Shown piece after piece: positions 1-64,000 of a stretch of 64,000 nucleotides of DNA. Made by a program: the position numbers and the translations under genes. The stretch is from positions 146,881 to 210,880 of the forward strand of contig NZ_JBDFQT010000004.1 of the NCBI RefSeq assembly GCF_039675725.1, written 5' to 3'. The notes beneath the pieces are model-generated. The model searched no databases. It was given only the letters and a program-made list of their open reading frames with translations, and was not told the DNA's origin. How positions within the stretch are numbered: the first letter of the stretch is position 1; each line of letters begins with the position of its first letter. This stretch comes from Erwinia sp. Eh17-17 (lineage in GTDB: Bacteria; Pseudomonadota; Gammaproteobacteria; Enterobacterales; Enterobacteriaceae).

Positions 1-287
1 CTCAATAATGTCATGCGCCGGTAACCCAGATGACTGGCTATTTCACCAAAATCCTGCGCCAGCTGTTTAAAGAAAAATGACCCGTTACCGCTGAGAAAAA
101 CTTCTATTTGCCACGGTTGCTGATAAGCCGCCGGTAATATTCTGTTGAGTCCAATTTCCTGCGCGGCAAGTAATACTTTACGCGTCATTTCCGGAGAAAC
201 GCCACCGCGTTCATTTAACACCCTGTCAACAGTTGCCACACCGACACCTGCTTTTTTGGCCAGCATATCAAGCGTATGCTTTTTCAT
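1..287 (-). CDS. LacI-family transcriptional regulator, N-terminal HTH part (gene runs off the window edge)
   Basis: Reverse-strand translation from the ATG at 287 gives MKKHTLDMLAKKAGVGVATVDRVLNERGGVSPEMTRKVLLAAQEIGL, a typical LacI/PurR HTH. It is divergent from the dehydrogenase operon. A PtxS-like role is an inference. Confidence 0.7.
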   Translation of the reverse strand, partial: MKKHTLDMLAKKAGVGVATVDRVLNERGGVSPEMTRKVLLAAQEIGLNRILPAAYQQPWQIEVFLSGNGSFFFKQLAQDFGEIASHLGYRRMTLL

Positions 288-762
288 TATGACTCCCAAC
301 CCTCTCATTTTCTGATGCTATCAGCCAGAAGTCGCCACCGCTTACCCGGCTGAAAGACAGCAAGAAAAACCACGAGAAACGCGCTGAGTGTACGGAAAAG
401 CCCGGCACACAGGCAAGGCGGCAATTGTTGCCAAAAAAAACAACCGTCGGTTTTTGCTCGTTATCCATACAAAACATGATGACTCTGATGGAAAACCATC
501 AAGGCAACGGTATGCAGGCGAAACGAAAGATTTTATCATACCCGCAATGTTACTAAGTTATTAATTATTTTAAATTCATGTAACGCATAATAATAATAAT
601 ACTTCTGGAAACTCCAAAATAAAAACTGACCATCACGGTGCTCTTTTCGCCCGCGCTCAATAACTCTGTTTATTAATAAGCAGACGCGGCGCAGCGCTGT
701 CTTTTTTTTAAAAGACGATGGCCGGCAACCACGGTTAATTATTTGAGAAGCAGGGAAATGTC

Positions 763-1479
763 ATGAAACGCAGAGAGTTCCTCACGTCAGTCGCCGCTCT
801 TGGCCTGGCCTCCACGCTGCCCGTGGCCGACGCCAGGGAAGTCAGCGGGGGTCAGCCCTGGGAAGCCGGTCAGATCAATACCCCGCCCCCGCCTCCGCGC
901 ACCGGAGGATTGCAGTTCCTTACGCGCCATGAGTTCGACACCGTGGCAGCCATTGCCGACCGTTTTATTCCCGCCGATGAGATGAGCCTGGGCGGGAAAG
1001 ATGCGGGCTGTGCCGTGTTTATCGACCGCCAGCTGGCCGGGGATTATGGCAATGCCGTGGCCCTTTACCGGCTTGGACGCTTTGTAAAAGGCACCCCGGA
1101 GCAGGGGCCGCAGTCACCGCTGACGCCTGCGCAGCGCTATCGTCAGGGGCTGAGCGCGCTGGATGCCGCCACCCAGGCGCAGTTTGCGAAAAAGTTCGTC
1201 GACCTCAGCGGCGACCAGCAGGACCAGGTGCTACATGCGATGGAAGCCAACCAGTTCAATCTGGGCGCGGAAGTGGAAACGAAAGTGTTTTTCGAACTGC
1301 TGCTGCAGAACGTACGCGAAGGTTTCCTGGCTGACCCGATCTACGGCGGCAATAAAGGGATGACCAGTTGGAAAATGATTGGCTTCCCCGGCGCGCGCTA
1401 TGATTTCCGCGACCTGCTGAGCAAAAAAGGCCAGAAGCTGAACATTATCCCGACCAGCCTGATCGATAACTCCCTGTAA
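763..1479 (+). CDS. Gluconate 2-dehydrogenase-type small (gamma) subunit with Tat signal peptide
   Basis: N-terminus MKRREFLTSVAALGLASTLPVADA carries a twin-arginine motif. It is the first gene of a small-subunit, flavoprotein, cytochrome c triad, as in membrane-bound gluconate/sorbitol dehydrogenases. Confidence 0.8.
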   Translation: MKRREFLTSVAALGLASTLPVADAREVSGGQPWEAGQINTPPPPPRTGGLQFLTRHEFDTVAAIADRFIPADEMSLGGKDAGCAVFIDRQLAGDYGNAVALYRLGRFVKGTPEQGPQSPLTPAQRYRQGLSALDAATQAQFAKKFVDLSGDQQDQVLHAMEANQFNLGAEVETKVFFELLLQNVREGFLADPIYGGNKGMTSWKMIGFPGARYDFRDLLSKKGQKLNIIPTSLIDNSL

Positions 1480-1491
1480 CTGAGTCTTAAA

Positions 1492-3264
1492 ATGAAAAAT
1501 ATTCGTCCACACGCTGATGTGGTAATTGTCGGTCTGGGCTGGTGCGGTTCTCTGATTGCCGAAGAGCTGACCCGCGCAGGCCTGAACGTCGTGGCCATTG
1601 AACGTGGCCCGTGGTTTGAAACCGCCACCGATTTCCCGCCGTCGATCGATACTGACGAACTGCGCTGGGATACGCGCCGCAGTATGCTGCTGCCGCCCGC
1701 CGTGGAAACCACCACCTTCCGTAATAATGTTACGCAGAAAGCGCTGCCCTCCCGCGACTGGAACCTGAACGAGCTGGGTTATAACGTCGGTGGTTCCGGT
1801 ACGCACTGGGCCGGTATGGCCTGGCGTTTCACCCCATGGGATCTGGAGCCTTACAGCCAGACGGTGGCGCGCTACGGGAAAGAAAAAATCGCTAAGGGGC
1901 TGATTCTACAGGACTGGGGCGTAACCTATGATGAGCTGGAACCGTTCTACGACCGCTTTGAGAAGATCGCCGGCGTGTCCGGTAAAGCCGGACGGCTGAA
2001 TGGCGAAACCCTCGCTGACGGCAATCCGTTTGAAGGCAACCGCAGCAGCGAGTATCCGCTGCCGCCGCTGGAAAGTATGCGACTGACCGACCTGTTCCGT
2101 GATGCGGCCAAATCCCTCGGCCAGCATCCGTTTATGGTTCCGGCAGGCCAGGCGTCCCGCGCCTATGTCAACCCGCTCGGCGTGCGCATGGGCCCCTGCA
2201 CCTACTGTGGCTACTGCCTCTATTACGGCTGCGGCAACTTCTCCAAATCCAGCCCGAACGCCTGTGTGATCCCGGCGCTGATGCAGCGTGAAAACTTCAC
2301 CGTGCTGACCGACTCCGCCGTGGTGCGCGTCAACAAAGCTGACGATGGCAAAACCGTCACCGGCGTCACCTACATTGATAAGAATAAAAAAGAGTGGGAA
2401 CAACCGGCAGGGATCGTGGTGCTGTCTGCGTTCCAGATGCAGAACGTGCGCCTGCTGCTGCTGTCGAAAATCGGCCAGCCTTACGATCCGCTGAGTAAAA
2501 CCGGCGTGGTCGGCCGCGCCTACAGCTTCCAGACCGTATCCGGTGCCAGCCTGTTCTTTAAAGACGAGAACCTGAACCAGTACATCGGGGCCGGCGCGCT
2601 GTCGCAGCAGGTGGATGACTTTAACGGCGATAACTTTGACCACAGCGATCTCGATTTCATCGGCGGCGCGGGCATCCTGGTGGTGGCACGCGGTGCGCGT
2701 CCTATCGGCAATGCCGATGCGCTGCCGCCGGGAACGCCGCGCTGGGGTAAAGCGTGGAAAAAAGCCTACACCCACGCCTTCCAGAACGGCACCTTTATCT
2801 TCGGCCAGGGCACCAGCTTCTCGCACGAGGATTACTACCTCGATCTTGATCCGGAATATAACGACGATAACGGCAACCCCCTGCTGCGCGTCACCTTCGA
2901 CTACAACGATAACGACCGTCGTTCCGCGAAGTTTATTGAACAGAAAAGCGTGGAGATAGGAAAAGCGATGGGCGCAGAGATCGTCCTGGGCACCAACTCC
3001 GCCGCCGGAAATTACTCGCCTTATAACTTTGCCAGCGACCACACCATCGGCGGTGCGGTGATGGGCACCGACCCGAAAACCAGCGTGCTCAACCGCTATC
3101 AGCAGAGCTGGGATGCGCACAACCTGTTCGTGCTTGGTGCTTCATCGTTCCCGAACAATGCCGGGTATAACCCGACCGGCACGATTGGCGCGCTCAGCCT
3201 GTGGACGGCGAAAGCCATCATTGAGCAGTACCTGAAAAACCCCGGCCCGCTGGTAAAGGTGTGA
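1492..3264 (+). CDS. GMC-family FAD flavoprotein dehydrogenase large subunit (gluconate 2-dehydrogenase alpha-like)
   Basis: FAD Rossmann motif VVIVGLGWCGSLIAEEL at the N-terminus. 590 aa. The start is 13 bp after the upstream stop, so translationally coupled. Confidence 0.85.
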   Translation: MKNIRPHADVVIVGLGWCGSLIAEELTRAGLNVVAIERGPWFETATDFPPSIDTDELRWDTRRSMLLPPAVETTTFRNNVTQKALPSRDWNLNELGYNVGGSGTHWAGMAWRFTPWDLEPYSQTVARYGKEKIAKGLILQDWGVTYDELEPFYDRFEKIAGVSGKAGRLNGETLADGNPFEGNRSSEYPLPPLESMRLTDLFRDAAKSLGQHPFMVPAGQASRAYVNPLGVRMGPCTYCGYCLYYGCGNFSKSSPNACVIPALMQRENFTVLTDSAVVRVNKADDGKTVTGVTYIDKNKKEWEQPAGIVVLSAFQMQNVRLLLLSKIGQPYDPLSKTGVVGRAYSFQTVSGASLFFKDENLNQYIGAGALSQQVDDFNGDNFDHSDLDFIGGAGILVVARGARPIGNADALPPGTPRWGKAWKKAYTHAFQNGTFIFGQGTSFSHEDYYLDLDPEYNDDNGNPLLRVTFDYNDNDRRSAKFIEQKSVEIGKAMGAEIVLGTNSAAGNYSPYNFASDHTIGGAVMGTDPKTSVLNRYQQSWDAHNLFVLGASSFPNNAGYNPTGTIGALSLWTAKAIIEQYLKNPGPLVKV

Positions 3265-3265
3265 G

Positions 3266-4576
3266 ATGAAAAAATTCAAATTAGCCCTCACCGCCGTGGC
3301 GGTGGCAGCCGTGGTGGCGGGCGTACTGCTGTACCAGAACGGTAATACCCGTGCCGATAATGTGGCAGACGATCAGATTCTGATGAAACAGCCGCTCACG
3401 GCGGCCGATGCCGCCGCCGTGGAGCGCGGCCACTATGTGGCGCTGGCCGGTGACTGTGTCGCCTGCCACACCGCCCCGGAAAGTAAACAGGCTTATTCCG
3501 GTGGCTATGCAATCAGCACGCCGTTCGGCGGAATTTTTGCCAGCAACATTACCCCGGATGCAGATACCGGCATTGGTAACTGGACCGAGCGTGATTTCTA
3601 TCGCGCCGTTCGTCACGGCAAGGGCAAAGAGGGGCAGAATCTCTACCCGGCGATGCCATATAACGCCTACGTCAAGGTCAGCGATGAGGATATGCACGAC
3701 CTGTGGATGTACATGCGCTCGGTGAAGCCGGTACATCATCAGGTTACGGAAACCAACCTGCCATTCCCGTATAACATCCGTCTGGCGATGATGGGCTGGA
3801 ACCTGCTGTTCTTCGAGAACGCGCCATTTGCAGCGGACAGCAGTCAGTCAGCGCAGTGGAACCGCGGTGCCTATCTGGTTCAGGGGCTGGAACACTGTGC
3901 CGCCTGCCATACGCCCAAAAATATCATCGGTGGCGATACCGGTGACTATTTGCAGGGCAGTAATCTGGGCGAGTGGTACGCTCCGGAGATCACCAGTAAC
4001 CGCTACACCGGTATTGGCGACTGGAGTGAGGATCAGGTCGTACAATATCTGAAACTGGGCAGTAACCACGTAGCGGTCGCCTCCGGGCCGATGGCCGAAG
4101 CGGTGACCAACTCGACCCAGCATCTCAGCGATGACGATCTGAAAGCGATTGCGGTATATATCAAATCGCAGCCGGGGTCTGACCGTCAGAAACCAGCCGC
4201 GCTGGCCGCTGACAGTGAGCAGATGCGCACGGGGGCGAACGTCTACTCCGCTAACTGCACCGCCTGCCACAACAGCGACGGTAAGGGCATTCCACAGCTG
4301 GCGGCGAGCCTGGCCAACAATCCGGCCATCATGGCCCCGGACGCGTCCTCGCTGATCACCACCGTGTTGCAGGGTGGGCGCGGGGCCGTGACACACGGTA
4401 ACCCGACCAGCGGGGCGATGCCGCCGTTTGCCTGGAAGCTTTCTGACCAGCAGGTGGCCGCCACCATGACCTACATCCGCAACAGCTGGGGCAATGCCGC
4501 ACCGGCCGTGACAGAGCAGGAAGTGGCTGAGAAACGTCAGTTGTTGAAACAACCCGCGCAGATGCCGGCACAGTAA
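3266..4576 (+). CDS. Tri-haem cytochrome c subunit of the membrane dehydrogenase
   Basis: Three CxxCH haem-binding motifs (CVACH, CAACH, CTACH). The start codon overlaps the previous gene's end. Confidence 0.85.
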   Translation: MKKFKLALTAVAVAAVVAGVLLYQNGNTRADNVADDQILMKQPLTAADAAAVERGHYVALAGDCVACHTAPESKQAYSGGYAISTPFGGIFASNITPDADTGIGNWTERDFYRAVRHGKGKEGQNLYPAMPYNAYVKVSDEDMHDLWMYMRSVKPVHHQVTETNLPFPYNIRLAMMGWNLLFFENAPFAADSSQSAQWNRGAYLVQGLEHCAACHTPKNIIGGDTGDYLQGSNLGEWYAPEITSNRYTGIGDWSEDQVVQYLKLGSNHVAVASGPMAEAVTNSTQHLSDDDLKAIAVYIKSQPGSDRQKPAALAADSEQMRTGANVYSANCTACHNSDGKGIPQLAASLANNPAIMAPDASSLITTVLQGGRGAVTHGNPTSGAMPPFAWKLSDQQVAATMTYIRNSWGNAAPAVTEQEVAEKRQLLKQPAQMPAQ

Positions 4577-4590
4577 TCCGCACGGCCTAC

Positions 4591-4621
4591 AACGGACGGG
4601 GTATGCTCTGCCCCGTCCGTT
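4591..4621 (+). terminator. Putative stem-loop terminator of the dehydrogenase operon
   Basis: Inverted repeat aacggacgggg / ccccgtccgtt directly after the stop. The T-run is weak. Confidence 0.35.
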
Positions 4622-4887
4622 CCCTCACCGGGGTCCGACCTGTCCGGCCCGTCTCTTTTATCTTTTTGTTTTCCCTGCCCGATAATATTTATTTACACCT
4701 TAACTCTTAATAATTATAGTTCTCATTTGCTTTACCATTACAGGCGAAAATCGCCTGATTGTCGTATCAGTGGACCTCACCGCAACGTCATGGATAAGTC
4801 AGAGTACATATACCGCCTAAGGATAACCGGTAGATATTTTTGTGCCCGGTGCCGGTATTGACTCAACATCAGCAACTTATTCCAGGA

Positions 4888-7059
4888 ATGACCGTGCCAA
4901 TCTCTCGCCCTGAAGTCAGTCATAAAAATGATTCTTTATCCTGCTCCGCCGCCGGTATTTTCACGCCATCGATTGCCGCACTGCTGGTGATGGCTGCGTT
5001 ACAGCCCGCTTTCGCCGCCGATGGCAAAACCACCGACACGCTGACCGTGGAAGCGAATGCGGATACCGCAGCAGCGCAGGCCACCACTGACTACAGCGTT
5101 CCGGTCACCCGTGCAGGCACCAAAATGCCGCTGACGCTGCGCGATATCCCGCAGTCTGCCACGATTGTGACTAAGCAGCGTATTCAGGATCAAAAACTAC
5201 AAAGCATCGGCGAGGTGTTAAGCAACACCACGGGTGTCTCCGCATCTAATATCGATTCAGACCGCTCCAACTACTATTCACGCGGTTTTATGATTAACAA
5301 CTACCTGTTTGACGGCATCCCGACCGTTGTCGACAACCAGTGGGATTTAGGCGATACCGCCGGAGATACGGAGATTTATGACCGTATTGAAGTGATCCGC
5401 GGTGCCAACAGTCTGAGTACCGGTTCCGGTAATCCGTCAGCGTCTGTGAATATGGTGCGCAAACACGCTGACAGCAAAGTGCTGACCGGCAATTTCTCGG
5501 CGGAGACCGGCAGCTGGGACAAACAGCGCTATACGGGTGATATCAGCACCCCGCTTAATGAATCAGGCACTGTCCGTGGCCGGGCTATCGGCGGCTATCA
5601 GGATAACGACAAGTGGATCGATCGCTACAGTGCGCGTAAAAAATTCCTCACTCTGGTGCTGGATGCGGACCTGACGGACTCCACCACGCTGTCGTTCGGC
5701 TGGGACTATCAGCAGAGCCATACCAACGACCCGACCTGGGGCGGATTACCCACCTTCTACTCCGACGGCAGCCGTACCCGTTACGATCGTGAAAACAACA
5801 CCGCAGCAGACTGGACTTACAGCGATAAAGAGTCGAATAAAGTCTTCGCCACCCTGACGCAGAAATTTGATAACGGCTGGCAGGCGCAGGTGAACGGTTC
5901 ACATGCGAAAACCACCTTCGACACCCGGCTGATGAGCTCATACCTCTACCCGGATAAAGCCACCGGGGCGGGCATTGCGCCTTTCGACGGCTGGAATAAA
6001 GGTTCACGTAAAGTGGACGCCGTTGACATCTACGCCAACGGCCCCTTTGAGCTGCTGGGCCGCACTCATGAACTGATGGCAGGCGGTAGCTATAGCAAAC
6101 AGGAGAGCCTGTTCTTTAACTCGTTCTCTGATATTTCTTCTGCCGACGTCAACGGCTTCAACAACTGGGACGGCAACATCGACCAGGGAGACTGGAGCGC
6201 GTGGAAGGTGGAGAAAGACGATACCATTCGTCAGAAGTCAGCCTATACCGCCGCCCGTTTCTCACTGGCTGATCCGCTGTCGCTGTTGGTGGGGGCGCGC
6301 TATACCGACTGGAGAGGCAACGGCACCAGCGGTAACAAAACCAGCAGCAAAATTGCACCCTATGCCGGTCTGACTTATGACATCAACGACACGTATTCGG
6401 TTTACACCAGCTATACCTCGATTTTCCAGCCGCAGACATTCCGCAGTGCGGATGCAAAATACATCGGCGCGGTAACGGGGAAAAGCTATGAAACGGGCCT
6501 GAAGGGGGACTGGAATAACAGCCGTCTGACCGCCACCCTGTCGCTGTTTCGCACCGAACAGAACAACCTGGGCAACAATACTTACGGCACCATCGGCACC
6601 TCAACGGAATACGCGTATGAATCGATTGATGCCGTCAGCCGTGGCGTAGAGTTTGAAGTAAACGGAGCGCTGACCGATAATTGGCAGATGACCTTCGGCG
6701 CCTCACGCTATATTGCTGAACAGCGTAACGGCACCGCCGTGATGCCGGAAATTCCGCGTACCACCGCCAAGCTGTTTACCCGCTATCGTCTGCCGATGCT
6801 GCCGGACCTGACCGTCGGCGGTGGCGTGAACTGGCAGAACAAAACCTGGGCGAACGTTGATGGTGCTCCGGCGGATTACATCGACCAGTCACCGGTAACC
6901 CTGGTGAATCTGTTCAGCCGCTATCAGGTAACGAAGCAGCTTTCGGTTCAGGCAAATATTAACAACCTGTTCGATAAAGAGTATTACGACTACCTCGGCA
7001 CCTATGTGGTTTACGGTGCGCCGCGTAACGTCTCGGTTTCGGCCAACTACTCGTTTTAA
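4888..7059 (+). CDS. TonB-dependent outer-membrane siderophore receptor (FhuE/FoxA-like)
   Basis: Long signal peptide ending ALQPAFA-ADG, plug-domain-like motifs and a C-terminal ...SANYSF aromatic terminus. The ATG at 4888 was chosen as start; an earlier TTG at 4840 is possible. Confidence 0.8.
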   Translation: MTVPISRPEVSHKNDSLSCSAAGIFTPSIAALLVMAALQPAFAADGKTTDTLTVEANADTAAAQATTDYSVPVTRAGTKMPLTLRDIPQSATIVTKQRIQDQKLQSIGEVLSNTTGVSASNIDSDRSNYYSRGFMINNYLFDGIPTVVDNQWDLGDTAGDTEIYDRIEVIRGANSLSTGSGNPSASVNMVRKHADSKVLTGNFSAETGSWDKQRYTGDISTPLNESGTVRGRAIGGYQDNDKWIDRYSARKKFLTLVLDADLTDSTTLSFGWDYQQSHTNDPTWGGLPTFYSDGSRTRYDRENNTAADWTYSDKESNKVFATLTQKFDNGWQAQVNGSHAKTTFDTRLMSSYLYPDKATGAGIAPFDGWNKGSRKVDAVDIYANGPFELLGRTHELMAGGSYSKQESLFFNSFSDISSADVNGFNNWDGNIDQGDWSAWKVEKDDTIRQKSAYTAARFSLADPLSLLVGARYTDWRGNGTSGNKTSSKIAPYAGLTYDINDTYSVYTSYTSIFQPQTFRSADAKYIGAVTGKSYETGLKGDWNNSRLTATLSLFRTEQNNLGNNTYGTIGTSTEYAYESIDAVSRGVEFEVNGALTDNWQMTFGASRYIAEQRNGTAVMPEIPRTTAKLFTRYRLPMLPDLTVGGGVNWQNKTWANVDGAPADYIDQSPVTLVNLFSRYQVTKQLSVQANINNLFDKEYYDYLGTYVVYGAPRNVSVSANYSF

Positions 7060-7077
7060 TAAGATGATTGAACCGAT

Positions 7078-7100
7078 GCCAGCAGCGTCAGGCTGCTGGC
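7078..7100. terminator. Hairpin between convergent genes (receptor / adhesin)
   Basis: gccagcagc gtcag gctgctggc, a 9-bp perfect stem. Confidence 0.4.
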
Positions 7101-7110
7101 ACAGTCCTGA

Positions 7111-7929
7111 TTAAAAATATTTGATAACCATAACGGTAGAACCGCTGAAAGGGCCCGCTTTTGTCGCCATGTCGGTGTTAATCGTACTGCGGATATGCAC
7201 CAGGTTATCGCCGCCAAGGCTGTTAATCCAGCCATCAGTGCTTTCAACCACATCCATTTTGGACATCATCCCGTTAGATAAATCGATATTATCATCGATA
7301 AACTCCAGCCTCATTTTCATGGCGCTGGAACACCTGAAGTGAAAAGCCACGCTCTTTTGATGAAGGCCAGATGACATATTCAGGGTTGCAAAATCAATCT
7401 TCAGATCAGACTGGTCGGTATCGCACCACTGTTCCCCAGGCGGTAGCTCATAGCAGGTACTTAAGGGCATCTGTACAGAAGCCCACGCCTGAAGTTGCTG
7501 CCCTGCCCCCACGCCGATGCAGGCGTTCAGGTTATCATAAGTAATATAAGAAGACGGTAGCATCCCCTTCTCATAAACCTCCCGGGCATAATCGCCAATC
7601 GTCCCGCCTGGACTGCCTACAATGATGGTCTTAAAGGGCACAACCGTCTTTGGTTCATTATAAATATGGCCGATGTCACGACTCACACGTATCACGGTAC
7701 CCACGCGCGTAGGGGGTATAATCGGAACTTCGCTATCTGGCCCCACTTCGCGCAGCCCCCACCTGACCCCGTGTATCGTGGAGACCCATGGGAAGCCTGG
7801 AGAAATTGTTATTGAATCAAACCCGATCATTACGGGATAAAGCCCGGCCCGACAGGTTGATGCTGTGAGTAATAACAGCCAGCAAAAAACGGCTGATTTT
7901 AGTTTCATCATATTTTTACCTGAACCCAA
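7111..7929 (-). CDS. Fimbrial tip adhesin, copy B (two-domain, FimH/PapG-like architecture)
   Basis: Signal peptide MMKLKSAVFCWLLLLTASTCRA; C-terminal pilin domain ending VIKYF. The C-terminal ~150 aa are about 90% identical to gene 8307..9110, while the N-terminal (lectin) domains differ. Confidence 0.75.
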   Translation of the reverse strand: MGSGKNMMKLKSAVFCWLLLLTASTCRAGLYPVMIGFDSITISPGFPWVSTIHGVRWGLREVGPDSEVPIIPPTRVGTVIRVSRDIGHIYNEPKTVVPFKTIIVGSPGGTIGDYAREVYEKGMLPSSYITYDNLNACIGVGAGQQLQAWASVQMPLSTCYELPPGEQWCDTDQSDLKIDFATLNMSSGLHQKSVAFHFRCSSAMKMRLEFIDDNIDLSNGMMSKMDVVESTDGWINSLGGDNLVHIRSTINTDMATKAGPFSGSTVMVIKYF

Positions 7930-7944
7930 AGATCATTACTCATA

Positions 7945-8290
7945 CTCAATGGTAAAATTGGCAACGGCGGAAAATGACCCTTCGTTGATATTTTGTTGAG
8001 AAACCGCGCCGAATCCAGCGTCGATATACATTTTCAGAGTCAACATATAATGACCATTGAGGGATTGACTTTCAGTGCCCGATAACGTCGTTTTAATTAT
8101 ATTTTCATCAAGCTGATAAAAATAAAAAACAGATGAATGAGTAAAGATAGCATTTAAAAATAGTTTTAAATAGCTTTAAAAAAGACAAAAAAAATCATGT
8201 TACTGGAATAAATTACACATACCCGTACTCAATTACCATGTAAAAACATATTTTCTCCAGCAACATCAGGCACACAGAAAATTAATGCAA
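7945..8290 (-). pseudogene. Decayed remnant of a minor pilin gene (paralog of 9140..9658)
   Basis: 7945..~8075 aligns to 9135..~9270 (the 3' end of the pilin gene) and 8225..8290 aligns to 9575..9650 (the 5' signal-peptide region). The middle is deleted or AT-rich and no intact ORF remains. Confidence 0.6.
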
Positions 8291-8306
8291 CGACCGATTA
8301 TCGTCA

Positions 8307-9110
8307 TTAAAAATATTTGATAACCAGAATGGTAGAACCGCTGAAAGGGCCCGCTTTTGTCGCCGTGTCGGTGTTAATTGTGCTGCGGATATGCACCAGA
8401 TTATCGCCAGCACTGCCGTTAATCCAGCCATCACCGCTTTCTACCACATCCATTTTAGACGTCATACCGTTAGATAAATCGAAATTATTATCGATAAATT
8501 CCAGCCTCATTTTCATGGCGCCGGTACACCTGAAATGAAAAGCCTCGCTCTTTTGGTGAAGGCCAGATGACATATTCAGGGTTGCAAAATCAATCTTCAG
8601 ATCAGACTGGTCGGTATCGCACCACTGTTCCCCAGGTGGTAGCTCATAGCAGGTACCTGTGGGCATCTGTACCGTTGCCCACAGGCTGTGATGCATCCCG
8701 GCCCCCACGCCTAAACAGGGCATCATGTTATTAAAAGTAAGATTTTTCGGTAGCATGCCCTTCGCATACATTTCCCGGGCATAGTCGCCAACCGACCTCC
8801 CAGGTTTGTCTACAGCGATCTTAGAATAGGCCATAGTAATAATTTGATCCGAAGTAGGGTCGCCGCCTTTACGAAAACTACGAGTCACTACACCTACATA
8901 CGTTGGGGCTATAATCGGAGTTTCGCTATTTGGCCCCACTTCGCGCAACCCCCACGTGACGCCCATTAGCGAGGAAACATATGGAAAAACGCCAGTACTG
9001 GGTGTTAGTATTGAGTTAAATCCAACCACTACGGGATAAAGCCCGGCCCGACAGGTTGATGCTGTGAGTAATAACATCCCGTAAAAAATGATCCGCTTTA
9101 GTTTCATCAT
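8307..9110 (-). CDS. Fimbrial tip adhesin, copy A
   Basis: Paralog of 7111..7929 sharing the C-terminal pilin domain (CYELPPGEQWCDTDQSDLKIDFATLNMSSGLHQKS... VIKYF) with a different receptor-binding domain. Confidence 0.75.
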   Translation of the reverse strand: MMKLKRIIFYGMLLLTASTCRAGLYPVVVGFNSILTPSTGVFPYVSSLMGVTWGLREVGPNSETPIIAPTYVGVVTRSFRKGGDPTSDQIITMAYSKIAVDKPGRSVGDYAREMYAKGMLPKNLTFNNMMPCLGVGAGMHHSLWATVQMPTGTCYELPPGEQWCDTDQSDLKIDFATLNMSSGLHQKSEAFHFRCTGAMKMRLEFIDNNFDLSNGMTSKMDVVESGDGWINGSAGDNLVHIRSTINTDTATKAGPFSGSTILVIKYF

Positions 9111-9139
9111 ATTCTCATACCTGTTAAACCCAGAAATAA

Positions 9140-9658
9140 TTATTCATATTCAATAGTAAAATTGGCGACGGCGGAAAACGAACCTTCTTTGATATTTCGT
9201 TGAGAAATCGCGCCGGGTTCAGCTTCGACATAGGCTTTGAGAGTGACAACATTATTACCATTGCTGATATTTTTAAGCACTGTGGTCTGTCTCAGGGGTA
9301 AGGCAGCCCCCTGCGCATCCTGCAAACCGATAGCAATACCGGAAGCCTTACTGCCAGCATCCAGAGCCAGTAATCCCGGAAGGGATTTGCTTTCAGTGCC
9401 CGTGAACTTTATTTTAATGATATTCCCTACAGAGGTGTCACAATCAATAAAGCGGATACTAAAAGGCTTAGAGGGTGTTCGGGTGTATGAGTAAAGATCG
9501 CGATTAGCAATAGTTTTAAAATCCACAGAAACGTATTCATCTTCTGGTAATAAAGTACATGCATTCTGTACTAACGTGCCATGTAAAAACATATTCTCTT
9601 CAGCAACCGCAGGCACACAGGAAACTAACACAACGACCAGCGCGAATAATTTAATCAT
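9140..9658 (-). CDS. Fimbrial minor subunit / adaptor pilin
   Basis: Signal peptide MIKLFALVVVLVSCVPAVA and the pilin C-terminal motif ...FTIEYE. Confidence 0.7.
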   Translation of the reverse strand: MIKLFALVVVLVSCVPAVAEENMFLHGTLVQNACTLLPEDEYVSVDFKTIANRDLYSYTRTPSKPFSIRFIDCDTSVGNIIKIKFTGTESKSLPGLLALDAGSKASGIAIGLQDAQGAALPLRQTTVLKNISNGNNVVTLKAYVEAEPGAISQRNIKEGSFSAVANFTIEYE

Positions 9659-9675
9659 TTAAAACCTCCTCTCCA

Positions 9676-10230
9676 TTACCGATAATCGACCAGCAGAGTT
9701 GCAGTAGCATTAAAGTCACCCGTGCTTAATACTGCTCCCGGTCGCTTGACAGGCACGGCGGTTAACCTGGGTTTTTTTTCATAGTCAAATTCCATCCAGT
9801 CATTGATCACCTGTCTTTTACCATTGATAAATAATGCGATACCGAAGTCATCGACATTTGTCGTCAAAGCAGTCTTATCAAAAGATGTCGAAGTCCCTGC
9901 AATCTTCATTCGCATGGGATTAGAGATATTACCCTTACAAACCAAAGTGTAAGGGATATTTTTTTTATAATTTTTCCCGTCAACCCTGGCGATAGCAACA
10001 TGGTCGCCGAAATTGACATCAATCATCTTTTCGCCATTAATGACGCAGGATATCTGGGCAATCAAAACCCCACTCACGGTCACCAACGTTTGGGCCTGAG
10101 CAACGTTCCCCCCCTGTAAAATAAGAAAAAAAGCAATACTGCGAAGATAATTCGAAGAAGTAAGTTTTAATAATTTCGCAAATAAAAGCCTCAGATTAAG
10201 GGAAGTCACCACGCTATTTTCCTTAGTCAT
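9676..10230 (-). CDS. Fimbrial minor subunit
   Basis: Pilin-like C-terminus ...LLVDYR; position within the operon. The start is uncertain. Confidence 0.6.
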   Translation of the reverse strand: MTKENSVVTSLNLRLLFAKLLKLTSSNYLRSIAFFLILQGGNVAQAQTLVTVSGVLIAQISCVINGEKMIDVNFGDHVAIARVDGKNYKKNIPYTLVCKGNISNPMRMKIAGTSTSFDKTALTTNVDDFGIALFINGKRQVINDWMEFDYEKKPRLTAVPVKRPGAVLSTGDFNATATLLVDYR

Positions 10231-10822
10231 AACTTAACCGAAAGTTAACTACCGCCCAAAATGCTCCCGCAACTAAAGGGGCAATGGTACGCTCAGCCAC
10301 CACGGTATAAGTCAGTACATTTTGACCCGGCGTGACCAGCAGCGGCTTACCGCGGCTACCCAGGCGGACATCACGGCCTTCAGGATCCATCAGGTGTAAT
10401 GCCAGGCCAGATACCCCCTGCACTTTAACTAACCGGGGATTATCCATGTCCGACACGGCACGAAAACTTAACGTCACCGAAGGTTGATGAATGGCGGTAA
10501 TCAATGCTCCGGTACGTTCATCACGCTGGCTTAGCGTGGTGCGCAGGCAATCTTGCAGGCGCAGTTTAAAACTGACCGGCGTTCCCTGAGCGCCGGGCTT
10601 GATCAGACGCCCGGTGCCGGTTTCACCTAAGTCGATCTCCTGCGTGGCGCTATCCATTTCCAGACGACAGGCGCTCTCAGTCAGCGCACCATAAACATAA
10701 AGCACACCATTAGCCCCTTCAACATTCCAGTTATCTGTCGCATGTGAGGGTGGCGTAGTGAAAATAAGCGTACATAACAGCAATATTATCTGCAGAAAAC
10801 CGCGGCTGGCATGGCGCCTCAT
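10223..10822 (-). CDS. Fimbrial minor subunit
   Basis: C-terminus ...NFRLSYD. The likely start is MRRHASRGFLQIILLL, a signal peptide. Confidence 0.6.
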   Translation of the reverse strand: MRRHASRGFLQIILLLCTLIFTTPPSHATDNWNVEGANGVLYVYGALTESACRLEMDSATQEIDLGETGTGRLIKPGAQGTPVSFKLRLQDCLRTTLSQRDERTGALITAIHQPSVTLSFRAVSDMDNPRLVKVQGVSGLALHLMDPEGRDVRLGSRGKPLLVTPGQNVLTYTVVAERTIAPLVAGAFWAVVNFRLSYD

Positions 10823-10926
10823 TCCTTTAAGACAGCCCATTAGCTCATCACCCTCGTAATAATATTTATCCATTTATATTACCTTTTCGATCGTCAGCAT
10901 GAACGCGGCAACAGGTCACTTTCCGT

Positions 10927-11694
10927 TCAGGACTTTTCAGGAATAACCTTACAGGTGCTTCCCTCACAGTGGAAACTCAACTGTGGGTAACCGCCATAAT
11001 CATTAATATAAGTCAGAACAGGTGTATTTCCGACGACAGGGGCACTGACACTCAGCTCCGACTCCCCTTTAGGCGGCACCATAAAGGGTACAAAGTCTTT
11101 CGGACCTCTGGTTTTGACTTTATTACTGGCATCCACAATGGTGACATAATAGGGAGTCGGATTATTGACGATGAATTTATTGCCCTTTTTGCTCAACGTC
11201 AGCTGCTCCTGCCACGGAGATTGATTACTTTTAGGCATAATCGATGCGGGACGATAAAATAACTTAATCCTCGTCTGAAGGGCAATCTGCAACGTATTTG
11301 ATTTATCGCTTCTTGGTGGAATCTCACGTAGATTAAAGTAAAATATTGTCTCACGGTCCTGGGGCAAACCCGCAACAGCCGGCAATGCCTGGATTTTCAC
11401 CTGACCGGGTTTTCCCGGTTCAACACGCTGCACGGGAGGTAACACAATGAGCGGGCTTTTAATTTTATTCCCTTCTTCATCTTCAAGCCACCCCTGAGCA
11501 AGATAGGGCAACTGTTTATTCTGGTTGCTAATTCTCAAACTAACCGACTTCTGGCTGCCATCGAATATAACGCGAGTACGGTCAAGGGCAATGGCAGCAT
11601 GGCCTTGTTGCACAGCGACCATGACGAACAATGCAGAATAAACTGTTTTTTTCAGAGCGCTAAGCATGATATCGATTACTCCATAAACCATCAT
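10927..11694 (-). CDS. Periplasmic fimbrial chaperone (PapD/FimC family)
   Basis: Signal peptide followed by ...AIALDRTRVIFDGSQKSVSLRISNQ..., the conserved chaperone N-domain. About 250 aa. Confidence 0.85.
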   Translation of the reverse strand: MMVYGVIDIMLSALKKTVYSALFVMVAVQQGHAAIALDRTRVIFDGSQKSVSLRISNQNKQLPYLAQGWLEDEEGNKIKSPLIVLPPVQRVEPGKPGQVKIQALPAVAGLPQDRETIFYFNLREIPPRSDKSNTLQIALQTRIKLFYRPASIMPKSNQSPWQEQLTLSKKGNKFIVNNPTPYYVTIVDASNKVKTRGPKDFVPFMVPPKGESELSVSAPVVGNTPVLTYINDYGGYPQLSFHCEGSTCKVIPEKS

Positions 11695-11798
11695 AATGTT
11701 TTTATACTTTCCCAGTAAAATTGATAATAAATATTTTTATCGCGTTCATACATCCTCAGCCCGAAGCTGGGGAATAAAATCTCTTAACTATTTGATCA

Positions 11799-14339
11799 CT
11801 ACTGCTCACCTTCATTTTCTTTTAACGAAATGGTTTCTTTTAAAAGAGTACAAGGCAACAACAGATTTTGCGTAAAATATTTTGACACAGAAACAGGAAT
11901 CTCCACTTCACACTGTGCTTTTCCATCCCAGTTTACCGTCATGCTCTCACCGGGATTAACGCCGGTAATATAAACGCTGCCGTTATCGTTAATGATGCCC
12001 GTTTGCTGTTTACGCCGGTTAAACACTTCTGAACCAAAAGGCGGATAACTACCATCACCCAGGCGGATAATAGCCATCATTTTCATACCTGAAATGACGC
12101 TAAATTTGCGGTAACCAATCGCACCTTCTGTTAATGTGGCCTGCACAACCGACTTGGTGGCCTCTGCATTTTCCGGCAGATTATTAATGTCGATTCTGAC
12201 CTGATTATGATAATAGTCACTAATATTCCCGACGACAGCCTTACCCCAGGAATTGGTCCTGATAGCGGCGCCATAGCCTGCAACAGGAATATCCGCAACG
12301 CCCTGAGTATCCAGCAACAGCCGCGTTGCTCCCTCAGTGGTGACCGGATGAAGCGCACCACCTTTAGGTGTTATTGTTGCTCCACCCTGAGCGGAAATAC
12401 CCACTGAGCTGTACTCGCTTTCCTTATAGCTGGCATTGGCACTCAGATGCGCGATATCACCTTCATGATCGTAATACCCACTCAGCTGGCCGCCATTGCG
12501 AGAAATGCCGGTTTGCAGTTGATAAGAGTTATTTTCATCAACACGATCGTAATATCCCACCGTGTGGGAAGTATCACGACCATTCACCGACAGGTTGTAA
12601 CTCAGGCTCGCTCCGGTGCTCAAAGGAAGCGACAGTGAAAGATACATACCATTATCGTCGCGGCCATTATATTTATTGCGGAACGCTGATAGTGACGCAC
12701 TCGCGTTCTTAAACTTCCAGATATCAAAATAGCGGGATAACGTCATGCTGTAGCGGTCGGTCGTTGGGCGATTCCAGTAAGTCTGGTGGCTATAGTTCAG
12801 GTAAGCGCTCAGCCCACTGTCGCGGAACTGTTTATTGAAAGTAATGGTGTACATTTCCTTGTTACTTTGCTGACGCGTACCGTAGTAGCGCGCATCCAGA
12901 TATTCACTCATACTCATGAAATCCTTTTGCGAGAATCTGTAACCGGCAAAGGTGACCTGGCTGTCAATTTCTTCAAACGTTTTTGAGTAACTCAAACGAT
13001 ACGAACCACCTTTAAGCGTCCCCCCAGTTTGCGGTAAATGGGCCCATGACTGCGTGGCATCCAGAGCTAAGGCACCAAATATCATCAGGTCACGTCCGAC
13101 ACCAAACGACAAGGCGTTGTAGTTATTACCCACCAGCGCACCGCCGTACATTGACCAGCCGTTACTGATCCCCCAGGAGAACTCGCCGGTACCGAACAGT
13201 GGACCGCGCGAATGATGCTCGAAATCAGAGGGTTTCCCCGCTGCAATTTTGAAGCGTATCGTTCCGGGGCGTGTCAGATACGGTACATTCGCCGTAGTGA
13301 CCTTAAATTCCTGAACGCTGCCATCCTCTTCTTCTACCCTGACCATCAGATCGCCCGTTACGGCGTCATTCAGGTCCTGGATACGAAATGGCCCAGAAGC
13401 TACCTGGGTTTCATACAGTACGCGCCCCTGCTGGCTAACGGTAACTTTGGCGTTAGTTCTTGCAATGCCGACAACTTCTGGCGCATAGCCACGCAGATTA
13501 GGCGGCAACATTTTATCGTCCGATGCCAGCGTCACCCCAGTGAAACGGAAGCTGTCGAATAGATCAGAGTTTAGATAGTTCTCACCTAGCGTCAGTTTGG
13601 AACGCAGTGATGCAATAGCCCGGTAAGCATAATACTGGCTCCAGTCCCAGTTAGTCCGCGTATTGCCCTTTGAACCGCTATACTTTTCCATTCTTGCCTG
13701 CCAGTTCGCACGAAAACGCCACGCTCCCAGGTTCGCCCCGAGAGTACCGTTACCGCTGACGTTGTAATTTGAACCGGAGTGCTGCTGATGCTGTGATTGA
13801 GCATTTACGTTGTAATCAAGCAGCAAACCAGGGATACCATTATCCCAATGGGAGGGAGGTTCCCAGTCGTCGGAAGAGTACTCCAGATAGGCCTGGGGAA
13901 TGCTTAAATAAAGAGCCGCCTCTGAAAGGTCAGCATGAACACTGGTCCCTTTGATGCTGTCTGGATTCAGGCACTGATTATCATGCCACCACGTTAGCTT
14001 CTCTGCTATTTCTGGCTTCAGACCAAGCAGTTCCAACTGTTCATGTGTAATACAGGCTTCACTTCCGGAGGGATCGTCATCCGGGGGATAGAAATTTACC
14101 GGTTGGTCGGGCACTTCATTTTTATTAATGTGTAAGTCCATATTGTAGGCACCGGGCATGATGTATCCGCGCCGGGAAAACCTGCTCAGGTCAATGTTTT
14201 TCTTGTCGTTAACATCCAGAATGTCCATATTGAACTGGATATTATCCGCAGAATAGACAGATGGGCTTGCTAATGCGATAAATACCAAGATACTGACAAT
14301 TTTAACTCTGGACACGCTCTCCGTAGAATATAAAAACAT
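11799..14339 (-). CDS. Outer-membrane fimbrial usher (PapC/FimD family)
   Basis: 846 aa with the N-terminal usher motif NIQFNMDILD... and a usher-like C-terminal domain. It lies between a pilin gene and the chaperone, i.e. Pap-like order with usher before chaperone. Confidence 0.9.
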   Translation of the reverse strand: MFLYSTESVSRVKIVSILVFIALASPSVYSADNIQFNMDILDVNDKKNIDLSRFSRRGYIMPGAYNMDLHINKNEVPDQPVNFYPPDDDPSGSEACITHEQLELLGLKPEIAEKLTWWHDNQCLNPDSIKGTSVHADLSEAALYLSIPQAYLEYSSDDWEPPSHWDNGIPGLLLDYNVNAQSQHQQHSGSNYNVSGNGTLGANLGAWRFRANWQARMEKYSGSKGNTRTNWDWSQYYAYRAIASLRSKLTLGENYLNSDLFDSFRFTGVTLASDDKMLPPNLRGYAPEVVGIARTNAKVTVSQQGRVLYETQVASGPFRIQDLNDAVTGDLMVRVEEEDGSVQEFKVTTANVPYLTRPGTIRFKIAAGKPSDFEHHSRGPLFGTGEFSWGISNGWSMYGGALVGNNYNALSFGVGRDLMIFGALALDATQSWAHLPQTGGTLKGGSYRLSYSKTFEEIDSQVTFAGYRFSQKDFMSMSEYLDARYYGTRQQSNKEMYTITFNKQFRDSGLSAYLNYSHQTYWNRPTTDRYSMTLSRYFDIWKFKNASASLSAFRNKYNGRDDNGMYLSLSLPLSTGASLSYNLSVNGRDTSHTVGYYDRVDENNSYQLQTGISRNGGQLSGYYDHEGDIAHLSANASYKESEYSSVGISAQGGATITPKGGALHPVTTEGATRLLLDTQGVADIPVAGYGAAIRTNSWGKAVVGNISDYYHNQVRIDINNLPENAEATKSVVQATLTEGAIGYRKFSVISGMKMMAIIRLGDGSYPPFGSEVFNRRKQQTGIINDNGSVYITGVNPGESMTVNWDGKAQCEVEIPVSVSKYFTQNLLLPCTLLKETISLKENEGEQ

Positions 14340-14399
14340 AATAACCAGCCTGTAATATCCCTATAAATTACACCATGCCGATCATAGCCTTATCAGCAC

Positions 14400-14948
14400 T
14401 CAATAATAATCCATTTTAAAACGTATTATTGAATAGAATCTCCCAGACTTTAACTTCTTAGAGTTGGAGACTAATTTTATCCTAAAATTAAGATCCTTAT
14501 TCCCTTCAATAATATCTTCAGCAGGCATAGCCACACCTGGCAATGCTTTTTTGTTAGTGCTATCGATTATTTCAAGCGCGATACCCTTCGCATCACCTTT
14601 GACCGAAAAAAACCTGCCATCTGCATCCGTATCGCCATCAAATGTCACTTGAAAGCTATGCCAGTCAGGTCGATGTGGATCAACATTAGCCAACTCACAA
14701 TTTATTAACTTAATACTAAAAGGGTATTCCATTCCATGGTTGTTAAGCAGAATGCTACTCGCCGGAACTGTCTTCATATCGATAGACTGGGAACGACTGC
14801 CTGTAGCAATAGCACAGGCGGTGTTAATAATAGACCCGTGCATGCTCACATGCCCCCAACCTTGCGTCGATTTAGCAGCCTGTGACTGGAAGGGTGTCAG
14901 TACCAGTAAAATGTATAGCATGCACACATTGAATATAAACTTCCTCAT
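14400..14948 (-). CDS. Fimbrial subunit (PapH-like position)
   Basis: Signal peptide MRKFIFNVCMLYILLVLTPFQSQA and the pilin C-terminal motif ...FKMDYY. Confidence 0.65.
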   Translation of the reverse strand: MRKFIFNVCMLYILLVLTPFQSQAAKSTQGWGHVSMHGSIINTACAIATGSRSQSIDMKTVPASSILLNNHGMEYPFSIKLINCELANVDPHRPDWHSFQVTFDGDTDADGRFFSVKGDAKGIALEIIDSTNKKALPGVAMPAEDIIEGNKDLNFRIKLVSNSKKLKSGRFYSIIRFKMDYY

Positions 14949-15033
14949 TGGCGCCTTCCCTATGCCAACATTTTTATTTAAATGGCATGCGATATAATGA
15001 CATGCCATTTAAATGTCAGACCAGGATAACTAG

Positions 15034-15573
15034 TTACTGGTAGGCGAGAGTAAAGTCTGCAACAGACTGGAAATCGCCAGGCTTGATATCCGCATCATTG
15101 CCTTTCAGGTAAGCAGAGAAGCTTAAGGTATTGTCACCATTTTGCAGCTGCTGCGCTTTAGATGGCTGCCCTAAAGTGATGTTCTGACCAGAACCATCAG
15201 TAATCGCAATACCTGCACCCTTCGCGGTACCCGTAATACCCAGCAAACCATCTTTCGCTGAAGATTCCATACCGGTAAAGGTCAGGGTAACATTGTTATT
15301 TTTACCCGGATCAACGGAAACCAGATCGCAGTTTTCCAGCTTAATGGTGAACGGACGAGGTGTGGACTGACCACCATCTTTCAGCGCAACGTTAGACACT
15401 GGGCCCAGGTCTACGGTCTGAGCAACTGAATCAGGTTTAATTGAGCAAGGCGCATCAATGATAGAACCTTTAAATGTTACAGTACCATGCCCTTGATCTA
15501 CTACAGCTGCCTGAGCCAGTGAAACAGAGCCGAAAGCCATAACTGCAGCAAGCATGAATTTATTCAATTTCAT
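15034..15573 (-). CDS. Major fimbrial subunit (FimA/PapA-like)
   Basis: MKLNKFMLAAVMAFGSVSLAQA signal peptide, conserved Cys pair and the ...FTLAYQ terminus. It is the first gene of the operon. Confidence 0.85.
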   Translation of the reverse strand: MKLNKFMLAAVMAFGSVSLAQAAVVDQGHGTVTFKGSIIDAPCSIKPDSVAQTVDLGPVSNVALKDGGQSTPRPFTIKLENCDLVSVDPGKNNNVTLTFTGMESSAKDGLLGITGTAKGAGIAITDGSGQNITLGQPSKAQQLQNGDNTLSFSAYLKGNDADIKPGDFQSVADFTLAYQ

Positions 15574-16560
15574 ATAATGTTCCTATCCTTAGTATAGAAA
15601 AATCAACATCCAAGATTTAACTTCCGTTAGTGCCATCAGTAAGTGAAAACAGATGACCACGCTAAACCCTTTAGCGTATTACAAAAAGTCAGTATCAGAC
15701 TGGCAATACCCATCGCTTTTTGTCCCCACAATTATTACCAGGTTCAGGGAACAATTAAAGTCAAAATTGATGAAATCAGAAAAACAATATAAAAAACCCA
15801 GTATCAAGGCCAATTTTTAATTTTTCGATCTATAAAATCGCAGGACAACAACAACTCAGAATTAAATATCGCAATACACAACCTGTAAACACATTGATCT
15901 AAAATCATTACTCTGGATGAATTTTTATTCCAACTCACCTCGCGCACGATGGTGTAACCGTCAGCTTTTCAGGCCTCTTTTTCCTGTGACCATTTACTGC
16001 TATCAATAATGATGCAGACCGTGCAGAGCCCGCCTCTTCCGGGGGTTATAAAACTATTAGCCGGTTTTTTATACTTTTTCATCTGTGCGTTGCATTAGCT
16101 TAATAAGTAAAACTCAGCCGTACCGTCACCCTCTGCTACGCGTGCAATAAAAAGTAGAATAAATGCTATATTTAGCAAAAAAAATAAAATAACTTACAAA
16201 TACCTTACTTCTTTGGGGCTATAAATGGTCTATTTTGTATTAAATAGAAATATAATGTTTATTTTTGTAATCTACAGACTTTCATTTTATATATAAAATA
16301 TCCTGACAAATCCGATCAGACACACTGGCCATTGCCCTGATTGCCGGATCGATTACACTCCTCGCCGCTCTCATCTCGCTACCGAGCGCCGCATCATTTG
16401 CATGCTTCTCTAACCGCAAGAATTATAAGGTTAATTTATTTAGTCATCCGTGCCATCCGTATCCAGCTGAAGATTTAGCCTTTCGGTTTCAAGAAAATTC
16501 CTAACAGGTTTTATTTTTTCCGATACACTGCAGCATTGATCGGCTCAATGTCGCGTACAC
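15574..16560. promoter_or_regulatory. ~1 kb AT-rich ORF-free region between the fimbrial operon and the divergent diguanylate cyclase
   Basis: No ORF of 60 aa or more on either strand. Very AT-rich, as in H-NS/Lrp-type fimbrial switch regions. Contains two GATC sites 69 bp apart at 15827 and 15896. Confidence 0.5.
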
Positions 16561-17619
16561 ATGCACTATTATTCCCCCGATGACACACAGTTAAAACAGC
16601 GCTCTGTACGCTTTATTCGTCGCATGTTCGCCATGCGACAATTGGGCACTTTTTTGTGTTTTTTCCCATTTTTGTCGGTACTGACTGAGCTGGACCGGGG
16701 ACTGTGGCTGGCTATCCTGCTGGCGATTAATGCCTTTATCTGGCCGGTCATTGCCTGGATTCTGGCACACTCCTCACGCGACCCGACCAACACCGAGCGG
16801 CGTAATCTGACCGTCGATGCGGCCTTTGGCGGGGTCTGGGTGGCGCTGATGGGCCTCAGCCCCGTTCCCTCTTTCATCATCATGGCGGTGCTGGCCTCAG
16901 ACCGCTATGCGGCCGGTGGCTGGCCGCAGCTGAAATCAGCGATCGCCGCTTTCCTGCTGGCGTTTATTCCAGTGTGGAGCGTGGCAGGGATGCCGCTGGT
17001 AAGCACCTTCAGCACGCGCACCGTCTGGCTGACCCTGCCGCTGGCCACCTGCTATATGCTGGTCCTGAGTGCGGTTTCCTATCAGTTGACCCTGACACTG
17101 CGCCGTAAGAATCGTGAGCTGGAACGCATCTCGCTGATGGACCCCAGCCTGAAAATCCCTAACCGCCGCCTGTTCGACCGTCGGCTGGAAAGCGAATACC
17201 TGCGCACCCAGCGCGGCGACAGCCATGCGTGGCTGATGCTGCTGGATGTAGATAACTTCAAACAGGTGAATGACCGTTTCGGCCATGAAGCCGGGGATTA
17301 TCTGCTGGCGGAGATCTCACGCCTGCTGCGCAATGAGGTTGGCACGCGCGATATTCCGGCGCGCTTCGGTGGCGATGAACTGGGGGTGATTGTGCGCGAT
17401 GCAGACCACAACAGCATTGTGATCCTCGCCGCGACGCTGAAAGAGAAAATCGCGCAGATCCGGCTTCCCGCCGCCCCGGACTTTCAGTGTTCGGTGAGCG
17501 TCGGCATTGCCCCGGCAGGCACAGCCGACTCTATTCACCAGTGGCTGCGCAATGCCGACCAGGCGCTGTATAACGTCAAGCGCACCGGCCGGGACGGCAT
17601 CCATCTCTGGAATCCCTGA
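16561..17619 (+). CDS. Membrane diguanylate cyclase, MASE2-GGDEF architecture (AdrA/DgcC-like)
   Basis: The N-terminal membrane domain aligns with AdrA (KQRSVRF... / ...NLTVDAAFGGVWVALMG). The C-terminal GGDEF domain has the active-site variant RFGGDELGV. Confidence 0.8.
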   Translation: MHYYSPDDTQLKQRSVRFIRRMFAMRQLGTFLCFFPFLSVLTELDRGLWLAILLAINAFIWPVIAWILAHSSRDPTNTERRNLTVDAAFGGVWVALMGLSPVPSFIIMAVLASDRYAAGGWPQLKSAIAAFLLAFIPVWSVAGMPLVSTFSTRTVWLTLPLATCYMLVLSAVSYQLTLTLRRKNRELERISLMDPSLKIPNRRLFDRRLESEYLRTQRGDSHAWLMLLDVDNFKQVNDRFGHEAGDYLLAEISRLLRNEVGTRDIPARFGGDELGVIVRDADHNSIVILAATLKEKIAQIRLPAAPDFQCSVSVGIAPAGTADSIHQWLRNADQALYNVKRTGRDGIHLWNP

Positions 17620-17756
17620 GGTTCAGAAACGCGTAAAACGATAGGGGTGCGGGTCAATCACCGGATCAGAATCCGGCGTGACATCAATCCGCGCCGGATG
17701 CGGTTACGCACCCGTTCGAACGGCGGACGCGTCATAGCGACGAAGAAACAGCCGTG

Positions 17757-17790
17757 ATGAAAAATGGCGCCTCACAGGGCCATTTTTTCG
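17757..17790 (+). terminator. Rho-independent terminator
   Basis: aatggc-gcctcacagg-gccatt stem followed by TTTTTT. Confidence 0.6.
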
Positions 17791-18090
17791 CTTATGACGC
17801 CTCTCAGTGTAAGAGGAAAAAACGATTAAAGTTGCCAGAGGCAGGCGCAGGGCGGCTCTCCTCAGTTTTTACCAACGTTTAAAAAAAATCTTTCAGTCTG
17901 ACGAGCGAGAGATTTAATCAACTTTCCCTTCTCTTTTTTCCGGTTAATGCCACAATCATAAGCATAAAGGTATCGCACGATTAGATAGCGCGATAACTAA
18001 AAGACCGTCTTGCTCCAACTTTTGATAAAAATGACCACACCAGGGAAAACTCATGCAGCAACTCAAAAAAATTATACAGAGGAAAGGCCT

Positions 18091-18330
18091 ATGCCAAACC
18101 CAACACTTCAGCACTCTGTGCCTGTCATGACTAACGTGCGTGAACTCCGCCTGGCTGCCGGCCTCTCACAGGAGGGGGCTGCCGAACGGTTTGGCCTGAG
18201 CCTGCGGGTCTGGCAGACCAAAGAGGCCGCCAGCAAACCGGGCCAGCTGGGCCAGACGGAATATGAATTCCTGCTGCTGCTGGCAGGCCGCCATCCGCAT
18301 TTTTCACTGGCACCGCTGCAGTCCCGATAA
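18091..18330 (+). CDS. Small HTH (XRE/Cro-like) DNA-binding protein
   Basis: VRELRLAAGLSQEGAAERFGLSLRVWQTKE is a helix-turn-helix signature. About 79 aa. Confidence 0.5.
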   Translation: MPNPTLQHSVPVMTNVRELRLAAGLSQEGAAERFGLSLRVWQTKEAASKPGQLGQTEYEFLLLLAGRHPHFSLAPLQSR

Positions 18331-18474
18331 AGGGGCTTGGCTGAAGGGCTCCGGACTGACCGGAACCCTCTGCTGTGCTCCCGATGACTTCAGATGCGAT
18401 TGCAGCTCTGAACAGACCTGGCGCAGTGCGGTTTTCACCGCTGGCTGATTGCTCAGGGCATTGAGCAGACCCTG

Positions 18475-19659
18475 TTACAGCGCCTGCGCGCACGCCCAGG
18501 CGGAGCTCCACGCCCACTGGAAGTTATACCCTCCCAGCCAGCCGGTCACATCGACCACTTCACCGATAAAATAGAGGCCCGGCACATCGCGGGCTTCCAT
18601 GGTTTTTGAGGAGAGCTGCGTGGTGTCGACGCCGCCGAGCGTCACTTCCGCCGTGCGATAACCTTCGGTGCCGTTCGGCTGCACTTTCCACTGGTGCAAT
18701 GCGTTCGCCAGATCGGCCTGCTGGCGGCTGTTCAGCTGTTTCAGCGTGCATTCCGGTACGCTGCCCAGCAGCTGCAGGCACTCGACAAGGCGCTTCGGCA
18801 GCAGTTTTGCCAGGGTGTTTTTCAGGCTCTGATTCGGATGACTGTGACGCTCATCGTTGATAAACGCATCGATGTCCTGACCAGGGGAGAGGTTAACCGT
18901 AACAAACTCACCCGGCAGCCAGTAGCTGGACAGTTGCAGCACCGCCGGGCCGGAGAGGCCGCGATGGGTGAACAGCAGCGCTTCTTTAAACACCGTACCG
19001 TCTTCAGCGGTCAGCACCGATGGCACCGACACGCCGGACAGCGTCTGAAGCTGTTCCAGCAGCGGCTTATGCAGGGTAAACGGCACCAGTCCGGCGCGGG
19101 TCGGGAACACCTTCAGACCGAACTGTTCAGCGATTTTGTAGCCAAACGGGGACGCCCCCAGGCCCGGCATCGACAGCCCGCCGCTGGCAATCACCAGCTT
19201 TTCTGCCTGCACTTGCGCACCGTTCAGCTGGAGCATATAGCCGCTGTCGTCACGGGTAACGGAGACAACCTCACTGCGCAGACGCAGCGTTACCTGGCCC
19301 TGTTCACACTCTTTCAGCAGCAGATCGACCACCTGCTGCGCGGAGTCATCACAGAACAGCTGGCCGAGGGTTTTCTCATGCCAGGCAATGCCGTGGCGAT
19401 TGATCAGATCGATGAAGTCCCACTGGGTATAGCGCGCCAGGGCAGACTTACAGAAATGCGGGTTATGTGACAGATACGCGGCGGGTTCAGTATAGAGGTT
19501 GGTAAAGTTACAGCGACCGCCGCCCGACATCAGAATTTTACGTCCGGCTTTTTTGCCATTATCAATCAACAGTACGCGCCGCCCTTTCTGACCCGCCTGG
19601 GCTGCGCAAAACAGGCCAGCTGCGCCTGCACCAATTACGATAACGTCAAATTTTTCCAC
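18475..19659 (-). CDS. yhiN: FAD-dependent flavoprotein YhiN (BaiN/aminoacetone-oxidase family)
   Basis: VEKFDVIVIGAGAAGLFCAAQAG... aligns with the E. coli YhiN N-terminus. A GTG start with a GGAG RBS is chosen. Conserved synteny next to pitA. Confidence 0.8.
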   Translation of the reverse strand: MEKFDVIVIGAGAAGLFCAAQAGQKGRRVLLIDNGKKAGRKILMSGGGRCNFTNLYTEPAAYLSHNPHFCKSALARYTQWDFIDLINRHGIAWHEKTLGQLFCDDSAQQVVDLLLKECEQGQVTLRLRSEVVSVTRDDSGYMLQLNGAQVQAEKLVIASGGLSMPGLGASPFGYKIAEQFGLKVFPTRAGLVPFTLHKPLLEQLQTLSGVSVPSVLTAEDGTVFKEALLFTHRGLSGPAVLQLSSYWLPGEFVTVNLSPGQDIDAFINDERHSHPNQSLKNTLAKLLPKRLVECLQLLGSVPECTLKQLNSRQQADLANALHQWKVQPNGTEGYRTAEVTLGGVDTTQLSSKTMEARDVPGLYFIGEVVDVTGWLGGYNFQWAWSSAWACAQAL

Positions 19660-19903
19660 CACACACTCCGCGCCGACCTGCAAAAACGCTGATTGTAGTG
19701 AGTTGGCCTCCGGGATGCCAGTGTCACGCCAGATCGGCGCTGAAACATTTTGTAACCTCATGATTTAAAAATGCTTTCGCCTGAAATTTTCACGCTACTG
19801 ACACATTAATGTCAAAAAAAGTCTATATTTCCCTTCCCCCCGGCGTAGTTTGTCGCTGATAATGCGCCGCGTTCATGTCCTCCAAAATGGCGTAACGCTT
19901 ATG

Positions 19904-21400
19904 CTACATCTGTTTGCTGGTCTTGATTTACATACCGGCCTGTTCCTGGTTCTTGCTCTGTTGTTTGTATTATTTTATGAGGCAATCAATGGCTTCCACG
20001 ATACGGCCAACGCGGTAGCAACCGTAATTTATACCCGTGCAATGCGATCGCAGTTAGCGGTGGTGATGGCCGGGGTGTTCAACTTCTTTGGTGTGCTGCT
20101 GGGCGGCTTAAGCGTAGCTTATGCAATTGTCCATCTGCTCCCCACCGATCTCCTGCTTAACGTTGGTTCTGCTCACGGTCTGGCGATGGTCTTCTCCATG
20201 CTGCTGGCAGCTATCATCTGGAATCTTGGTACCTGGTATTTCGGGTTACCGGCCTCCAGCTCCCACACCCTGATCGGTGCCATTATCGGTATTGGCCTCA
20301 CCAACGCGTTGCTGACTGGCACCTCGGTGGTTGATGCGCTCAATATTCCTAAGATGATTGGCATCTTCATGTCGTTGATTATTTCACCGATTGTTGGCCT
20401 GGTCGTCGCGGGTGGACTGGTGTTTCTGCTGCGCCGTTACTGGAATGGCAGTAAAAAACGTCAGCGTGTCCACATGACCCCGGCTGAACGTGAAAAGATC
20501 GACGGCAAGAAAAAGCCACCGTTCTGGACGCGGACCGCGTTGATTGTCTCGGCGATTGGCGTCAGCTATTCGCACGGTGCAAACGACGGTCAGAAAGGTA
20601 TCGGCCTGATTATGCTGGTGCTGATTGGCGTGGCACCGGCGGGCTTTGTGGTCAATATGAACTCCAGCGGTTATGACATCACGCGCACGCGCGATGCGGT
20701 TAACCACCTGGAGCAGTATTACGATCAGCATGCGGCATCGCTGACACACATCATCCAGATGACGCCTCCGGCGCTGCCAACCCCGGAAGAAGTGCCGTCA
20801 GGCCCGAAAGAGTTCCACTGCGATGCAGCACGCGCGCTGTCTGCTATCCAGCGAGCGCAGGGTCTGCTGAACAATCTCACCAGCTATGACACGCTCAGCG
20901 TCGAGCAGCGCAGCCAGCTGCGTCGCCTGCTGATGTGCATCGCGGATACCGCAGAAAAAACTGCCAAGCTGCCGGAAACCACGTCAGACGACAAACGTTT
21001 CCTCAGCAAGCTGAAAGGCGACCTGCTGAATACCGTTGAGTATGCCCCGGTGTGGATTATTCTGGCCGTAGCGTTAGCGCTGTCGCTGGGTACGATGATT
21101 GGCTGGCGCCGTGTTGCCACCACCATCGGTGAGAAAATCGGTAAGAAAGGGATGACTTACGCCCAGGGGATGTCGGCGCAGATGACGGCCGCGGTCTCTA
21201 TCGGCGTGGCGAGTTATACCGGAATGCCGGTATCTACCACCCACGTGCTCTCCTCTTCCGTTGCCGGTACGATGCTGGTTGACGGCGGTGGCGTTCAGGG
21301 CCGCACCATTAAGAACATCCTGCTGGCGTGGGTGTTAACCCTGCCGGTGTCGATTGTGCTTTCCGGTGTGCTGTACTGGCTGGCGTTGAAATTGATTTGA
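19904..21400 (+). CDS. pitA: Low-affinity inorganic phosphate transporter PitA
   Basis: [57 protein letters not shown]... is near-identical to E. coli PitA along its full length. Confidence 0.95.
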
Positions 21401-21450
21401 TATGGTTGCGGGCGGACCGAAACAGCAGGTCCGTCCCTACTGTACGATGC

Positions 21451-21487
21451 AAAAAAGGGCGACCATTTTAATGGCCGCCCTTTTTTT
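21451..21487. terminator. Bidirectional terminator between pitA and uspB
   Basis: aaaaaa gggcgaccat ttta atggccgccc ttttttt. Confidence 0.7.
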
Positions 21488-21818
21488 AATGCCAGATGGC
21501 TAAACCAATCAGGCTAATCACCACCAGCCCGCACAGGGCGCTGGTTAAAACAAACTGGCCTCGCAGCCGCTGACAGCGGCGAATAAACTCATCGTCATGA
21601 TGGTCGAGATAGCGCTGATACCAGATGTAGCCAATCAGCCGGACCTGCTTACCCGGCTGCCCGTGAGACGTAAAAAAACCCCCGCCATCCACGTACTGAT
21701 ACAGCAGCGGATCGCAGCCACGCAGCACCACTAACAGTGCCCGTAGCGAAGAGAAGTAGCGCGCCATATTCACTACACAAACGACACAAAGAGCCCAGAA
21801 AAGCGCAACGGTGCTGAT
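21486..21818 (-). CDS. uspB: Universal stress protein B
   Basis: The 111-aa product [55 protein letters not shown]... matches E. coli UspB. The track ORF is longer, but only this segment is conserved. Confidence 0.9.
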
Positions 21819-22130
21819 CATGATCCCCTCCCGGACTTTCATCAGGAAATACGCTACGCGGCCAGAGCCGGGTGCAATCCCGATGGTTAGCCAACTTTTA
21901 TTATTAAGATGATTGCTGCCCGCCGGACGGCGAAAAAATGTACTTTTAATGCCGTCTGTAATCAGTGTAGGAGATCTGTTTAAATTTTTTCCAGTGCTGT
22001 TTTCATCCGCGACGGATTTTAGACAAAAAATCATGTTGATCGCCCTCGCAAACGCTGCCCTGTGTACCAACACCCGGAAGCAATTTTCGCTATACTTAGC
22101 CCCAACACTTACGTGAAAAGGAGTATTCAA

Positions 22131-22568
22131 ATGGCCTATAAACATATTTTAATTGCCGTCGACCTGTCGCCGGAAAGTAAACTGCTGGTCGACAAGGCCG
22201 TATCGATGGCACGCCCTTACGACGCCAAAGTGTCCCTGATCCACGTTGATGTGAACTATTCCGATCTCTACACCGGTCTGATTGACGTTAACCTTGGGGA
22301 TATGCAGAAACGTATTTCTGAAGAGACGCACACCGCGCTGACCGACCTGTCCAACAGCGCAGGCTACCCGATTGCCGAAACGCTAAGCGGCAGCGGCGAC
22401 CTCGGCCAGGTGCTGGTCGACGCCATCAAGCAGTATCAGGTAGATTTAGTGGTGTGTGGGCACCACCAGGATTTCTGGAGCAAACTGATGTCCTCTGCCC
22501 GCCAGCTGATCAACACCGTTCATATTGATATGTTGATCGTGCCGCTGCGCGATGACGAGGACGACTAA
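22131..22568 (+). CDS. uspA: Universal stress protein A
   Basis: [67 protein letters not shown]... is about 90% identical to E. coli UspA. Confidence 0.95.
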
Positions 22569-22595
22569 GGCATCACTGGCTGACCGGCGACAGGT

Positions 22596-22745
22596 ACGTA
22601 GGGGTCGACCTTTTTTTCCGGTCGACCCGTGTTTTCTGGTCGACCTTGTTTTCCGGTCGACCCTTATTTTCCGGTCGACCCTTATTTTCCGGTCGACCCT
22701 TGTTTTCCGGTCGACCCGCGTTTTCCGGTCGACCCGTGTTCGCTG
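22596..22745. repeat. Tandem array of 8 x 17/18-bp units with the palindromic core GGTCGACC
   Basis: GGTCGACC recurs at 22603, 22620, 22638, 22655, 22673, 22691, 22709 and 22727. The unit is TTTTCCGGTCGACCCNTG and the array is preceded by cgtaggggtcgacc. It lies between convergent uspA and rsmJ. Confidence 0.85.
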
Positions 22746-22758
22746 GCAAAGCGCTCAA

Positions 22759-23514
22759 TCAGCCCTGCGCCAGCGGCGCATAAATATCAAAACGGTGGCT
22801 TTTGGTGGCGACGGCATTTGGCGTAGCCACTCCGGCCAGCGGCGGCGCATAGTCCGGGCGCTTAACCACAACGCGTTTCTTCGCCAGCTGGCGTGCAGGC
22901 AACAGCAGCCCGTCGGCATCAATATCCGGCCCCACCAGCGACTGAAACACCCGCATCTCTTTTTTCACCAGCGCACTTTTCTGCTTGTGCGGATACATCG
23001 GGTCAAGATACACCACGTCCGGCGGCGGGCTGATATCCGTCAGCGCACTGAGGCTGGAGGCATGCAGCAGCGTCAGGCGCTCGCGCAGCCACGGGCCAAT
23101 TTCCGCATCGGCGTAGCCGCGCTGTAAACCATCATCCAGCAGCGCGGCCACCACCGGGTTGCGCTCCAGCATCCGCACCCGGCAGCCAACAGACGCCAGC
23201 ACAAATGCATCGCGCCCCAGCCCGGCGGTGGCATCCACCACATCGGGCAGGTAGCCGCTCTTTATGCCGACCGCTTTCGCCACCGCTTCACCGCGGCCAC
23301 CGCCAAACTTGCGGCGGTGCAGCATTGCCCCGGAGACAAAATCGACAAAGATGCCGCCGAGCTTCGGTTCATCGCGCTTGCGCAGCTCCAGATGGTCAAC
23401 CGTCAGCACCAGCGCCATCAGCGCATCGTCATCGTGTACCAGCTGCCAGCGGGCGGCTAAAACAGATAAGGCGCCATCGCTGGCGCCCGTTTCATCTAAC
23501 AAACAGATGTTCAC
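22759..23514 (-). CDS. rsmJ: 16S rRNA (guanine1516-N2)-methyltransferase RsmJ
   Basis: [37 protein letters not shown]... aligns along its full length to E. coli RsmJ (YhiQ). Confidence 0.9.
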
Positions 23515-23521
23515 TGATAAC

Positions 23522-25564
23522 TTACCCTTTGATGCCGTAGTGTTTCAGCATCGCATCCAGCTGCGGCTCGCGGCCACGGAAGCGACGGAACAGTTCCATC
23601 GGCTCCTCCGATCCCCCCCGCGTCAGGATGTTGTCGAGGAAGGACTGCCCGGTTTCCCGGTTAAAGATGCCCTCTTCTTCAAAGCGGGAATAGGCATCCG
23701 CCGCCAGCACATCCGCCCACAGATAGCTGTAGTAACCTGCGGCATAGCCACCGGCAAAGATGTGGCTGAAGGCATGGGGGAAGCGGCCCCACGACGGCCC
23801 CGGCACCACGGCCACCTGAGCTTTAATCTCTTGCAGAATCTCCAGGATCCACGCCCCTTTCGCCGGGTCAAACTCGGCGTGCAGGCGGAAGTCGAACAGG
23901 CCGAACTCCAGCTGGCGGAGGATAAACAGCGCTGCCTGATAGTTTTTCGCCGCCAGCATTTTATCCAGCAGATCTTTTGGCAGCGGTTCCCCGGTCTCGT
24001 AGTGGCCGGAGATAAATGCCAGCGCTTCCGGCTCCCAGCACCAGTTTTCCATAAACTGGCTTGGCAGCTCGACGGCATCCCACGGTACACCGCTGATGCC
24101 TGACACCCCCGGAGTTTCAATGCGCGTCAGCATATGGTGCAGGCCGTGGCCGAACTCGTGGAACAGGGTGGTGACTTCATTATGGGTAAACAGTGCAGGC
24201 TTGCCGCTCACCGGACGGTTGAAATTACAGGTCAGGTAAGCAACCGGCTTCTGCAGGGTACCGTCGGCTTTACGCATCTGGCCCACACAGTCATCCATCC
24301 ATGCCCCGCCGCGTTTGTTTTCCCGCGCATACAGGTCCAGATAGAAGCTGCCACGCAGCTCACCGCTGTCGTCAAACAGGTCAAAGAAGCGCACGTCCGG
24401 GTGGTAAACATCCACGTCGTGACGCTCGCTGGCGGTGATGCCATAAATACGCTTCACCACTTCAAACAGGCCATCCAGCGCGCGCTGAGCCGGGAAGTAC
24501 GGGCGCAGCTGTTCGTCGCTGATGGTGTACAGATGCTGTTTCTGCTTCTCGCCGTAATAGGTCATGTCCCACGGCTGTAGGTCATCTACTCCGTACTCTT
24601 TCTGAGCGAAGGCGCGCAGTTGAGCCACCTCCTGTTCGGCCTGAGGACGGGCGCGTTTAGCCAGGTCGGTCAGGAAGTCGATCACCTGCGCCGGGTTTTC
24701 AGCCATTTTGGTCGCCAGTGACTTGTCAGCATAAGAATCAAAGCCCAGCAGCTGTGCCAGCTCATGACGCAGCGCCAGCTCTTCCGCCATCACCTCGCTA
24801 TTATCCCACTTGCCGGCATTCGGCCCCTGATCGGAGGCACGGGTGGAGTAGGCGCGGTACAGCTCTTCGCGCAGCGCCTGGTTGTCGCAGTACATCATCA
24901 CCGGCAGATAGCTTGGAATATCCAGCGTCAGCAGCCAGCCTTCCTGCTCTTTGGCTTCGGCCTGCGCTCTGGCGGCGGCCAGCGCGCTTTCCGGCATGCC
25001 GGACAGTTCGCTTTCGTCAGCGATCAACTTGCTCCAGCCCATGGTGGCATCCAGCACGTTATTGCTGTAGGTCGACCCCAGCTCGGACAGACGCGCGGAG
25101 ATTTCGCCATAGCGCTGCTGCTTCTCTTTCGACAGGCCAATACCGGACAGTTCGAAATCACGCAGCGCGTTATCCACCGCTTTCTTCTGCGCCAGATCCA
25201 GCGCGGCGAAGTTTGCCCCCTCTTTCAGGTCGCGATAGGCCTGATACAGCCCCTCATGCTGGCCTACCCAGGTGCTGTACTCAGACAGCAGCGGCAGCGT
25301 CTGCTCATAGGCCTGGCGCAGCTCCGGGCTGTTTTTCACCGAATTCAGATGGCTGACCGGTGAGAACAGGCGGCTTAAGCGGTCATCTACTTCGGCCAGC
25401 GGTTGTACCAGGTTATCCCAACTGTACGGCGCGCCCTGAGCAACCGCCTTTTCAACCGCTGCACGGCTGTCATTCAGCGCCTGAGTCACGGCAGGCACCA
25501 CATGTTCAGGTTGAATGGCGGAGAAAGGGGGAAGCGTAAAAGAGGAGAGTAACGGATTGGTCAT
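23522..25564 (-). CDS. prlC: Oligopeptidase A
   Basis: 680 aa with an M3 zinc-peptidase HEFGH motif ([15 protein letters not shown]). Conserved synteny with rsmJ. Confidence 0.95.
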
Positions 25565-25791
25565 AGCGCAGTCCTTTAATCGTTGATATGGGGCGCATGT
25601 TTTCGCGCGATTTATTTAAGATGGGGTTAAGCACAGAGAAAATCAATGGGTCAGGGCAGCGACGGTGCCATTCACGGCGCGCAGAAGCCCATTTTTACCG
25701 CACTTTACGCATTGCCACACTCCGTCTGGCGTAGCATACTCCCCCCGCTTTAATACGTCGTATAACTCCGTTACAAACAGGGAGGTTATTT

Positions 25792-26616
25792 ATGTGGTAT
25801 ACGCTGGCGGCCTCGTTACTTTTTCTACCTATTTATCTGCGCAGTTCTCTGGTGCTTCTTGCCATTGCACTGGGGCTGGCGGTGTCTGACCATACCCTGC
25901 AACCGCCGGGCATTATCGCGCTGCTCGTCATCGGCGTTGTCGCCGTCTACTGCGGCGGTAAGAAGCAACCGCATGCCTTCTCGCTGCCCGGCGAAATCAT
26001 CCTCGTGGTCAGTGCAATCGCCCTGATGCTGCATATGATCCCAGGGTTTAATAACCTGATCATTGTGTCTGGTGAACAGGCCGGGCCACAAAGCGCGCCC
26101 TTCACTTTTTATTACAACATTGATAAAGCGCTGATCCCTTTTCTGCTGTTAGCCTGCCTGCCCACCCTGCTGAAACGGCCGGCTAGACCCCCGGCGAACG
26201 CGCTCTGGTGGCTGGTGCTGCTGATGTCGCTGCCGCTGCTGCTGCTGCTGGCAACGTTAGCCGGGGGGCTGAGAGTCGAGCTGCACCGGCCAGAGTGGCT
26301 GGGATCGTTTATGCTGGCCAATCTGTTTTTTGTCTGTCTGGCCGAAGAGGCGCTGTTTCGCGGCTATATCCAGCAGCGTCTGAGCCAGCTGCTGGGCGAT
26401 AAACGAGCGCTGTTGATTGCCGCCCTGCTGTTTGGTTTCGCTCATTTCTCCGGCGGCCTGCTGCTGATGCTGTTTGCCACACTGGCCGGGCTGATTTACG
26501 GCCTGGCCTGGCTGTGGAGCGGGCGGCTGTGGGTGTCTACGCTGGTACATTTCGCCTTTAATATGCTGCACCTGCTGTTCTTCACCTATCCGGTCTGGCA
26601 GCGAATCCCGACTTGA
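25792..26616 (+). CDS. CPBP-family intramembrane glutamic endopeptidase (CAAX protease/Abi family)
   Basis: Multi-TM protein with the three CPBP motifs EEALFRGY, FGFAHF and HFAFN. Not present at this position in E. coli. Confidence 0.75.
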   Translation: MWYTLAASLLFLPIYLRSSLVLLAIALGLAVSDHTLQPPGIIALLVIGVVAVYCGGKKQPHAFSLPGEIILVVSAIALMLHMIPGFNNLIIVSGEQAGPQSAPFTFYYNIDKALIPFLLLACLPTLLKRPARPPANALWWLVLLMSLPLLLLLATLAGGLRVELHRPEWLGSFMLANLFFVCLAEEALFRGYIQQRLSQLLGDKRALLIAALLFGFAHFSGGLLLMLFATLAGLIYGLAWLWSGRLWVSTLVHFAFNMLHLLFFTYPVWQRIPT

Positions 26617-26710
26617 ACGCGCTTTTTTAAGCCGTTTTCGCTATAATGAGCGCAACCTGTGCCGCCCGGTGGCGGCACGCTCGCATTTACCATCCGGATT
26701 ATCCCAATAC

Positions 26711-27553
26711 ATGCTCAGTTATCGCCACAGCTTCCATGCCGGCAACCACGCCGACGTTCTCAAACATACCGTGCAGAGCCTGATTATCAGCGCGTTAAAT
26801 GAGAAGGAAAAACCCTATCTTTACCTCGATACCCACGCGGGTGCCGGGCGTTATCTGTTAAGCGGTGAGCATGCGGAGCGTACCGGAGAGTACCTGGAAG
26901 GTATTGCGCGCATCTGGCAGCAGGATGACCTGCCGGAAGAGCTGGCCGCGTATATCAGCGTGGTGAAGAACTACAATCCCGGCGGCAAACTGCGCTACTA
27001 CCCTGGCTCGCCGCTGATCGCCCGTCATCTGCTGCGCGAGCACGACCAGCTACAGCTGACCGAGCTGCACTCCAGCGACTTCCCGATGCTGCGCAGCGAA
27101 TTCCAGAAAGATGACCGTGCGCGTCTCGCCCGTGCCGACGGCTATCAGCAGCTGAAGTCCAAACTGCCGCCGCCGTCGCGCCGGGGTCTGATCCTCATCG
27201 ACCCGCCGTATGAGATGAAAAGTGATTATCAGGCCGTGGTGCAGGGGATCCAGGAAGGCTACAAGCGCTTCGGTACCGGTGTGTTTGCGCTGTGGTATCC
27301 GGTAGTGCTGCGCCAGCAGATCAAGCGTATGTTCAACGAACTGCAGGCGACCGGTATTCGCCGCATTCTGCAGATCGAGCTGGGCGTGCGCCCGGACAGT
27401 GATCGCTTTGGCATGACCGCATCGGGCATGATCGTGATTAACCCGCCGTGGAAGCTGGAGCAGCAGATGAACAACGTGCTGCCGTGGCTGGAAAAAGTGC
27501 TGGTGCCTTCAGGTACGGGTCACCACAAAGTCAGCTGGATCGTGCCGGAATAA
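26711..27553 (+). CDS. rlmJ: 23S rRNA (adenine2030-N6)-methyltransferase RlmJ
   Basis: MLSYRHSFHAGNHADVLKHTVQSLII... is near-identical to E. coli RlmJ (YhiR). Confidence 0.95.
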   Translation: MLSYRHSFHAGNHADVLKHTVQSLIISALNEKEKPYLYLDTHAGAGRYLLSGEHAERTGEYLEGIARIWQQDDLPEELAAYISVVKNYNPGGKLRYYPGSPLIARHLLREHDQLQLTELHSSDFPMLRSEFQKDDRARLARADGYQQLKSKLPPPSRRGLILIDPPYEMKSDYQAVVQGIQEGYKRFGTGVFALWYPVVLRQQIKRMFNELQATGIRRILQIELGVRPDSDRFGMTASGMIVINPPWKLEQQMNNVLPWLEKVLVPSGTGHHKVSWIVPE

Positions 27554-27744
27554 TCTGCGGCACGGGGCGACCGAAAAAGAAGGTCTACATCACTGCTGGT
27601 GGAAATCTGCGGCACGGGGCGACCGGAAAAAAAGGTCTACATCACTGCTGGTGGAAATCTGCGGCACGGGGCGACCGGAAAAAATGGTCTGCATCACTGC
27701 TGGTGGAAATCTGCGGCACGGGGCGACCGGAAAAAATGGTCGCC
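27553..27744. repeat. 3.5 x 52-bp tandem repeat ending in a perfect 9-bp-stem hairpin
   Basis: The unit atctgcggcacggggcgaccgaaaaagaaggtctacatcactgctggtggaa begins at 27553, 27605 and 27657, with a partial copy at 27709. The last copy ends in ggggcgacc-ggaaaaaat-ggtcgcccc at 27718..27744. Confidence 0.85.
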
Positions 27745-27756
27745 CCCTACGATTTA

Positions 27757-28368
27757 TTCCCAATCCGATCGCAAAATCCCCATCCGGTCGCGTAATCCCC
27801 ATCCAACCGCGTAATCCCCATCCAAACGCGTAATCCCCAATCCGACCGCGTAATTCCCCATCCGACCGCAAAATCCCCATCCGACCGCGTAATCCCCAAT
27901 CCGACCGCGTAATTCCCCATCCGACCGCGTAATCCCCCATCCAACCGCGTAATCCCCCATCCGGTCGCGTAATCCCCAATCCGACCGCAAAATCCCCATC
28001 CGACCGCAAAATCCCTATCCGACCGCGTAATCCCCCATCCAACCGCGTAATCCCCATCCAAACGCGTAATCCCCCATCCGGTCGCGTAATCCCCATCCAA
28101 ACGCGTAATCCCCAATCCGACCGCAAAATCCCCATCCGACCGCGTAATTCACCATCCGACCGCATAATCCCCCATCCGGTCGCGTAATCCCCCATCCAAA
28201 CGCGTAATCCCCAATCCGATCGCAAAATCCCCATCCGACCGCGTAATTCCCCATCCGGTCGCGTAATTCCCCATCCGGTCGCGTAATCCCCCATCCGGTC
28301 GCGTAATCCTCAATCCGACCGCAAAATCCCCATCCGACCGCGTAATCCCCCCAATCGCGTAATTCCTC
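27757..28368. repeat. About 30 tandem copies of a 19-21-bp unit (CGCGTAATCCCCATCCGAC-like) with point variants
   Basis: Contiguous units (atccgaccgcgtaatcccc, atccaaccgcgtaatcccc, atccaaacgcgtaatcccc, aatccgaccgcaaaatcccc ...) with no spacers. Several ORFs open in multiple frames are artefacts of the repeat. Confidence 0.85.
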
Positions 28369-28370
28369 CG

Positions 28371-28400
28371 CGATCGCGTAGGGGCTGACCTTCTTTTTCG
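28371..28400. repeat. Terminal hairpin element of the repeat array
   Basis: cgtaggggctgacc-ttcttttt-cggtcagccc. It is related to cgtaggggtcgacc at 22596 and to the reverse complement of ggtcgccccctacg at 27736. Confidence 0.7.
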
Positions 28401-28418
28401 GTCAGCCCGCTATCACAG

Positions 28419-29333
28419 TCAGAGCGGAAACACCGCGAAATCATGCGCCATCTCGGTGTGTTCAAACACCGCCCGGCACTCCGCCAGCAGCCGTTCACTA
28501 TCACCCCGCAGGTAACGCGTGCTGAGATGCGTAACAATCAGCCGTTTTGCGCCGCTTTCCAGCGCCACTTTTGCCGCCTGCGCCGTGGTGGAATGCCCGC
28601 GGCTGTTGGCCTTCTCTTCCATCGCCACTTCCAGCGTGGCCTCATGCACCATCAGGTCTACCCCCGCTGCCATTTCGTTCGCCGCCGCCGTCGGTGCGGT
28701 ATCGCCAAAAATCGCCAGGCTGCGCCCTTTGATTTTATCGCCCACGTAATCCCAGCCGTTAAGGGTCCGGCCATCCGGCAGCGTCACGCGCTTACCGTGC
28801 TTCAGGTCATAGAAGTAAGGCCCGGCAGGAATGCCGTCGGCGGCCAGCTTCGTCGCATCCAGCGCGCCCGGCTTATCATGCTCATCAATGCGGTAGCCGT
28901 AACACTCCACCGGATGGGTCATCGGGTACGCCGTTACGCGGAAATGCTCATCGTTGCACACCTCACCCGCGCTAATTTCGATAATCTCCAGCGGGAAGGT
29001 CAGCCACGAGCCGCTCAGGCTGAGGGTGGTTTCGACAAAGGTTTTCAGCCCCGCAGGGCCGTATATCGTCATGGGGTCGGTAGAGCCGTTCATCGACCGG
29101 CTGGTGAGCAGACCCGGCAGGCCAAAAATATGATCGCCGTGCAGATGGGTAATAAAGATCTTCTCGATCTTCCCCGGCTTGATCGGGGTGCGCAGGATCT
29201 GGTGCTGCGTGGCCTCCCCGCAGTCAAACAGCCAGGTGGCATTGCGCACCCCCTGCAAATCCAGCGCTATGCTGGTGACGTTGCGCTCGCGACCGGGCGT
29301 TCCGGCACCGGTACCTAAAAACTGCAATTGCAT
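28419..29333 (-). CDS. rbn: Ribonuclease BN / RNase Z (tRNA 3'-end processing metallo-beta-lactamase)
   Basis: [26 protein letters not shown]...[17 protein letters not shown]... aligns along its length with E. coli RNase BN (ElaC) and has the HxHxDH motif. The longer track ORF from 29372 overlaps rtcR. Confidence 0.85.
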
Positions 29334-29352
29334 AATTGACGGACTCCCTGAG

Positions 29353-30936
29353 CTATTGTTGCGGTAATTCACCCGACTTCACGCTGTCCCAGTCTAACGC
29401 AAAACGGGCCAGATACTTGCGCAGCCGGTCGGCGTCATTCGGCTGTTTCTTCTGCTGGCGTGAAACGGCAAACAGCGTGCGGCCGGCCTCCGACAGCGAT
29501 GCGGATTCGCGACACACCTTCAGCACCGTCTCCAGCTGGCTGTGGTCAAACAGATCCAGCGTCTCCGGTAACACCAGCGTGGGTTCAAGCTGCCAGCTGG
29601 CGCGCAGGCGGGCGATCTCTTCTTCCACCTGCGCCAGTTCGATACGGCCGTTATCCGCCAGCGTGGCCATGCGGGTGACGGAGGCGCTCAGCTCGCGAAA
29701 GTTACCGCGCCACAGGGCAGCAGGCGCGCAGGCAAATTGCAGGTAACGCTGACGCGCCTGCGGCTCAAAACGCACCTGCGACTGGGCATCGCTGGCAAAG
29801 CGCAGCAGTTCAAACTCCAGATTAGGTTCAATATCTTCACGCCGTTCCGCCAGCCCCGGCAGCGTAAAGCTCCACATATTAATACGCGCATAGAGATCCT
29901 CACGGAAGCGCCCTTCCGCCACCCACTGGCGCATATCGCGATGGGTCCCGGCGATCAGCTGAAAATCACTGCTGACCTCTTTATCCGCGCCGAACGGCAG
30001 GAAGCGCTTCTCTTCTATCGCTTTCAGCAGCATCGCCTGTTCATCCAGCCCCAGCTCGGCAATCTCATCAAGAAATAACATGCCGCCGTCGGCCTCACGC
30101 AGCAGCCCGTTGCGCGGCTGCAACGCGCCGGTGAAGGCCCCTTTCACATGGCCAAACAGCGTGGACATGGCATTATCACCGCGCAGCGTGGCGCAGTTGA
30201 CCGCCACCAGCCTGCCGCTGACCCGATGACGTGACTGGCGCAGCTGATAAATTCGCTCGGCCAGAAACGATTTGCCCGCCCCGGTCGGGCCGCTCAGCAG
30301 CAGTGGCGCGTCCGAGCGCAGCGCCACCCGTTCAATCTGATCGATCAGGTTATTAAAGGTGGCGTTACGCGTGGAAATACCGCCCTTCAGCAGCGATACC
30401 GACTCCTGACGTTCGCGCATAAAGCGGCTGGTCAATGTGGCATAACGGCTCAGGTCGAGGTCAATCAGCGTACAGACGCCCTCGGTTTTGGCACTCTCCT
30501 GTTCACGCGGGGCGGGGGCCGTTTGCAGCAGTCTGGCGGGCAGATAGCGTGCCTCGGTCAGCAGGAACCAGCAGATCTGCACCACATGCGTTCCGGTGGT
30601 GATATGCACCAGATACTCTTCATTCTCGGTATCAAAAGGATAGTGGCGGGCAAAATCGAGCAGGACGGTGTACACCTCCTCAAAATCCCACGGGTCATTC
30701 AGCGTAATCGGGTTCAGCCGCACCTCGGTTTCCGGCGAGACCAGCGCGATATCCTCCGACATTTGCTGTGCCATGGTCTGACGGTCGGGCTGATGCAGCA
30801 GGTCCAGGCGGTCAACCGGCAGATCCGGCTGCATGCACAGCCCCAGCGTCGGTCGCCATTTGTTCCAGCGGTTTTCACGCTTGCCCCGCTTATCCAGCGT
30901 GGTTCCCAGCATGCCTATCACCACTCTGCGCTTCAT
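29353..30936 (-). CDS. rtcR: Sigma-54-dependent transcriptional activator RtcR (N-terminal CARF domain, AAA+ and HTH)
   Basis: 527 aa with full-length similarity to E. coli RtcR (...[13 protein letters not shown]...[28 protein letters not shown]...[17 protein letters not shown]...GAFTGA...). Walker A and the GAFTGA sigma-54 contact motif are present. Confidence 0.9.
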
Positions 30937-30957
30937 GCCTTATCCTTTTATCGCAAT

Positions 30958-30977
30958 ATTTATCCCACAGGATAAAT
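30958..30977. promoter_or_regulatory. Perfect 8-bp inverted repeat ATTTATCC-caca-GGATAAAT in the rtcR upstream region
   Basis: It lies about 20 bp upstream of the rtcR start. A candidate operator. Confidence 0.35.
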
Positions 30978-31071
30978 TCCTCCCTCAACCCGCAGCAAGC
31001 CCTTTCTTTCGCGTAAAAATAAAAATGATATTTATCAATCAACTAAAAATAATTTCACCTTTTTTTTCACC

Positions 31072-31089
31072 CTGGCACGCTTCTGGCAA
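31072..31089 (+). promoter_or_regulatory. Sigma-54 (-24/-12) promoter for the SPFH-rtcB-rlaP operon
   Basis: TGGCACGcttcTGGCAA: GG at 31074-75 and GC at 31086-87, 12 bp apart as in the TGGCACG-N4-TTGCW consensus. It is oriented toward rtcB, and the divergent activator is RtcR. Confidence 0.7.
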
Positions 31090-31197
31090 TAGTTACCCCG
31101 TCGATATGCTGAATCATGCCAGGGTTATGAACCCAGCCGGCGCACCGGGAACGGATGACCGTTTTCCCGCAGGCGTTCCGTCAGCACCAGACATTTT

Positions 31198-31243
31198 GCG
31201 AAGGGCACAGGGCCAGAACGGGTTCGACTCCCGGCTTCGCACC
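31198..31243 (+). ncRNA. tRNA-like minihelix (acceptor stem plus T-arm mimic) in the operon leader; candidate structured ncRNA element
   Basis: 5' gcgaag (31198-203) pairs with cttcgc (31235-240) followed by ACC. Between them is a cggg-TTCGACT-cccg T-arm with the canonical GGTTCGAnTCC T-loop. There is no D or anticodon arm. Confidence 0.45.
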
Positions 31244-31433
31244 TCTCTCCCAGGAGCCTTGAATAGCAGTACCCCGGCTGTGCAGTCAGCAGCCCACCCG
31301 GAGCACCGGCTAACGCGTCGGGTCTGGGGCATCATCTCCGCGCCGCCGCCGTACCGGGTGCCGCTCAGATGCTCCCCCAGGCTTCACGCCGCAGCCCGCG
31401 CTCCGCGGTGCCCAAATTAATTAAGGAGATAAG

Positions 31434-32567
31434 ATGTTTAAGAAATTCACCATACGGAAAGGTCAAATCGCGTTGCTGTCAAAGAACGATGAATACCAAC
31501 AAATTTTGCCAGCCGGGGAGTATCGTTTCCGCGACTGGCGCCTTCAGCTCCAGGTCGCGACCTTCGGGCTGAATGAGCCGCTGGATAGTCCCCTGGCCGA
31601 CTACCTGCAACAGTATCACCCGCAGTGGGTAAGCGAGTTCTGTCAGACGGTGGCGGTGCCTGAAACCTGCGTCGGCCTGCACTATAAAAATGACCAGCTG
31701 GTGGAGATCCTGCCGCCGGGTACGCGCCGCCTGTGGTGGCTGAACGGCAGCGCGCAGCGCGTCGACCTGCTGTCCACCGATACGGTAGAGATCCCGGCGA
31801 CCATCGTCGCCAGCCTGATGCAGCCACAGCTGCGCCAGCACGTGGTGGCCGGTAACGCCGGAGTACTGCTGGTGCAGATACCGGCCTGGCATGTGGGCAT
31901 CCTGAAGGTTGACGGCATGCCGCAGGCGCTGCTGCCGCCCGGAGCCAGCGGCTACTGGCGCTTCAACCATCAGGTTGATGTTGAGGTGGTGGACACCCGC
32001 GTGCAGGCGCTGGAAGTGAGCGGCCAGGAGATTCTGACGCGTGATAAAGTCAGCTTACGCATCAATCTGGCGGCCAACTGGCGCTACAGCGATGTGATGA
32101 GCGCCTATGCGCAGCTGACCAAACCGCTGGAATACCTCTACCGTGAGCTGCAGTTTGCGCTGCGGGAAGCGGTCGGGACGCGCAGCCTGGACGAACTGCT
32201 GGAAAATAAGCAGGCGATCGATGAGCTGGTAAGCACGCAGATCCGCCAGAACGTGGCGGCTTACGGGATGGAAGTGGCCTCACTGGGGGTGAAAGACATC
32301 ATCCTGCCGGGAGAGATGAAGACCATCCTTACCCGCCTGGTGGAGGCGGAGAAATCGGCCCAGGCAAACGTGATCCGTCGGCGCGAAGAGACGGCCGCCA
32401 CCCGATCGCTGCTGAATACGGCCAAAGTGATGGAAAACAACCCGGTCGCACTGCGCCTGAAGGAGCTGGAAACGCTGGAAAGAGTGGCAGAGCGCATCGA
32501 TAAAATCTCCGTATTCGGCGGCCTGGACCAGGTGCTGAACGGACTGGTACAGATAAAAGGGAACTGA
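31434..32567 (+). CDS. SPFH/band-7 (slipin-like) domain protein without an obvious N-terminal TM helix
   Basis: 377 aa with an SPFH-like core and a C-terminal coiled-coil (EAEKSAQANVIRRREETAATRSLLNTAKV...). Its stop lies 3 bp before the rtcB start. Confidence 0.7.
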   Translation: MFKKFTIRKGQIALLSKNDEYQQILPAGEYRFRDWRLQLQVATFGLNEPLDSPLADYLQQYHPQWVSEFCQTVAVPETCVGLHYKNDQLVEILPPGTRRLWWLNGSAQRVDLLSTDTVEIPATIVASLMQPQLRQHVVAGNAGVLLVQIPAWHVGILKVDGMPQALLPPGASGYWRFNHQVDVEVVDTRVQALEVSGQEILTRDKVSLRINLAANWRYSDVMSAYAQLTKPLEYLYRELQFALREAVGTRSLDELLENKQAIDELVSTQIRQNVAAYGMEVASLGVKDIILPGEMKTILTRLVEAEKSAQANVIRRREETAATRSLLNTAKVMENNPVALRLKELETLERVAERIDKISVFGGLDQVLNGLVQIKGN

Positions 32568-32569
32568 CA

Positions 32570-33787
<1,218 letters not shown>

Positions 33788-33799
33788 GGAGCAAACCTG

Positions 33800-34591
33800 A
33801 TGAATACAGAAGAAGCCGTCAGCCCGGCGATGCGCGAGCGGGTGCTGGCAGCATTAAAGGCGATTGAAGTCCGCGAAAACGTGCGCGTGCTGTACGCCTG
33901 CGAGTCCGGCAGCCGGGGCTGGGGATTCGCTTCACCCGACAGCGACTACGATGTGCGCTTTATCTACGTGCATCAGCCTGAGTGGTATCTGCGCGTGGAG
34001 CCGCCGCGTGATGTAATCGAACGGCCGATCGACAGCGAGCTGGACGTCTGCGGCTGGGAGCTGCGCAAAACGCTGGGGCTGCTGAAGGCCGCCAACCCGA
34101 CGCTGATGGAGTGGCTGGACTCGCCGGTGGTTTATCGCCAGCACCCGGACGCGGTGCAGGCTTTACGCGGGCTGGTGCCGGATTTCTTCAGCGATCTGCG
34201 GGCGCGCTACCACTATCTGTCGATGGCGAAGAAGAACTTTCGCGGCTATTTACAGGGCGAGTCGGTGCGGCTGAAAAAGTACTTCTACGTGCTGCGCCCG
34301 CTGCTGGCCGTGCAGTGGATCGAAGCCGGGAAAGGCATACCGCCAATGCGTTTTGACCGGCTAATGGCGGGAACGGTAAGCGACCCGCTGCTGCGGGCAG
34401 AGATCGACGCCCTGCTGGAAAATAAACGCCAGGCGGGTGAAGCGGAGTACGGCCCGCGCCGTGAGCGGATCCATGCCTTCATTGGGCAGCAGCTGGCACG
34501 GCAGGAGCGTCCGCCGCTGGATGACACACCGCGCCGCGATGCCAACGCCCTGAACCAGCTGCTGATGCAGACGGTACTTTCCCCGGTATAA
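33800..34591 (+). CDS. Pol-beta-superfamily nucleotidyltransferase of the RtcB-associated (RlaP-like) type
   Basis: The minimal nucleotidyltransferase motif GSRGWGFASPDSDYDV (GS...DxD) near the N-terminus. It is the third gene of the operon. The family assignment is from memory of RtcB-linked nucleotidyltransferases. Confidence 0.65.
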   Translation: MNTEEAVSPAMRERVLAALKAIEVRENVRVLYACESGSRGWGFASPDSDYDVRFIYVHQPEWYLRVEPPRDVIERPIDSELDVCGWELRKTLGLLKAANPTLMEWLDSPVVYRQHPDAVQALRGLVPDFFSDLRARYHYLSMAKKNFRGYLQGESVRLKKYFYVLRPLLAVQWIEAGKGIPPMRFDRLMAGTVSDPLLRAEIDALLENKRQAGEAEYGPRRERIHAFIGQQLARQERPPLDDTPRRDANALNQLLMQTVLSPV

Positions 34592-34595
34592 AAAC

Positions 34596-34619
34596 AGGCA
34601 CAGGGTGCGCTCTGTGCCT
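34596..34619 (+). terminator. Stem-loop after the operon
   Basis: aggcacag ggtgcgct ctgtgcct. There is no strong T-run. Confidence 0.35.
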
Positions 34620-34770
34620 CCCCCTATCACAATCATAGACGCAACCTTTGCGGCTTTTCCCCTTGTGGCGTTACACTCTATGCCAGCTGATTTAACTCAA
34701 TCAGGGTCTGGCCGGACAGGCATCATTGTTGCAGCCTGTCTGGACAGACTCTCACTAAACGGAAGACTCG

Positions 34771-36123
34771 ATGACCCGACATTATGACTACCTTGCCATC
34801 GGCGGCGGCAGCGGCGGTATCGCCTCCATTAACCGTGCGGCTATGTACGGACAGAAATGTGCGCTGATCGAAGCGAAAGAACTCGGCGGCACCTGCGTGA
34901 ACGTCGGTTGCGTACCGAAAAAAGTGATGTGGCACGCCGCCCAGATTGCCGAAGCTATCCATAACTACGGCCCGGACTACGGCTTCGATACCACCGTTAA
35001 CCAGTTCAACTGGGACGTGCTGCTGAAAAATCGCAGTGCCTATATCGACCGTATCCACACCTCGTACGACAACGTACTGGGCAAAAACAACGTGGACGTG
35101 ATCAAGGGCTATGCCCGTTTCGTTGACGCGCACACCGTTGAAGTCAACGGTGAGAAAATTACCGCCGACCATATTCTGATCGCCACTGGCGGCCGTCCAA
35201 GCCAGCCGACCATTCCGGGTGCGGAATACGGCATCAACTCCGACGGCTTCTTTGAACTGCAGGCGCTGCCAAAACGCACGGCAGTGGTCGGTGCAGGCTA
35301 TATCGCGGTGGAAATCGCCGGGGTGCTGAACGCGCTGGGCTCTGAAACCCACCTGTACGTGCGTAAACACGCGCCGCTGCGCAGCTTCGATCCGCTGATC
35401 GTTGATACGCTGGTGGAGGTGATGAACGCCGAAGGCCCGACGCTGCACACCGAATCGATTCCGAAAGCGGTAGTGAAAAATGCCGACGGCAGCCTGACCT
35501 TACAGCTGGAAAATGGCCAGGAGCAGACGGTTGACTGCCTGGTATGGGCGATTGGCCGCGAGCCAATGACCGACAACCTGAACCTGGAGGTCACCGGCGT
35601 TAAGCTGAACGAAAAAGGCTACATCAGCGTTGATAAGTACCAGAACACCAGCGTGAAAGGGATTTACGCCGTGGGGGACAACACCGGCGCGGTCGAACTG
35701 ACCCCGGTTGCCGTCGCCGCTGGCCGTCGCCTGTCCGAGCGCCTGTTTAACAACAAGCCGGACGAGCACCTGGACTACAGCAACGTGCCTACCGTGGTGT
35801 TCAGCCATCCGCCAATCGGCACGGTCGGCCTGAGCGAGCCGGAAGCGCGCGAGAAGTTTGGTGATGACCAGGTGAAGGTGTACAAATCGTCCTTCACCGC
35901 CATGTACACCGCCGTCACGCAGCACCGCCAGCCGTGCCGCATGAAGCTGGTGTGCGTCGGTGCCGATGAGAAGATCGTCGGGATCCACGGCATCGGCTAC
36001 GGCATGGACGAGATGCTGCAGGGCTTCGCCGTGGCGCTGAAAATGGGCGCGACCAAGAAAGACTTCGACAACACCGTCGCGATCCACCCGACCGGTTCGG
36101 AAGAGTTCGTTACCATGCGCTAA
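34771..36123 (+). CDS. gor: Glutathione reductase
   Basis: [64 protein letters not shown]... is E. coli Gor-like. 450 aa. Confidence 0.95.
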
Positions 36124-36139
36124 CTGCGCCGATGCAGAT

Positions 36140-36169
36140 AAAAAAGCCAGCGAATGCTGGCTTTTTTTA
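36140..36169. terminator. Bidirectional terminator after gor
   Basis: aaaaaa gccagc gaat gctggc ttttttt. Confidence 0.75.
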
Positions 36170-36181
36170 TGCCGTCAGAAA

Positions 36182-37324
36182 CTAGTAATAGTTAATGGTA
36201 AAGGTCGCCGTGGCATTCGCTTTGCCCGGCGTGACCGGGCCGCTGGTTTTGATATAGCGGGCGACCAGCGCAACAGCCCTTGTTCTGATGTCAGCGCTGC
36301 CTAAGAGCGTGTTTTTTGCTATCGCAAAATTAACCAGAGGTGGGGACACCTGCCCCGTGGCTCCATAGGCAAGTTGAATACCCACGCCGGAAGCGGTGCC
36401 GCTTCCCGATTGCAGATTAAAAATACCCTTTACTGAATCTGTTACCGGGGTATTCGGCTGAATCGATACGCTGATTGAATTAGGTGTCATCGCACCGATA
36501 GCGCTATTGCCATTGTCGGAATAATAACTGTTGCGTCCATCGGTCAGTTTGCCGTAAAAGCGCGGGCAGTTGGTCATTATGATTGACGCATCCTTCCAGG
36601 GCGTGCCATCTCCCGCATTTTTAAACTGCCCGATATCGTAGCTGCCCATATTCACCGTGACGTCCGGCGTGGTACAGGTGGCTGAGACGATATTCAGCGA
36701 GCCAACAAAGCTGGTTTCCACGGCTTTAATTGGCGTAATGTTTGAGGCTTCAAAGAAAGAGCCGAGCGTGGGCAACGAAGCCCCGTCTAAAACACCCGGC
36801 TGGATATCCCCGATTTTGATTAAAACCATATCGAAGTCGTAGCCGTTATTAGCCGTAAATGTGTAAGCTGGAGCCGCATTGGTGCCACCCCATGAATTCT
36901 GACTAAAAGGGACTATGGGCACCGATGCATCGGTACCACGGCGAAAGAGTACGCCAATACCCGGCACATTAGTCTCCATAATCTTGCCCGCATACGCGGA
37001 GACACCGCCATCAGAACTCGATACCGGATAAGGACGGTGCGTGAATCGATAGCTCGATGAAGGCTGATAGATCCCGCTATTATTGCTACAGTGAAAACTA
37101 ATCGGGCCAGAAGGCCGATAGTATTGCTCATGGATCACCGTACCGTTTGGCACATCAGGACCAACGGTGATATTGCTTCCCTGAATCGGCATCTGCATGG
37201 TAATCAGTGCGGAGCCCGGGCTAAATTCACAGGTCAACGCGCTGGCTCCCGTCGCGGCCATCAGCAGTGACAGCAGCAGCGTGCTGCGCATCACCCCTTT
37301 TTTAATCAATTGCATATTATTCAT
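36182..37324 (-). CDS. Fimbrial tip adhesin (large two-domain pilin, about 380 aa)
   Basis: Signal peptide MNNMQLIKKGVMRSTLLLSLLMAATGASA and the pilin C-terminus ...ATFTINYY. It is the last gene of a chaperone-usher operon. Confidence 0.65.
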   Translation of the reverse strand: MNNMQLIKKGVMRSTLLLSLLMAATGASALTCEFSPGSALITMQMPIQGSNITVGPDVPNGTVIHEQYYRPSGPISFHCSNNSGIYQPSSSYRFTHRPYPVSSSDGGVSAYAGKIMETNVPGIGVLFRRGTDASVPIVPFSQNSWGGTNAAPAYTFTANNGYDFDMVLIKIGDIQPGVLDGASLPTLGSFFEASNITPIKAVETSFVGSLNIVSATCTTPDVTVNMGSYDIGQFKNAGDGTPWKDASIIMTNCPRFYGKLTDGRNSYYSDNGNSAIGAMTPNSISVSIQPNTPVTDSVKGIFNLQSGSGTASGVGIQLAYGATGQVSPPLVNFAIAKNTLLGSADIRTRAVALVARYIKTSGPVTPGKANATATFTINYY

Positions 37325-37328
37325 AGCC

Positions 37329-39944
37329 TTATCCTGCTGAAGATGGTGTCGGCAGCGACTGCGCGGCCAGCTGCGTATCTGCGGAAGCGGCAGGGAAGGC
37401 ACAGACCCCGTTAAACTGCTGCACTACCGCGTTTTCACTGCCTTTCGCCTGCGGCATCAGGTGGTAGCCGATGCGGCAGCTTTCTGCCACGCCCTCTCCC
37501 CACTTCACCCGCAGCTCGCCCTGCGGTTCGCTGATGCGCGCGTAAATCTGCCCGCCCTGGCCAACCGCGCCGACGCTGTTGCCCGCGCTGTCCAGTACCT
37601 CGGCACCAAACGGTACTGGCTGGCCCTCCAGCGTGGCGCTAATCAGGATCGGGCTGCCGCTGTGCGTCTGGTACTTCAGCTTCACCACCGCCCCGGAATA
37701 AGGGGCGACGCGCTGGGTGGTATTGTCCAGCTCGACATCGGCGGCGGTCCCTTTCGGGTCGATGCTGACCTCGTTCATCTCATACGGATTGAGGTACGGC
37801 ACCACCGCATAGCCGAACGGGTCGATCGTCACGCCCGGATAGTTAGAGACGTGCGCCCCGCTCGCCCCTTTCGCCTCGACCAGCGCGAAGGTATCCGCCA
37901 CGTAAGGCGAGGCGGTGACGCCGCCGCCGTGGGCGACCAGCGTGCCGCTGGCACCAAGCGATTCACTGTGGTAGTTGCGCCCGGTGCTGTAAGCCGCATT
38001 GAGCGAGCTGTAAGGCGCGCGATACTGACCGTTGACCGAGCCGCTGCTGCCGCTGTTGTTATGCAGCCCGGAGATACCGTAGCTGTACTGATTTTCGCTG
38101 CCCGCCGCGCCTGAAATCGTCGCCTGCTGGCCGCTGTTGCCGTTGCTGTCGCGGTTGAAGTCCAGTCTTGCCTGCGGCGTATAGGCGGTATCGGCACGCC
38201 CCAGCGGGAAGCTGAAGGTCAGCTGGTAGTTGTTCTGATTCACGCCGTAGCCGGACTGGGTGCGGCTGGCGTTGATGCCGTACGTCAGGCTGCGGTAGCG
38301 GTTGCTGTAACCAAGCTGATACTGCTTGTCGCTGCCGTTTTTATTCCAGTAGTCCTGTACCGAACTGCTGATATAGAACTGGCCCCATGCGCCCGGCAGC
38401 CCCTGTGAAGCGGTCACCGTCAGGCGGTTCTTCGCCCTGACGATGTTGTTTTGATCCATGCCCTGCTGAAGCGCGTCGCGCGCCTGAGCGTGGGTGATGA
38501 AATCCATATAACCGCTGGTCGAGAAACGATAAGCCGCCAGCGCCAGGTTACTGTTGGTTTCACTGATCAGCTTGCTGTAGCTCAGACGATAGCTCTGCCC
38601 GGAGTAGCTCAGGCCATTGTTATTCAGGTGTGCTCGCGCCTGAGTAACGTCAGCGCTGACCGCACCTGCCGGAGTGCCAATAGCCGCGCCGAACTGCAGG
38701 GCGTAGTAGTTCTGGCTGAGTTGCATACCGGTATAGCCGGTGACGGCGTTGGTCAGCCCGCGCTGATAAGTCCCCTGGTACAGCGCGGGCTTATCGTGCA
38801 GATAGTCGCTGCGCAGATTTCCGGCGGTCAGCGAGTAACGGTCACTGCCGGGGCGCAACAGCGCAGCTACCGAAGCATAAGGCACCAGGAAGCGCTGTTC
38901 AGTACCGTCGGCCTCGCGCACCGTGACCGCCAGGTCGCCGCCGTAGCCGCTCGGATAAAGATCATTGATCAGGAATTCGCCCGGCGGCACGGTGGTTTCA
39001 TAGATCACCTGTTCGCCCTGGCGCACGGTAACGCGGGCGTTAGTGCGGGCAAAACCATGAATATCGGGCGCATAGCCGCGCAGCGACTGTGGCAGCATGC
39101 GCTCGTCGCTGGCAATCTGTACGCCGGTAAACGCCAGCGTATCAAACAGCTGTCCCTGGGTGTTCGACTGCCCGGCGAGGAAGCGACCTTTGATCGCCGG
39201 AATATCGCGCTGCACGTAGCTGTTGATTGCATCGTAGTGCTTGCCGCCGTGATCGGTGGCGTTATAGGAGCCGTTATGGCGGAAGTACCACGCGCCAACG
39301 TTCAGCCCGGCGTTCACTCCGGCATACAGCGACTGATACTGATACCCCCGGGCGCTGCTGCTGTAACCGCTGAGGTTATAGCCCAACATGCCGGCGGTGA
39401 CCCCCTTATCCCACAGGGCCGGATTGACGCTGCCGCGCGCGCGCTGCAGCAGGTAGACCTGCGGAATGCTGAGGTTCAGCTGCTGCTCATTACTGTCGAA
39501 TTCAATGCGCGATTCCGGCAGGCGCGCCTGTAAATCCAGGCACGCGTCCTCGCCCGCCAGTGGCTGAAGGAAATCTTTCGGCAGTTTCGCTTCGTTGAAG
39601 TTGATGCCCTGCAACAGGGTAGGGGTGAGACACGGATAAACCGACTTATCTGCACGGGATGTAAAGGTGACCTCTTCGTTACCGATCGGCTCGCCGTTGA
39701 GGCTCACTGATACGCGGTAAGTCCCCGGTGTGGCTGATGCGCCGTTGGCGAAGCGCGACAGATCAACATCACTTTTGTTTTCCAGGTTAAGAAACGACGG
39801 GTCGAACTCAACGTTAGTGGCAATATTCTGTGGCTCTGTAGCAAAGGCCGGGCAGGAGAGCGCAGCGGCAATCAGCACGCAAAGCGTGGAGAGTGTTCCC
39901 TGGCGTGGGGAAACACCATGTGTCGCAACAGAATTCAGTTTCAT
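37329..39944 (-). CDS. Outer-membrane fimbrial usher
   Basis: About 870 aa (start taken at MKLNSVATHG..., signal ...CPAFATEPQN). Usher motifs NVEFDPSFLNLEN and a C-terminal domain. Confidence 0.85.
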   Translation of the reverse strand: MKLNSVATHGVSPRQGTLSTLCVLIAAALSCPAFATEPQNIATNVEFDPSFLNLENKSDVDLSRFANGASATPGTYRVSVSLNGEPIGNEEVTFTSRADKSVYPCLTPTLLQGINFNEAKLPKDFLQPLAGEDACLDLQARLPESRIEFDSNEQQLNLSIPQVYLLQRARGSVNPALWDKGVTAGMLGYNLSGYSSSARGYQYQSLYAGVNAGLNVGAWYFRHNGSYNATDHGGKHYDAINSYVQRDIPAIKGRFLAGQSNTQGQLFDTLAFTGVQIASDERMLPQSLRGYAPDIHGFARTNARVTVRQGEQVIYETTVPPGEFLINDLYPSGYGGDLAVTVREADGTEQRFLVPYASVAALLRPGSDRYSLTAGNLRSDYLHDKPALYQGTYQRGLTNAVTGYTGMQLSQNYYALQFGAAIGTPAGAVSADVTQARAHLNNNGLSYSGQSYRLSYSKLISETNSNLALAAYRFSTSGYMDFITHAQARDALQQGMDQNNIVRAKNRLTVTASQGLPGAWGQFYISSSVQDYWNKNGSDKQYQLGYSNRYRSLTYGINASRTQSGYGVNQNNYQLTFSFPLGRADTAYTPQARLDFNRDSNGNSGQQATISGAAGSENQYSYGISGLHNNSGSSGSVNGQYRAPYSSLNAAYSTGRNYHSESLGASGTLVAHGGGVTASPYVADTFALVEAKGASGAHVSNYPGVTIDPFGYAVVPYLNPYEMNEVSIDPKGTAADVELDNTTQRVAPYSGAVVKLKYQTHSGSPILISATLEGQPVPFGAEVLDSAGNSVGAVGQGGQIYARISEPQGELRVKWGEGVAESCRIGYHLMPQAKGSENAVVQQFNGVCAFPAASADTQLAAQSLPTPSSAG

Positions 39945-39987
39945 CCTGGCTCCGGCCTTTTGGTCATAGTTTTGGGAGAGAGTGCGG

Positions 39988-40683
39988 CTATTTAACGCTG
40001 GCGCTGCCGTTGACGATCGCGCCGTAGTCATTGACCGAACTGACGGCAAGCTGACTGCCCGCTCTGGCACCCGGCAGGGCAAAAGAGAGTGAGCCGTTCG
40101 GCGGAACCATCTGGCCCTCGACTTTTTTGCCACCCAGCGACAGCTCGACCAGGGAGACGTTATAAGGCGTCGGATTAACCGCGGTGACGCCACCGGGGCT
40201 GGCAGTCCAGGTCAGGGCTTTGACGGCATCGTTGGCGTTGCCCGTCAGTCCGGCCGGACGGAAAAAGAGCTTGATACGCGAACGAAAAGCCATCTGCAGC
40301 AGATTGTCAGACTGCAACGTTTTATCTTTGGCCGGAATTTCCAGAACATTAAGGAAGAACACCGACTCTTTATTCGACGGCAGCGGCGCACCGGTATAGC
40401 TCAGGCGCAGGGTCTGACCCTTTTTCGCTTCGATACGGTTAATCGGCGGCGTTAATATAAACGGCACCTGAATTTTTTCCGGTTTCGCCTCAGCGTCGCC
40501 ATTATCTATCCAGCTCTGAACCAACACCGGAGACTTTCCGACATTATCTAATTTTATCGTCACCTCTTTCTGCCCGGCGGGGTATATCACGCGTGTCCCA
40601 CTGATAATGACACCGGCAAAGGATGGCAGACTGAAAAAGGCAGTGAACAGGGAGAGAAGGAAATAAATAAATAAGCGAGGCAT
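39988..40683 (-). CDS. Periplasmic fimbrial chaperone
   Basis: MPRLFIYFLLSLFTAFFSLPSFAGVIISGTRVIYPAGQKEVTIKLDN... matches the PapD-like fold motifs. Confidence 0.85.
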   Translation of the reverse strand: MPRLFIYFLLSLFTAFFSLPSFAGVIISGTRVIYPAGQKEVTIKLDNVGKSPVLVQSWIDNGDAEAKPEKIQVPFILTPPINRIEAKKGQTLRLSYTGAPLPSNKESVFFLNVLEIPAKDKTLQSDNLLQMAFRSRIKLFFRPAGLTGNANDAVKALTWTASPGGVTAVNPTPYNVSLVELSLGGKKVEGQMVPPNGSLSFALPGARAGSQLAVSSVNDYGAIVNGSASVK

Positions 40684-40746
40684 AGCTGTTTCTCAGTAAG
40701 ATAAATAAGGGCAGCTATGACTGCCCTTTTATGATCTGCCAGCAGA

Positions 40747-41283
40747 TTATTTATACTGCAGGCTGTAAACTACACTGCTGACAACGGTACCGGCAGTGGT
40801 TGCCGCCGTTGCAAAGTAGCGTACGTCGTAAGGCAGCGTTGCAGAACCAGTCGAGGTGTCCACATAGGTTGTGTTAGTGATCTGGTCGCCGCTGCCAACG
40901 TTAATCACGCCGCGCGTACCGGATCCATCCAGCAGCTGCAGGTCAACGTTGGTGGCCGTACCGGAGTTGATCAGACGGCCCTGTGCATTCACCGTCGCGC
41001 CATCTTCAAAGAACGCAGAGGCGGTCTGCAGCGTACCGGCACAGTTGGTCAGCGCCATGTTGAAGCGGGTGTTGCCCGCAGTTTTGCTGGCAACATCCAG
41101 CACGTTAGTTCCCAGCGTTGGCAGTACAACCGTCGCGTCCGGACCCTGGCCTTCTACGCTGACGTCACAGGTAGTGGCGGTCAGTTCACCGTTGAAAGTA
41201 ATCGTACCGGTGGACGCAGCCTGTGCCATATTTGCCATACCAAATGCAGTAATAACAGATACCGCCAAAATAACTTTTTTCAT
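40747..41283 (-). CDS. Major fimbrial subunit
   Basis: MKKVILAVSVITAFGMANMAQA signal peptide, pilin Cys pair and the ...YSLQYK terminus. AGGA sits 10 nt upstream of the second ATG. Confidence 0.8.
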   Translation of the reverse strand: MKKVILAVSVITAFGMANMAQAASTGTITFNGELTATTCDVSVEGQGPDATVVLPTLGTNVLDVASKTAGNTRFNMALTNCAGTLQTASAFFEDGATVNAQGRLINSGTATNVDLQLLDGSGTRGVINVGSGDQITNTTYVDTSTGSATLPYDVRYFATAATTAGTVVSSVVYSLQYK

Positions 41284-41922
41284 TACTCTCATTCCTTTTT
41301 ACAACAGGTTAATATGCAGGATTCATTTCCTGTAAATTGATCATTAACGCGTATTCATTCACTAAAGAGAGGTGGATTACCGAAATAATATCCGTGAAAA
41401 AATAACCTCATCCCTGAGGAAAATATGACTACAAAAAAATAATAAAATGCCACTGCACAAATACACTCTCAGGTAATAACAGACTCAACCATCTCATCCC
41501 TGATCCGCTTCTTATTTCCTTTACCGAAGCATTCCTTAATAACTGACGCCATCCCTGACTAAATCCATTCATTGCGTCTGAGCTGCATATTACTCACATC
41601 CTGCCATACCACAATAGGGGTATACCGGCGTAAAAAAAGCACGAAACATGCCTGTTAAATACATTAATTAATAAGTAGTTAAGGCTTTTATTAGCAATAT
41701 CAGGAAGTAATAAGAAAACCACCAACTTAGAGACCGGTACTAAAAAGCCTGTTGCTGATAGTATTTGACGAAAAGGATGAGTCCAGAAGATGAAAAGGAC
41801 TACAGGTATTGCTGAATATTCTTTCCCTTTTCAGGGGCGTTTTTTATCAGGCAGAGAGAGCCACGCGTTTCACGAGGGCAGACAGCCCCCGTTGTTACGT
41901 AGCAAATAGCCGGATGAAGAGG

Positions 41923-42843
41923 TTAGCTCCGGCTGGCGCAGCCGCACTGGGACATTTCGCCATGCACTTCGCGGCTCAGGTGCGAATGGCGGATTTTCAG
42001 TTCACCCTTGCGCCATACGCCCTGTGCGTCAGTGCGCTGGTCGAGCAGGCGATTGAGCGCCTCGTTAATCTGCAGGTCACTGCGCTGGGCCCAGGTGGTC
42101 AGGCTCCACATCGAAGAGTGGGCTTCGCTGACATCGTCAAAGCCCACGACACCGATATGCGCGCCTTCGCCAAAATCACGAATCGCCTGCATCGCACCAA
42201 AAGCCAGCACGTCGTTCTCGCAGAACAGCCCTTCGATGCGCTCAGAGGCCCAGGTGGTTTTCAGGTAGGCCATCATCGCTTTGTAACCCATCTCCCGATC
42301 GGACTGACCCGCCACCAGCACGCTGTTCAGGGTTTTACCCGCGCCCTGCAAACTGGCAGCGTAACCGTCCATCCGCCGCAGGGGCGCTGAAGCGACCTCC
42401 TGACCCTGCAGATAACCAAAACGCTGATACCCCTGCGACAGCAGCAGGCGGCCGATCTGCTCGCCGGCCGCATACTCATCAACACCGATCGCCGCTTCCC
42501 CCTCTTCTGCCGCGCTGCGGCAGACGTGGATGGCGGGCAGCGGATAGCACTCCTCAATCGCGGCAAGCTGTTCCGCGCTGAGGGGGTGGGTAAGAAACAG
42601 CAGCGCATCTAACGGTAACTGCCCGGCCGTGCGTAAAACGGCCTGACAGCTGGCATCGTCGTCCACGTTTAACAGCACGGCGCTGGCGCCGCGCTGGTGA
42701 AGCTGGCGCGTCACTTCATTCAGCAGGGTCAGGGTATACGGGTTACTGAACTCCCCGGCGACAATGCCAATCGCGCGGTGCTTTTGCTGCCGGGTAAGGC
42801 CTGCGGCATGACGGGTCTGTTTTTCTGTCGGGGTATTATTCAT
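41923..42843 (-). CDS. LacI-family periplasmic-binding-fold (ligand-binding) domain protein lacking the N-terminal HTH; possibly a truncated regulator
   Basis: The ligand-binding core (…RAIGIVAGEFSNPYTLTLLNEV…, …GVVGFDDVSEA…) is present. The N-terminal 40 aa show no LacI HTH, and no HTH is found in other frames upstream. Confidence 0.5.
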   Translation of the reverse strand: MNNTPTEKQTRHAAGLTRQQKHRAIGIVAGEFSNPYTLTLLNEVTRQLHQRGASAVLLNVDDDASCQAVLRTAGQLPLDALLFLTHPLSAEQLAAIEECYPLPAIHVCRSAAEEGEAAIGVDEYAAGEQIGRLLLSQGYQRFGYLQGQEVASAPLRRMDGYAASLQGAGKTLNSVLVAGQSDREMGYKAMMAYLKTTWASERIEGLFCENDVLAFGAMQAIRDFGEGAHIGVVGFDDVSEAHSSMWSLTTWAQRSDLQINEALNRLLDQRTDAQGVWRKGELKIRHSHLSREVHGEMSQCGCASRS

Positions 42844-43028
42844 GATGAGGTAAGCTGTTGCGCTCCGGTGACTGAACCTGTGAGGGTCAGAATAGAGGAA
42901 TCCCGCACCCGTCAAAAGAACAGTGCAGCGGATATGTGATTTCGCACGCCTTTAACGGGGGAATACTACCCTGCATTTATCCATACTCACCGGCTCAGGC
43001 AGCGTGCCTCTCCGGACTAAGGGACTCA

Positions 43029-44006
43029 ATGAAATTCGCTTCATTTGCTGCTCTGGTACTTTCTGGTCTGTTTATCTGCGGTGCGGCGTCAGCGGCCAAA
43101 ACGTTAGACGACTTCAACCATCGGCCCACCGCCTATGGCAACGCGGGCGAGCTCACGCCGGAACCGCATTTAGTGGCGGAATTCAAAGACAAAAAGTTTG
43201 TCTGCCGCAGCGAAGAGGCGTTCACACCGCAGGAAAGTCCGGCGGCAGCGGCGGCCTTTCGACAGCTGGTTGACTACGCAGCCAGGGGCGATGCGGTAGA
43301 CAATTTCTGGCAGGATGCCGGAAACAAAAAACAGCGTGAAGAGCTACTGGCGGCGGCCGTCAAAGCCGGAAGCTGGAAGGCCGTCTGGCTGGATACTGTC
43401 TGGACGCTGCGTTACCCGGCCAGCCCGGAAGCCACGAAGCAGGCCAATGCGACCCTGCAAAAAATGATTGAGCAGGGTGTCCCGATCGCCGCCTATGCCT
43501 GGGCTTCCTCTCTGTATGGTCGTGACTACAAGACCATGTACCGTCTGCTGTCGACCGCCGTCGATCGCGGCAGTCCGCAGGCGATGGAGCTGGTCGCAGG
43601 CACCCTCGTTCCCCAGGTCAGAGAGCTGCACCCCATTGCCAGAGAGATGCTGGAATGCGCCGTTAAGCAGGGCTACGCGCCGGCTTATGCCAGCCTCGGC
43701 AGGCTGGCATGGATTGAAGGACACCGGACAGACGCCTACCGCCTGTGGGCAAAAGGCCTGAACCTGGGATGTGATGCCTGCAGCGAGCCTCTGGAGTCGC
43801 TGGCCAGGGTGCGTTCTGGCTACAACACCGCAACCCCGATGCTGGATTTGATGCCTGAGCTGGCCGCCATTAATGCGTTCTACAACAGCAACTTTTTCTA
43901 CACGCTGAGCGGACTGCGCGACTTTGAACGCCCCCTGCCCGAAAAACTGGCGTTTCACCTCAACGATAAAGAGCTGTTAGCCCTGCTGAAAGCAGAACAG
44001 GGCTGA
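43029..44006 (+). CDS. Secreted hypothetical protein (signal peptide, possible Sel1/TPR-like helical repeats)
   Basis: MKFASFAALVLSGLFICGAASAAKT signal peptide. No recognisable catalytic motifs. Confidence 0.5.
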   Translation: MKFASFAALVLSGLFICGAASAAKTLDDFNHRPTAYGNAGELTPEPHLVAEFKDKKFVCRSEEAFTPQESPAAAAAFRQLVDYAARGDAVDNFWQDAGNKKQREELLAAAVKAGSWKAVWLDTVWTLRYPASPEATKQANATLQKMIEQGVPIAAYAWASSLYGRDYKTMYRLLSTAVDRGSPQAMELVAGTLVPQVRELHPIAREMLECAVKQGYAPAYASLGRLAWIEGHRTDAYRLWAKGLNLGCDACSEPLESLARVRSGYNTATPMLDLMPELAAINAFYNSNFFYTLSGLRDFERPLPEKLAFHLNDKELLALLKAEQG

Positions 44007-44029
44007 TGACCCTTGCGGGAGATTGAACG

Positions 44030-44893
44030 ATGAAATCGTTACTACTTTGTCTCATCGCGCTGCTCTCAGGCTGTGATAACGCCAGTGCGCCGGTCACCCG
44101 CACCGTTAAGGTGTGGCTGGGCGATACCACAGACGGGATGCAGTCTGCGCTGGGGGAGGATCTGACCCGCGACTGTGACGACACGATGTGCTGGTATAAT
44201 TTCACTAAGCCATCCCAAAGCGGCAATACCCTCAATCTGGTGCTGGGCGGCGATCGCCCCTTCACCCTCGACGGGGTGTTCTCTTTTACCGCCCCGGTCT
44301 ACAAAGAGAATCACCATCGTTTTGATGAGATCAATATCTACCCCCTCGGCCTGCCGGAAGACAGCCTGCTGGCGGATAGCCGCAGGTGGTTCTATCAGCT
44401 GGTTGAGCGCCTTCAGGCCGCCGGATGGCAGCGTTTTATTATGCAGGATGATCCGCGCTTGCCGGGGTCTGAAGTGGCTAACGCCGTGCGGATTGAACAG
44501 GTGATGACCACGTCCAGCCTCACGACGCCGTTTAACGACCCGTCATCGCCGCTCAATAACGCGCAGTGGCGAACGCTGCCATTTTTAGCCGACTGGTATT
44601 TTTACCGCGGTAATGAATACCTGACCCTGCGCGTACAGCGTCAGAACAGCGACACCGCCCCTGAGGAACGCGCGACTTACCTGTACACCCTGGTGTTCCG
44701 CAGTGAGCAACAGACGTATCAGGACTATTTTCCGTATGAGGAGCGTCACCGCTGGAAAACGCTGTTACCTGCGCTGTTGAAAACCATGGCGAAACAGCGG
44801 GCGGAACAGGAAGCGCGACTGCGCGCGGCAGGCATCAGGATTGATGAGAACTATCACGACCCGGCGATCGGTGCGCTGAGCGGGCCTGACTAG
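44030..44893 (+). CDS. Hypothetical lipoprotein
   Basis: Lipobox LLSGC-D (MKSLLLCLIALLSGCDNAS). Its start is 24 bp after the upstream gene. Confidence 0.55.
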   Translation: MKSLLLCLIALLSGCDNASAPVTRTVKVWLGDTTDGMQSALGEDLTRDCDDTMCWYNFTKPSQSGNTLNLVLGGDRPFTLDGVFSFTAPVYKENHHRFDEINIYPLGLPEDSLLADSRRWFYQLVERLQAAGWQRFIMQDDPRLPGSEVANAVRIEQVMTTSSLTTPFNDPSSPLNNAQWRTLPFLADWYFYRGNEYLTLRVQRQNSDTAPEERATYLYTLVFRSEQQTYQDYFPYEERHRWKTLLPALLKTMAKQRAEQEARLRAAGIRIDENYHDPAIGALSGPD

Positions 44894-44970
44894 CCCAGCG
44901 CGGGCTCATCCAAAATCTGCAAACGGCTCAGGCGCTGGCGTTGCCGGGGTGAGGCAGGTCTGACCCTCAA

Positions 44971-46842
44971 TCAGAACGCGAAGCAGGAACAGCCCAGCGC
45001 GCCCCAGAAGGCATTATCATCCGACACCGGCACGCCGGAGCGGCGCGCCACATCGTGCGAGTGGCTGTGAACGCCGCAGGGGCCGCTGCACTGGTGCGGC
45101 TGTGAGGCAAAAGCCACGCGCCCGTTCGCCAGCGGCGGTGCGCTGCGGTAATGGCCTGGCGTGGTCACCACCGGCGACCATTCCGGCAACACCGGCACCG
45201 GCGGCGGCGACAGCGGGCTGAAGCGGCCTGCCGCATACACCACGTCGCCATTCACCACGGTCAGCACCGATTCGATCCCCTTAATCGCTTCTTCGCTGAC
45301 GCTGAAATAGTCCTGTGACAGGATCGCCAGGTCAGCCAGCTGCCCCACTTTAATCTGCCCCTTTTTCCCCTGCTCGCTGGAGAACCAGGCGCTGCCCTGG
45401 GTCCAGAGCATCAGCGCGGTTTCGCGGTCCAGACGGGCGCTGACGTCATACATCGCCATGCCGCCGACGGTGCGGCCGGACACCAGCCAGTAAAGCGCGG
45501 TCCACGGGTTATAGCTGGCAACGCGGGTGGCATCGGTGCCCAGGCCAACCGGCACCCCGGCTTCCAGCATTTTTGCCACCGGCGGCGTCTGCTTCACCGC
45601 CTCGTGGCCGTAGCGTTCGGCAAAATATTCGCCCTGGAACGCCATACGGTGCTGAACCGCAATACCGCCACCCAGCTCTTTCACCCGCTCAATATTCGCT
45701 TCGGTGATGGTCTCCGCATGGTCGAAAATCCAGTGCAGGCCGTTAAAGGGAATATCGCGGTTCACCTTTTCGAACACGTCCAGCATGCGGCCGATCGACT
45801 CGTTATAGGTGGCGTGCAGGCGGAACGGCCAGCGGTGCTCGACCAGGTGACGCACCACGCGCTCCAGCTCGTCTTCCATTCCGGGGGCCAGATCGGGCCG
45901 GGGTTCGAGGAAGTCTTCGAAGTCGGCGGCGGAGAACACCAGCATCTCGCCTGCGCCGTTATGGCGATAAAAATCAGTGCCCTGGCCCGGCTTCAGCATA
46001 TCGGTCCAGCGCTCAAAATCTTCCAGCTCGTGACCGGGCCGCTGCGTAAACAGGTTGTAGGCGATGCGCACCGTCAGCTGTTTTTTCTCGTGCAGCTCGC
46101 CGATCACCGCATAGTCATCCGGGTAGTTCTGGAAACCGCCGCCCGCATCGATAGCGCTGGTCAGCCCCAGGCGGTTCAGCTCACGCATAAACTGGCGGGT
46201 AGAGTTCACCTGCTGCTCCAGCGGCAGCTTCGGCCCTTTTGCCAGCGTGGAGTACAGCAGCATCGCATTCGGACGGGCGATCAGCATGCCGGTCGGATTG
46301 CCGTTGCCGTCGCGCTGGATCTCCCCGCCCGGCGGGTTTGGCGTGTCTCTGGTATAGCCCACCACGCGCAGGGCGGCGCGGTTAAGCAGCGCACGGTCGT
46401 AGAGGTGCAGAATAAATACTGGCGTATCCGGGGCCGCCTCATTAATTTCATCCAGCGTCGGCATACGGCGTTCGGCAAACTGGAACTCGTTCCAGCCGCC
46501 CACCACCCGCACCCACTGCGGATTTGGCGTGCGCAGCGCCTGCTCTTTCAGCATGCGCAGGGCGTCAGCCAGCGACGGTACACCTTCCCAGCGCAGCTCC
46601 AGATTGTAGTTCAGCCCGCCCCGGATCAGATGCAGGTGCGAGTCGTTCAGCCCCGGAATACCGGTGTGGCCCTTCAGGTCCACCAGCCGGGTGTCATTAC
46701 CGGCAAACTGCATCACTTCCGCTTCGCTGCCCACGGCGAGGAATTTACCGTCTTTAATGGCCACCGCCGTCGCCAGCGGGTTTTCGCGGTCAACGGTGTG
46801 GAATTTGCCGTTGGTCAGAATCAATGAGGCATTATTCATCAT
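44971..46842 (-). CDS. Amidohydrolase-3 family metal-dependent hydrolase with a Cys/His-rich C-terminal tail
   Basis: N-terminal ...VAIKDGKFLAVGSEAEV...GLNDSHLHLIRGG... is typical of the amidohydrolase 3 (YtcJ-like) family. The C-terminus is ...HQCSGPCGVHSHSHD...GCSCFAF. Confidence 0.7.
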   Translation of the reverse strand: MMNNASLILTNGKFHTVDRENPLATAVAIKDGKFLAVGSEAEVMQFAGNDTRLVDLKGHTGIPGLNDSHLHLIRGGLNYNLELRWEGVPSLADALRMLKEQALRTPNPQWVRVVGGWNEFQFAERRMPTLDEINEAAPDTPVFILHLYDRALLNRAALRVVGYTRDTPNPPGGEIQRDGNGNPTGMLIARPNAMLLYSTLAKGPKLPLEQQVNSTRQFMRELNRLGLTSAIDAGGGFQNYPDDYAVIGELHEKKQLTVRIAYNLFTQRPGHELEDFERWTDMLKPGQGTDFYRHNGAGEMLVFSAADFEDFLEPRPDLAPGMEDELERVVRHLVEHRWPFRLHATYNESIGRMLDVFEKVNRDIPFNGLHWIFDHAETITEANIERVKELGGGIAVQHRMAFQGEYFAERYGHEAVKQTPPVAKMLEAGVPVGLGTDATRVASYNPWTALYWLVSGRTVGGMAMYDVSARLDRETALMLWTQGSAWFSSEQGKKGQIKVGQLADLAILSQDYFSVSEEAIKGIESVLTVVNGDVVYAAGRFSPLSPPPVPVLPEWSPVVTTPGHYRSAPPLANGRVAFASQPHQCSGPCGVHSHSHDVARRSGVPVSDDNAFWGALGCSCFAF

Positions 46843-47416
46843 TACTCTCCGGGCTGATTTTCCCGCGCGGGGACAGCCAGTTGTTTAATAAACGCGTTAT
46901 CGCCGGCATCCAAAAATACACCACCAGGCCGACCACGCAGGCATCGTTGAGAAAATGTCCCCACAGCGTTCCTTTACTGGCGGGCAGCACTGCCCCCCAG
47001 AACCAGGGAACCAGATTAGTGGAGGGAAAAATCACCGCCAGGGTAACCAGAAACTGCTTCCACTGCTTCGGTGCCACCCGCGCCGGGTCGACCGGGGTAA
47101 ACCAGAATGCCGCGCCGGGGCGCATCTCAATATGCTCCTGCCCCGCCAGCAGCCCCGCCAGCTCTGCCACGTGCGCCGCACGCTGCGTTGAGTTCAGCCA
47201 CTGATAAAGATTGTCCAGGTTGTCGAATCTGACCAGTATCGTCCAGGTCAATTCCCCGTGAACCGGGCGCAGTATGTTGACGCCCAGATGGCCGGGGAAC
47301 AACGCCGCCTGCGGCATAATGGCTTCCAGCCAGCGCTGATATTCGGCCTGCTTTTCGGGCAACAGGCGATGCGTAATCACCAGGGTGATATGTTCAGGCT
47401 GATGGGGATAATCCAC
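46832..47416 (-). CDS. ABM (antibiotic-biosynthesis-monooxygenase-like) domain protein fused to a two-TM C-terminal segment
   Basis: N-terminal ITLVITHRLLPEKQAEYQRWLEAI... is an ABM/Dabb-like fold, followed by hydrophobic helices. It overlaps the amidohydrolase start by 11 bp. Confidence 0.5.
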   Translation of the reverse strand: MDYPHQPEHITLVITHRLLPEKQAEYQRWLEAIMPQAALFPGHLGVNILRPVHGELTWTILVRFDNLDNLYQWLNSTQRAAHVAELAGLLAGQEHIEMRPGAAFWFTPVDPARVAPKQWKQFLVTLAVIFPSTNLVPWFWGAVLPASKGTLWGHFLNDACVVGLVVYFWMPAITRLLNNWLSPRGKISPESNDE

Positions 47417-47450
47417 GACGTTCTCCTTTATGCCCCCTCAGGGGGCCAGG

Positions 47451-48186
47451 CCATCAGGCTTTGCGGGCCGGGGCGTTGTGCACCATGGTGTAGGCGTAGT
47501 CCACCCCCATGCCGTACGCGCCGCTGTGCTCGCGCACCAGGTCCATCACCTCGTCATACGTCTCTTTGCGTGACCAGTCGCGCTGGTACTCCAGCAATAC
47601 CTGCTGCCACGTCACCGGCACCGCCCCCGCCTGCACCATGCGGTCAATGGAGCGCTCGTGCGCGTCCACGCTGGTCCCGCCTGACGTATCGGTCACCACG
47701 TAAACCTCAAACCCCTCCTTCATCGCCATCAGCGCCGGAAACGTCAGGCACACTTCGGTCCACAGGGCCGAGATAATCAGCTTCTTACGCCCCGTCGCCT
47801 TCACCGCCTTCACGAACGCCTCGTCTTCCCAGGAGTTCATCGAGGTGCGCTCAATCGGCGCGGACTCCGGGTGTACCGCCAGCAGCTCCGGCCAGATGTA
47901 GCCGCTGAAACTCTCGGTTTCCACCGAGGTATAAATGGTCGGCACGTTAAAAATCTTTCCTGCTTTTGCCAAAGCAACGGTGTTATTTTTAAGCTGCTGA
48001 CGATCGATGTTAGCGACGCCGAACGACATCTGCGGCTGATGGTCGATGAAAATCAGGGTGGAGTTCTGTGGGTCCAGCAGGTCGAATTTAGACATTTTAT
48101 TATTCCTTTTACGTTTCAGGTTTCGGGTTTGTCTTGCGTGCTGACACAATACGAAATGGCCGTCCCGGTTGATAACGGAAAGAATT
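47451..48186. repeat. About 735-bp direct repeat, copy 1 (98-99% identical to 52443..53176)
   Basis: Identity starts at atcaggctttgcgggccgggg and ends at ...ggttgataacggaaagaatt. It covers the YcaC-like gene plus its 5' region. Confidence 0.85.
47454..48095 (-). CDS. Isochorismatase-family hydrolase (YcaC-like), copy 1
   Basis: MSKFDLLDPQNSTLIFIDHQ... with ...LIISALWTEVCLTFPALMAMKEGFEVYVVTD... is the YcaC-type cysteine hydrolase fold. Divergent from a LysR gene. Confidence 0.8.
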   Translation of the reverse strand: MSKFDLLDPQNSTLIFIDHQPQMSFGVANIDRQQLKNNTVALAKAGKIFNVPTIYTSVETESFSGYIWPELLAVHPESAPIERTSMNSWEDEAFVKAVKATGRKKLIISALWTEVCLTFPALMAMKEGFEVYVVTDTSGGTSVDAHERSIDRMVQAGAVPVTWQQVLLEYQRDWSRKETYDEVMDLVREHSGAYGMGVDYAYTMVHNAPARKA

Positions 48187-48225
48187 CAGGTTGTTGTTAA
48201 ATAAATTTTGGGTTTGGGGAGCACC

Positions 48226-49134
48226 ATGCGATTAAACCTTGAAGCGCTGCTGATTCTGGATGCACTGGACCGCCACGGTACCTTTGCCGCAGCGGCGGCC
48301 AGGCTGTTTAAAACCGCTTCCGCGCTGAGTTACACGGTGCAGAAGATGGAAAGCGATTTAAATATCACGCTGCTGGATCGCTCCGGTCACCGTGCCACAT
48401 TTACCCCCACCGGGCGTCTGATGCTGGAAAAAGGACGCATTCTGCTGCGCGCCGTGAGCGAACTGGAACAGCAGGCGCAGTACGTGGAAAGCGGCTGGGA
48501 AAGTCAGCTCACCATCAGCCTGGATGCCACAGTGCCGTTTGCGCTGCTGTCCGGGCTGATCGATACCTTCTATCAGGAGCACCAACACACCCGGCTGCTG
48601 TTCCGGCAGGACGTGCTGGCGGGCTGCTGGGAAGCGCTGAGTTACGGTCTGGCGGATATTGTTTTCGGTGCGGTACAGGAACCGGTGCGCCACAGCGGCG
48701 TGAGCTGCGTTCCGGTGGGCTGGCTGGAATATACCTTTGCGATTGCGCCGCATCATCCGCTGGCGGCGCTGCCTGCCCCGCTGCTGCGCGAGCAGATCCG
48801 CCAGTACCGGGCCGTGGTGGTCCACGACACCTCGCGTCACGCCGAAGGCACCGATCTGCGCGTGCTCGACGAACAGCCCATCCTCAGCGTGCACAGCTTC
48901 AGTGACAAAGTTCAGGCGCAGGTGGACGGGCTGGGCTGTGGCTACCTGCCGCGCTATCTGGCGGCGCCGCATCTGGAAAAAGGTACGCTGGTCGAACGCC
49001 AGCTGGACAGCGAAACCCGGCGCGACCAGGCGTTTCTGGCCTGGAACGACAGCGCCACCGGCAACGCCGCGATGTGGTGGCGTGAACGCTTGCAGAACTT
49101 TGAGGGGATCCGCAGCGTGTATGCGGCGGAGTAA
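48226..49134 (+). CDS. LysR-family transcriptional regulator
   Basis: N-terminal HTH MRLNLEALLILDALDRHGTFAAAAARLFKTASALSYTVQKMESDL. Confidence 0.85.
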   Translation: MRLNLEALLILDALDRHGTFAAAAARLFKTASALSYTVQKMESDLNITLLDRSGHRATFTPTGRLMLEKGRILLRAVSELEQQAQYVESGWESQLTISLDATVPFALLSGLIDTFYQEHQHTRLLFRQDVLAGCWEALSYGLADIVFGAVQEPVRHSGVSCVPVGWLEYTFAIAPHHPLAALPAPLLREQIRQYRAVVVHDTSRHAEGTDLRVLDEQPILSVHSFSDKVQAQVDGLGCGYLPRYLAAPHLEKGTLVERQLDSETRRDQAFLAWNDSATGNAAMWWRERLQNFEGIRSVYAAE

Positions 49135-49191
49135 CGCGTCACGCCCGGTCCTTCCGGGCGTCCGCAGTAAAACGATCGGTGGCCCGCATAT

Positions 49192-50055
49192 TTAGCGACC
49201 GCGCGCGGTGTTCCACTGTACGGCAAACACGCTGGCCAGCACCACAACCAGGCCGGCCAGTGCCGTGCCGGTCATCGACTGCCCCAGCAGCACCCAGCCC
49301 AGCCCCACGGCGCAGAGCGGGCTGAGTAAGCCCAGCGAGGCCACCGCCACCGTCGGCAGCCGCGCCACACCGCGAAACCAGATGGTATAAGCCAGCAGCG
49401 CACCGGCCAGGCTCAGATAAGCATACGCCGCCCACTGTTGCAGCGTCAGCGCGGGCAGCGGGGCCTCAACCTGCCACGCCACGGGGGCCAGCATCAGTCC
49501 GCCGATCGCCAGCTGCCAGCCGGTCAGCGACAGGACCGGAAGATCGATCTTCCAGCGGCGCGTCAGCCAGACGCCGGTCGCCATACAGCCAGCCCCCAGC
49601 AGCGCCGCCGCGATCCCCACCGGTTCAAATACCGTCTGCGGCGACAGCAACAGCATCGCCATACCGATAACGCCTGCCACAGAGGCCCACAGGGTGATTT
49701 GCGCCGGTGAACGGCGATCCACCGTCCATGTCAGCACCATCACCAGCAGCGGCTGGATGGCACCGAGCACCGCGGCCAGCCCGCCGGGCAGGCGATAAGC
49801 GGCAACAAACAGCAGCGCCTGGAACACGCCGATATTGAGTGCGCTGAGTACCAGTAAACGCCACCAGTCCCGTCGGGCGGGCAGCTGCCGGGTAAACAGC
49901 AGCAGCAGCAGGCCGGCAGGCAGCACGCGGATCAGCGCGGCGGTAAACGGCCGGTCCGGCGGCAGCAGTTGTGAAGTCACGATATAGGTCGAGCCCCAGA
50001 TAGCCGGCGCCAGGGCCGTCAGCATAATGTCGCGCAGAGAGGATTGGGTGTTCAT
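49192..50055 (-). CDS. EamA/DMT-family membrane transporter (PecM-like)
   Basis: Ten-TM EamA repeat architecture. Divergent from a MarR gene, as in the pecS-pecM pair. Confidence 0.75.
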   Translation of the reverse strand: MNTQSSLRDIMLTALAPAIWGSTYIVTSQLLPPDRPFTAALIRVLPAGLLLLLFTRQLPARRDWWRLLVLSALNIGVFQALLFVAAYRLPGGLAAVLGAIQPLLVMVLTWTVDRRSPAQITLWASVAGVIGMAMLLLSPQTVFEPVGIAAALLGAGCMATGVWLTRRWKIDLPVLSLTGWQLAIGGLMLAPVAWQVEAPLPALTLQQWAAYAYLSLAGALLAYTIWFRGVARLPTVAVASLGLLSPLCAVGLGWVLLGQSMTGTALAGLVVVLASVFAVQWNTARGR

Positions 50056-50102
50056 GACTTTACCTTCAATTCAAGATATCATGATTGTGTTGATCAACTA
50101 CC

Positions 50103-50657
50103 TTGAAGTCAAGACAAATGAAACAGACTGTCAGCCAGCCGCCGCGCGATGCGGTCGATACGATCCTCGAACAGTGGCGACGCGAACGTCCCGACCTGGA
50201 CGCCAGCCCGATGGGCCCCATTGGCCGCCTGAAGCGCTGTAGCGTGCTGCTGGAGCAGCAGCTTGAAGCCTGGTTTTCGCGTTTTGATTTAACCAGCTGG
50301 GAGTTCGATATGCTGGCGACGCTGCGGCGCGCGGGTGCGCCCCACTGCCTCAGCCCTACCGCCCTGTTCTCGACGCTGATGGTGACATCAGGCACCATGA
50401 CCCACCGTCTGAAGCGGCTGGAAAGCCGTGGGCTGGTGGCGCGCATCGCCAACGCAGAGGATGCCCGCAGCACCCTCGTGCAGCTCACCCCGGAGGGGCT
50501 GGCACTGATTAATCGCGTGGTCGGGCCGCACGTTGAGAATGAGCGCCAGATACTGTCGGTACTGCCTGCCGACGCGCTGGCCAATCTTGATGCCTCTCTC
50601 TCGACGCTGCTGCTGGCGTTAGAGGCCGGAAACCGGGACGGCGACCAGCCCGAATAA
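50103..50657 (+). CDS. MarR-family transcriptional regulator (PecS-like)
   Basis: Winged-helix MarR core ...FDLTSWEFDMLATLRRAG...LESRGLVARIANAEDARSTLVQLTPEG... Confidence 0.8.
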   Translation: MKSRQMKQTVSQPPRDAVDTILEQWRRERPDLDASPMGPIGRLKRCSVLLEQQLEAWFSRFDLTSWEFDMLATLRRAGAPHCLSPTALFSTLMVTSGTMTHRLKRLESRGLVARIANAEDARSTLVQLTPEGLALINRVVGPHVENERQILSVLPADALANLDASLSTLLLALEAGNRDGDQPE

Positions 50658-50704
50658 ACACGATGCAGGGGGCGAACCGACCAAAGGTCGCCCCCTGACA
50701 GGGA

Positions 50705-52285
50705 TTATTCCAGCGAGATAAAGTGATGCACTTTCGGTTTGTCCTCACCCTGGTGGAAGCGCGTCACGCTGCTCTGTAAATCCGCATCGGCATGCGAAAC
50801 CCGCTGATGCTGGCGCAGGTGCTCGTGCCAGGACTCGACCAGGAACCATTCAATCAGCGTGGTGGCATCGTGGCTGTGCTCGGCAATGCCCCAGGCGTAA
50901 GCGCCGTCGCGGCGGCGGGTCAGCGACAGCCTTTTAATCTCGGCCAGGAACGCCGGGCGGTCCTCCGCCTTCACCTGGTACTCAATCTGAATCATTACCG
51001 GGCCACGATCTGCCGTCACTTCCGTCTCTAATACCGGTTCATCCCAGTGGCCGGAAGGTTGCAGGTCGGCTTCCCCGGCCGGGAGCTTCAGACGCAGACA
51101 CAGCAGTGCGGAGACGGTCAGCGCTACGGCGGCGATCAGCAGGGTATTCACCAGCCCGGTTTCCTGTGCCACCAGCCCCCAGAACAGGCTGCCTGCGGCC
51201 ATCGCGCCGTTAAAGATCATCAGATACACCGCCAGGCCACGACCCCGCACCCAGTCCGGCAGTACCGCCTGCGCCACGCCGTTCAGCGAGGTCAGGGCAA
51301 TAATCCAGCTGACACCCAGCAGCACCATCAGCGGCAGAGCCAGCGCTTTGGCCGGCAGCAGGGCAATCACCACCATGACCAGCGCGGACAGCCCCGCCGA
51401 CAGCAGCATCAATCCGTCCACGTTCATCCGCTGACGCAGTAAAGGCAGCAGCAGCGCGCCGACAATCGCCCCCACGCCCACCGCGCCCAGCAGGGTGCCG
51501 TAAAACCCGGCGCTGCCCTGCAGCAGATTGCGCGCAACCAGCGGCAGCAGAGCCCAGATGGCGCTGGCAAAGAGGAAGTAAATCGCGGCACGGACCAGCA
51601 CCCGGTGCAGTTCACGGCTGGCTTTGACGTAGCGGATACCGGCACGGAACGCGCCGGGGAAGTGTTCGGACAGTTCCGTTTTCGCCTTTTGCGGCCGCTT
51701 CCACCAGATCAGGGCGGCAATCACAAACACATAGCTCATCACATCGGCACCGTAGGCGGCCCAGGCCCCAAGCGCCGCCAGCAGCAGACCGCCGGTCGCC
51801 GGACCGACGGCGCGGGCGATATTGATCCCCAGCGAGTTGAGCGCCACCGCATTCTTCAGCTGCGGACGCGGCACCAGCTCCGGCACAATCGCCTGCCAGG
51901 CCGGGCCCATCAGCGCCGCGCCAATACCGCCGATAAAGGTCAGCGCCACCAGGTACTCCACGGTCAGCAGATTATGATGCGACAGGAACAGCAGCGTGCC
52001 GCTGACGCTGGCCAGCAGCAGCTGCACAAAAATCAGCAGGCGGCGGCGGTCAAGAATATCGGACAGCACCCCGGCAGGGATCGCCAGCAGGAAAATCGGC
52101 AGCGTCGCGGCGGTCTGCATCAGCGCCACCGCCGCCGGGTTGGACGACAGCCCGGTGACCAGCCATGAGCTGGCCACGTCACGCATAAAACTCCCGGTGT
52201 TGCCGAGGATCGTCGCGGCCCAGATCACCGCGAACAGACCCTGCTTCAGAGGAGCAAACGCCCCGCCTGCATGATGCTGATTCAT
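50705..52285 (-). CDS. MFS efflux transporter with a C-terminal ABM/Dabb-like cytoplasmic domain
   Basis: 12-TM MFS core of about 400 aa plus a ~120-aa tail ...VMIQIEYQVKAEDRPAFLAEIKRL...LIEWFLVESWHEHLRQH... Confidence 0.75.
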   Translation of the reverse strand: MNQHHAGGAFAPLKQGLFAVIWAATILGNTGSFMRDVASSWLVTGLSSNPAAVALMQTAATLPIFLLAIPAGVLSDILDRRRLLIFVQLLLASVSGTLLFLSHHNLLTVEYLVALTFIGGIGAALMGPAWQAIVPELVPRPQLKNAVALNSLGINIARAVGPATGGLLLAALGAWAAYGADVMSYVFVIAALIWWKRPQKAKTELSEHFPGAFRAGIRYVKASRELHRVLVRAAIYFLFASAIWALLPLVARNLLQGSAGFYGTLLGAVGVGAIVGALLLPLLRQRMNVDGLMLLSAGLSALVMVVIALLPAKALALPLMVLLGVSWIIALTSLNGVAQAVLPDWVRGRGLAVYLMIFNGAMAAGSLFWGLVAQETGLVNTLLIAAVALTVSALLCLRLKLPAGEADLQPSGHWDEPVLETEVTADRGPVMIQIEYQVKAEDRPAFLAEIKRLSLTRRRDGAYAWGIAEHSHDATTLIEWFLVESWHEHLRQHQRVSHADADLQSSVTRFHQGEDKPKVHHFISLE

Positions 52286-52397
52286 TTTTCCGCCCTCAAA
52301 TCGTTCGATGCCACATACGCCAGCGCGCTCAGCCAGCCCACGGTGACAGACCAGGACACGCCGGAGGACAGAGCAGAAAGGGAAGCGTTACACATGG
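52284..52397 (-). CDS. Possible 37-aa upstream small ORF translationally coupled (ATGA overlap) to the MFS gene
   Basis: MCNASLSALSSGVSWSVTVGWLSALAYVASNDLRAEK ends in a TGA overlapping the MFS ATG. Hydrophobic. No clear RBS was checked. Confidence 0.25.
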
Positions 52398-52442
52398 TTC
52401 TCTCCTGCCGGGGTGACGCGAATCATCCCCGGCATCAGTGGG

Positions 52443-53176
52443 TTATCAGGCTTTGCGGGCCGGGGCGTTGTGTACCATGGTGTAGGCGTAGTCCACCCCC
52501 ATGCCGTACGCGCCGCTGTGCTCGCGCACCAGATTCATCACCTCGTCATACGTCTCTTTGCGTGACCAGTCGCGCTGGTACTCCAGCAATACCTGCTGCC
52601 ACGTCACCGGCACCGCCCCCGCCTGCACCATGCGGTCAATAGAGCGCTCGTGCGCGTCCACGCTGGTCCCGCCTGACGTGTCGGTCACCACGTAAACCTC
52701 AAACCCTTCCTTCATCGCCATCAGCGCCGGGAACGTCAGGCACACTTCGGTCCACAGGGCCGAGATAATCAGCTTCTTACGCCCCGTCGCCTTCACCGCC
52801 TTCACGAACGCCTCATCTTCCCAGGAGTTCATCGAGGTGCGCTCAATCGGCGCGGACTCCGGGTGTACCGCCAGCAGCTCCGGCCAGATGTAGCCGCTGA
52901 AACTCTCGGTTTCCACCGAGGTATAAATGGTCGGCACGTTAAAAATCTTTCCTGCTTTTGCCAAAGCAACGGTGTTATTTTTAAGCTGCTGACGATCGAT
53001 GTTAGCGACGCCGAACGACATCTGCGGCTGATGGTCAATGAAAATCAGGGTGGAGTTCTGTGGGTCCAGCAGGTCGAATTTAGACATTTTTTTATTCCTT
53101 TTACGTTTCAGGTTTCGGGTTTGTCTTGCGTGCTGACACAATACGAAATGGCCGTCCCGGTTGATAACGGAAAGAA
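52443..53176. repeat. About 735-bp direct repeat, copy 2
   Basis: See copy 1. The few differences include tgcacc/tgtacc, caggtcc/cagattc and cattttatt/catttttttatt. Confidence 0.85.
52446..53087 (-). CDS. Isochorismatase-family hydrolase (YcaC-like), copy 2
   Basis: The protein is identical to copy 1 apart from one substitution (D to N); the longer track ORFs differ at one further, non-coding N-terminal residue. Confidence 0.8.
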   Translation of the reverse strand: MSKFDLLDPQNSTLIFIDHQPQMSFGVANIDRQQLKNNTVALAKAGKIFNVPTIYTSVETESFSGYIWPELLAVHPESAPIERTSMNSWEDEAFVKAVKATGRKKLIISALWTEVCLTFPALMAMKEGFEVYVVTDTSGGTSVDAHERSIDRMVQAGAVPVTWQQVLLEYQRDWSRKETYDEVMNLVREHSGAYGMGVDYAYTMVHNAPARKA

Positions 53177-53356
53177 TTTGGTAACTTGTTCAGATTTTTT
53201 TGACGGGGGTTTTTGGCAAAGCACGGAGGGGGAACAGACAGTATTTCCTGTTGATCAATTGCGTCAGAACTATCCTGAGCGCCTGTGTCCGGTCGTGGAG
53301 AGAGAAGACAAACGCGATGTGATGGGTTTTAAAAGCGGGGCATCCCTGCCCGCGCG

Positions 53357-54253
53357 TCAGCTGTGTGCTGCCAGCCACACCGCATAGGCTTCATCCCAGA
53401 TGGCCGCGGGCGTACCGGCTTTCCCCAGGCCAAAACCGTGGCCGCCCTGTGAAATACGGATCATCTGCACCGATACCCCGGCTTTACGGCAGGTATCGTG
53501 CATGATCACGCTGTTTTCCGGGTCAGAGGTGCGGTCATCTTCCGCCTGAGCCAGGAACAGCGGCGGGTAAGCGCGGGTGACGTAGTTTTGCACCGACCAG
53601 TTGGCTTCTTCCGCCGGGGAGGGATGATTGCCCACCAGCGAGAGATGCGTATTGGTGTGGGTATAAGGCGGTTCAAGGGTGATCACCGGGTAGATCAGAC
53701 CCACGCTGTCCGCCTTCGGCACGATCTGGTCAATCTCATCCTGCGCAGGGTAGGACGCATAATCCGGGCGCGCGGCGGCCAGGCCGAGCATATGACCACC
53801 GGCAGAAAAACCGAGCAGGTGCACGTTGTTTTCTATCGACCGCACCAGGCGGATCGCCCGCTGCGCATCCTGGAAGGCCACGCGGTTGCCATCCTGCCAG
53901 TGTTCACCCGGCAGACGATAGCTCAGCACATAGGCGGTATAGCCCTTGCTGTTCAGCCAGCGCGCCACCGGCCAGCCTTCGCGCCCCATGCCTATCCAGC
54001 GATAGCCCCCGCCTGCGGCAATCAGTACCGCGCGACCGTTGGGATTTTCCGGCACAAAGCGCTGAATACCGGGGCTGACAATGTTAGACCACGAGCCGTT
54101 AGCCGAAATGCGCAGCGTCCCACTCGGCCCGCCGCCACCGGGGGGTTGATCGGGCCACAGCGGGAAAAAATCCTGACGGGCGAACAGCTTATCGGTGCTC
54201 ATGGCAAGCATAAACGCACCGGTACCCAATATGAACCGGCGGCGACTAATCAA
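53357..54253 (-). CDS. Secreted alpha/beta-hydrolase (esterase/lipase fold) with Tat-type signal
   Basis: MISRRRFILGTGAFMLA (RRxFL) and the nucleophile elbow HLLGFSAGGH (GxSxG). Confidence 0.75.
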   Translation of the reverse strand: MISRRRFILGTGAFMLAMSTDKLFARQDFFPLWPDQPPGGGGPSGTLRISANGSWSNIVSPGIQRFVPENPNGRAVLIAAGGGYRWIGMGREGWPVARWLNSKGYTAYVLSYRLPGEHWQDGNRVAFQDAQRAIRLVRSIENNVHLLGFSAGGHMLGLAAARPDYASYPAQDEIDQIVPKADSVGLIYPVITLEPPYTHTNTHLSLVGNHPSPAEEANWSVQNYVTRAYPPLFLAQAEDDRTSDPENSVIMHDTCRKAGVSVQMIRISQGGHGFGLGKAGTPAAIWDEAYAVWLAAHS

Positions 54254-54442
54254 GATGCATGTCCAACATTCTCAGCAGAAAACAGGGGGATAATTGTTGA
54301 GCCACAGACGGGACTGACTCAGTGGCGAAATAGTATGCATATCACGCATAAAATGCTACTGAGATCACACTTTTTTCATCGCCGGAGAGGAAATATTAAG
54401 GCGGAAGGCCACCGGACCCCGAAAACCAGAGTCCGGCGGGGA

Positions 54443-55366
54443 TTATTTGACGTTTTTACTGGCAAATTCGGCGTAATTTTCCTGGGTAATCACCTGGTAC
54501 GGGATCCACATAAACTTATCGCCCGCCTTACCATCAATGACCTGCTTCGCCATGGTCACCGCCCCTTTCCCCTGACCGGCGGCGTCCTGGAACACGGTTA
54601 GCGCCAGCTTACCGTTTTTAATAAACTGCAGCGCATCCGGGGTGCCGTCGATGCCCGCCACCAGAATATCTTTTCTGCCGCTCTGGCTCAGCGCCATAAT
54701 CGCCCCAATCGCCATTTCATCGTTGTTGGCGGCGATAGCATCGATTTTATCGCCGGACAGCAGCCAGCCGGAGGTGACATCCACCGCTTCATTACGCATC
54801 CACTGGGCAGACTGCTTCTCAACCACTTTCATCTCTTTATATTTGGCGATGACGTCTTCCGTCGCTTTGGTGCGCTGGCGGGCTTCTTCCGCCGACAGCG
54901 CGCCCATCAGGATGGCAACGTTACCTTTGTAATTCATTTTTTTCGCCAGCGCTTCCATCTCCATGCGCCCGCCCAGCATCGAGTCAGATCCGACGTAGGC
55001 CATCTTGCCGCTCAGTTCGAGCTCCGGCTTGCGGTTAACGAAAATCAGCGGAATATTGGCGCGCTTCGCCGCTTCCATCATCGGTTTCACCCCCTGGGTA
55101 TCCACCGGATTGAGGATGATGGCGTCAACGCCCTGATTAATGAAGTTCTCAACCTGCTGTACCTGGACCGCAACGTCCCCTTTGGCATCTTCAAACTGCC
55201 CGCGGATGTGCTCCTTTTCCATCTCCTTCGCCATCTGGGTGCGCAGGATAGAAACGAAATTCAGGTCGAAATTCGCCAGCGCCACGCCAATACGCAGATC
55301 TTTTGCCTGGGAAGCGGGGGCCAGTATCAGCGCCCCGATCAGCAGTGCGATTTTATTTACGTTCAT
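54443..55366 (-). CDS. Periplasmic sugar-binding protein of the ribose/galactose ABC-transporter family (orphan: no adjacent permease or ATPase)
   Basis: Signal peptide MNVNKIALLIGALILAPASQA and the type-I periplasmic binding fold (KDLRIGVALANFDLNFVSILR...). Confidence 0.8.
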   Translation of the reverse strand: MNVNKIALLIGALILAPASQAKDLRIGVALANFDLNFVSILRTQMAKEMEKEHIRGQFEDAKGDVAVQVQQVENFINQGVDAIILNPVDTQGVKPMMEAAKRANIPLIFVNRKPELELSGKMAYVGSDSMLGGRMEMEALAKKMNYKGNVAILMGALSAEEARQRTKATEDVIAKYKEMKVVEKQSAQWMRNEAVDVTSGWLLSGDKIDAIAANNDEMAIGAIMALSQSGRKDILVAGIDGTPDALQFIKNGKLALTVFQDAAGQGKGAVTMAKQVIDGKAGDKFMWIPYQVITQENYAEFASKNVK

Positions 55367-55445
55367 AGAGAGATTCCTGTAGGTGTCGGTAAGTTATTAT
55401 TTTGTTGAGTAAAAGCGGCCAGACGCTGCCGCATCACTGCGTTAA

Positions 55446-56225
55446 TTAATCGAAATGTGCTTTGAACGCGGCCAGCGCAGCTTCGCTGTCGCCTGACGCC
55501 CAGCCTTCCAGCGCGATGGTCCCGCGATAGTTCATGGCGCGCAGCGCGCTGGCCACCGCGCGATAGTTGATTTCGCCCGTACCCGGCTCGCAGCGCCCCG
55601 GCACGTCCGCGACCTGGATTTCACCAATGGCAGCGCCACAGCGCCTGACCAGCTCGATCAGGTTGCCTTCGCCGATCTGCGCGTGATACAGGTCAAGATT
55701 CATCTTCAGATACGGGCTGTTCACCGCCTCCACCAGCGCCAGCGTATCGGCCGCTCTGGCAAACGGCGTGCCCGGATGGTCCACCGCGAGGTTGAGGTTC
55801 TCCAGGGTAAATACCCGCCCGGCTTTCTCACCCAGCGCGGCTAATTTTTCCAGGGTCCGCACGGCTTTTACCCACATTTCGCCGGTCACCACCGCCACCG
55901 GCTTCACCGGCAGGCCCTGATTGTCCAGCCCGGTACCGTGCAGGTTGAGGCTCGGGCAGTTGAGCCGCTGCGCGACGGCCAGTGATTCTGCGGCGCTGCT
56001 CAGCAGCGAGTCGATCTCCACGTCGTCCGTCAGGTTGCCCGTCAGGTAGCCGGTCATCGAGGTGAAACGCGCCCCGGTTGCGGCCAGCGCGTCGATGTCT
56101 TTATTATTCCAGTGCCAGATTTCCACACCGAAACCGAGCTGGTGAATACGCTGCACCCGTTCGATAAACGGTAAATCCAGAAAAACCATCTCGGCTGATA
56201 CTGAAAGACGATAATCCGCCATCAT
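55446..56225 (-). CDS. Sugar-phosphate isomerase/epimerase (xylose-isomerase-like TIM barrel; hydroxypyruvate isomerase/IolI-like)
   Basis: 259 aa with TIM-barrel AP-endonuclease-2-like motifs. Adjacent to the Gfo/Idh/MocA dehydrogenase. Confidence 0.7.
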   Translation of the reverse strand: MMADYRLSVSAEMVFLDLPFIERVQRIHQLGFGVEIWHWNNKDIDALAATGARFTSMTGYLTGNLTDDVEIDSLLSSAAESLAVAQRLNCPSLNLHGTGLDNQGLPVKPVAVVTGEMWVKAVRTLEKLAALGEKAGRVFTLENLNLAVDHPGTPFARAADTLALVEAVNSPYLKMNLDLYHAQIGEGNLIELVRRCGAAIGEIQVADVPGRCEPGTGEINYRAVASALRAMNYRGTIALEGWASGDSEAALAAFKAHFD

Positions 56226-56227
56226 TG

Positions 56228-57250
56228 TTATCCTCGTAGTTGAATCGGTTTACCCTGACGCACAGAGTCAATGCAGGCCAGCGCAATTTCCAGCGCGTTG
56301 CGCGCATCGTCACCGGTGGCGCGCGGGGTGTCACCGCTGGCCGCGCAGCGGACAAATTCGCTCAGCTCGGCAATATAGGCATCTGCCAGCAGGTCAGTAT
56401 CCTGACGCGAAGTGTCAATCGAGATCCCACCCGCGCCGTAGCGTACGCAGTTATTTACGTTGATATTGCCCATCTGGAACATGCCGTTGCTGCCGAACAC
56501 CTCCGCCCGCACATCGTAGCCGTAGACGGCCTGGAAGTTGGCCTCTGCCACCGCTATCGCACCGTTATCAAAGCGGATCGTCACCACTGAGGTATCCAGC
56601 AGCCCCCGGTCTTTAAAGTCCGGGCGCACCAGCGCATCGGCGATGGCATACACTTCCACCGGTTGCGCGCCGGGGTTGCAGTGCAGCAAAGTGTCAAAGT
56701 CGTGGATCAGCGTTTCCAGATAGATGGTCCAGGGCGGGATACCGGCCGGATCGCGCAGCGGCGACGGGTCGCGGGTCAGCGAGCGAATCAGCTGCGGGGT
56801 GCCGATCTCCCCCGCTTTAATTCCGGCCAGCGCGGCGGCAAAACCGCTGGCGAAGCGGCGGTTAAACCCGACCTGCAACACCACGTTCGCCGCTCTGGCG
56901 GCGGCGATGGCGCGATCGGCTTCTTCCAGCGTAATGGCCATCGGCTTTTCGCAGAACACATGCTTTCCGGCACGGGCAGCGGCGACCACCAGCTCCGCGT
57001 GGGTGCGCGCCGGAGTGGCAATCAGCACGGCGTCAATGTCCGCATCGTCGAGCATCGCCTGTGGTTCGCTGTAAAATTTCCCGGCACCGAGCTTTTCAGC
57101 CAGCCGCTGCGCGGCACCCGGCACCGGATCGGCCACGGCGGCCAGTAGCGCACCCGGCACCTTTTGCGCCAGCGACGTGGCGTGGAAACTTCCCATGCGC
57201 CCGGCTCCGATTAATCCCACTCGTACGCGATTGTGTGTAGCTGACATCTT
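56228..57250 (-). CDS. Gfo/Idh/MocA-family NAD(P)-dependent oxidoreductase (inositol 2-dehydrogenase-like)
   Basis: N-terminal Rossmann VRVGLIGAGRMGSFHA. The start was chosen at MSATHNRVRVG. The upstream extension in the track ORF is unlikely. Confidence 0.8.
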   Translation of the reverse strand, partial: KMSATHNRVRVGLIGAGRMGSFHATSLAQKVPGALLAAVADPVPGAAQRLAEKLGAGKFYSEPQAMLDDADIDAVLIATPARTHAELVVAAARAGKHVFCEKPMAITLEEADRAIAAARAANVVLQVGFNRRFASGFAAALAGIKAGEIGTPQLIRSLTRDPSPLRDPAGIPPWTIYLETLIHDFDTLLHCNPGAQPVEVYAIADALVRPDFKDRGLLDTSVVTIRFDNGAIAVAEANFQAVYGYDVRAEVFGSNGMFQMGNINVNNCVRYGAGGISIDTSRQDTDLLADAYIAELSEFVRCAASGDTPRATGDDARNALEIALACIDSVRQGKPIQLRG

Positions 57251-57294
57251 GTTCCCCTTCAGGTGGCTGACTGTTTTAGCGTTAAACAGACATA

Positions 57295-57310
57295 AGCAAA
57301 CCCTATGCCA
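57295..57310 (-). promoter_or_regulatory. Sigma-54 (-24/-12) promoter for the oxidoreductase-isomerase-SBP operon
   Basis: The minus strand reads cTGGCATagggtTTGCTta, with GG and GC 12 bp apart. It is about 45 bp upstream of the start codon and divergent from a sigma-54 activator gene. Confidence 0.65.
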
Positions 57311-57434
57311 GAGTGCGTAAGGCCGGGTGGTGCGCCTTTCCCTGTGCCTGGCGATCACAAAATGGACACAAAAAAAACATGTCAACTTAACATGTCGATA
57401 AAATGGACACTTCTGTGAGCGGGGGAGAAGCAGT

Positions 57435-59435
57435 ATGAATCAGGCAAACTTTGCGGGTGCAATCGACAGCGAAAACGAGGGCAAACTCAGCCTGCCGACG
57501 GGAAACGAGGCCAGCCGCTGGGACAGCCTGCTGGAACAGGCGAGAGTCGACTTTGACGCCGGGCGGGAGCCGACGTTTGTCCGCCCTGAGGTGCTCAGCT
57601 CGTGGAAACGCAGCCGCGACGCCGGGATTGACCCGTCGCACTTTGCCTATACCTCCCCGCCGGAGGATGAGGTCAGACAGATTCAGGCCGACCATGCCGA
57701 ACTGATTGAGGTGGCAGGCAGCATTATGGAAAACCTGCTGGCCTACAACCCCGACGGCCACATCAATCTGACCAGCGCGCAGGGCATCACGCTCTCCTGC
57801 TGCGGGCGCGACCTGACCCCGGTGGGCAGCATTCTCACCGAATCTGAAATGGGCACCAACTGCACGGCCTGCTGTCTGAAACAGCAGCGGCTGGTCTATC
57901 TGCTCAACGGCGAAAACTGGAAGCTTGCCCTGCGCCAGCGCCGCCTGCAGTGTACCGCCGCGCCCATCCGCGATGCCGACGGGCAGATGATCGGCGTGCT
58001 GACGCTCACTGCCAGCCAGGATAATTTTCACTATCACACCCTCGGCACGGTGCAGGCCGCTGCCGAAGCCATTCGCCAGCAGCTGATGCTGCGGGCGCTG
58101 CTGGCCGAACAGACGTCGATACTTGAAACGCTCAATGAAGGGGTGATCGTGCTCGATCGCTCAGGGACGATCAAAACCATCAACCGCTATGCCCGGCAGA
58201 TCTTCCAGTGCGAAGCGCGGGCAGGCCAGCAGATCGATGAAAGGCTTAACCCGGAAAATCTGCGCCTGGCCACCATGACCTTCTGTAACGACCGTGAAAT
58301 CATCTTCACCCCCGCAGAGGGTCAGCGCATCTCCTGCCTGGTGTCGGTGATGTCTGCACCGGCCGGCGGCCGGGTGATTACCCTGCGTGAAAATCAGCGT
58401 ATCCGCGCCATTACCCGCCGGGTGATGGGGGCCAGCGCCAGCTACACCTTTGATATGCTGTGCGGCAGTGCGCCCGCGCTACAGGTGGCGATGGATAAAG
58501 CACGCAGCAGCTGCCGCAGCGACAGCACGGTGCTGCTGACCGGCGAGAGCGGCACCGGCAAGGAGCTGTTTGCCCAGGCGATCCACAACGGCAGCCCGCG
58601 CAGCGGCGAGCCGTTTATCGCCGTCAACTGCGGCGCACTGCCGCGCGACCTGGTACAGAGCGAGCTGTTTGGCTATATGGACGGCGCGTTTACCGGGTCG
58701 CGGCGCGGCGGCGCGGCCGGCAAGTTCGAACTGGCAGAGGGGGGAACGCTGTTTCTGGATGAGATCGGCGATATGCCGCTGGAGGCACAGGCCAGCCTGC
58801 TGCGGGTGTTACAGGAGAGTGAAGTGGTGCGCATCGGTGCTTCGCTGCCGGTGAAAGTGAACGTGCGCATTATTGCCGCCACCAACTGCAACCTGATCAG
58901 AGCCGTGGAAACCGGCGCCTTTCGCCGCGACCTCTACTACCGTCTGAACGTTATCTCTGTTCCCATTCCGGCCCTGCGCGAACGCAGCAGCGATATTCCG
59001 GCGCTGACCGAATGGTTCCGCCAAAAAGTCTGCGCTCAGTTGAAAAAGGCCAACGTGCAGTTTACCCCGCGTGCCTTAGAGGCCCTGAGCCAGTACCCCT
59101 GGCCGGGCAACGTGCGTGAGCTGGAAAACATCGTCGAGCGGACGATCAATATGCATAGCGGACTGTTGATTGATGCCGGCGATCTGCCGGACGAAGTCAC
59201 ACAGTACAGCCAGCGGCTTCCGGTGTCCTCACGCTCTTCCGCTGCGCAGTCCGTGCGCCTTGATGATAACGAACGTGCGCATATCATCACCACGCTCAGC
59301 GCGCTGGACGGCAACCTGCGTCAGGCCGCGCGGCAAATGGGGCTGTCACGCGCCGGGTTATATAATAAACTGAAGAAATATCAGATTAGCGTCGATGATT
59401 TTCGCCGCCAGTCCCTGTCAGGATCGCCACGGTGA
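57435..59435 (+). CDS. Sigma-54-dependent transcriptional activator with N-terminal GAF/PAS sensory region (AcoR/DhaR-like)
   Basis: AAA+ sigma-54 interaction domain ([14 protein letters not shown]-type motif ...[10 protein letters not shown]...) and a C-terminal Fis-type HTH. 666 aa. Confidence 0.85.
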
Positions 59436-59463
59436 CCTTTTTTCTCTGAGTTGATTGAGTGTT

Positions 59464-60130
59464 TATGGGGTTCGAACATCTGGATTTTGCCGTCATCCTG
59501 CTGCAAATCGTATTAATTGACCTGTTGCTGGGGGGAGATAACGCCGTGGTTATCGCCCTCGCCTGCCGCAAACTGCCGCCGCAGAGGCAGAAAAAAGCCA
59601 TTATTCTCGGCACGTTTGGCGCGATAGTCGCCAGGGTGGTGCTGCTGATTATTGCTGTTCAGCTGCTGGCGCTGCCGTGGCTGAAGGTGGTGGGCGGCCT
59701 GCTGCTGCTGTGGATTGGCTTTAAGCTGGTCAGCAACGAAGAGGAAGAGACCACGGTCGACAGCGACAGCCGCCTGTGGAAAACGGTGTTGACGATTACG
59801 CTGGCCGATGTGGTGATGTCGCTGGATAACGTGCTGGCCGTGGCGGCCGCCGGGAATGGCAACGTCTGGCTGGTATCGTTCGGCGTGCTGATCAGCATTC
59901 CGGTTATCATGATGGGCAGCAAACTGGTGCTGAAACTGCTGACACGCTTCCCGTTTATCGTCACGCTGGGCGGCGCGTTAATCGGCTGGATTGCGGGCAG
60001 TATGCTGGTCAGTGACCCGGCGTTGCAGCACCTGACCGGCCATCTGGCGTGGCTGCACTGGGTTGCCGGGGCAGCGGGGGCGCTGCTGGTGATGGGGTAC
60101 GGCGTCGGGAGGCGTGCGCTGAAGGTTTAA
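59464..60130 (+). CDS. TerC-family integral membrane protein (YgdQ-like)
   Basis: ...LGGDNAVVIALA... and ...SLDNVLAVAAA... are duplicated TerC motifs. Confidence 0.8.
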
Positions 60131-60156
60131 AACAGCCACGCCATCGCATTCTGTTG

Positions 60157-60191
60157 CAGGGCCCGACCGTCTGTTTTTCGGTCGGGCCCTG
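60157..60191. terminator. Bidirectional terminator
   Basis: cagggcccgaccg tctgttttt cggtcgggccctg, a perfect 13-bp stem. Confidence 0.8.
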
Positions 60192-60205
60192 CCGGTGATG
60201 CGCCT

Positions 60206-60703
60206 TTAAATCTTCTCTTTGCGCGACATGCTGTCGAGATAACCCATGACAAACGCCGACAGCACAAACGTCAGATGAATAATCACGTACCACAGCAGTT
60301 TGTTATCCGGAATATTCTTCGCATCCATAAAGACTCGCAGTAAATGGATCGATGAAATCGCCACAATCGACGCCGCGACCTTATTCTTCAGCGATCCGGA
60401 ATCCATCTTGCCCAGCCAGGTGAGCTTCTCTTTGTTCTCGTCAATATCCAGCTTAGAGACAAAGTTCTCGTAGCCCGACAGCATCACCATCACCAGCAGC
60501 CCGCCGACCAGCGTCATGTCGATCATCGAAAGCAGCACCAGCACCATGTCATTTTCCGATATTTCCAGCACGTGCGGCAGCAGGTGGATCAGCTCCTGGA
60601 AAAACTTAATGGCCAGCGCCACTAATCCCAGCGACAACCCAAGGTAGATCGGAGCCAGCAGCCAGCGCGCAGAGTAAATCAGGTTTTCGACGAAACGTTC
60701 CAT
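60206..60703 (-). CDS. yqhA: UPF0114 inner-membrane protein YqhA
   Basis: [40 protein letters not shown]... is about 85% identical to E. coli YqhA (164 aa). The upstream part of the track ORF is not conserved. Confidence 0.9.
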
Positions 60704-60878
60704 AGCATCCAGTTCACAATTCAACAGGGCGAACAGTATACCCGATGGCAGAAGCACTTTTTCAACACGCTGGCGCTTAAAAGCGTGGAATTTAAGCGAC
60801 TTTACGTTGAGAGCGGAAAAAAGGGCGCAGAATGACCGCCAGTGGCATCTGAGCATCCTGCCCCGACGCCCCCTCACG

Positions 60879-61082
60879 CTATTCGCGCCCCTGCGGCCCC
60901 TCGTCACGGCTGCCCTGCGGCAGCAGATCGTTAATCGGCCGCATCATCTTTTGCTTCTGGCGCTCATAGCCGAACGGGCTCCCCCTGCCATTGTCTGCCT
61001 GCGGGCTGGCCGCAGCGGCCTGGGTCAGGGATGTCAGGCACAGCACCGCCAGCAGGGCGGCGATTTTAATCAACTGTGGCAC
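60879..61082 (-). CDS. Small secreted protein (67 aa, GTG start) immediately downstream of the MarA-like gene
   Basis: A strong GGAGG RBS lies 4 nt before the GTG, directly after the upstream stop. Signal peptide [22 protein letters not shown], and a hydrophilic ~40-aa mature part. Confidence 0.45.
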
Positions 61083-61096
61083 GGGGCCTCCGGGGC

Positions 61097-61429
61097 TTAG
61101 TGATACTGGCGGTACTGAATACGGTAGTCACGCGGGGTCACATTGAAGTGTTTTTTAAACACCCGCTGAAAGCACTGCTGGGAAGAGAAACCAAGGTCCA
61201 TCGAAATAGTCATAATCGTTTTGGTCGAACTCACCAGGCACTGCGCCGCCTGATCGAGACGGCGGCTGCGGATAAACGTCGCCAGCGTGATGCCTTTCTG
61301 CTGCTTGAATGCGCGCTGCAGGTGCCACTTTGAGTAGCCCGATTTTGCCGCGACCGCTTCAATATTCAGGCCTTCTTCTAAATGATCGTCTATCCAGTCG
61401 ACGATCACGTCAACGATTTCATTTTTCAT
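61097..61429 (-). CDS. MarA/SoxS/RamA-type single-domain AraC-family regulator
   Basis: 110 aa. ...WIDDHLEEGLNIEAVAAKSGYSKWHLQRAFKQ... and ...ISMDLGFSSQQCFQRVFKKHFNVTPRDYR are the two HTH motifs of the MarA family. Confidence 0.85.
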   Translation of the reverse strand: MKNEIVDVIVDWIDDHLEEGLNIEAVAAKSGYSKWHLQRAFKQQKGITLATFIRSRRLDQAAQCLVSSTKTIMTISMDLGFSSQQCFQRVFKKHFNVTPRDYRIQYRQYH

Positions 61430-61633
61430 ATTTCACTCCGCGATGACGGGCGTCAGACGCCCACTCCTGCCTTGAAAATTCAGGGAAGTTGTTTATTGTT
61501 TTGATTTTATTGAATTAAATACGATATGAAAAAAAAGTGAGAACATATCAAAAAAACGTGGAAGGGATGGTATTAGAGCGCTTAAAATAGTTCAAATAGA
61601 TAATTTGAATCTTCGTTTATAGACAGAGACTAT

Positions 61634-62542
61634 ATGCCATCCAATATGGACCTCAACCTGGTCCGGGTTTTCATCGCGATCTATGAAACGCAGAGCGTCA
61701 GCGGGGCCGCTGCACGTCTGTTTATCACCCAGCCCTCGGCCAGCTACGCCCTGGCCCGGCTACGGGATACCACGGGCAACGAGCTGTTTAAACGCAGCCG
61801 CAAAGGAATGTTGCCCACCCCAACGGCCACGCAGCTCTACAGCGTGTTTAAGAAATCCCTGAGCGGCATTGAGAAGGCGGTGGCGGACACCCGCAGCTTC
61901 TCCCCGGACACATCCATTCACAAATTTCGTCTGGCACTCTCGGACCTCGGCGAACTGCTGCTGCTGCCCGGCCTGGTCCGTCACCTGCGCGCCGTCGCAC
62001 CTAACGTACAGCTGGAAGTGATCCCCGTTGAGATGCGCAAACTGGATGAATGGCTGCTGACCGGAAAAGTGGACGCCGCGCTGTGCAGCCGCAACGAGAG
62101 CATCTCGCTGGCCCAGCGTGACCGGATTATGGATGAGCGCTATGTCTGCCTGCTGAACGACCAGCATCCGCGCATTGGCGGGACGCTGACGCTCAGTGCC
62201 TACCTGGAAGAGCAGCACATTATTGTATCGACCATCAGCGGGCATTACATGGTGGAGGAGCGGATAAAAGAGTACGGCTTTGAGCGCCGCATCGCGCTGG
62301 AAGTACCGCACTTTGCGGCGCTGGGGGAGCTGATTGCCTCCAGCGAGCTGCTGGTCACCCTGCCCTCCAGCGCGGCGAAAATCTACGTTGCGCGCGGCAA
62401 CGGGCGGATTATCGAACTGCCGTTTAAGCTGCCGAACCTGGAGGTATACCTTTATGCCCACACGGAGATTGGCGATATCACCGCCAAAACCTGGTTCTAC
62501 AACACGCTGAAAGAGACCAGCCAGCGGCTGATGACGCGCTGA
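61634..62542 (+). CDS. LysR-family transcriptional regulator
   Basis: N-terminal HTH ...LNLVRVFIAIYETQSVSGAAARLFITQPSASYALARLRD... Confidence 0.85.
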   Translation: MPSNMDLNLVRVFIAIYETQSVSGAAARLFITQPSASYALARLRDTTGNELFKRSRKGMLPTPTATQLYSVFKKSLSGIEKAVADTRSFSPDTSIHKFRLALSDLGELLLLPGLVRHLRAVAPNVQLEVIPVEMRKLDEWLLTGKVDAALCSRNESISLAQRDRIMDERYVCLLNDQHPRIGGTLTLSAYLEEQHIIVSTISGHYMVEERIKEYGFERRIALEVPHFAALGELIASSELLVTLPSSAAKIYVARGNGRIIELPFKLPNLEVYLYAHTEIGDITAKTWFYNTLKETSQRLMTR

Positions 62543-63448
62543 TTACCCCTCGCGGCGCGGGCCACGGCTCCAGTAGGCCATAAAGCTGATGCACTCCGGC
62601 GACAGGCCGCGCTCGCCAATCAGATAGCGGCGCAGCTGCTTAACGGCGCTGGATTCCGCAGCCACCCAGCCGTGGAAGCGCCGATCTGCGCTGTCGGCGC
62701 GGTCCCAGAGAATATCCCCCTCGCTCTCTTCACGCAGTTCACCGCGTACCAGAGCGCTTTCCGGCAGCGTCACCCGCTGCTGCACCGCGCTCAGCAACGC
62801 TTCGCCGTGCGACGCGCCGCTTTCTTCACGCGGCAGCCAGTGAATGTCGGCAAAGCGGTAGTGGCTGAGATCAATGCAGTCGCCGCGTTTCGGCACTTCG
62901 AGGAACACCTGCAGCTGCGGTGGATGTTGCCAGCCTGCCAGCTGTTCGAGGATCGCCTTCGCCGCCGGAAGCGCCGTTTCGTCGGCGATCACCAGCGCCC
63001 GCTCAACGTCCGGGTGCGGGTCCCACTCGTAGCCGCCGCTGCTGGTCGGGCAGGCGGCATTCGGGGCCACCATTTGCAGTGCCGCGCCCGGCTCCGCACT
63101 CAGCGCCCAGGCAGAGGCCGGGCCTTCGGTGCCGTGCATCACGAACTCCACTTCGACCTCGGCGGCCCCGGCATTGACGTGACGCAGGGTGTAGGTGCGC
63201 GCGATGGGACGGATTTCCTGCGGCATCGCCCGCGCTTTTTCCCACCAGGTTTTTTCACCGTCGTTGGTCAGCGTTGACGGGGTGCCGTTGAGCGACGGGA
63301 ACAGCAGTTTGATGCGCTGGTCCGGTGCGTCCATCTTCATCTGGCGAATGTCATCACCGCTGAACACGCAGCACAGCATCGAAGGTGAAAGCACCTTCTT
63401 ACGTGCCAGCACCACATTAAATAAGCGATAACCCTGAACATCCGCCAT
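62543..63448 (-). CDS. Siderophore-interacting protein (ViuB/YqjH-like FAD-binding ferric-siderophore reductase)
   Basis: The start was chosen at MADVQGYRLFNVVLARKKVLSP. It has an FAD-binding-9/SIP domain architecture of about 300 aa. Confidence 0.7.
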   Translation of the reverse strand: MADVQGYRLFNVVLARKKVLSPSMLCCVFSGDDIRQMKMDAPDQRIKLLFPSLNGTPSTLTNDGEKTWWEKARAMPQEIRPIARTYTLRHVNAGAAEVEVEFVMHGTEGPASAWALSAEPGAALQMVAPNAACPTSSGGYEWDPHPDVERALVIADETALPAAKAILEQLAGWQHPPQLQVFLEVPKRGDCIDLSHYRFADIHWLPREESGASHGEALLSAVQQRVTLPESALVRGELREESEGDILWDRADSADRRFHGWVAAESSAVKQLRRYLIGERGLSPECISFMAYWSRGPRREG

Positions 63449-63641
63449 AAATCCGCCTTGTAAACCGGTAAGCCGCGCCCGTGTGATAACGCGTATAAGG
63501 GCGGCAAGAATAGCAAAGCTAAATGATAATGAGAATGAGTATGAGGCTTCTTTACATGCTAAGCGCAGGAATAACGGATTGATCCCGGCGCGAAAAGCAG
63601 TCAACGTAGCGTTTTCCCTGTGGTAAATACGGAGCACGCCG

Positions 63642-64000
63642 ATGTCCCTGATGGTCCTGACCCAGCTGGCCGAGATACCTGCCAGCCAGTGGGATGCCCT
63701 GGCCCCCAACGATCAGCCTTTTATGCGCCATGCCTTTCTCTCTGCGCTGGAGGAGAGCGGTGCGGTCAGTCGTCACAGCGGCTGGCTGCCGCAGCATCTG
63801 CTGTGGGTGGAAAACGGCGTGCCACGGGCGGCGATGCCGGGCTACGCGAAGACCCACTCCATGGGGGAATACGTGTTTGACCACGCCTGGGCCGAGGCCA
63901 GCGAGCGGGCGGGGATCCCCTACTATCCGAAATGGCTGTCGGCAGTGCCTTTCAGCCCGGTCAGTGGCGCAAGGGTGCTGGGCGATGAGCAGGCGGCCAC
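63642..64000 (+). CDS. Predicted N-acyltransferase (GNAT-related/FemAB-like, COG3146-type), 5' part; runs off the window
   Basis: GGAG RBS before the ATG. MSLMVLTQLAEIPASQWDALAPNDQPFMRHAFLSALEESGAVSRHSGW... matches the N-terminus of this family from memory. Confidence 0.5.
   Translation, partial: MSLMVLTQLAEIPASQWDALAPNDQPFMRHAFLSALEESGAVSRHSGWLPQHLLWVENGVPRAAMPGYAKTHSMGEYVFDHAWAEASERAGIPYYPKWLSAVPFSPVSGARVLGDEQAA

Follow-up and report, generated by a model that had tools for sequence, protein, structure and literature searches.

The window, the whole stretch of 64,000 nucleotides from Erwinia sp. Eh17-17 that was analyzed, carries genes of an RNA-repair system, with those for an SPFH/Band-7 protein, RtcB and RlaP on the forward strand, rtcR diverging from them, and a long leader before the SPFH gene. 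The features of the locus, in window coordinates, are the following:

28419–29372, reverse strand: RNase Z/BN gene, directly 3' of rtcR on the same strand
29353–30936, reverse strand: rtcR, a regulator with CARF, AAA+ sigma-54 activator and HTH domains, divergent from the operon
31073–31088, forward strand: sigma-54 (-24/-12) promoter TGGCACGCTTCTGGCA, a single match in the window
31108–31185, forward strand: 5' domain of the leader, forming a three-way junction (25 Enterobacterales leaders aligned with MAFFT)
31197–31244, forward strand: tRNA-like minihelix (sequence, RNAfold, covariance model and covariation)
31245–31299, forward strand: linker region (alignment by eye and RNAfold; absent from the RNAalifold consensus)
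31300–31404, forward strand: 3' domain of the leader (24 Enterobacterales leaders aligned with MAFFT)
31423–31428, forward strand: Shine–Dalgarno sequence AAGGAG of the SPFH gene (sequence and Enterobacterales leader alignment)
31434–32567, forward strand: SPFH/Band-7 (slipin) protein of 377 aa (Pfam Band_7, 6e-27)
32570–33787, forward strand: RtcB RNA ligase (Pfam RtcB, 3e-130)
33800–34591, forward strand: RlaP (PF10127), a Pol-beta-family nucleotidyltransferase (Pfam RlaP, 5e-98)

The regulator was matched by the Pfam models RtcR and Sigma54_activat, by the NCBIfam equivalog RNA_repair_RtcR (823 bits) and by the RtcR model of PADLOC, which recognized nothing else. The RNase Z matches the NCBIfam equivalog NF000800 at 533 bits (cut-off 398) with an alignment beginning from residue 14, and its real start is probably about 13 codons inside the ORF, leaving a gap of about 19 nt to rtcR. 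The same rtcR–RNase Z tandem is found in loci of Brenneria, Lonsdalea, Proteus, Providencia and Xenorhabdus and in the close relatives of the window. The operon order is SPFH–rtcB–rlaP, and the first ORF is not rtcB, which corrects the first-pass annotation with its mention of an rtcB operon. The SPFH protein combines a beta-rich region at its N terminus with the SPFH domain and long helices, and its N-terminal sequence, read by eye, contains no apparent transmembrane segment. In Foldseek, its AlphaFold model (mean pLDDT 71) matched stomatin, HflK/C and prohibitin and, across 430 alignment columns, the major vault protein; a search of phage genomes gave no homologues. RlaP has been reported to add nucleotides to RNA and to act on RNA ends (preprint PMC12776372), and the CARF domain of RtcR responds to tRNA fragments (PMC7790460).

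The promoter TGGCACGCTTCTGGCA has the GG-N10-GC spacing and one mismatch to TGGCAC-N5-TTGCA, and is the sole match in the 64-kb window, with 0.19 expected by chance. Transcription would start near 31099 and the first ATG downstream, that of the SPFH gene, is at 31434, giving a leader of about 335–345 nt; the proposal of a near-consensus sigma-54 promoter about 350 bp upstream of the first ORF was accurate, the distance being 345 nt. Nearly all rtcR-bearing homologous loci contain an equivalent promoter upstream of the leader, 309–404 nt before the SPFH ATG in Enterobacterales and ~460–600 nt elsewhere, and the distances from promoter to T-loop are consistent among the loci. With its spacing, the divergent rtcR and the conservation in relatives, the promoter has, as far as sequence can tell, the features of an RtcR-dependent sigma-54 promoter. 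Two ORFs overlap the leader, one of 195 aa (30833–31420, forward strand) and one of 73 aa (31114–31335, reverse strand). No frame is open across relatives, and we rejected the leader as protein-coding. Its description as GC-rich does not capture a property of the element: homologous leaders are 43%–63% GC and track the composition of their genomes.

The tRNA-like part is only the center of this leader. The T-loop sequence GGTTCGACTCC at 31221–31231 is the sole match in the 64-kb window (0.19 expected) and belongs to a T arm at 31218–31234 with the T-loop TTCGACT at 31223–31229, a T-stem of 4 bp (C31219–G31222 with C31230–G31233) and a mismatch, A31218/G31234, at the fifth T-stem position. The acceptor helix has 6 bp, GCGAAG at 31198–31203 pairing with CTTCGC at 31235–31240, and a possible seventh pair, T31197–A31241, is not kept in relatives; 3' of the acceptor follow A31241, C31242, C31243 and T31244. 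The first-pass annotation had described a canonical T-loop on a 4-bp stem and a 6-bp acceptor-like helix followed by ACC, and both are as stated (31219–31233 for the T-stem with its loop and A31241–C31243 for the tail). It had also noted the lack of D and anticodon arms and indeed neither is present, but the acceptor does not pass straight into the T-stem: a 14-nt insert at 31204–31217 contains a small hairpin and a GG, and the insert of relatives has them too. The stack of acceptor and T arm amounts to 10–11 bp, short of the canonical 12, and at position 76 a T stands in place of the A.

The minimum free energy structure from RNAfold contains exactly this minihelix, both in the isolated 61 nt and in the whole 356-nt leader, in agreement with the acceptor and T-arm pairing proposed earlier. 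The folding-energy z-scores of the minihelix (-0.57) and of the leader (-1.0) are not significant, and thermodynamics alone would therefore not establish the minihelix. Searches with general models were similarly silent. Rfam 15 at gathering scores gave no match in the whole window, and thus none to any part of the leader, while relaxing the threshold to E ≤ 10 within 30900–31500 gave only noise-level matches with mascRNA at the top (E = 2.3). ARAGORN called neither a tRNA nor a tmRNA in the window, and without a D stem and an anticodon arm the element is no four-arm cloverleaf of the Rfam RF00005 type.

The evidence for the minihelix comes from its relatives. Our scan reported >576 loci, and the T-loop motif was counted over 80 homologous loci from Enterobacterales, Pseudomonas, Burkholderiales, Rhodocyclales and Neisseriaceae, all with the same Band-7 operon arrangement. 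Of these 80 gamma- and beta-proteobacterial loci, 79 have the motif upstream of their SPFH gene. Plain MAFFT right-justified the minihelices and misaligned the 5' acceptor strands, and an alignment fitted to a covariance model was used instead; the covariation counts are thus from an alignment biased toward the structure. With this, 91% of cells across 24 units are paired and 10 of the 12 pairs show compensatory changes (52 compensatory cells). The observed value was reached in none of 500 shuffles, and the covariation score of 0.425 compares with at most 0.11 in slid controls. The conservation and covariation on which the minihelix had been said to depend are thus present. Position +1 is G in 21 of the 24 units, and a two-register count over 41 units gave an N-CC tail in 32, where ~18% would be expected, and the full CCA in 17.

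Covariance model R1, built from the enteric minihelices plus L070, gives the window element 67 bits and detects counterparts among the Enterobacterales as well as, at 22–44 bits and with E values down to 1e-8, the distal units of other beta-proteobacterial leaders. The non-enteric leaders have one or two tRNA-like units. The unit closest to the SPFH gene is a full cloverleaf, called as tRNA by ARAGORN and Rfam (32–61 bits for the full-size units), with anticodons that are inconsistent, malformed or broken and anticodon loops that are extremely variable from lineage to lineage; in Pseudomonas a UUCG-type tetraloop takes the place of the anticodon loop. The distal unit is, in ~25–30 loci, a minihelix with a 12–29-nt insert that resembles the window element. 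The acceptor helix is not universal within Enterobacterales: the Klebsiella, Citrobacter, Phytobacter and E. coli types keep the T arm alone, inside a different helix, and in the Brenneria and Hafnia types the 3' strand of the acceptor appears to pair downstream instead. A function requiring a complete acceptor end can therefore not be general.

On both sides of the minihelix the leader forms further domains with strong covariation, so that the minihelix is, on the evidence of the alignments, the middle of three covarying domains. The 5' domain has the helices P1 (31108–31112 with 31181–31185), P2 (a hairpin at 31118–31137) and P3 (a bipartite hairpin at 31138–31180), the last carrying a conserved bulged TT and a conserved GCGTTCCG strand. 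In the alignment, 92.1% of cells are paired and 23 of 30 pairs, a number that includes the 4 T-stem pairs of the minihelix, are compensatory; none of 500 shuffles scored as high, and slid controls had 39–48% of cells paired. This domain also aligns and covaries across Pseudomonas, Burkholderiales and Rhodocyclales, where 17 of 19 pairs are compensatory. The 3' domain comprises an outer helix (31300–31310 with 31394–31404) and an inner helix (31317–31333 with 31371–31387) enclosing a variable hairpin, and is flanked by conserved GGCA(A/T) and (T/C)CCCC strands and by CTTC(G/A)C. Here 90.2% of cells are paired and 20 of 23 pairs are compensatory (118 compensatory cells), with 0 of 500 shuffles as high and 41–51% paired in slid controls. 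The linker, which the alignments do not resolve, holds a short hairpin, a conserved AGCAGTACCC stretch and a second hairpin at about 31276–31297.

A tRNA-like RNA beside Band-7 and RtcB genes, the b7a-tRNA, was predicted by Burroughs and Aravind (NAR 2016), as summarized in a later preprint (10.1101/312249). According to the same text, it was proposed as a functionally redundant counterpart of YrlA, YrlA and b7a-tRNA occasionally swap places so that YrlA is found beside Band-7 and b7a-tRNA beside Rsr, and the b7a-tRNA was without experimental validation as of 2018, the latest statement that we found; a literature search on the name b7a gave no further paper describing it. The window element shares with the b7a-tRNA the operon type and the location, with rtcR and its sigma-54 promoter on one side and the SPFH gene on the other, the leader extending from 31089 and standing directly before SPFH, rtcB and rlaP. 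It also shares the canonical T arm, a 5' flanking domain that is homologous across classes, and the covariance-model matches to units of those leaders. The matches of model R1, the 5' domain and the promoter-to-T-loop distances all indicate common descent or positional equivalence. The resemblance to a real tRNA differs: in the preprint's summary the b7a-tRNA "strongly resembles an authentic tRNA", which holds for the non-enteric loci, whereas the window element, without D stem and anticodon arm, is missed by tRNA detectors; likewise, many b7a-tRNA-type loci have two units and the window has one. We hold it very probable that the window element belongs to the b7a-tRNA class, and regard it as a shortened form of the tRNA-like RNA already predicted in 2016. 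By its sequence relationships it would be the Enterobacterales form, reduced to a minihelix and equivalent to the distal minihelix unit of beta-proteobacterial leaders. The minihelix form and the flanking domains are compared here with the b7a-tRNA as summarized in 2018 (10.1101/312249).

Other tRNA mimics offer more distant comparisons. YrlA, from the Salmonella rsr–yrlBA–rtcBA operon (Chen et al. 2014; Wang et al. 2018), is likewise a noncoding tRNA mimic in an RtcR/sigma-54-regulated RtcB operon, and both RNAs keep the T arm and the elbow, not the capacity for decoding. The window element differs in having no Rfam Y-RNA match and no Ro-binding terminal stem, and its operon lacks a Ro60/Rsr gene (no TROVE-domain protein was found among the operon genes scanned), the partner gene encoding an SPFH protein. 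The earlier suggestion of a Y-RNA-like ncRNA fits the published b7a-tRNA/YrlA hypothesis, as given in 10.1101/312249, but finds no YrlA or Y-RNA match. Mimics of the tRNA top half, the tRNA-like domain of tmRNA and mascRNA/MALAT1, similarly combine a coaxial acceptor and T arm with a canonical T-loop and N73-C74-C75. A tmRNA-like domain, also suggested earlier, is contradicted by the lack of an ARAGORN tmRNA, of an Rfam match at E ≤ 10 and of a G3:U70 pair in either acceptor register. The mascRNA model is the only one in Rfam to align at all, over its full length and at a score of 15.9 bits that is far below the gathering score of 42.5 (E = 2.3), and this resemblance is one of architecture only, neither homology nor demonstrated processing. 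Finally, the vault particle combines the major vault protein, with its SPFH-like shoulder, and small vault RNAs, and here an SPFH-fold protein is combined with a structured RNA. The match of our SPFH model to the major vault protein covers the beta-rich N-terminal region, the SPFH domain and the long helix (TM-score 0.36, pLDDT 71); the comparison is an analogy only, a cage and RNA binding being hypothetical here.

The distribution of the leader gives some indication of its partners. The first-pass annotation had linked the element to rtcB, yet its association is with the SPFH/Band-7 gene: the leader is kept with SPFH and RlaP even in loci without rtcB or without rtcR, and several Enterobacterales, together with E. 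coli, have the leader and an operon without rtcB. That it travels with these two genes points to the SPFH/RlaP pair as partners. A blastn search with the window leader found no match in E. coli genomes, as the version there is too diverged, and it was instead located via the SPFH protein, the strains concerned having a slipin island at yjbD–lysC. A diverged and, judged by sequence, related version, with no RNA feature annotated, is present in 1632 of 5426 complete E. coli genomes (~30%).

We interpret the region as the 5' leader of an RtcR/sigma-54-controlled SPFH(Band-7)–rtcB–rlaP RNA-repair operon whose b7a-tRNA-class RNA most likely serves as a partner or processing handle for the SPFH–RtcB–RlaP system, and assign this reading a probability of about 0.6. 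In its middle domain the leader imitates a tRNA's top half, with a 6-bp acceptor starting from G1:C72, a short pseudo-D insert, the T arm and an A-CC tail. RNase P, RNase Z and the CCA-adding enzyme recognize this half of a tRNA, and in bacteria the P15 loop of the RNase P RNA base-pairs with C74 and C75 of a pre-tRNA. The proposed course begins with damaged-tRNA signals that would activate RtcR, as is established in Salmonella, and cause the promoter to fire, after which the leader, going by its anatomy, would be transcribed in one piece with the operon mRNA. Since the module keeps G1:C72, N73, C74, C75, the T-loop and the elbow, the determinants for tRNA-handling proteins, RNase P could then recognize it at the 5' end, and so could a 3' endonuclease at the other end, for example the RNase Z/BN whose gene adjoins rtcR. 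The cleavage would free a small stable RNA, part the leader domains from the mRNA, or both. In beta-proteobacteria the tail of the minihelix directly abuts the next unit, and a single RNase P cut would thus leave a CCA end. In the last and least certain step, the freed RNA may be the cognate partner of an SPFH scaffold and RlaP/RtcB, as YrlA is for Ro60 in Salmonella. For the window element and the enterobacterial versions we infer all of the functional steps; the chances of the element being processed by tRNA-processing enzymes seem to us about even, and those of the leader RNA acting in trans as a ribonucleoprotein partner, not in cis alone, somewhat lower.

The best surviving alternative is a purely cis-acting leader, a three-domain 5' UTR that sets the stability, processing or translation of the mRNA and yields no separate small RNA, for example through an RNase P cut removing the 5' domain or through feedback via a tRNA-binding protein or the operon products. 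The element is always found after the promoter and before the first gene, its orientation is the same throughout and the distances are constrained; only ~20 nt separate the end of the large 3' domain from the Shine–Dalgarno sequence, and the covariation extends across the whole leader and is not confined to the tRNA-like part; moreover, the enteric subtypes without the acceptor helix retain the T arm and both flanking domains. However, a scan of the leader for terminators and attenuators was negative, and the Shine–Dalgarno sequence lies outside the predicted helices and is not sequestered in the consensus structure. Where a locus lacks rtcR, its tRNA-like units come after arrays of genuine tRNA genes and share their orientation, as if handled like tRNAs, and in some loci a further, NCCA-bearing minihelix separates SPFH from rtcB, a place outside the leader. 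P. aeruginosa PA4581.1, an example of the b7a-tRNA that is annotated as a tRNA-Arg (tRNA-Arg4) and located between rtcR and PA4582, has no CCA, is detectable by qRT-PCR at about half the level of canonical tRNAs, and has a similar level in wild type and in a mutant with strongly up-regulated Rtc proteins (PMC13637947), which also speaks against action in cis alone. PA4581.1 is detectable by RNA-seq as well, and in a later CF isolate it was one of the genes whose expression had risen most (PMC8743555); its detection is indirect evidence for the b7a-tRNA as an expressed RNA. We consider the purely cis-acting leader unlikely, though it deserves more weight than the explanations that follow.

A decoy or sensor for tRNA-targeting toxins is less probable still. 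Such a mimic would be attacked by the same nucleases or transferases as tRNAs, and would soak them up or feed 2',3'-cyclic-phosphate fragments to the CARF domain of RtcR, amplifying induction; tRNA fragments do activate RtcR (PMC7790460), the variable anticodon loops of the full-size units are such as an arms race might give, and the kept N-CC acceptor end could bait toxins of the acceptor stem or the 3' end. Without an anticodon arm, though, the window element cannot bait anticodon nucleases, which argues against a decoy of that kind, and the tetraloop that replaces the anticodon loop in Pseudomonas speaks against it too. One copy per mRNA would also be weak against the cellular tRNA pool, and Salmonella YrlA is not cleaved by the relevant nuclease (PMC7790460).

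A genuine Y RNA of the YrlA/YrlB family, binding a Ro60/Rsr encoded elsewhere, would have precedents in the Salmonella rsr–yrlBA–rtcBA operon and in the swaps between Band-7 and Rsr reported in 10.1101/312249. It is very improbable and we rejected it: there is no Rfam Y-RNA or YrlA match at E ≤ 10 in 30900–31500, rsr is absent among the operon genes scanned, and no long terminal stem joins the ends of the module, whose flanks form domains of their own. Equally improbable is a chance match or a now functionless relic, such as the 3' part of a tRNA gene left as an att scar (fragments with the T arm, the 3' acceptor strand and CCA are common scars of island integration), which would suit the nonsignificant folding energy and the lone T-loop match but is effectively refuted by a motif at the same place in 79 of 80 loci from two proteobacterial classes, by both acceptor strands being present and changing together, by the covariation of the minihelix and both flanking domains, and by the location inside a transcription unit with a conserved promoter.

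Returning to the reading as partner or processing handle, a more far-reaching form of it joins all parts and is, in our view, doubtful as a whole. The leader would represent an undescribed multi-domain RNA class that is cut by RNase P and by the RNase Z encoded with rtcR; its N-CC minihelix would be completed or extended by the CCA-adding enzyme or by RlaP, and a ribonucleoprotein with an oligomeric, vault-like SPFH protein would present broken tRNAs to RtcB. If this were true, the particle would parallel, in bacteria, the Ro/Y-RNA and vault/vault-RNA particles. As delimited in this form of the reading, the leader is ~300 nt here and 450–550 nt, with two tRNA-like units, in other proteobacteria.

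The findings bear on the reason for the presence of tRNA-like RNAs, YrlA and b7a-tRNA among them, in RtcB RNA-repair operons. The b7a-tRNA class would reach into the Enterobacterales, there pared down to a minihelix that escapes standard tRNA and Rfam searches. The reduced form shows which features of a tRNA are under selection, namely the T-loop and elbow, G1:C72 and N73-C74-C75, and these kept features narrow the candidate readers to enzymes recognizing the top half of a tRNA. With a version of the leader in E. coli, the question would be open to ordinary E. coli genetics, to RNase P and RNase BN mutants and to CLIP.

The leader begins at a sigma-54 promoter, TGGCACGCTTCTGGCA at 31073-31088 with GG-N10-GC spacing, in agreement with the first-pass annotation; the 64-kb window has no other match to TGGCAC-N5-TKGCA (0.19 expected by chance). 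From the promoter, a leader of ~335-345 nt runs to the start codon at 31434. The same annotation had placed this leader before rtcB and described it as GC-rich; the first gene downstream encodes instead an SPFH/Band-7 "slipin" protein, rtcB being second, and homologous leaders vary from 43% to 63% GC, tracking genome composition. The encoded SPFH and RtcB proteins are those of Erwinia sp. Eh17-17, without a difference in sequence; the strain is a close relative of E. persicina and E. rhapontici. The locus is arranged as follows:

28419-29372, minus strand: RNase Z/BN gene
29353-30936, minus strand: rtcR
31108-31185, plus strand: 5' domain of the leader, a three-way junction made of the closing helix, one hairpin and a long, bipartite second hairpin whose bulged TT is conserved
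31197-31244: tRNA-like minihelix (acceptor helix and T arm)
31300-31404, plus strand: 3' domain of the leader, an outer and an inner helix around a variable hairpin
31423-31428, plus strand: Shine-Dalgarno sequence AAGGAG
31434-32567, plus strand: SPFH/Band-7 "slipin" protein gene
32570-33787, plus strand: rtcB
33800-34591, plus strand: RlaP nucleotidyltransferase gene (PF10127)

Between rtcR and the promoter (30937-31072) we observed TTATC/GATAA-type repeats and a long A/T-rich tract, which may represent an RtcR upstream activating sequence and an IHF site; motifs resembling the repeats are present also in other enterobacterial loci and E. coli.

The T-arm core of the minihelix, GGTTCGACTCC at 31221-31231, has the textbook form and is unique in the window (0.19 expected). 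The T-stem pairs 31219-31222 with 31230-31233 over 4 bp, the fifth position being an A/G mismatch, and the acceptor helix is formed by GCGAAG (31198-31203) and CTTCGC (31235-31240), followed by A-C-C-T. All the parts first described, from the T-loop to the 6-bp helix with its ACC, were in place, and RNAfold recovered the acceptor/T-arm pairing in the minimum-free-energy structure whether the element was folded by itself or within the whole leader. Neither energy stood out from shuffled sequences (z = -0.57 for the element and -1.0 for the leader) and folding alone is thus insufficient to establish the minihelix. Rfam 15 gave no match within the whole window at gathering scores and only noise within the leader at E<=10, the top hit being the tRNA-like mascRNA (15.9 bits, E=2.3), whose match spans the acceptor and the T arm. 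ARAGORN found neither a tRNA nor a tmRNA in the window, which speaks against the tmRNA-like identity suggested earlier.

A scan with aligned SPFH homologues, in which each species was represented by a single genome, gave 80 loci in Enterobacterales, Pseudomonas, Burkholderiales, Rhodocyclales and Neisseriaceae, most of them with the order rtcR, leader, SPFH-rtcB-rlaP. The T-loop motif is conserved: in 79 of the 80 loci, GGTTCRANTCC was found no more than 700 nt ahead of the SPFH gene, as a single copy in all 16 loci from Enterobacterales and as two copies, 66-79 nt apart, in 48 loci. Nearly all rtcR-bearing loci have a sigma-54 promoter, located 309-404 nt from the ATG in Enterobacterales and ~460-600 nt in others. 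The sole locus without the motif, from Pseudomonas entomophila (L063, 3545-4000), retains the promoter and the conserved 5' domain, and its tRNA-like unit therefore seems to have been lost or replaced.

The non-enteric units are called tRNAs by ARAGORN, with inconsistent identities (Met, Thr, Ser, Arg, Leu, Ile, Asn, Cys, Trp, Val and "Stop"), and others show abnormal anticodon loops with 2- or 4-nt "anticodons"; the Pseudomonas units have a UUCG-type tetraloop in place of the anticodon loop. Their Rfam tRNA scores are 32-61 bits, against mostly 46-68 bits for real tRNA genes of the same loci. Considering the identities, the loops and the scores, the units are tRNA mimics rather than decoding tRNAs. 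Loci lacking rtcR and the sigma-54 promoter have arrays of 5-9 ordinary tRNA genes ~0.8-1 kb ahead of the units and oriented like them (L026 2145-2705, L033 2240-2700, L042 2229-2845, L047 1332-2406 and L048 65-511), which suggests that the units are co-transcribed and processed together with real tRNAs.

We searched for units using the T-loop as an anchor and then seeking the complementary acceptor strand. The SPFH-proximal unit usually has the full size, its acceptor and T-stem being separated by 39-42 nt; in ~25-30 loci, mainly of beta-proteobacteria, the distal unit takes the form of a minihelix whose insert measures 12-16 or 19-29 nt. With its 14-nt insert, the window element is of the same form as the distal minihelices. 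A covariance model built from five minihelices gave 67 bits to the window element and recovered counterparts in other Enterobacterales as well as distal units in Burkholderia, Accumulibacter, Thiobacillus, Dechloromonas and others. The proposed minihelix also covaries: in 24 units aligned by fitting to the covariance model, 91% of the cells are paired and 10 of the 12 pairs contain compensatory changes (52 cells), values reached by 0 of 500 column shuffles, which ignore phylogeny, and the covariation score of 0.425 drops to 0.03-0.11 once the partners are slid by 1-3 columns. Within the clade to which the window belongs, GCGAAG/CTTCGC is replaced by GCGAAT/ATTCGC in a locus with a perfect 5-bp T-stem (L082) and by GTGAAC/GTTCAC in Xenorhabdus. 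In a 7-bp register, 11 of the 24 units would leave pair 1-72 open; the helix is therefore 6 bp long, the length originally given, and its first base is G in 21 of 24. Of 41 minihelix units, 32 have CC where C74/C75 would be expected in a tRNA, compared with ~18% expected, a probability ignoring phylogenetic relatedness, and 17 have full CCA; in beta-proteobacteria, the 5' end of the next unit comes directly after NCCA. Every minihelix insert contains GG, which could stand in for the D-loop G18-G19, but GG is too likely by chance to be evidence for that role.

Five beta-proteobacterial loci contain an extra minihelix or T-arm element between the SPFH gene and rtcB (L055 5562-5610; ~5364 in L037, ~5347 in L051, ~5377 in L061 and ~5383 in L068), the one in L055 scoring 27.5 bits with model R1, built from minihelices, over the full model length and having an A-CCA tail. 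The corresponding ~480-nt gap of Pseudomonas (L018, L025 and similar, ~5128-5620) has no RNA element and holds a small cysteine-rich, zinc-ribbon-like ORF.

We assign the element, with a probability of roughly 0.9, to the class of b7a-tRNA, the Band-7-associated tRNA-like RNA: its context and homology are those of the class, but it lacks the authentic-tRNA-like cloverleaf, one of the defining features of b7a-tRNA as described. This kind of element is already known, by prediction. The abstract of Burroughs and Aravind (2016) reportedly describes SPFH/Band-7 modules with "a novel tRNA-like molecule" as the cognate RNA. Discussing that study (NAR 2016), a Wolin-laboratory preprint states that b7a-tRNA "strongly resembles an authentic tRNA" and is, according to its predictors, apparently interchangeable with the Y RNA YrlA; its existence is said to be still without validation (10.1101/312249). 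P. aeruginosa carries the element as PA4581.1, which is annotated as tRNA-Arg4 and has rtcR (PA4581) on one side and the Band-7 gene PA4582 on the other; it lacks CCA and was detected by qRT-PCR in a 2026 paper (PMC13637947), and in RNA-seq of a later CF isolate it was among the largest expression increases (PMC8743555). Our literature search found no further paper describing the element. The minihelix form, the two flanking covarying domains, absent from Rfam 15, and the presence of the element in E. coli appear to be new.

The flanking domains were analyzed in plain MAFFT alignments, not fitted to a model. Among 25 enterobacterial leaders, 92.1% of the cells of the 5' domain are paired and 23 of 30 pairs, including 4 T-stem pairs, are compensatory; 0 of 500 shuffles, which ignore phylogeny, were as high and slid partners were 39-48% paired. 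The same domain can be aligned across Pseudomonas, Burkholderiales and Rhodocyclales and covaries there too, 17 of 19 pairs being compensatory. For the 3' domain, the numbers are 90.2% of cells and 20 of 23 pairs (118 cells), again with 0 of 500 phylogeny-blind shuffles as high. No reading frame within the leader is open across relatives, no terminator is predicted in it, and Shine-Dalgarno sequestration was not found in the consensus structure. The promoter of the locus is conserved, and the leader co-transcribed from it is non-coding and has three domains.

The leader accompanies SPFH and RlaP in operons without rtcB in twelve Enterobacterales loci (L001, L002, L008, L009, L012, L014, L016, L082-L084 and L088-L089) and likewise in E. 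coli. The RNA is thus apparently tied to SPFH/RlaP and not to the ligase, and its association with RtcB and RtcR is not a strict one. An RNase Z/BN gene is found directly downstream of rtcR in the window and in L001-L004, L006, L013, L081-L084 and L092 (Erwinia, Brenneria, Lonsdalea, Proteus, Providencia and Xenorhabdus); given the same strand and the short gap of ~9-28 nt (~19 nt in the window), the two genes probably share a transcript. Affinibrenneria (L087) has no rtcR, but RNase Z still adjoins the leader. The proximity could be functional, through 3' processing of the CCA-less minihelix, or could be mere synteny. A second tRNA-processing function, the RNase P RNA gene rnpB (195-210 bits), is immediately downstream of rtcR in five Acidovorax loci (L023 1295-1634, L057 1290-1629, L058 1213-1648, L062 273-612 and L066 1272-1623, all minus strand), probably a single event within one genus.

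The SPFH protein model (m845b5f344b5c) is of moderate confidence (pLDDT 71) and predicts, before the SPFH domain, ~115 N-terminal residues with two beta-rich segments split by two short helices. Foldseek matched it to stomatin, HflK/C and prohibitin; it also aligned the model with major vault protein over 430 columns (E=7e-7, TM 0.36), a resemblance that is only a lead. A ~520-aa SPFH protein with a duplicated N-terminal region is found in Providencia, Snodgrassella, Gilliamella, Burkholderia pyrrocinia, a Neisseriaceae genome and Xenorhabdus (L028, L060, L064, L073, L080 and L092).

The central domain keeps the top-half features of tRNA: the T-loop, the coaxial acceptor/T stack, G1:C72 and N73-C74-C75. 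Such features are read by enzymes recognising the tRNA top half, and C74 and C75 pair with the P15 loop of RNase P RNA. Under RNA-damage stress, transcription would be driven by RtcR, which tRNA fragments activate via its CARF domain (PMC7790460), and sigma-54. RNase P would then cut at the 5' end of the minihelix and, in abutting units, a cut at the second would give the first a CCA end. The CCA-less tail would be trimmed by a 3' endonuclease, a candidate being the RNase Z/BN whose gene adjoins rtcR. The freed RNA would be a partner of the SPFH scaffold and of RlaP/RtcB, RlaP being capable of nucleotide addition to RNA (PMC12776372). Judged from sequence, we give processing by tRNA enzymes an even chance and hold the trans-acting role more tentatively.

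A purely cis-regulatory leader would agree with the fixed position of the element, with the large 3' domain near the ribosome-binding site and with the loss of the acceptor helix in some subtypes, and we consider it unlikely. The acceptor helix is indeed not universal within Enterobacterales: in the Klebsiella, Citrobacter, Phytobacter, Chania and E. coli types the T arm persists, but a different helix (AACCA...TGGTT) surrounds it along with a second hairpin, and in the Brenneria, Lonsdalea and Hafnia types the acceptor 3' strand apparently pairs downstream. A toxin decoy or a source of RtcR ligand is less probable still, as the window element has no anticodon arm. A relic or chance match is excluded by the conservation and covariation, and a true Y RNA is equally improbable, with no Y-RNA match by Rfam 15 in the leader at E<=10 and no rsr among the operon's scanned genes.

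The b7a-like element extends to E. coli, where a slipin-RlaP pair is located between yjbD and lysC in 1632 of 5426 complete genomes (L093 and L094). Upstream of the pair is a sigma-54 promoter, TGGCACGCTTCTCGCA, which together with a 5' domain, a T arm and a 3' domain makes up a diverged copy of the leader region described here. No rtcR is adjacent to the pair, a zeta-toxin family gene adjoins it, and the RefSeq annotation of the leader contains no RNA feature. The E. coli copy makes the role of tRNA-like RNAs in Rtc operons testable in a standard organism.
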